Source: Jimgerdemannia flammicorona (Eukaryota). From it: 20,000 nt of DNA. Positions 1 through 20,000 of the stretch are shown piece after piece (within the stretch, counting starts at the first letter, position 1; every line of letters begins with the position of its first letter). The translations under genes and the position numbers were made by a program. The notes beneath the pieces were generated by a model. It did not search any database and was not told where the DNA came from. It saw only the letters and a program-made list of their open reading frames with translations. The stretch is from positions 45,256 through 65,255 of the forward strand of contig RBNJ01000011.1 of NCBI GenBank assembly GCA_003990765.1, read 5' to 3'.

Positions 1-850
1 TGTGTACCTTGGGCAGAGCATGAAACACGGGTAGCTTACAATTGATGGGCTCCATGAGGTGTTCCCAAATCGGCATACAATTATGATTACCGATGCAGAA
101 CTCGAGTAGACCAAGAAGGTCTAGCCTCACTGATTCCTTAACGTTATCAATCGTAGAGGGATCATACACATACGCAGGATCGTGAAGGAGAGACCGAAGA
201 CCGTCGAGATATAGAGCGCACGGTATAACGGTGAACCCCAGATTTTTGTCAGTAAGACAGACAGTGAAGTCGTCATGAGTATGGATGCCTTTAAGAAGGC
301 GGCGGAACTTCTTCGGTACAAGCACGCCGGACACATTCGTCGTGGGTCGGACAGCTTGATTCAAAGCGGCACTCATATGGAGCATAATTTGCATATTTTC
401 CATACAATGCGGCGGTCACCATTTAGATGGCACCCAGGCAGAGATCTCCAGGACGTCGTCAGGATTACCCATAGAGGTCCAGAAGGTGGCAAGGTCGAGA
501 CGCCGTTGGAACGACGACAACGAAATCGGGTCGATGGTGCTGTTCATCGATGCCGACCCGGGGAGAACGAACTTAGGGCCAAAGTTCAGCATATACGTGA
601 GCTCGGGGGTAAGCCAAGGCAGAGGTATATTGGTAACAAAGCCCTCCTTGGTAAACATCCGAAACCGAGGGACGAAAAACTGACTTAAGCAAGAACCGGG
701 AAGAGAAGACACGAAGGCAAAATCTTCAATTGGTGTCGAGGCCGCTACCCCACGTGGAATGGGGACATCAGGGCCAAACCACACTGCCAGGAAGTCGTAT
801 AAGACTTCCGGGCTGGGGACCTCTAGTTTTTCGACGCTAGAGGGCAGGCA
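1..850 (-). pseudogene. 5' part of the PLE RT ORF in the inverted copy, with an in-frame TGA at 416-418; truncated by the window edge
   Basis: Mirror of 4325-5174. Encodes LNFGPKFVLP, FQRRLDL and LPVFHALPKVH. Confidence 0.8.
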
Positions 851-1983
851 TCACCGGCGTTATGCCAGATGACATGATGTTTAGCGGCAGTACACTTGTT
901 GCACTGCGGCACAAATGCCCTGGCGGTGCTCTTAGACGAGCGGCTCGAAGTCGACGAGCGGCTGGTCCCGGTAGAAGCAGAAGAAGCAGACGGGGAAGGC
1001 GAAGCCTTACGTGCTCGCTTGACCCCTTTTACAGAACCCTCGGTCACAGCCGGGGCTAGGGGGCAAGGACCTCGGTGGGCCTTTGTAGGCACACCAAGGC
1101 GTCCAGAACAGCTATGGCAGTTCGGCGCAACAGAAGCCGAGGTCACCTTCACCTCCTTCACCTTTCCCGCAGCCCCCGCAGGCGCGGCAGTAGAGGGTAG
1201 GGGGGTGGGGACACTCTTTTTCGGTCGGGCGGAACCGGCGGCAGCAGAAGCAAATGTGCGTTTGGCACCTGGAGTAACAATCTCGGGGCGCTTCCCAAGC
1301 TCCTCAACTGCGGCTTTGCGGGCGGCAGCGGAAATCCCATCTTGCAGGGAGGAGGACACAGAGGCTATCGGGCAGACAGCAGCGGCAGCGGCTTTGGCAG
1401 CGGCGGTGGCGGCGAGACGGTGAGACTGATGCACGACAACGTCAAAACCACGGAACAAGAACAAGTTTGTCTTAGCTCTGTCAGTGGCAGCAAGGGTAGC
1501 GATATTCTTGGCTACCCCAAGAGTGATATCGACCGATACACCAAAAAATTGATGGGCATTGGAAGAACCACCCATGGCCTTGTCGATTTTAGCATGCTGG
1601 TCCTTAGTATGCTGGGCGGCAGCTTCCTGATCAGAAATGGCAGCCTCGATCGCGGCAGTGGCACGGTGCTTAGCTTCTGCCAAAGCAGTAGTAAGGGCGG
1701 CATCATGCTGTTCCTCAGGTAGGAGGGCGATGGCAGCAGCTACCTTCTTGGAAGGAGTAAACCTCCAATCGGCAACTTGGGCCCATAGGAAATCGGCACA
1801 GCATTCTTTCGCGGCGGCGACCTCAAGGGCGGAGAGCACTCCGGTGCAAGCAGCACGGAAGTAGGTAGGGACCTCGGCAGACGTGGCAGCAACGTAGGCT
1901 GCAAGGTTGTCGAACTCTGCCAAATCGGCGAAGGAAGCTTTGGGGATGGCAGCATCGCCATCTATATTCATATTATCTATCAT
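823..1983 (-). CDS. PLE ORF1, 386 aa, intact: Ala-rich helical N-terminus, basic/Ser-rich linker, two CCHC-type Zn-binding motifs (gag-like nucleic-acid-binding protein)
   Basis: ATG lies 6 nt downstream of the pLTR end. Motifs CHSC-x10-H-x3-C and CNKC-x9-H-x5-C. Homologous copies at 3192-4352 and 17686-18844. Confidence 0.8.
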   Translation of the reverse strand: MIDNMNIDGDAAIPKASFADLAEFDNLAAYVAATSAEVPTYFRAACTGVLSALEVAAAKECCADFLWAQVADWRFTPSKKVAAAIALLPEEQHDAALTTALAEAKHRATAAIEAAISDQEAAAQHTKDQHAKIDKAMGGSSNAHQFFGVSVDITLGVAKNIATLAATDRAKTNLFLFRGFDVVVHQSHRLAATAAAKAAAAAVCPIASVSSSLQDGISAAARKAAVEELGKRPEIVTPGAKRTFASAAAGSARPKKSVPTPLPSTAAPAGAAGKVKEVKVTSASVAPNCHSCSGRLGVPTKAHRGPCPLAPAVTEGSVKGVKRARKASPSPSASSASTGTSRSSTSSRSSKSTARAFVPQCNKCTAAKHHVIWHNAGDACPLASKN

Positions 1984-2487
1984 GTTGTGTATTATAAAAC
2001 GAGTAGATAATAGCGGAAGAGGTTTGAGCGAGATGTGATACTGTTACGGTGGATATGAAGGTCAGCAGTAAAAGGTCAAACAGTTATGAAAAGCTTATGT
2101 GAATTTTCATGACGGAACAGAAAGTGGAATAAAGTGTTTTCCGAAGCAAGGTGCAATAGATCTGCAACCCGCCCACGGCACCGCAGTTTGCGATGGTCTT
2201 TATTCAATTTGAGAAACAAAGTTCGGATAAACAAAGACACGGATCTAACCCCGGAATTCCGGAATTGGACAGGTGCATAAGTACCCGAGCCTTGCCCCGA
2301 TCCAAACAAAGGTCTGAATCGGGCTTCGTTGATCTATACACGTGACGGGCCATTAAAAACCCGATATATAAACAATCGGAAAAAGGTACCGGTCACATGA
2401 TCTAATGTTACACAATCAGTAAACAATGCCAAAAACGGAACTAGACCAATGACGCAACACGTGTCGTCACGTGATTGTCACTTATAG

Positions 2488-3185
2488 GTTTAAAAACGCG
2501 AAAAATCGCCGGACAACCTCTGGCGCGAGGCTCTAGGCCTGACGCCTGCGTACCTACGCTCTGTGACACCTGTCTACCTCCACTCGCTTCGCTCGCTCTG
2601 GTGTCGAGGCTCTACTCCGCTCTGGTCATGAGGCTCTAGGCCTGACGCCTGCGCCTTCGGGTGCCGACGATTTTTAGGTTTTTAAACCTATAAGTGACAA
2701 TCACGTGACGACACGTGTTGCGTCATTGGTCTAGTTCCATTTTTGGCATTGTTTACTGATTGTGTAACATTAGATCACGTGACCGGTACCTTTTCCCGAT
2801 TGTTTCTATATCGGGTTTTTAATGGCCTGTCACGTGTGTAGATCGACGAAGCCCGATTCAGACCTTTGTTTGGATCGGGGCAAGGCTCGGGTACTTATGC
2901 ACCTGTCCGATTCCGGAATTCCGGGGTTAGATCCGTGTCTTTGTTTATCCGAACTTTGTTTCTCAAATTGAATAAAGACCATCGCAAACTGCGGTGCCGT
3001 GGGCGGGTTGCAGATCTATTGCACCTTGCTTCGGAAAACACTTTATTCCGCTTTCTGTTCTGTCGTGAAAATTCACATAAGCTTTTCATAACTGTTTGAC
3101 CTTTTACTGCCGACCTTCATATCCGCCGTAACAGTATCACATCTCGCTCAAACCTCTTCCGCTATTATCTACTCGTTTTATAATA
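2488..3185 (+). repeat. 5' pseudo-LTR (698 bp)
   Basis: Direct repeat of 6386-7083. Starts GTTTAAAAACGCG and ends TTTTATAATA; no TG..CA termini. Confidence 0.92.
2700..2836. promoter_or_regulatory. Cluster of four CACGTG (E-box/bHLH-type) motifs plus ATTGG in the pLTR; probable promoter
   Basis: CACGTG at 2702, 2712, 2776 and 2831, about 350-490 bp upstream of the ORF1 ATG. Repeated in the other two young pLTRs, each with one site mutated. Confidence 0.45.
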
Positions 3186-3191
3186 CACAAC

Positions 3192-4352
3192 ATGACAGAT
3201 AATATGAATATAGATGGCGATGCTGCCATCCCCAAAGCTTCCTTCGCCGATTTGGCGGAGTTCGACAACCTTGCAGCCTACATTGCTGCCGTGTCTGCTG
3301 AGGTCCCTACCTACTTCTGTGCTGCTTGCACCGGAGTGCTCTCCACCCTTGAGGTCGCCGCCGTGAAAGAACGCCATGCTGATTTCCTACGGGCCCAAGT
3401 TGCCGATTGGAGGTTTACTCCTTCCAAGAAGGTAGCTGCTGCCATCGCCCTCCTACCTGAGAAATAGCGTGATACCGCCCTTACTACTGCTTCGGCAGAA
3501 GCTAAGCGCCGCGCCACTGCCGTGATCGAGGCTGCCGTTTCTGATCAGGAAGCTGCCGCCCAGCATGCTAAGGACCAGTGTGCTAAAATCGACAAGGCCA
3601 TGGGTGGTTCTTCCGATGCCCATCAATTTTTTGGTGTATCGGTTGATATCACTCTTAGGGTAGCCAAGAATATCGCTACCCTTGCTGCCACCGACAGAGC
3701 TAAGACAAACTTGTTCTTGTTCCATGGTTTTGACATTGTCGTGCGTCAGTCTCGCCGTCTCGCTGCCGCCGCCGCTGCCAAAGCCACTGCTGCTGCCATC
3801 CGCCCGATAGCCCCTGCGTCCTCCTCCCTGCAAGATGGGATTTCCGCCGCCGCCCGCAAAGCCGTAGTTGAGGAGCTTGGGAAGCGCCCCGAGATTGTTA
3901 CTCCGGGTGCCAAACGCACATTTGCTTCTGCTGCCGCCGGTTCCGCCCGACCGAAAAAGAGTGTCCCCACCCCCCTACTCTCTACCGCCGCGCCTGCGGG
4001 GGCTGCGGGAAAGGTGAAGGAGGTGAAGGTGACCTTGGCTTCTGTTGTGCCGAACTGCCGTAGCTGTTCTGGACACCTTGGTGTGCCTACAAAGGCCCAC
4101 CGAGGTCCTTGCCCCCTAGCCCCAGCTGTGACTGAGGGTTCTGTAAAAGGGGTCAAGCGAGCACGTAAGGCTTCGCCTTCCCCGTCTGCTTCTTCTGCTT
4201 CTACCGGGACCAGCCGCTCGTCGACTTCGAGCCGCTCATCTAAGAGCGCCGCCAGGGCATTTGTGCCGCAGTGCAACAAGTGTACTGCCGCTAAACGTCA
4301 TGTCGTCTGGCATAACGCCGATGATGCCTGCCCTCTAGCGTCGAAAAACTAG
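3192..4352 (+). pseudogene. PLE ORF1 interrupted by a premature TAG at 3465-3467
   Basis: The 91-aa and 276-aa ORFs are in one frame and together match the 386-aa ORF of the inverted arm, where this codon is CAG. Confidence 0.88.
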
Positions 4353-6355
4353 AGGTCCCCAGCCCAGAAGTCTTATACGACTTCCTGGCAGCGTGGTTTG
4401 GCCCTGATGTCCCCATTCTACGTGGGGTAGCGGCCTCAACACCAATTGAGGATTTTGCCTTCGTGTCTTCTCTTCCCGGTTCTCGCTTAAGTCAGTTTTT
4501 CGTCCCTTGGTTTCGGATGTTTACCGAGGAGGGCTTTGTTACCGATATACCTCCGCCTTGGCTTACCCCCGAGCTCATGTATATGCTGAACTTTGGCCCT
4601 AAGTTTGTTCTCCCCGGGTCGGCATTGATGAACAGCACCATCGACCCGATTTCGTTGTCATCGTTCCAATGGCGTCTCGACCTTGCCACCTTCTGGACCT
4701 CTATGGGTAATCCTGACGACGTCCCGGAGATCTCTGCCTGGGTGCCATCTAAATGGTGACCGCCGCATTGTATGGAAAATATGCAAATTATGCTCCATAT
4801 GAGTACCGCTTTGAATCAAGCTGTCCGACCCACGACAAATGTGTCCGGTGCGCTTGTACCGAAGAAGTTCCGCCGCCTTCTTAAAGGCGTCCGTACTCAT
4901 GACGACTTCACTGTCTGTCTTACCGACAAAAATCTGGGGTTCGCCATTATACCGCGCGCTCTATATCTCGACGGTCTTCGGTCTCTCCTTCACGATCCTG
5001 CGTACGTGTATGATCCCTCTATGATTGATAACGTTAAGGAATCAGTGAGGCTAGACCTTCTTGGTCTACTCGAGTTCTGCATCGGCGATCATAATTGTAT
5101 GCCGATTTGGGAACACCTCATGGAGCCCATCGATTGTAAGCTACCCGTGTTTCATGCTCTGCCCAAGGTACACAAAGGAGCTCGCGTGGCATGGCACCCT
5201 ATCGTTGGTGCGTTTAACTCTCCTACGACCGAGATTTCGCGTTTCCTATCTCGCTTTCTCCATCTGTGGTCGGCCCATCTGCGCCATAATGTGGGTTACT
5301 CCCGTTATTCACCTTTACGTGATACGCTCGAACTGCTTCAATTGGTTCGATCGGATTACCTTGACATGTCAGATTGCTCATACGTTGCTACTGGAGATTT
5401 CGCCGCCTTCTACACCAGGATCACATTAGATGAGTGCATCGACTGCCTCACCTTTTTGTCGATGGTGGCCTTCCCCCCTGGCTCTTTGCCACTTGAAGCC
5501 GTTCTCGGCCTTATCCGCATAGTCATGACTCGTATGACGTTTACATCCGCCATCAGTTCCTTCCGCTCCGTGACTGGTATTGCTATGGGCACTAATTGTG
5601 CTCCGGATCTTGCCAATCTTGTTGGTTTCGCTCATGAGTTGCACGCCTCGCAAGCGCCCGATCATCTGCTTAGCCGAGCCGTCGCTGCCGGGCTAAAGTT
5701 CCGCCGGTATATTGATGATCTTATCATCTTTACGCCCGCGATTATGGACTTGGCCTTGATCTTTGCTGCCGTGTACCCTCTGCACCATCGTATCGAATGG
5801 GAAGTCTTGTCCGCCGGACCGTGCCATTACTTAGACCTGGAAATCCGAGTCACACCGTTCCGCACAGGCCACTTTGCCAAGTTCCCGCGTAGTACTCAGT
5901 TTGTCGACTGGTTGAGCAATCATCCTAGGAAGACACTCTGTCTATGCATTGTAAATGAGGCCCGCCACCTTTCGCTTCTCTGCTCTTCTCGCCGTGATTG
6001 GCTTGATGAGTGTCGGTCTTTGGCCGAGTTCCTGGTTCACAGGAAAGGATACCCTGTTGATGTTGTAACCGCTCAATTGAGTTTGGTTGATTGGCTTGAG
6101 GTCCGAACTTCACTTCTCACCCCTCCTCTTATTTCCCACCCCCCCATCCCCCACTCCGCTTTTCCTCCCCTGTTGCTTGTCGTCCAATATGACACGGCCC
6201 GATGGCTACATCAACAGCCCGACAAGACTCTACATACCGCTTTGCTTCGTTTTGGTTTCCCTGTGACTGCCTGACAACCGATCATCGCCCGAAAGAATGG
6301 TTTTACCATTCTTAATGCTGTCTCAAACACCAGCTTCGCTTTAAGTCCTCCTTGA
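4325..6355 (+). CDS. Penelope-like reverse transcriptase (ORF2); longest open part 4772-6274 (500 aa), in-frame TGAs at 4757 and 6272, no GIY-YIG domain
   Basis: PLE N-terminal motifs LNFGPKF and TDKNLG. Core motifs FHALPKVHK..WHPIV, GDFAAFYTRI, GIAMGTNCAPDLANL, RYIDD, YLDLEI and SNHP. A PLE-like C-terminal segment PIIARKNGFTILNAV lies after the 6272 TGA. The frame is open from 4325 and overlaps the ORF1 end in the -1 frame. Confidence 0.88.
4343..4389 (+). promoter_or_regulatory. Candidate -1 ribosomal frameshift signal (G_AAA_AAC before the ORF1 stop, plus a downstream hairpin)
   Basis: TCG AAA AAC TAG ends ORF1 inside the ORF1/ORF2 overlap. GAAGTC-ttatac-GACTTC stem at 4367-4384 (GGAAGTC/GACTTCC in the inverted arm), extendable by GCC/GGC. 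The old copy reads A_AAA_AAA TAG. Confidence 0.6.
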
Positions 6356-6385
6356 AGGCCGCACCGCTTGTACGTGCCGTGCGAT

Positions 6386-7083
6386 GTTTAAAAACGCGAA
6401 AAATTGCCGGACAACCTCCGGCGCGAGGCTCTAGGCCTGACACCTGCGTACCTACACTCCATGACGCCTGTCTACCTCCGCTCGCTTCGCTCGCTCCGGT
6501 GCCGAGGCTCTACTCCGCTCCAGTCGCGAGGCTCTAGGCCTGACGCCTGCGCCTTCGGATGCTGACGATTTTTAGGTTTTTAAACCTATAAGTGACAATC
6601 ATGTGACGACACGTGTTGCGTCATTGGTCTAGTTCCGTTTTTGGCATTGTTTACTGATTGTGTAACATTAGATCACGTGACCGGTACCTTTTCCCGATTG
6701 TTTCTATATCGGGTTTTTAATGGCCCGTCACGTGTGTAGATCGACGAAGCCCGATTCAGACCTTTGTTTGGATCGGGGCAAGGCTCGGGTACTTATGCAC
6801 CTGTCCGATTCCGGAATTCCGGGGTTAGATCCATGTCTTTGTTTATCCGAACTTTGTTTCTCAAATTGAATAAAGACCATCGCAAACTGCGGTGCCATGG
6901 GCGGGTTGCAGATCTATTGCACCTTGCTTCGGAAAATACTTTATTCCACTTTCTGTTCTGTCATGAAAATTCACATAAGCTTTTCATAACTGTTTGACCT
7001 TTTACTGCCGACCTTCATATCCGCCGTAACAGTATCACATCTCGCTCAAACCTCTTCCGCTATTATCTACTCGTTTTATAATA
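6386..7083 (+). repeat. 3' pseudo-LTR followed by an A11 tail
   Basis: Direct repeat of 2488-3185, with an A-run to 7093. Confidence 0.92.
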
Positions 7084-7093
7084 AAAAAAAAAA

Positions 7094-7144
7094 CAATGGT
7101 TGATTCGAATCAATCCAGATTAAATTGACTCATTAGGAGCACTA
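7094..7144. mobile_element. Terminal fragment of a hAT-like TIR element/MITE abutting the PLE tail
   Basis: Ends ...ACTCATTAGGAGCACTA, matching the termini of the 9588-10011 element (TAGTCCTCCAAAATGAGT / GGGAGCACTA). Confidence 0.6.
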
Positions 7145-7660
7145 TTATCAAGTTATCCAATATTCCCAGAGAGTCTGCCAATTCAGAAGAATCTATGTCA
7201 AACTAAGTTATCTACCAAAACTAAGTTATCTGAGTTATTAAATCAAATTTCCCACTAAATACAAAATACTACTAAGATCATTATACTGAAATCATATAAG
7301 GAAACTACCAAATTATCAGACTGATCTATATGAGGAACTCACTTATACTATATAAGAGATTATTATATAAAAATTATATACTTTTAGAAGATTATGTACT
7401 ACTACTTAAGAAAGAAACTACTAAATTAGTAAATCACTATATTATACTAAATCACCACTATATCTAAGAACTATTCCAATAAAGAAATTGACATACAAAT
7501 ATATAACTATATTCAGATTTAACTATTATACTACTAAATACTAAGTACCTTAAGAATTATAAAATATTTTATTGCTTTTTAACAAAATAACTAGAGGCTC
7601 AAGTCAAACTATATCAATTCTCAACTTTGTAATTTGTCTCTATTGAGCTAAGTATATTAT
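7145..7660 (+). repeat. 3' half of a decayed Gypsy LTR
   Basis: Homologous to ~13980-14441 (aagttatctacc repeats; taactagaggctcaag...aatttgtctc.attgagc.a.gtatatta). Confidence 0.8.
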
Positions 7661-8021
7661 TCTAGTGTCAAATATTATAGAGCTAGATATTATAATTTTT
7701 AAATATATAATATAAAGTTATTAATATTATTTTTATAAGCAAATTCTATAAGCTTATAATAATCAATAGCAAAATTTACATCTTTGCAAATTATATGATA
7801 TTGTATTCAAATAATGCAACATTATATAAAAGAATGCTAGAAGCTATATACAATCTTTAATATTACTTCAATATAGTCTTTTAATATAGTAAATACTGCT
7901 TATATTTAATTACTAGTATAAAAATTATTTTTCATATCTTAATAATGATTTCAGTCTTAATAATCTGTTTTTAGAAATTGAAACATCAACTAATGATAGT
8001 TTAACTGATAATATTATTCTA

Positions 8022-8120
8022 GAAGTCAATATACCTATTAATAATAATATTTCAGAAATCAATATACCAACTATCAATATAAGTATAGAAATCAATATAT
8101 TAACTATTGATAACAATACT
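8022..8120 (+). repeat. Degenerate 33-bp tandem repeat, 3 copies
   Basis: GAARTCAATATA at 8022, 8055 and 8088. Confidence 0.55.
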
Positions 8121-8559
8121 ATGAAAATTAATCAATAATATAAGTCTGAAATATATTATATCAAATAAAATATAAAACTAGAGATTGATATATCTAATAG
8201 TAATATATTTTTGACAAATCTCTATAATTGAAAATCTTTAACTCAATTAAATCAGTAGTATGGTATTCTTTATTTGTTTAGATTTATTATCTATAATATA
8301 TTGATAATAGTTTTAGAGAGTAGATTATTATAATATAAAGTCAAGAGATTATTTAAAGAAGATTTCTTACTATTCTTTAAATATTCACAATAATTAAATA
8401 AATATTCTCTTTGGTAATATAACTTTCTTCTCCTTATCTTTATTATAAATATTATTATCTATCTTTTCTTCTATTTTCTTTAGATATAGTGCTTAAATTA
8501 TCTTTATATTATATACTTATAAAAGGACTATAGAGAAGCTTAATGAGATAGTAGTATAT

Positions 8560-9587
8560 TATAATGTGCCTGACTCAATGGAGGTAAATTATAAGATTGG
8601 GAGTTGGTGTAGTTTGACTTGAGCCCCTAGTTACTTTATTAAAAGTAATAAAATATTCTTAGTATTTAGTGGTACATATAATAGTCAAAGCTGGATATCT
8701 GTGAGTAATTTGTGTATCAATTTCCTAATTGGGATAGTTCTCTGGGTATAGTAGTAATTTGTGTAAATGGGTTTCCTTCTTGGATCAATTTGAGAATTAG
8801 TAGAATTCATATATAGTATGATGATCTCCAAAAGTATATGATTTCTGGTATGATGATCTTAGCAGATCTTTTTATATAGATTTGATGAATAACTCAATTT
8901 GGTGTAGATTTACTGAAATAGTAGCTTACTGGGAATTATACTGGTAGTGGGTTCTTCAAATTGGGCTTACTGGGAACAATAACTCAGATATTACAGATTC
9001 TTCTTAACTGACAGCTTCAACTGGGAATATGAATAGCTGACAGCTTTGGAAAGAGTCTCTTGTCAAAGTTACATCAAAGACTAACTTTGTTTATATAACA
9101 GATCACTGTGAAGTTATATCAGAAACTGGCTTAAGTAAGGCAGCTTTCTTTTAGGCTTTCTGAGAATGTAAAGAATAACTTGGAAATGGCAGCAAAGTTC
9201 TTCCTTGAACTTTGATAGCAAACTTGGATTCTTTAGGCTTATCTGGTAAGTATATCAATAGTGTAGCTTATTTCTTAAGTAGCAGGTTCTTCAGGCTTAG
9301 TCTGGTAAGCATACTAATAATTTCAAAGGCAGCAAAGTTCTTCACTTAAACTTGGTAGCAAAATCAGCTTTATATTAGAAAGTGGACCAGAGTGGAGAAA
9401 TAAGCTCACAATCTCATAGTAGTGGCTATAGAGTTTCTTTTGAAGTATGGTAGGCAGACTTGTTTTTTACTTCAATTTCAGTTTATATAGTTGTAGTTAC
9501 TACAGATTACTATATTGCTAACTATAGATTGCTAACTATAGTACATAAGTATTCCTTGAGGGTACAGTGTATCTTAAGAGTATAATA
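8560..9587 (-). repeat. Gypsy LTR copy in reverse orientation, lacking its 5' ~170-190 bp
   Basis: Reverse complement homology to ~13530-14441 (e.g. 8560-8670 versus 14331-14441; aagaactttgct motif; ggaatacttat). Confidence 0.8.
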
Positions 9588-10011
9588 TAGTCCTCCAAAA
9601 TGAGTTGAATCAATTCGAATTGAATCAAATTGAGGGTTAAATGAGTCAAATCGAATTGGGGATTTTTCAATTCAAATCAATTCAAATCAAATCAAAAGTC
9701 AAATCAAATTGAGGGTCTGATTCAAACCCTAAATTTCAAAATGCAATAACTCAGCGTAAACCCATTCAAATCTAACATACTTTAGCTTGTTAGAATCACA
9801 TTAATACGGTGAATCTAACAAGCTAAAATACGTTAAATTTGGATGAGTTTTCGTCGAGTTATTACATTTTGAAAATTAAGATTTGAATCGAACTTCAAAT
9901 CAAATTGGACCTTTGATTTGATTCAAATCGAATTGAATTGGACCCTTGATTCGATCGAATTGAATCGAGTTTGGGCCAAATTCAATTTAATTCAATTTAT
10001 TGGGAGCACTA
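9588..10011. mobile_element. Palindromic non-autonomous TIR element (MITE/foldback, hAT-like TAGT termini), 424 bp
   Basis: Imperfect TIRs TAGTCCTCCAAAATGAGTTGAA / TTCAATTTATTGGGAGCACTA. Subterminal AATTG/AATCA/TTCAA pentamer arrays. Long central hairpin at ~9731-9877. Confidence 0.75.
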
Positions 10012-10499
10012 GACCAGGTTCTCCTTCCTCATCAAGAACCCCTGCCTCATCTGGCTATTAGCTATCACATTTCTTTTTTTTTTTCCTAATTCTCCATCAT
10101 ACTCTTATCAACAGTTACTCCCCTAGCCACAGCACCCCCAATATCTATGCCCACATCCCCACCTGAGTACCACTCTCCCTTCTGATACTAGTTTTGTCCT
10201 TCCCTTCAGCAGTACCAGCCCTAGTTCTAGCTGGCCATTCACTCACCTTTATCTTGTCTGCAAAGCTAGAGGGGCCAGACTCTCCCTCAGTTCCTCCTGA
10301 TACCAGTCCTTCTCCAGAGCCTTCTCTATCCTTCAACCCTCCAAAAGCCCCCATCTCCAGTCTATAACCTCTCCCCACATTCTGCCAGCCAAATACCCTG
10401 AGTCTACCTGATCCAGTACACTCATCAGAACTCTTGCTGGATGACATTTTTATAGTACCTTTTCTCTAAGTTGTATCGAAAACCATTACTTGAAGTTGG

Positions 10500-12800
10500 T
10501 ATAACATGAATTATATAGGAGAAAGGTATGATTACCTAAAGATATTTGAAAAGGAGTATATTTAAGAACTCTTGGACAATAGAGTCACCTGACCCTCTAC
10601 TAGTCCTTGGGCCAGTTCTATACTTATTGTATCAAAGAAAGGAGGATGAAGACTCTGTATAGATTACAGAAAACTCAATTCAGTAACTGAAAAGAATATC
10701 TATCCTTTGCTTAGAATTGATGACCTTTTGGACCAATTATAAGATACCAGATACTTCAGCAGTATAGACCTTTTGCAGGATTCTATAAGATCCCTATAGA
10801 CCCAAAAGACATTCAGAAGACAGTCTTTCTTGCTCTAGAAAAACTGTTTAAATACCTCTGAATACCCTTTGGACTTTGCAATATACCTCCCACCTTCTAG
10901 AAAATGATGAATTCAGTCTATATCTCTCTGATCCACTACTGCCTAATTGTATATATGGATAATTCAAACATCTATTCAGTAAATTTCAAGAAACATCTAT
11001 ACTATCTAGAAGAATTCTTTAAGCTCACTCACAAAAACCACCTAAGACTCAATACTAAGAAATGCTACTTTGGGAAACAGAAACTTGAATTCCTTAAATT
11101 TATAGTTTTGAAAGAAGAAATCCATACAGACCCAAAGAAAACTGAGAAGATCAACAATTGGCCAGTATCCAAGACTCCAAAGGAAATACTATACTTTCTA
11201 ATACTAGTATTCTTCTACAGAAGGTTTATTAAGGACTTTGCCTAAATTGCTATCCCAATTTGAATCTTTCTCAAGAAAGAAATATCTTATAAATAGACAG
11301 AATCACAAGAACTAGCCTTCAAAGAACTCAAGCACTACATAACTATAGCACCAATCCTTGTATACCCCAATCTACAGAAGCCATTCATCTTATATATAGA
11401 TACTTTCAAGAATAGCCTGAGAGTCATCTTAGCTCAAGAAGGATCTGATCAATAGTATCATGTGATAGCTTATATAAGTCAAGCTACCAATTAGTAGTAA
11501 ATAAATTATGGCAGCACTAAATTGGAATGTCTTGCAGTCATATGAGCAGTTACTCTGTTCAAGCATTACTTTATCAGAAAAAGATTCACTCTGATAACAG
11601 ATCATATAGCTATTCAACTATAAGAAACCTATCAGAATCCTAGCCTGCTGGATTCTTATCCTCTAGGATTACAAAATCACCATCATTTATAAAGCAGAGA
11701 AAGCTTACAATAATATTGATGTACTTTCTCATCAACTCTAATAAACCAGAAGAAAGGTGTCTCAAGGAACTATACTCTAAAGGAAGCTTCTCTAACCATC
11801 AAGATACAAGAAGACCTCATCTGAAAAGAACATCAGAAAGTCTATTAAGGACAGACAAATATAGAAGAAAAGCTATGAACAATATATCAACATTAGCTCA
11901 ATCTCAGAAGACAAGTCCAGGATATACTCAAGAAATATGATATCTATCAGAAGTACTAAGAAAGAAAGAACCACCAAGCACTATTATAACCAATTATACC
12001 ACTAGACAATATCTTTCAAAAATGAGTAGATATAATTGGACCTCTATCAGTACACTAAGAAGAAACAAGTATATTCTTATATTTGTAGAATATCTGACCA
12101 AGTGGCCTGAGGCTTTTTCTATAGAAATTACAGATGTCTTAACTATTGTAGACCTTCTCCATAGACTCACTCTCAGATATAAACTCTCAGAAGAACTTAT
12201 CTCTGACTGAGGTACAGAATTCATCAACAACATAATTATAAGTTATGCCTGAATTCACAAGATCTATCTCAAATAGACTATATCATATTACTCTTAGACC
12301 AATGGTATAATAGAAAAAATAAACTAAACTATAAAGAAAGAACTTGTCTAAGTCAATTCTACCAACTGAGATCTCTGCTTATCTGAGATCTTATGGGAAA
12401 TCTGGAACACCCCTGCTGCCTTTATCAAATAAAAGTCATTCAAAATGATATTTATCAAGAAAACTAGAACTGCTGACTATGAGAATCTCAGAGACCTCCT
12501 CAAGAAGGCAGAACTGTTACATAATCAAACATAAGTTCAGATTATCAAAGTTTAGGAAAGACAAAAGAAGTACTATGATCAAAAGTAAAAGGATTAGGAG
12601 ATCAAGATTATAGATCAAGTACTAGTTTGGAAAAGTATAATTGAAACAAATTTTGCTGCCAAACAAGAGCCCAAATGAAAAAGATCTTATCTTATATACA
12701 ATATCAGAGGAACTAGTATCTATTTAAGAAGTATAAATAGACAAACTCTCAGGACACCAGTACACATCAATTACCTCAAGATATATATCTCTCTCTACTA
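10500..12800 (+). pseudogene. Decayed Ty3/Gypsy pol (RT - RNase H - integrase)
   Basis: [27 protein letters not shown] (from 10602), [24 protein letters not shown]. RNase H: PFILYID, NYGSTKLECLAV, FTLITDH. Integrase: NKYILIFVEYLTKWPEAF, LISD*GTEF, TNGIIE, VHINYLK. Many stops and frameshifts. Confidence 0.92.
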
Positions 12801-13352
12801 TAAACTAGACAATTGACCAGTATCTCCAGACCCTTATCCTGAGTTCATTCTAATCTCTCTCAGTTCTCCTTCTACAATTCTGATAAGTCAATGGAAACCC
12901 CCTCCAGCAAATCCAGATTCATCAGAAGAATCTCATCCTGATCAGATATTTACTGCAAGTCTACCAGCTACAGGTCTACTATATAATTAGAGAACAATTG
13001 CAGAACCTTCTAGCAGCAGACCTAACCTACATCAGGAACTCCACTGGCTTCACTCAGAAAAACAACATTGCTGTAGACAGATTGTATATAATCTATAAAC
13101 AAAACATTCTAGCACTGATATAGGCCCAATTCTCTCTAAATGATATACAAAATATGAATTCCACTACCTACTAAAGTATCATCAACTATATTGAGATCCT
13201 GTTCTCAGAGAAAGAAGAAGAATCTGTCAAGTGGAGTAACTCTGATCTAAATGAAGATACTGGTTCAGATATTGATGCTGAAGATACTTATGTATATTAA
13301 AATAATGACTAAAGTATAGTCTGAGAATAGACTATCTTTTAGTGGAAGTTGA

Positions 13353-14441
13353 TATAATGAGTAACAGAATTGTACTGCCAAAAATTATAAATTAGCTATA
13401 TATCATATTTAGTATACTAAGCAACTAAGACTGCTTTACTATGTTAACTTATATAATTAGCCAGAGATATCAGAAACAGTATGTTTATCTATACCAAGTA
13501 GATATGTATACTATACTAAGTGGGTATACTATACTGAGTGGATATACTATATCATCTAGGAATACTTATTATAGATAGTAATCTATAGTTAGCAATATAG
13601 TAACTAGATAGCAACCAGAACTATATAAAATATTCCAGAGACAAGAGTGAATAAACTTTAGTCTGAAAAGTTGAAGTAAACTAAAAAAAACCTTTAAAGA
13701 TTGATTGATATACTTGCTAGATAAGTCTAAAGAAATCTGTCAAGTTCAAGAAAGAACTTTGCTATCTTTTGAAGAATTTACTATTTAAGGAAAAGCTATT
13801 ATTGTTAAGGAAGTCTGCTATATTTTATCCACTATCTGGCCACAAAGTCTGTCTGTTAACACAACTTTACAGTAAACTCATTTGCATAAATAAAGTCAGT
13901 CTTTAATATAACTTTACTAAGAAGAAGAAAATCTGAGTTATTATTCAAGAATCCAACTGATTCAGGAAGAATTCATACTATCTAAGTTATCTACCATTCT
14001 TAGAAGAACTGCTAAGTTATTATTCTCAGTAAGTCTGATTCAGACCAAAACTAAGTTATCTACCAAATCAAGTTATCTACCAGAAATTACATACTTTTGG
14101 TAATTACTACCACTTAAGGAGAAAACTACTAAATTGCCAGATTATCATACATAAGGAACTCACTGTACTACATAGAGATCATTATGCTATATAAGATATT
14201 GTCATGCTGAAATTACATATTTTGGAGAATACTTATATTATATATAAAATTACTGCTATATCTAGAGAACTATCTCAATAAGGAAATTGATATACAAATT
14301 GACTGCTGTATTCAGATTAACTATTATATTACTAAATACTAAGAATATTTTATTACTTTTGACAAAGTAACTAGAGGCTCAAGCTAAACTACATTAACCC
14401 TCAACCTTATAATTTGTCTCCATTGAGCCAGGTATATTACA
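13353..14441 (+). repeat. 3' LTR of the Gypsy element (~1.09 kb)
   Basis: Follows a purine-rich tract (agtggaagttga, 13341-13352). Begins TATAAT (probably decayed TGTAA..) and ends ..ATTACA. Two further copies are in the window. Confidence 0.75.
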
Positions 14442-15685
14442 ATATAATATATATTTTCTAATTAGAGAAGATTATTTTTATAACTATTTAAATAAATTAT
14501 ATAATTGATATAATTATCTGCAAAATTATATAATAGTATTTAGGGTCTGAAAGAAATATATGTATTAGTAAAATATAATAAAAAGATCTCATAGTCAAAA
14601 CTATTTTTCTACTAAGATATCTATTATAAAATTATATATATATATATATTAGTCAATATAGAGTATTATATTATATTTAAAATATAAATATATATATATA
14701 GTAATATATAGCTATACCTTAGTAGTAATGATATATATTTATTATTCTAATATTTGATATCTAGAGTGATCTAGCAGCTAATATTTCTAGATATACTAGA
14801 ATAGAATCAATTACTTATAATTGAATATCTTTGTTCATTGAGTCTAGAATTGTAATAAATAGTCTATTCCTTATATTGTAATCAGATATAGGCAAATTTG
14901 TCTATAAAAAATTTAATTTAAAATTTTTAAATTTTTTTTTTTAATATAATATATTTTTTTTTATTATTATTAAATATATAAATAATAGAGGAAAATGTTA
15001 TATTGAGATATAATACTGATATGGTAGATATAAAGATCAGCAGTAAGAGTCAAGTAGATAGAAATAAAAAAGCTTATATAAAATTTTATAATAGAGTAAG
15101 AAAGTAGAATAAAGTATTTTCTGAAGCAAGATATAATTGATCTGTAACCCACTATTGACACCACAGTCTGTGATAGTCTTTATTCAAATTTGATAATAAG
15201 GTTTGATTATAAGAAACATAGATCTAATCTCAGAATTCTGGAATCAGAATAGTGTATAAGTTCCTAAATCATTACTCAATCCAAACAAAAGTCTGAATTG
15301 GTCAATATTAATCTATGCATGTGACAGATCATTAAAAACTCAATATAGAAATGATCAGAAAAAGGTACTAGTTATGTGATCAAATATTATATATATATAA
15401 ATAATACCAAAAACAGAACTAGACCAATGATAGTTATGTAATTGTCACTTATAGAGTTTAAAACCTAAAAATCATTAGCACCTAAAGATACAGGCATAAG
15501 GCCTAGAGTCTTATAACTAGAGCAGAGTAGAGTCTTGATACTGGAGCAAGTAAAGTAAGCAGAGATAGACAGGTATTATAGAGTATAGATATACAGGTGT
15601 CAGGCCTAGAGCCTCACATTGGAGGTTGTCTAGCAATTTTTTTGCATTTTTAAACATTGCACAGCATATATGGACAGTACAGTCT

Positions 15686-17713
15686 TCAAAGAGAACTTAG
15701 AGTAAAACTAGTATTTGAGATAGTATTAAGAACAGTAAAACCATTCTTTTAGATAATGATTGGTCATCAGATAGTTGCAGAGAAATCAAAATGAAGTAAA
15801 GTAGTATATAGAGTCTTGTCAGGCTATTGATATAGCCATTAGGCTGTATTATATTAGATAACAAGCAATAGAGAAGGAAAAGTGGAGTAGGGAATAGAGG
15901 GGTGGGAAATAAGGAGAGGGGTTAAAAGTAAAGTTCAAATCTCAAACTAGTCAATCAAACTCAATTGAGTGATTATAATATCAACAGGGTATCCTTTTCT
16001 GTAAACCAGGAATTTGGCTAGAGACTAATACTCATTAAGTTAATTATGGTAAAATGAGTAAAGTAGTAATAGGTGGTAGATCTCATTTACAATATATAGA
16101 TATAGTATCTTTCTAGGGTAATTGCTCAATCAGTTGACAAGCTGAGTACTTTATGAAAATTTGGTAAAATGACCTATGCAGAATGGTGTGACTCAGATTT
16201 TTAGGTCCAAGTAATGATACAGCCCAGCAGATAAGACTTTCTATTCAATATGATAGTATGGAGAGTATATAGCACTGAAGATCAAGATTAAGTCTATAAT
16301 TGTAGATGTAAAGATAATTAAGTCATTGATAAACCAGCTGAACTTTAGCCTAGCAGCTATGACTCAACTAAGTAGATAATTAGGTATTTGTAAGGTATAT
16401 AATTTATAAGTGAAACCAATGATATTAGTAAGATCTAAAGTATAATTGGTACCTATAGTAATGTCAGTAATGAGTGAAAGGAACTAATAGCAGATGTAAA
16501 TATCATATGAGTCATGACTATGTAAATAAGGCCTAGAATGGCTTCAAGCAGCAGAGAGCTAGAGAGAAATACTATGGTCAACAGAAAGATGAGATAGTTG
16601 ATGCACTCATCTAGTGTGATCCTGATATAGAATATAGCAAAATTCCCAGTAGTGATGAGACAGCAATCAGATACATCCAAGTAATCTAATTGAACTAATT
16701 GTAAAAGTTTGAGCATATTATACAGAGGTAAATATCATAAATAATCCACATTATAGTATAGATAGACTAACTACAAATAGAGAAAGTAAGATAGAAAATA
16801 TGAAATCTCAATTATAGGAGAGTTACATAAATACTCTAATGATAGAGTATCATACTATGTAAGCTCTTTTGTATACCTTGGGTAGAGTATAAAACACAGG
16901 TAGCTTATAATCATTAGGTTCTATAAGGTGATCCCAGATCAGCATACAACTTGAATTTCTGATACAGAACTCCAATAGACTCAATAGATCTAACCTCACT
17001 GATTCCTTAATATTATCAATTATAGAGAAATAATTCACATATACAGGATTGTGAAAGAGAGACTAAAGACCATCAAGATACAGAGTATATAAAATAATAA
17101 TAAACTTCAGATTTTTGTTAGTAAGATAAACAGTAAAGTCATCATAAGTATAGACATCTTTAAGAAGACATCAAAACTTCTTCAGTATAAGTATACTAGA
17201 TATATTTGTTATAGGTCAGATAGCTTGATTCAACATAGCACTAATATGATGTATAATTTGTATATTTTCTATATAGTATAGTAGTTACCATTTAGATGAT
17301 ACCCAGGTAGAGATCTCTGAAATATCATCAGAATTACCTATAGAGGTCTAGAAGATGACAAGGTCAAGACACTGTTGGAATGACAATAATAAAATTAGAT
17401 TGATGGTACTATTCATCAATATCAACTCAGAGAGAATAAACTTTGAGCCAAAGTTCAGCATATACATGAGCTTGGGGATAAGCTAAGATAGAGGTATATT
17501 AGTAACAAAGCTCTCCTCAGTAAACATCTAAAACTGAGGAATGAAAAACTGACTTAAGTGGGAGCTGAGAAGAGTAGATACATATAAAGACAAAATCCTG
17601 AATTGGTATCAAGACTGCTACTCTATATAGAATGGGGACATTGGGGCCAAACCATGCTAATATAAGACATCCAGGCTGGGGATCTCTATTTTTTTGAAGC
17701 TAGAGGATAGATA
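15686..17713 (-). pseudogene. Decayed PLE reverse transcriptase
   Basis: Remnants KLPVFYTLPKVYK and TGNFAIFYIRITLDEC. YIDD has decayed to FIND at ~16323-16334. Confidence 0.88.
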
Positions 17714-18844
17714 TTATCAGCATTATACTAGATGATATAATATTTAGTAGCAGTATATTTATTGTATTGTGGTACAAATACCCTAGTGGTGCTCTTAGAT
17801 GAGTAGCTCAAAGTTGATGAGTAGCTGGTTCTAGTAAAAGTAGAAAAAACAGATAGGAAAAGAGAAGTTCTTTATACTCTCTTGGTCTCTTTTATAGAAC
17901 CCACTGACTTAGTAGGGGCTAGGGGGCAAGGATCTCAATGGATCTTTATAGACATACTAAGGCATCCAGAACAGTTGTAGCAGTTCAGTATAGTAGAGGC
18001 TAAAGTTATACACACCACCTTTATCTTTTCTATAGCCTTTGCAGATATGGCAGTCAAGAGTTGGATATTGAAGATACTCTTTTTCAGCTAAGTGGAATCA
18101 GTAGCAGTAGAAGCAAATGTACATTTGGTACCTAGAGTAACAATCTCAAAATACTTCCCAAGCTTTCAACTAGGACTTTATGGGTAATAGTGGTAATCTC
18201 TTTTTGAAGAGATGAAGATGTAGAGACTGTTGAGTAGACTACAGCAGTAGCAGCTTTAGCAGTAGTGATAGTAGCAAGATAGTGAGATTGATACATAATA
18301 ATATCAAAATTATGAAACAGAAACAAGTTTGTCTTGATTCAGTCAGTGGCAGTGAGGGTGATAATATTCTTACTAGCCTTTTGGGCAGTATTAGTAGGAA
18401 GCCCAAAAAAGGTGAGTGCTTCTAAGATACTTCTATGACTTTGTCAATTTTAGCATACTGGTCCTTAGCATGCTGAGCAGTAGTATTATTATCAGTTGTG
18501 GCAGTCTTGATTGTAGCTTTGGCATGGCACTTGATTTCTATAGATGCAGTAGTAAGGGTGGCATCATACTATTTCTCTGGAAGGAGGGCAATTATAGTAG
18601 CAATCTTCTTAGAAGGGGTAAACTTTCAATTAGCAAGTTGGGCCTACAGAAAGTCAGCATGGTACTCATATGTGATAGTCACTTTAAGGGCATGAAGTAC
18701 TCTAGTATAAGTAGCATAGAAGATAGTGGGGACCTCAATGGAAGAGATAGCCAAATAGATAGCCAGATTATCAAATTTCATCAAATTAGTAAAAGAAGTG
18801 ATGGGGACAGCAGTATTGCCATCTACATTCATGTTATCTATTAT
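17686..18844 (-). pseudogene. Decayed PLE ORF1
   Basis: Remnants MNVDGNTAVPITSFTNL..FDNLAIY and LFLFHNFDII; the start ATG is mutated to ATA. Confidence 0.85.
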
Positions 18845-19873
18845 GTTGTATATTATTAAATATGTAAATAATAGAGAAAAATGTTATATTGAGATATGAT
18901 ACTGATATAGTAGATATGAAGGTTGGTAGTAAGAGTTAAGCAGATGGAAACAAAAAAGCTTATGTGAAATTTTATGACAAAGCAAGAAAGCAGAATAAAG
19001 TATTTTCTGAAATAAGATACAATTGATCTATAACCCACTATTGGCACCACAGTCTGTAATAGTCTTTATTCAAATTTAATAATAAAGTTTGATTATAAGA
19101 AATACAGATCTAAACTCAGAATTCTGAAATCAGAATAGTGTATAAGTTCTCAGACCATTACTCAATCCAAACAAAAGTCTGAATCAGTCAATGTTGATTT
19201 ATACACATAACAGGCCATTAAAAATCCAATATAGAAATAATTGGAAAAAGGTACTAGTTATATGTATGATCAAATGTTACACATATATAAACAATACCAA
19301 AAATAGAACTAGACCAATAATAGTTATGTGTAAGTATGTAATTATCACTTATAGGTTTTAAAACCTAAAAATCATCAGTACTCAAAGGTGCAGATATCAG
19401 GCCTAGAGTCTTACAACCAGAGCAGAGTAGTATCTTAGCACTAGAGCAAGTAAAGCAAGTAGAGGTAGATAGGTATCACAGAGTATAAATATGTAGGTAT
19501 TAGACCTAAAGCCTTACACTGAAGGTTGTCTGGCAATTTTTAGAGTTTAAAACCTATAAGTGATAATCATATACTTATATATGACTATCATTGATCTAGT
19601 TTCATTTTTGATATTATTTATATATATATGTATAATATTTGATCACATGACTGGTACCTTTTCCTGATCATTTCTATATCAGATTTTTAATGGCCTATTA
19701 TGTGCATAGATTGACATTGATCAATTCAGACTTTTGTTTGAATTGGGTAATAGTCTAGAAACTCATATACTATTTCAATTCTGGAATTCTAGAGTTAAAT
19801 TCATATTTCTTGTAATCAAATCTTATTATCAAATTTGAATAAAGACTATTACAGACTATGGTGATAGCAGGTT

Positions 19874-20000
19874 TGTAAGAGGGTTGCTTTTTAGGGTAAC
19901 CGTTACGTAGTTCTGGAAGGGTTTTCTGGAAGTTCTGGATATTCTGGAAGACCGTTTTCCTATGGTCAAGATCAATTTCGTATGGAGTACGTCCTCTACG
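19874..20000. mobile_element. Start of a younger insertion, probably an LTR (TGTAAG...)
   Basis: PLE homology stops at ~19873. The sequence then begins TGTAAGAGG, retains CpGs and has repeated TTCTGGAA motifs. Confidence 0.5.

Follow-up and report, generated by a model that had tools for sequence, protein, structure and literature searches.

An endonuclease-less Penelope-like retroelement with an inverted partial copy joined to its 5' side at the foot of an element-encoded hairpin

The window, which is the whole 20,000-nt stretch of Jimgerdemannia flammicorona DNA that was analysed, contains two copies of a Penelope-like retroelement (PLE) family. Each copy has a full unit preceded by a pseudo-LTR (pLTR), together with an inverted partial copy that adjoins the upstream pLTR. 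The features are as follows.

1..2497, minus strand: inverted (left) arm, a copy of 2678-5174 in antisense, truncated by the edge of the window.
2488..2497, no strand given: junction overlap of 10 nt, GTTTAAAAAC, with which the inverted arm ends and the 5' pLTR begins.
2488..2687, plus strand: hairpin module of 200 nt at the pLTR start, with a terminal inverted repeat 2488-2512 / 2664-2687.
2488..3185, plus strand: 5' pLTR of ~698 bp, representing the 3' portion of a partial unit upstream and running directly into the full unit.
3186..7083, plus strand: complete unit, 3898 bp long; its last part is the 3' pLTR (6386-7083), which has a hairpin module too (6386-6585).
3192..4352, plus strand: right copy of ORF1; two Cys/His knuckle-like motifs lie close to the C-terminus.
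4325..6274, plus strand: ORF2, in the -1 frame, encoding a reverse transcriptase of the PLE type, its DKN motif at 4925 and its YIDD at 5708.
7084..7093, plus strand: A-tail (10 A) that follows the unit end ...TTTTATAATA and borders on AT-rich flank.
14950..19553, minus strand: second, old copy of the same family, with an A-tail at ~14950-14968, 3' pLTR at ~14965-15654 and 5' pLTR at ~18851-19553.
19545..19873, plus strand: inverted arm belonging to the second copy and ~325 bp long, mirroring 19032-19364 across a 179-nt spacer (19365-19543).

The pLTRs of copy 1 come from a partial tandem arrangement, a trait of PLEs, and the same layout is present in the second copy. Comparison of 2488-3190 with 6386-7088 gives 677 identical positions out of 703 at a spacing of 3898, and no A-tail is found at the internal joint between pLTR and unit of copy 1. 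The visible 3' ends of both copies bear A-tails and lie within AT-rich repeat DNA. ORF1 of the right copy is broken by a TAG at 3465-3467, where the left arm reads CAG at the equivalent site; the protein matches no Pfam family, and a search of 8000 scored candidates (223-711 aa) gave no relatives at E<=0.001. ORF2 contains an in-frame TGA at 4757-4759 that is common to both arms, and the part upstream of it (4325-4756) gives a match to the N-terminus of an endonuclease-containing (EN+) PLE protein that is not significant (E 3.3).

The identification of the element as a PLE, made in a preliminary description of this DNA, is borne out by the PLE-type reverse transcriptase motifs and by the PLE relatives of ORF2. 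Eighty relatives are found at E<=0.001, the best being P0002 (1e-83, 43% identity) followed by P0003 (1.3e-42), and the more distant ones carry PF26215 and PF28514, some of them also PF01541 (GIY-YIG). Seven aligned sequences share 28 invariant columns, including P-K-x-H-K, G-x-A-M-G, R-Y-x-D-D and S-x-H-P, and the DKN motif stands at residue 56. The Pfam RVT_1 match at ~5303-5752 is weak (2.3e-4) and falls below the cut-off. ORF2 stops where its EN+ relatives run on into a CxxC motif and the GIY-YIG domain. No GIY-YIG match is found in ORF1 or ORF2 at E<=1, nor in any of the 84 stop-to-stop frames of at least 35 aa on both strands of 2488-7094. Judged on its sequence, the element is a PLE without an endonuclease.

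A hammerhead ribozyme was considered as the feature that defines the junction and was rejected: no hammerhead family matched the window (E<=1) or the segment 6150-7150 (E<=10), in a search that could miss very divergent or dimeric minimal forms. Strings of the type CUGANGA...GAAA occur only in the ORF2 coding sequence and copies thereof. An association with telomeres was also rejected, the window containing no tandem repeats of the three types that were tried (TTAGGG, TTTAGGG and TTAGG) or of their complements.

The palindrome upstream of copy 1 is formed by positions 1-2497, which are the reverse complement of 2678-5174 around a 180-nt spacer, these limits being set where the ends match exactly. 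A repeat search of the window returned arms of 2504 nt each (1-2504 and 2671-5174, the strict limits plus 7 imperfect bases per side), 96% complementary and 166 nt apart, and in an ungapped comparison the two agree at 2398 sites and differ at 106, with 0 gap columns, which is 95.8% identity. Both results confirm the arms and spacer as they were first described, and a 2.5-kb repeat at 96% identity is far above chance. The scattered substitutions that had been reported between the arms are spread evenly over both arms and strands (30/27/25/22 for the transitions); 104 of them are transitions, 83 of these at CpG, and there are 2 transversions in 2504 sites.

The left arm contains part of the pLTR, the joint between pLTR and unit, an uninterrupted ORF1 and the first ~283 codons of ORF2, and in the alignment the unit start comes after the pLTR part. 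ORF1 lies here at ~823-1983 on the minus strand; its stop-to-stop frame was read as 826-2043, an open frame of 406 aa. The arm is at least 2.5 kb long and continues past window position 1. It had been proposed that the copied arm includes both ORF1 and the reverse transcriptase: all of ORF1 and the DKN motif (4925) are indeed present, whereas the catalytic core of the reverse transcriptase lies beyond the arm in the window, because the window ends first.

The differences between the arms also bear on the possibility that the palindrome is artefactual, either as a chimera made by fold-back or through the erroneous joining of two copies. Tandem and inverted PLE structures are described in part of PMC8557442 as troublesome for assemblies. 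However, substitutions without indels, most of them CpG transitions, follow a mutational pattern and not one of errors, and therefore indicate genomic decay and neither an assembly nor a read artefact. Moreover, a repeat of 10-24 nt is too short to mislead an assembler, and the same junction is found in the heavily diverged, effectively unique second copy. An artefact can hardly be credited.

At the junction, the 10-nt microhomology of the preliminary description reads as claimed at both sites when the sequence is read directly, with GTTTAAAAAC at 2488-2497 and GTTTTTAAAC at 2678-2687, and the same pair of sites, said to exist in the 3' pLTR, is found there at 6386-6395 and 6576-6585. The bases that follow, GCG at 2498-2500, agree with the direct pLTR (6396-6398) and not with the arm (sites 2675-2677). 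The inverted repeat extends past these 10 nt, across an internal loop of 3x2 nt, to AAAAATCGCCGG at 2501-2512 opposite CCGACGATTTTT at 2664-2675, and since it continues beyond the loop the unpaired centre is ~150 nt. The terminal 10-bp stem is composed entirely of A/T except for its end pairs, and the centre of the hairpin is GC-rich (62%) and partly self-complementary.

Folded as DNA of the cDNA strand, 2488-2687 gives -50.6 kcal/mol (z -5.59; 0/200 shuffles as good), and the hairpin persists in a 513-nt context (z -4.70). The RNA fold reaches -81.1 kcal/mol (z -4.77) with base 2488 paired with 2687, and the hairpin of the 3' pLTR is weaker (z -2.55; 1/200 shuffles as good). In the DNA, RNA and longer-context folds alike, pairing in the 200-nt stem-loop starts precisely at the first base of the pLTR. 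The inverted arm joins inside the 10-nt terminal repeat of this stem, at the foot of the hairpin.

Short-inverted-repeat-mediated palindrome formation leaves as its signature a large palindrome whose asymmetric spacer is flanked by a short inverted repeat. The structure here fits this signature, and with a hairpin that is stable as DNA it might have been generated after insertion, when a break or stalled fork near the pLTR allowed the short inverted repeat to fold and host synthesis to build the palindrome. The age of the arm argues against such an event. A segment of 520 bp is present three times, with raw counts of unique changes of 12 in the left arm, 4 in the right arm and 6 in the 3' pLTR, which become 9, 4 and 4 once 3 junction sites and 2 sites past the unit end are dropped. 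All four of the sites unique to the 3' pLTR are derived there, hence the arms share no change that postdates the split of the pLTRs, and, to the resolution of the comparison, arm and pLTR pair are of equal age. A post-insertion event would also need to have happened twice independently, in copies that differ greatly in age, and a chromosome-scale fold-back does not leave an arm of 325 bp that gives way to unrelated DNA, as it does in the second copy. Such an origin is regarded as decidedly improbable.

The second copy is 73% identical to copy 1, with 934 of the 1227 mismatches being C>T or G>A in the second copy and 198 transversions in 4572 aligned sites (4.3%). As read from the alignment, it is independent of copy 1 and much older. 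A segmental duplication as origin of both copies was rejected on the ground that the 3' flanks differ; the sole repeat shared by the flanks is a dispersed one of ~85-119 bp, which occurs three times and in the wrong relative orientation. A target-site duplication was not detected for the second copy, as nothing longer than 6 nt is common to 14840-14975 and 19850-19940, in DNA that is AT-rich and decayed. Its hairpin region folds no better than shuffled sequence (z 0.22; 117/200 shuffles as good).

In the second copy the inverted arm is attached at the repeat that is used in copy 1. It stops ~180 bp before the 3' end of the unit, inside the pLTR and without an A-tail. The CpG o/e is 0.00 at the end of the arm and then a normal 1.08 in the adjoining DNA, and a younger insertion at 19873 might interrupt the arm, in which case its true end would lie elsewhere. 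An inverted copy adjoining the upstream pLTR, which is frequent in PLEs though not obligatory, is hence found in 2/2 elements of the window, and in both elements with a visible 5' side it is placed at the same repeat, with the spacer oriented as in the full, A-tailed copy.

The reading favoured here, at a probability of about one half, is that copy 1 represents a moderately old insertion of an EN-less PLE whose inverted partial copy on the 5' side was made by fold-back of the cDNA. The minus-strand cDNA would be copied from the A-tail to the base of the 200-nt hairpin (position 2488), whereupon the cDNA's copy of the hairpin would form and leave its own 3' end base-paired. The polymerase would then extend this paired end along the cDNA, generating the sense strand from 2688 onward. 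Joining of the extended strand to the upstream target DNA, followed by copying of the whole folded strand, would produce the inverted arm, a single-copy spacer and the full element. The length of the arm would correspond to the point at which extension stopped, at least 2.5 kb in copy 1 and ~325 bp in the second copy, and both arms would afterwards have decayed independently by CpG-biased C-to-T change. We infer both that the end of the cDNA folded on itself and that it did so during integration. Against this reading stand the almost pure A/T composition of the terminal 10-bp stem, the number of junctions, which is two, the somewhat greater count of unique changes in the left arm and the extension of both target strands by an EN+ PLE protein in vitro.

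When snap-back of the minus-strand cDNA is simulated, the product is 7093 nt long and corresponds to window 1-7093 with no difference in length, all of its 103 mismatches falling within 43-2436, that is, in the diverged arm. The earlier proposal that a built-in inverted repeat folds back and self-primes thus stands in so far as the junction lies at the hairpin foot, the geometry fits and the arrangement recurs in the second copy. It had been put forward for cDNA or RNA; only the cDNA version gives the head-to-head orientation, whereas self-priming by the 3' end of a sense RNA would give a tail-to-tail one, as set out in a passage of PMC3846280.

The same layout may also be attained by two cDNAs that anneal at the repeat, or from a palindromic template. 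With two cDNAs, reverse transcription would be primed from both sides of a break and the products, meeting head to head, would anneal through the terminal repeat of the hairpin, the end of one at an internal site of the other, and be filled in, which yields the same inner junction and spacer as a fold-back. In experiments described in part of PMC11167929, an EN+ PLE protein was purified and found to cleave both target strands in vitro and to extend them, which favours this route; it also begins reverse transcription at internal RNA sites, which could explain an arm that lacks the last 180 bp. The term 'inverted 5'-truncated copy', used for the arm in a section of PMC8557442, points in the same direction, and the slightly higher number of unique changes in the left arm (9 vs 4, 4) is compatible with a separate template. 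However, the present element has no endonuclease of its own and the second copy's arm ends early and lacks an A-tail, both of which count against two cDNAs, and the orientation of the spacer, which is required by a fold-back and a 50:50 outcome here, weighs slightly against the two-cDNA route. It is considered rather unlikely.

A palindromic template would consist of a head-to-head dimer master that is transcribed through its junction, with 5' truncation of the cDNA leading to varied arm lengths. This accounts for an identical junction in copies of differing age and arm length, and bidirectional or antisense PLE transcription is raised in a passage of PMC3846280. Against this, the RNA would be a long perfect hairpin, which is a poor template and a silencing trigger (inverted Penelope repeats are tied to siRNAs in part of PMC3681739), a promoter reading into the arm would be required, and the position of the junction exactly at the hairpin foot would be left unexplained. 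An inherited structure is therefore judged very unlikely.

Beyond fold-back of the cDNA in this one insertion, the hairpin might conceivably act as a dedicated cis-acting primer of the second strand, with the EN-less PLE integrating at interstitial AT-rich breaks by cDNA fold-back and the arms, present in 2/2 copies here, arising as a routine by-product and not by accident. This broader view is unlikely. If true, it would amount to a distinct, hairpin-dependent mode of integration for EN-less PLEs away from telomeres.

In the twin priming of L1, target-primed reverse transcription yields a 5' segment that is inverted and attached, through microhomology, to a 3' segment in direct orientation; the two derive from different stretches of one RNA and overlap only slightly, if at all. 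The joining of inverted to direct sequence is similar here, but at least 2.5 kb is duplicated; the arm repeats 2678-5174, which is also present in direct orientation, and twin priming of the L1 style was rejected for this reason. In the classical cDNA 'snap-back', the 3' end of a first-strand cDNA folds and primes the copying of itself. In contrast to this, the fold point of the present element would be set by a 200-nt hairpin that the element itself encodes, and the product is fixed in the genome.

The mechanism and the architecture have both been published for PLEs and are not new, and knowledge of the class is unchanged by the locus. Self-priming was inferred from palindromes at inverted PLE junctions in part of PMC3846280, and an inverted 5'-truncated copy beside the upstream pLTR is drawn as a usual PLE feature in PMC8557442, where a section attributes tandem and inverted PLE ends to 'still undefined features' of the transposition cycle. 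Pen2a_Av and Pen3a_Av of Adineta vaga, and the Naiad/Chlamys/Penelope scheme (PMC8557442 Fig. 2), likewise have partial-tandem pLTRs with a head-to-head inverted copy at the upstream pLTR, and the joints reported in a passage of PMC3846280 consist of a 15-bp overlap and of palindromes of 18 bp and 38 bp at the pLTR 5' ends. Unlike those Penelope-type elements, which encode a GIY-YIG endonuclease and in many cases also have a hammerhead ribozyme and a 'tail' of 30-40 bp, the element described here has no endonuclease and no hammerhead that could be found, ends in an A-tail and has an ORF1 upstream. Its junction repeat is not contiguous but interrupted by a structured spacer of ~150-180 nt, and its arm reaches at least 2.5 kb. 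Long inverted repeats are also reported, in part of PMC3681739, for new Penelope copies in transformed Drosophila melanogaster; they appear on transposition as well, but belong to an EN+ element in an animal host.

Coprina and Athena resemble the present element in having no endonuclease. Coprina-1_Alen has two ORFs, DKN, reverse transcriptase and thumb motifs, and flanking direct repeats of 422 bp (PMC13159263), and an ORF1 separated by a frameshift is drawn for PLEs in the scheme explained by the Fig. 1 legend of PMC8557442. Whilst Coprina/Athena elements are situated at chromosome ends, with reverse-complement telomeric repeats and hammerhead motifs, the element here carries an A-tail inside AT-rich repeat DNA. 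Palindromes of this kind present difficulties to assembly and can be a source of hairpin RNA that feeds silencing. The locus provides a clean example at nucleotide level, with a junction at the hairpin foot, copies of two ages and an arm as old as the pLTR pair, and it fits the self-priming idea of PMC3846280. The passages of that paper which treat fungal and protist EN-deficient PLEs describe them as lacking the direct or inverted pLTR organisation; contrary to that statement, the layout of pLTR plus inverted copy is here extended to an EN-less element.

The window opens with a large inverted repeat, whose arms (1-2504 and 2671-5174; 2504 nt, 96% complementary) are placed by repeat search 166 nt apart. 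In an ungapped comparison the arms agree at 2398 positions and differ at 106, with no gap columns. The palindrome recorded in the preliminary description is thereby confirmed, its limits of 1-2497 and 2678-5174 around a 180-nt spacer being the ends that match exactly. The left, inverted arm is truncated by the window edge and its length is at least 2.5 kb. GTTTAAAAAC at 2488-2497 and GTTTTTAAAC at 2678-2687 read as had been stated, and the pair recurs in the 3' pseudo-LTR (pLTR) at 6386-6395 and 6576-6585, as had also been noted. The terminal repeat is 10 bp as first seen but extends further, with a 3x2 internal loop beyond which 2501-2512 pairs with 2664-2675 over 12 positions, one of them mismatched. 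GCG at 2498-2500 agrees with the direct pLTR and differs from the arm.

The arm differences comprise 104 transitions and 2 transversions. A CpG context accounts for 83 of the 104, with per-site rates of 0.246 at CpG, 0.047 at CpA, 0.014 at CpC and 0.003 at CpT, and the derived T or A are evenly distributed over both arms (30, 27, 25, 22). This is the signature of CpG cytosine deamination or of a CpG-biased repeat-mutation process, working on two genomic sequences separately. Read or assembly error does not produce such a pattern, and an assembly artefact is the most improbable of the explanations considered.

The direct repeat 2488-3190 matches 6386-7088 at 677 of 703 positions with a spacing of 3898, and its two occurrences delimit a unit of 3898 bp. 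The upstream one, the pLTR, runs straight into the unit with no A-tail between them (...TTTTATAATA/CACAAC); the downstream one closes with that ...TTTTATAATA as well and is followed there by 10 A. The unit carries two frames:

3192-4352, + strand: ORF1
4325-6274, + strand: ORF2, opening in the -1 frame relative to ORF1

ORF1 matches no Pfam family and has no relatives at E<=0.001. For the 504-aa part of ORF2 downstream of an in-frame TGA, 80 relatives reach E<=0.001; no endonuclease (EN) domain is listed for the two closest (P0003 is full length without one), and more distant ones bear PF26215, PF28514 and sometimes GIY-YIG. In a seven-sequence alignment 28 columns are invariant, the LPKxHK, GxAMG, RYxDD and SxHP motifs among them; a DKN motif is also present, and ORF2 stops where EN+ relatives carry on. 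The two strands of 2488-7094 together give 84 frames of at least 35 aa, none of which matches GIY-YIG. Hammerhead motifs were found neither at E<=1 in the whole window, nor at E<=10 in 6150-7150, nor by a core-motif scan, and three common types of telomeric repeat are absent from the window. By its RT motifs and relatives and its pLTR layout the element is a Penelope-like element (PLE), one that is endonuclease-less, two-ORF and A-tailed.

ORF1 terminates at TAG 4350-4352 directly after G_AAA_AAC (4343-4349), with ORF2 open in -1 from 4325, which looks like a putative programmed -1 frameshift linking ORF1 to the RT; an A-run occupies the equivalent overlap in an older copy of the element. The in-frame TGA of ORF2 (4757-4759) is common to both arms (mirror 416-418), and the matching site is TAA in the old copy and Asn in one aligned relative. 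It may reflect an ancestral CpG-bearing CGA mutated in parallel, or a stop already in the template RNA. A TAG at 3465-3467 breaks ORF1 in the right copy whereas the left arm retains CAG (1708-1710), so that the sole uninterrupted ORF1 of the window lies in the inverted arm.

The first 200 nt of the pLTR (2488-2687) are predicted to fold into one long imperfect stem-loop, the first base paired with the last, and its foot is the exact start of the 5' pLTR. The inverted arm joins inside the terminal 10 nt of this hairpin. As minus-strand DNA the fold reaches -50.6 kcal/mol (z -5.59), which none of 200 shuffles equals, and is retained in a 513-nt context (z -4.70); as RNA it reaches -81.1 kcal/mol (z -4.77), with a centroid close to identical with the minimum-energy fold. 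The 3' pLTR copy folds more weakly (z -2.55; 1 of 200 shuffles as good), and the same region of the decayed old copy folds no better than shuffles (z 0.22). The spacer holds two direct copies of GAGGCTCTAGGCCTGACGCCTGCG (2530-2553 and 2632-2655) with a third, GAGGCTCTA, in between, and in the predicted folds partial self-complementarity of these repeats forms much of the long stem.

The old copy carries an inverted arm of its own:

~14950-19553, - strand: second PLE copy
19545-19873, + strand: its inverted arm, mirroring 19032-19364 across 179 nt

The two copies are 73% identical, with 3345 matching positions, 1227 mismatches and 80 gap columns. Changes of C>T or G>A in the old copy make up 934 of the mismatches, and 198 are transversions; at 4.3% of aligned sites, against 2 in 2504 between the palindrome arms, these place its origin long before that of the palindrome. 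Within the old copy the internal (3' pLTR) context, ...GTGCAAT/GTTTAAAAAT..., parallels ...GTGCGAT/GTTTAAAAAC... in the young copy, and at the old copy's 5' pLTR the inverted arm precedes the same repeat. The joint is thus common to the nucleotide in both elements with a visible 5' side. The old arm bears substitutions of its own lineage, lacks an A-tail and stops about 180 bp before the 3' end of the unit, at a point where CpG observed/expected passes from 0.00 to 1.08. The two copies have unrelated flanks and arms that differ greatly in length.

CpG observed/expected is about 1.0 in the young copy (1-7082) and the final 130 bp (19871-20000), 0.00-0.04 in 7094-9000 and 10900-19870, and 0.21 in 9000-10900. 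In the old copy C-to-T change affects 64% of CpG, 47% of CpA, 28% of CpC and 14% of CpT sites. The host seems highly efficient at clearing cytosines from old repeats, via methylation-linked deamination or a RIP-like process, and this loss accounts for the 21-33% GC across most of the window. The AT-rich DNA separating the PLE copies holds a dispersed short repeat (about 85-119 bp, 79-86% identity) in three copies of mixed orientation (7577-7660, 8552-8670 and 14331-14449). At 10901-11455 (+) lies a decayed LTR-retrotransposon pol relic, split into short frames (RVT_1 E 1.8e-5, below cut-off; RT_RNaseH_2 E 5.5e-10). The near-contiguous inverted repeat at 9668-9940 (132-nt arms, 79% complementary, 9 nt apart) is probably a small foldback or MITE-like repeat; its match to the plant miRNA-precursor family MIR6440 is sub-threshold (39 bits against a gathering score of 95).

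The timing of arm formation was approached through 520 bp present as left arm, right 5' pLTR and 3' pLTR. Unique changes number 12, 4 and 6, respectively, or 9, 4 and 4 after dropping three left sites in the junction (2675-2677) and two 3' pLTR sites past the unit end (3186 and 3188). All four remaining 3' pLTR-unique sites are C/G-to-T/A changes within the 3' pLTR itself, and thus the arms have no common change postdating pLTR separation. On this comparison the inverted arm of the young copy is as old as the insertion, at a resolution that is coarse. Both this timing and the recurrence in two copies disfavour fold-back of host DNA after insertion, which is improbable; inheritance from a palindromic master RNA is less likely still.

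The top-ranked explanation, with a probability of about 0.5, is that the cDNA (antisense) strand would fold back on itself during integration to produce the inverted arm. When this was simulated by extending the 3' end of the reverse complement of 2488-7093 by 2688-5174 and then complementing it, the product had the same length as window 1-7093 and all 103 mismatches were confined to the diverged arm, at 43-2436. Fold-back demands a spacer oriented like the full, A-tailed copy, and this is so in both cases. The preliminary description had allowed cDNA or RNA to fold back: only the cDNA version yields the head-to-head form, and self-priming by the 3' end of a sense RNA would yield tail-to-tail, as PMC3846280 also has it. 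The geometry of self-priming is sound and the second case strengthens it, but the interpretation is neither proven nor new. A rather unlikely alternative is two-sided priming, with cDNAs annealing at the same repeat; in its favour, purified EN+ PLE protein is described as extending both target strands and initiating internally in vitro (PMC11167929).

For PLEs such an architecture has already been published, as has the mechanism proposed here. PMC3846280 describes an overlap of 15 bp, along with palindromes of 18 and 38 bp at pLTR 5' ends, and PMC3681739 describes new Penelope copies with long inverted repeats. Unlike those inverted-arm cases, the present element is without endonuclease; EN-deficient fungal and protist PLEs are said in PMC3846280 not to have this organisation, though a two-ORF Coprina element does show 422-bp direct repeats in PMC13159263 (2026). 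It differs further from the published cases in not lying at a telomere within the window, in a junction repeat interrupted by a structured spacer of about 150-180 nt, and in an arm of at least 2.5 kb.

Follow-up and report, generated by a model that had tools for sequence, protein, structure and literature searches.

The 20,000-nt window analysed here (the whole stretch of DNA, to which all positions refer) contains two copies of one retroelement from two diverged subfamilies, which, judged by its motifs, its absent endonuclease and its layout, is read as an endonuclease-less Penelope-like element (PLE). A GC-rich, young copy lies at 2179-7096 and an AT-rich, old copy lies at 14955-19873 on the minus strand, about 8 kb away and tail to tail. 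In both loci the order is inverted arm A', SL (~200 nt), A (~500 nt), ORF1, ORF2, SL, A and an A-run, with an element unit of 3.9 kb and a body of 3.2 kb. The best explanation is that the two copies are independent PLE insertions whose inverted arm was probably made by copy-back of the first-strand cDNA at the SL hairpin, as judged from n = 2 copies. The features are listed below by position, strand and identity.

1-2497, minus strand: young inverted upstream arm, with A' at 1985-2497, an intact ORF1' at 823-1983 (386 aa) and the start of ORF2' at 2-835
2488-2687, plus strand: young head-to-head junction, made by the SL hairpin at the 5' end of the upstream pseudo-LTR
2678-3185, plus strand: part A of the young upstream pseudo-LTR, in which CACGTG occurs four times, ending ...TTTTATAAT before the ACACAAC-ATG of ORF1
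3192-4352, plus strand: young ORF1, with an internal stop in the right arm and an intact copy in the left arm, ending GAAAAAC-TAG
4340-6274, plus strand: young ORF2, reverse transcriptase (RT), with TDKNLG, LPKVHK, AMGTN and YIDD and one in-frame stop
6386-7085, plus strand: young downstream pseudo-LTR, SL at 6386-6585 plus part A, 96.6% identical to 2488-3185
7086-7096, plus strand: young A11 tail, 3' end of the element
14956-14964, minus strand: old A9 run (T9 on the plus strand), 3' end of the element
14965-15655, minus strand: old downstream pseudo-LTR, part A at 14965-15454 and SL at 15455-15655
15656-18850, minus strand: old body, with decayed ORF2 at ~15770-17705 (23 stops) and ORF1 at ~17693-18853 (8 stops)
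18851-19354, minus strand: old upstream pseudo-LTR, part A
19355-19553, minus strand: old head-to-head junction, SL hairpin, made up of the 180-nt spacer and two cores
19545-19873, plus strand: old inverted arm A', about 320-329 nt

The old and young copies are colinear, including the inverted arm, the 180-nt stretch between the arms, both direct repeats and the A-run tail. In self-BLAST, 2179-7093 matched 19863-14955 as a single colinear block (71.9% over 4953 columns, E=0), which is far beyond chance. The same search matched the old arms (19045-19372 vs 19863-19536) at 80.5% over 333 columns (E 4e-82), while the inverted-repeat search reported them at 19283-19372 / 19536-19625 as 86% complementary and 163 nt apart, and the young arms at 1-2504 / 2671-5174 as 96% complementary and 166 nt apart. 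According to self-BLAST, the direct repeat formed by SL and A spans 698 nt in the young copy (2488-3185 vs 6386-7083, 96.6% identical) and is also present in the old one (14941-15641 vs 18828-19541, 83.5% over 715 columns). The 3' ends agree within 3 nt, the young copy ending in ...TTTTATAAT followed by A11 and the old copy in ...TTTAATAAT followed by A9, and at the internal boundary A passes directly into the ACACAAC-ATG of ORF1.

The 10-nt cores of the young junction, GTTTAAAAAC at 2488-2497 and GTTTTTAAAC at 2678-2687, enclose 180 nt (2498-2677), and a 17-mer, GAGGCTCTAGGCCTGAC, is directly repeated inside the junction SL at 2527 and 2630. In the old junction, GTTTTAAAAC at 19355-19364 and GTTTAAAAC at 19545-19553 are separated by exactly 180 nt; the original prediction had placed these cores and their spacing exactly to the base. 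It had also proposed that the old 180 nt are homologous to 2498-2677, in agreement with the 86% mean column identity of the four copies of this stretch. The young inverted arm continues past the window edge and is at least 2497 nt long. As for the old arm, BLAST stops at 19863 and homology by eye may reach ~19873, while the sequence from ~19864-19874 onwards is unrelated and has retained its CpGs. The old arm may be truncated, or it may have been interrupted by a later insertion at ~19864-19874, and because of the latter possibility variable arm length is not proven.

According to Craig et al. 2021 (PMC8557442), PLEs are often inserted as partial tandems with pseudo-LTRs and, adjacent at the 5' end, an inverted 5'-truncated copy. 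Both copies in the window show a partial tandem that yields direct pseudo-LTRs, as well as an inverted copy that meets the upstream pseudo-LTR in a palindrome; 5' truncation of the inverted arm is seen in the old copy only, where an interruption is the alternative. The RT is also of PLE type, having the DK(G/N) N-terminal motif together with a PLE-type core and thumb, and DKG/DKN is described as a diagnostic Penelope-like motif (PMC8557442, PMC13159263). In ORF2, TDKNLG lies upstream of LPKVHK, AMGTN and YIDD, in that order; all four show little or no variation among 26 aligned relatives, and D52, K53, N54 and G56 reach 90% conservation or more across 26 homologues. ORF2 is in the -1 frame relative to ORF1 and overlaps its end at GAAAAAC-TAG, and in endonuclease-deficient PLEs a frameshift is said to set ORF1 and the RT ORF apart in some cases (PMC8557442). 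The in-frame stop of ORF2 at 4757-4759 is common to both young arms.

A large protein search with ORF2 yielded 49 relatives, the best being a JGI protein (43% identity) and proteins of Gigaspora margarita and Racocetra fulgida (about 32%); weak relatives are present in Glomeromycota, and the nearest protein-atlas clusters are commonest in Rotifera. ORF2 matched Pfam RVT_1 weakly (E 2.3e-4, below cut-off), and ORF1 (386 aa) matched no Pfam family. The precomputed domains of the ORF2 homologues are RVT_1, PF26215 (HTH_animal) and PF28514 (DUF8422), and no mention of PF26215 was found in the literature searched. With regard to an endonuclease, no Pfam family beyond the weak RVT_1 turned up in ORF1 or in either the N-terminus or the RT part of ORF2, and GIY-YIG (PF01541) is not among the domains precomputed for the 49 homologues. 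A search for longer homologous proteins returned one chimeric amphibian gene model, which is uninformative on endonuclease fusions. Searching the PDB by sequence gave generic RT matches only, and the PDB profile search gave generic prokaryotic RTs only, with the Ty3 RT (E=0.18) as the sole LTR-retrotransposon RT listed; neither a LINE RT nor TERT, the sister of the PLE clade, was among the matches.

No TTAGGG or CCCTAA dimer occurs anywhere in the window, and the 3' ends are A-runs. No Rfam hammerhead ribozyme family was found in the window at E<=1, and none was found at the gathering score in the 20 loci scanned of the 77 related loci described below. This absence was counted against the copy-back explanation. 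Naiads are also described as being without hammerheads (PMC8557442). Two other identities were considered for the element. A DIRS-like identity was rejected, as no tyrosine recombinase, RNase H or methyltransferase was detected in either ORF, the Ty3 RT reached only E=0.18, and the 3.2-kb body has space for ORF1 and the RT only. A non-LTR (LINE) identity was rejected as well: despite its A-tail, the element has no endonuclease, it carries 698-nt direct repeats, and no LINE RT appeared among the PDB profile matches.

Global alignment of the old and young copies (4947 columns) revealed 1354 substitutions, which comprise 1019 changes from young C/G to old T/A, 119 reverse transitions and 216 transversions, and gaps occupy 62 columns in 24 events, the longest of 11 nt. 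About 75% of the differences are C-to-T hypermutation. The rate per site is 0.55-0.77 at CpG, 0.39-0.53 at CpA, 0.24-0.31 at CpC and 0.13-0.19 at CpT, a RIP-like or methylation-type pattern by which GC was lowered from about 0.5 to about 0.3. The original prediction had the two copies differing by indels and non-transition changes; most of the substitutions are in fact transitions. A shorter CACGTG region had also been noted; it is indeed shorter in the old copies, but only by 1 nt in two of them and by 11 nt in the third.

The transversions fall mostly at the third codon position (8/7/33 at positions 1/2/3 in ORF2 and 17/13/38 in ORF1), while transitions in ORF2 are distributed 164/112/168. 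The third-position bias of the transversions therefore indicates that the subfamilies diverged under purifying selection, as active elements, before the old copy died. Six copies of A share 340 columns, 47 of which vary by purine/pyrimidine class or gap. The three young copies are fixed against the three old copies at 23 of these 47 columns, and two more show the same pattern within a private deletion; none of the 47 groups both inverted arms against the direct copies, and in one TA-microsatellite column the old inverted arm falls with the young copies. Since the subfamily differences are common to all three A copies of each element, each arm must have been templated on its own element. The 3' flanks of the two loci are unrelated in self-BLAST, and the sole repeats shared by the flanks, 7214-7751 and 14044-14533, are in direct orientation and resemble the two LTRs of a gypsy-type element, now decayed, that lies between the loci. 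The fixed A-copy differences, the codon-position bias and the unrelated 3' flanks together confirm that the two loci are independent insertions of two once-active subfamilies, as had been suspected for the old locus from the start.

The age of the young inverted arm can be read from its divergence. Arm against arm (1-2504 / 2671-5174), 104 transitions (83 at CpG) and 2 transversions were counted in 2504 nt, and pseudo-LTR against pseudo-LTR, 24 transitions and 0 transversions in 698 nt. The two divergences are equal, and the inverted arm therefore dates from insertion.

The 180 nt between the arms, taken at first for a spacer, belong to a long, imperfect hairpin with which the 698-nt pseudo-LTR begins at its 5' end. 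The young junction (223 nt) folds as RNA with an MFE of -99.1 kcal/mol (z -8.3) and as minus-strand DNA with -55.2 kcal/mol (z -7.9), and the internal young SL copy at 6376-6598, which is without flanking arms, folds as RNA with -77.3 kcal/mol (z -3.2). RNAalifold predicted the long stem, with 63 pairs, in four of four copies. Twelve stem pairs are changed on both sides, all from CG to UA; these were not counted as covariation, because two-strand C-to-T hypermutation yields them without selection. Between the subfamilies, SL has 6 transversions per 250 nt, compared with 18-20 per 250 nt in part A. The stem foot pairs GTTTAAAAAC-GCG-AAAAATCG with CGATTTTT-AG-GTTTTTAAAC, giving an inverted repeat of 10+8 bp.

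The inverted arm begins at the SL foot in both insertions. SL itself runs in line with the full A-tailed copy, and the inverted arm has none. The exact point of crossover differs between the two insertions. The young junction is of arm type up to GTTTAAAAAC and of pseudo-LTR type thereafter (GCG AAAAAT...), while the old junction is of arm type through GGTTTTAAA..CT.AAAAAT and becomes pseudo-LTR type only then (TGCCAGACAACC, TGCC...). The start of the old internal pseudo-LTR is of the young type, save for transitions and the length of an A-run. The old junction would need several transversions and an indel within 19 nt to arise from the pseudo-LTR type, compared with about two changes from the arm type. 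These patterns are read as two separate switches about 12 nt apart in the same stem foot, a reading that turns on a few bases of a hypermutated copy; alternatively, repair within a DNA palindrome could have made the more perfect old junction. Different crossovers are what is expected from two separate snap-backs with different cDNA 3' ends, and the same structural landmark at both junctions argues against a random template switch. The suggestion that the head-to-head structure is programmed and not random has good support from these two copies, short of proof.

The process may be pictured as follows. First-strand cDNA primed at the A-tail would copy the RNA back through the upstream SL, and once the complement of the entire SL was made, the nascent cDNA would hold both halves of the hairpin and could fold at the foot. 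Its 3' end would then be extended on the cDNA itself (copy-back or snap-back) for a variable distance, giving a head-to-head arm without an SL of its own, and second-strand synthesis would fix A'-SL-A as an inverted repeat. A cDNA complete to the SL foot would keep the GCG/AG mismatch, as in the young copy, and one ending about 12 nt earlier would give a perfectly palindromic foot, as in the old copy. The RNA that supplies the upstream SL-A might come from a promoter in the inverted arm, from read-through of a tandem copy or from a 5'-to-3' template jump.

The presence of SL in the A-tailed copy and its absence from the inverted arm are predicted by copy-back of a sense-templated cDNA. Copy-back would be the simplest process, given the location of SL, the start of the arm at the foot in two insertions, the shared template and the origin at the time of insertion, and we infer that the switch took place on the cDNA during retrotransposition. 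For head-to-head products, Arkhipova et al. 2013 (PMC3846280) favoured an antisense template, against sense-templated copy-back. A promoter role for the CACGTG-rich part A is speculation. More tentatively, and with rather less confidence than for copy-back itself, the dedicated hairpin of ~200 nt may serve as a built-in copy-back site by which an inverted CACGTG-rich 5' copy, perhaps an outward or bidirectional promoter, is rebuilt at every retrotransposition; the crossovers might then be the first sequence-level footprint of Penelope self-priming, a step proposed long ago but still unproven, in fungal PLEs that have no endonuclease.

The alternative that survives best, though it is unlikely, is that transcription and transposition involve the whole composite (arm, SL, A, body, SL, A) as one unit, with the arm inherited via RNA, for example from a rightward promoter within the inverted A. 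Bidirectional promoter motifs have been proposed for Penelope pseudo-LTRs (PMC3846280), the palindromic CACGTG motifs in part A could work both ways, and the layout is identical in two subfamilies. An inherited arm would, however, need homogenisation at each cycle, since within each element the inverted A copy and the two direct ones agree at all 23 fixed differences (23/23), and no column unites the inverted arms. The differing crossover points also speak against inheritance, as do the arm lengths (at least 2497 nt vs about 329 nt), unless the old arm was interrupted. Regeneration of the arm at each insertion is therefore favoured.

A less probable source of the arm is fold-back at the DNA level, in which a break or stalled fork near SL after an ordinary insertion was resolved by host repair or replication and not by the element's RT. 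Palindromes are known to be triggered by short inverted repeats, and the SL foot supplies one of 10+8 bp. Such an event would not explain why the young arm has diverged as much as the pseudo-LTRs and is hence as old as the insertion, nor why both elements carry an arm at their upstream SL and neither has one at the downstream SL, which is identical; moreover, the old arm seems to end about 329 nt within the element, as a cDNA cut short would.

An origin of both loci from a single ancestral insertion by segmental (inverted) duplication, the case that the original prediction had named as its refutation if the loci shared flanks, is highly improbable and was rejected, because despite the tail-to-tail position of the loci about 8 kb apart, their 3' flanks have no match in the required inverted orientation, differences common to three A copies of each element cannot arise afterwards, and the third-position transversion bias indicates divergence under selection. 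An assembly artefact from fold-back chimeras of long reads is just as improbable; palindromes are described as an assembly problem for PLEs (PMC8557442), but arms that differ by 4.2% (young) and about 20% (old), mostly through independent CpG transitions, rule it out.

Related loci were found in metagenomes (77, all distant, with 21-30% identity, and on short contigs), and 29 of the 77 contigs have exact terminal overlaps, indicating tandem arrays or circles; one of them (L009) is a 3196-nt tandem array. Larger inverted repeats are present in three relatives (L014, L038 and L068), in layouts that differ from that of the element described here. Unusually strong RNA structure just 3' of the RT ORF could not be told apart from expectation in 50 relatives (median rank 0.25, with 32% at or below 0.1, taking the best of three windows).

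PLE replication and the origin of the tandem and inverted composites are still regarded as open (PMC3846280, PMC8557442, PMC11167929); the later steps are described as unvalidated by Frangieh et al. (PMC11167929), and the endonuclease has been proposed to shape the tandem and inverted structures (PMC8557442). In the element studied here, the junction palindrome is enlarged into a big, conserved and readily mutable hairpin, without an endonuclease. If the pattern holds genome-wide, the formation of inverted arms would be separable from GIY-YIG cleavage, the RT and SL would provide a tractable template for in vitro copy-back, and the pseudo-LTR/inverted organisation would extend to endonuclease-less, apparently interstitial elements of a fungus-like host.

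Several known systems can be compared with this element. Polymerase copy-back or snap-back is familiar from retroviral RT self-priming at hairpins and from copy-back defective RNA-virus genomes. In such products a strand folds on a hairpin and extends on itself, giving an inverted duplication with the loop in one arm only, as is found here; unlike them, the present product would be fixed in the genome in a normal insertion and would recur at a dedicated hairpin encoded by the element. DIRS-like elements also have inverted repeats within a retroelement and regenerate a repeat from internal sequence, but they combine inverted terminal repeats with an internal complementary region and a tyrosine recombinase, and no recombinase was detected here.

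Endonuclease-bearing PLEs (Penelope/Poseidon, Neptune and Naiad/Chlamys, with Pen2a_Av and Pen3a of Adineta vaga), as described in PMC3846280 and PMC8557442, have in common with this element the partial tandem with pseudo-LTRs, the inverted 5'-truncated copy against the upstream pseudo-LTR, a shorter inverted pseudo-LTR that overlaps the direct one by a short palindrome at the pseudo-LTR 5' end, a body of 3-4 kb and an in-frame ORF stop. In rotifer Penelope, the inverted pseudo-LTR is reported to overlap the direct one by 15 bp and to be 37 bp shorter, and palindromes of 18 bp and 38 bp at the pseudo-LTR 5' ends were read as self-priming, possibly on an antisense template (Arkhipova et al. 2013, PMC3846280). 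In contrast to these elements, the one described here has no GIY-YIG endonuclease, two ORFs with a -1 overlap in place of one, an A-run tail, no hammerhead found, a fungal-looking host and a structured hairpin of ~200 nt where they have a palindrome of 15-38 bp.

The endonuclease-deficient Athena/Coprina elements likewise have no endonuclease, an ORF1 and an RT ORF with DKN, and flanking direct repeats, and Coprina hosts are fungal (PMC13159263), as the host here seems to be; Coprina-1_Alen of Ascochyta lentis, for instance, is reported with two ORFs, the DKN motif, direct repeats and a telomeric location (PMC13159263). Athena/Coprina elements are described at chromosome ends, with reverse-complement telomeric repeats and hammerheads, whereas here there are no telomeric arrays and the 3' end is an A-run. 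Endonuclease-deficient PLEs of protists and fungi, Athena/Coprina among them, are stated in PMC3846280 to be without the pseudo-LTR/inverted organisation, whereas the full Penelope-type layout is present here. The architecture itself, in which a palindrome joins the pseudo-LTR to an inverted copy upstream of it, is thus already published for PLEs; what is distinct here is its occurrence in an apparently fungal host, without an endonuclease, telomeric repeats or a hammerhead and with an A-run at the 3' end, and the replacement of the short palindrome by a hairpin of ~200 nt.

ORF1, which matches no Pfam family, and ORF2, which encodes the reverse transcriptase (RT), meet in the young copy of the two endonuclease-less Penelope-like insertions as follows:

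4337-4352, plus strand, end of ORF1 (terminal codons TCG AAA AAC TAG) and start of ORF2

Here the opening of ORF2 shares the bases of the ORF1 end in the -1 frame, and the heptamer GAAAAAC, a near-canonical -1 slippery sequence, lies immediately 5' of the ORF1 stop, which suggests that both products are joined by frameshifting into a fusion protein.

As well, short motifs recur in the pseudo-LTR of the young copy. The hairpin at its 5' end carries a quasi-palindromic repeat as two direct copies, within which the 17-mer GAGGCTCTAGGCCTGAC, centred on AGGCCT, is exactly preserved. CACGTG occurs four times in the first 160 nt of the remainder (part A) of the upstream pseudo-LTR and three times in the corresponding stretch of the 3' one. 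The hairpin repeats and the CACGTG motifs are possible protein-binding or promoter sites.

2527-2543, 2630-2646, 6425-6441 and 6528-6544, 17-mer of the hairpin repeats
2702-2836 and 6610-6734, CACGTG-bearing regions of part A

When the young copy (1-7096) is compared with the old one (14955-19873), C-to-T changes are more common at CpG than at CpA, CpC or CpT, and CpG sites account for 83 of the 104 arm-to-arm transitions in the young palindrome. This context preference is not that of CpA-type RIP as known from Neurospora; the hypermutation looks like a RIP-like process with a bias towards CpG, or else like deamination driven by methylation.

The two copies are separated by an AT-rich, decayed LTR retrotransposon (7214-14533), in the region of which the following pieces were recognized:

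7214-7751 and 14044-14533, direct repeats
8499-8760, LTR piece, additional inverted copy
10901-11245, RT fragment
11941-12210, integrase-like fragment

Amid AT-rich decayed repeats, an island (10001-10500) with a GC content of 0.47 and strongly negative GC skew contains an open frame of 106 codons (10145-10465, minus strand). A near-perfect 273-nt palindrome at 9668-9940 (132-nt arms, 79% complementary, 9-nt loop) is probably a MITE-like foldback; its Rfam match to the plant microRNA precursor MIR6440 is sub-threshold, scoring 39 bits where the gathering cut-off is 95.

Next to the inverted arm of the old copy, 19874-20000 retains its CpGs (six in 127 nt; GC 0.43), keeps two minus-strand frames open and begins with TGT, resembling an LTR end. 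It could be either unique host DNA or a more recent insertion.

Finally, exact terminal overlaps were found in 29 of the 77 metagenome contigs carrying distant relatives of the RT, with units of 3.0-4.8 kb, and one contig (L009, 3196 nt) is a head-to-tail array; the RT clade is thus encountered chiefly in the form of tandem arrays or circles. Among these contigs, L014 has a 1176-codon ORF preceded by head-to-head arrays of a ~13-nt repeat, and in L038 two ORFs are flanked by inner direct and outer inverted repeats.
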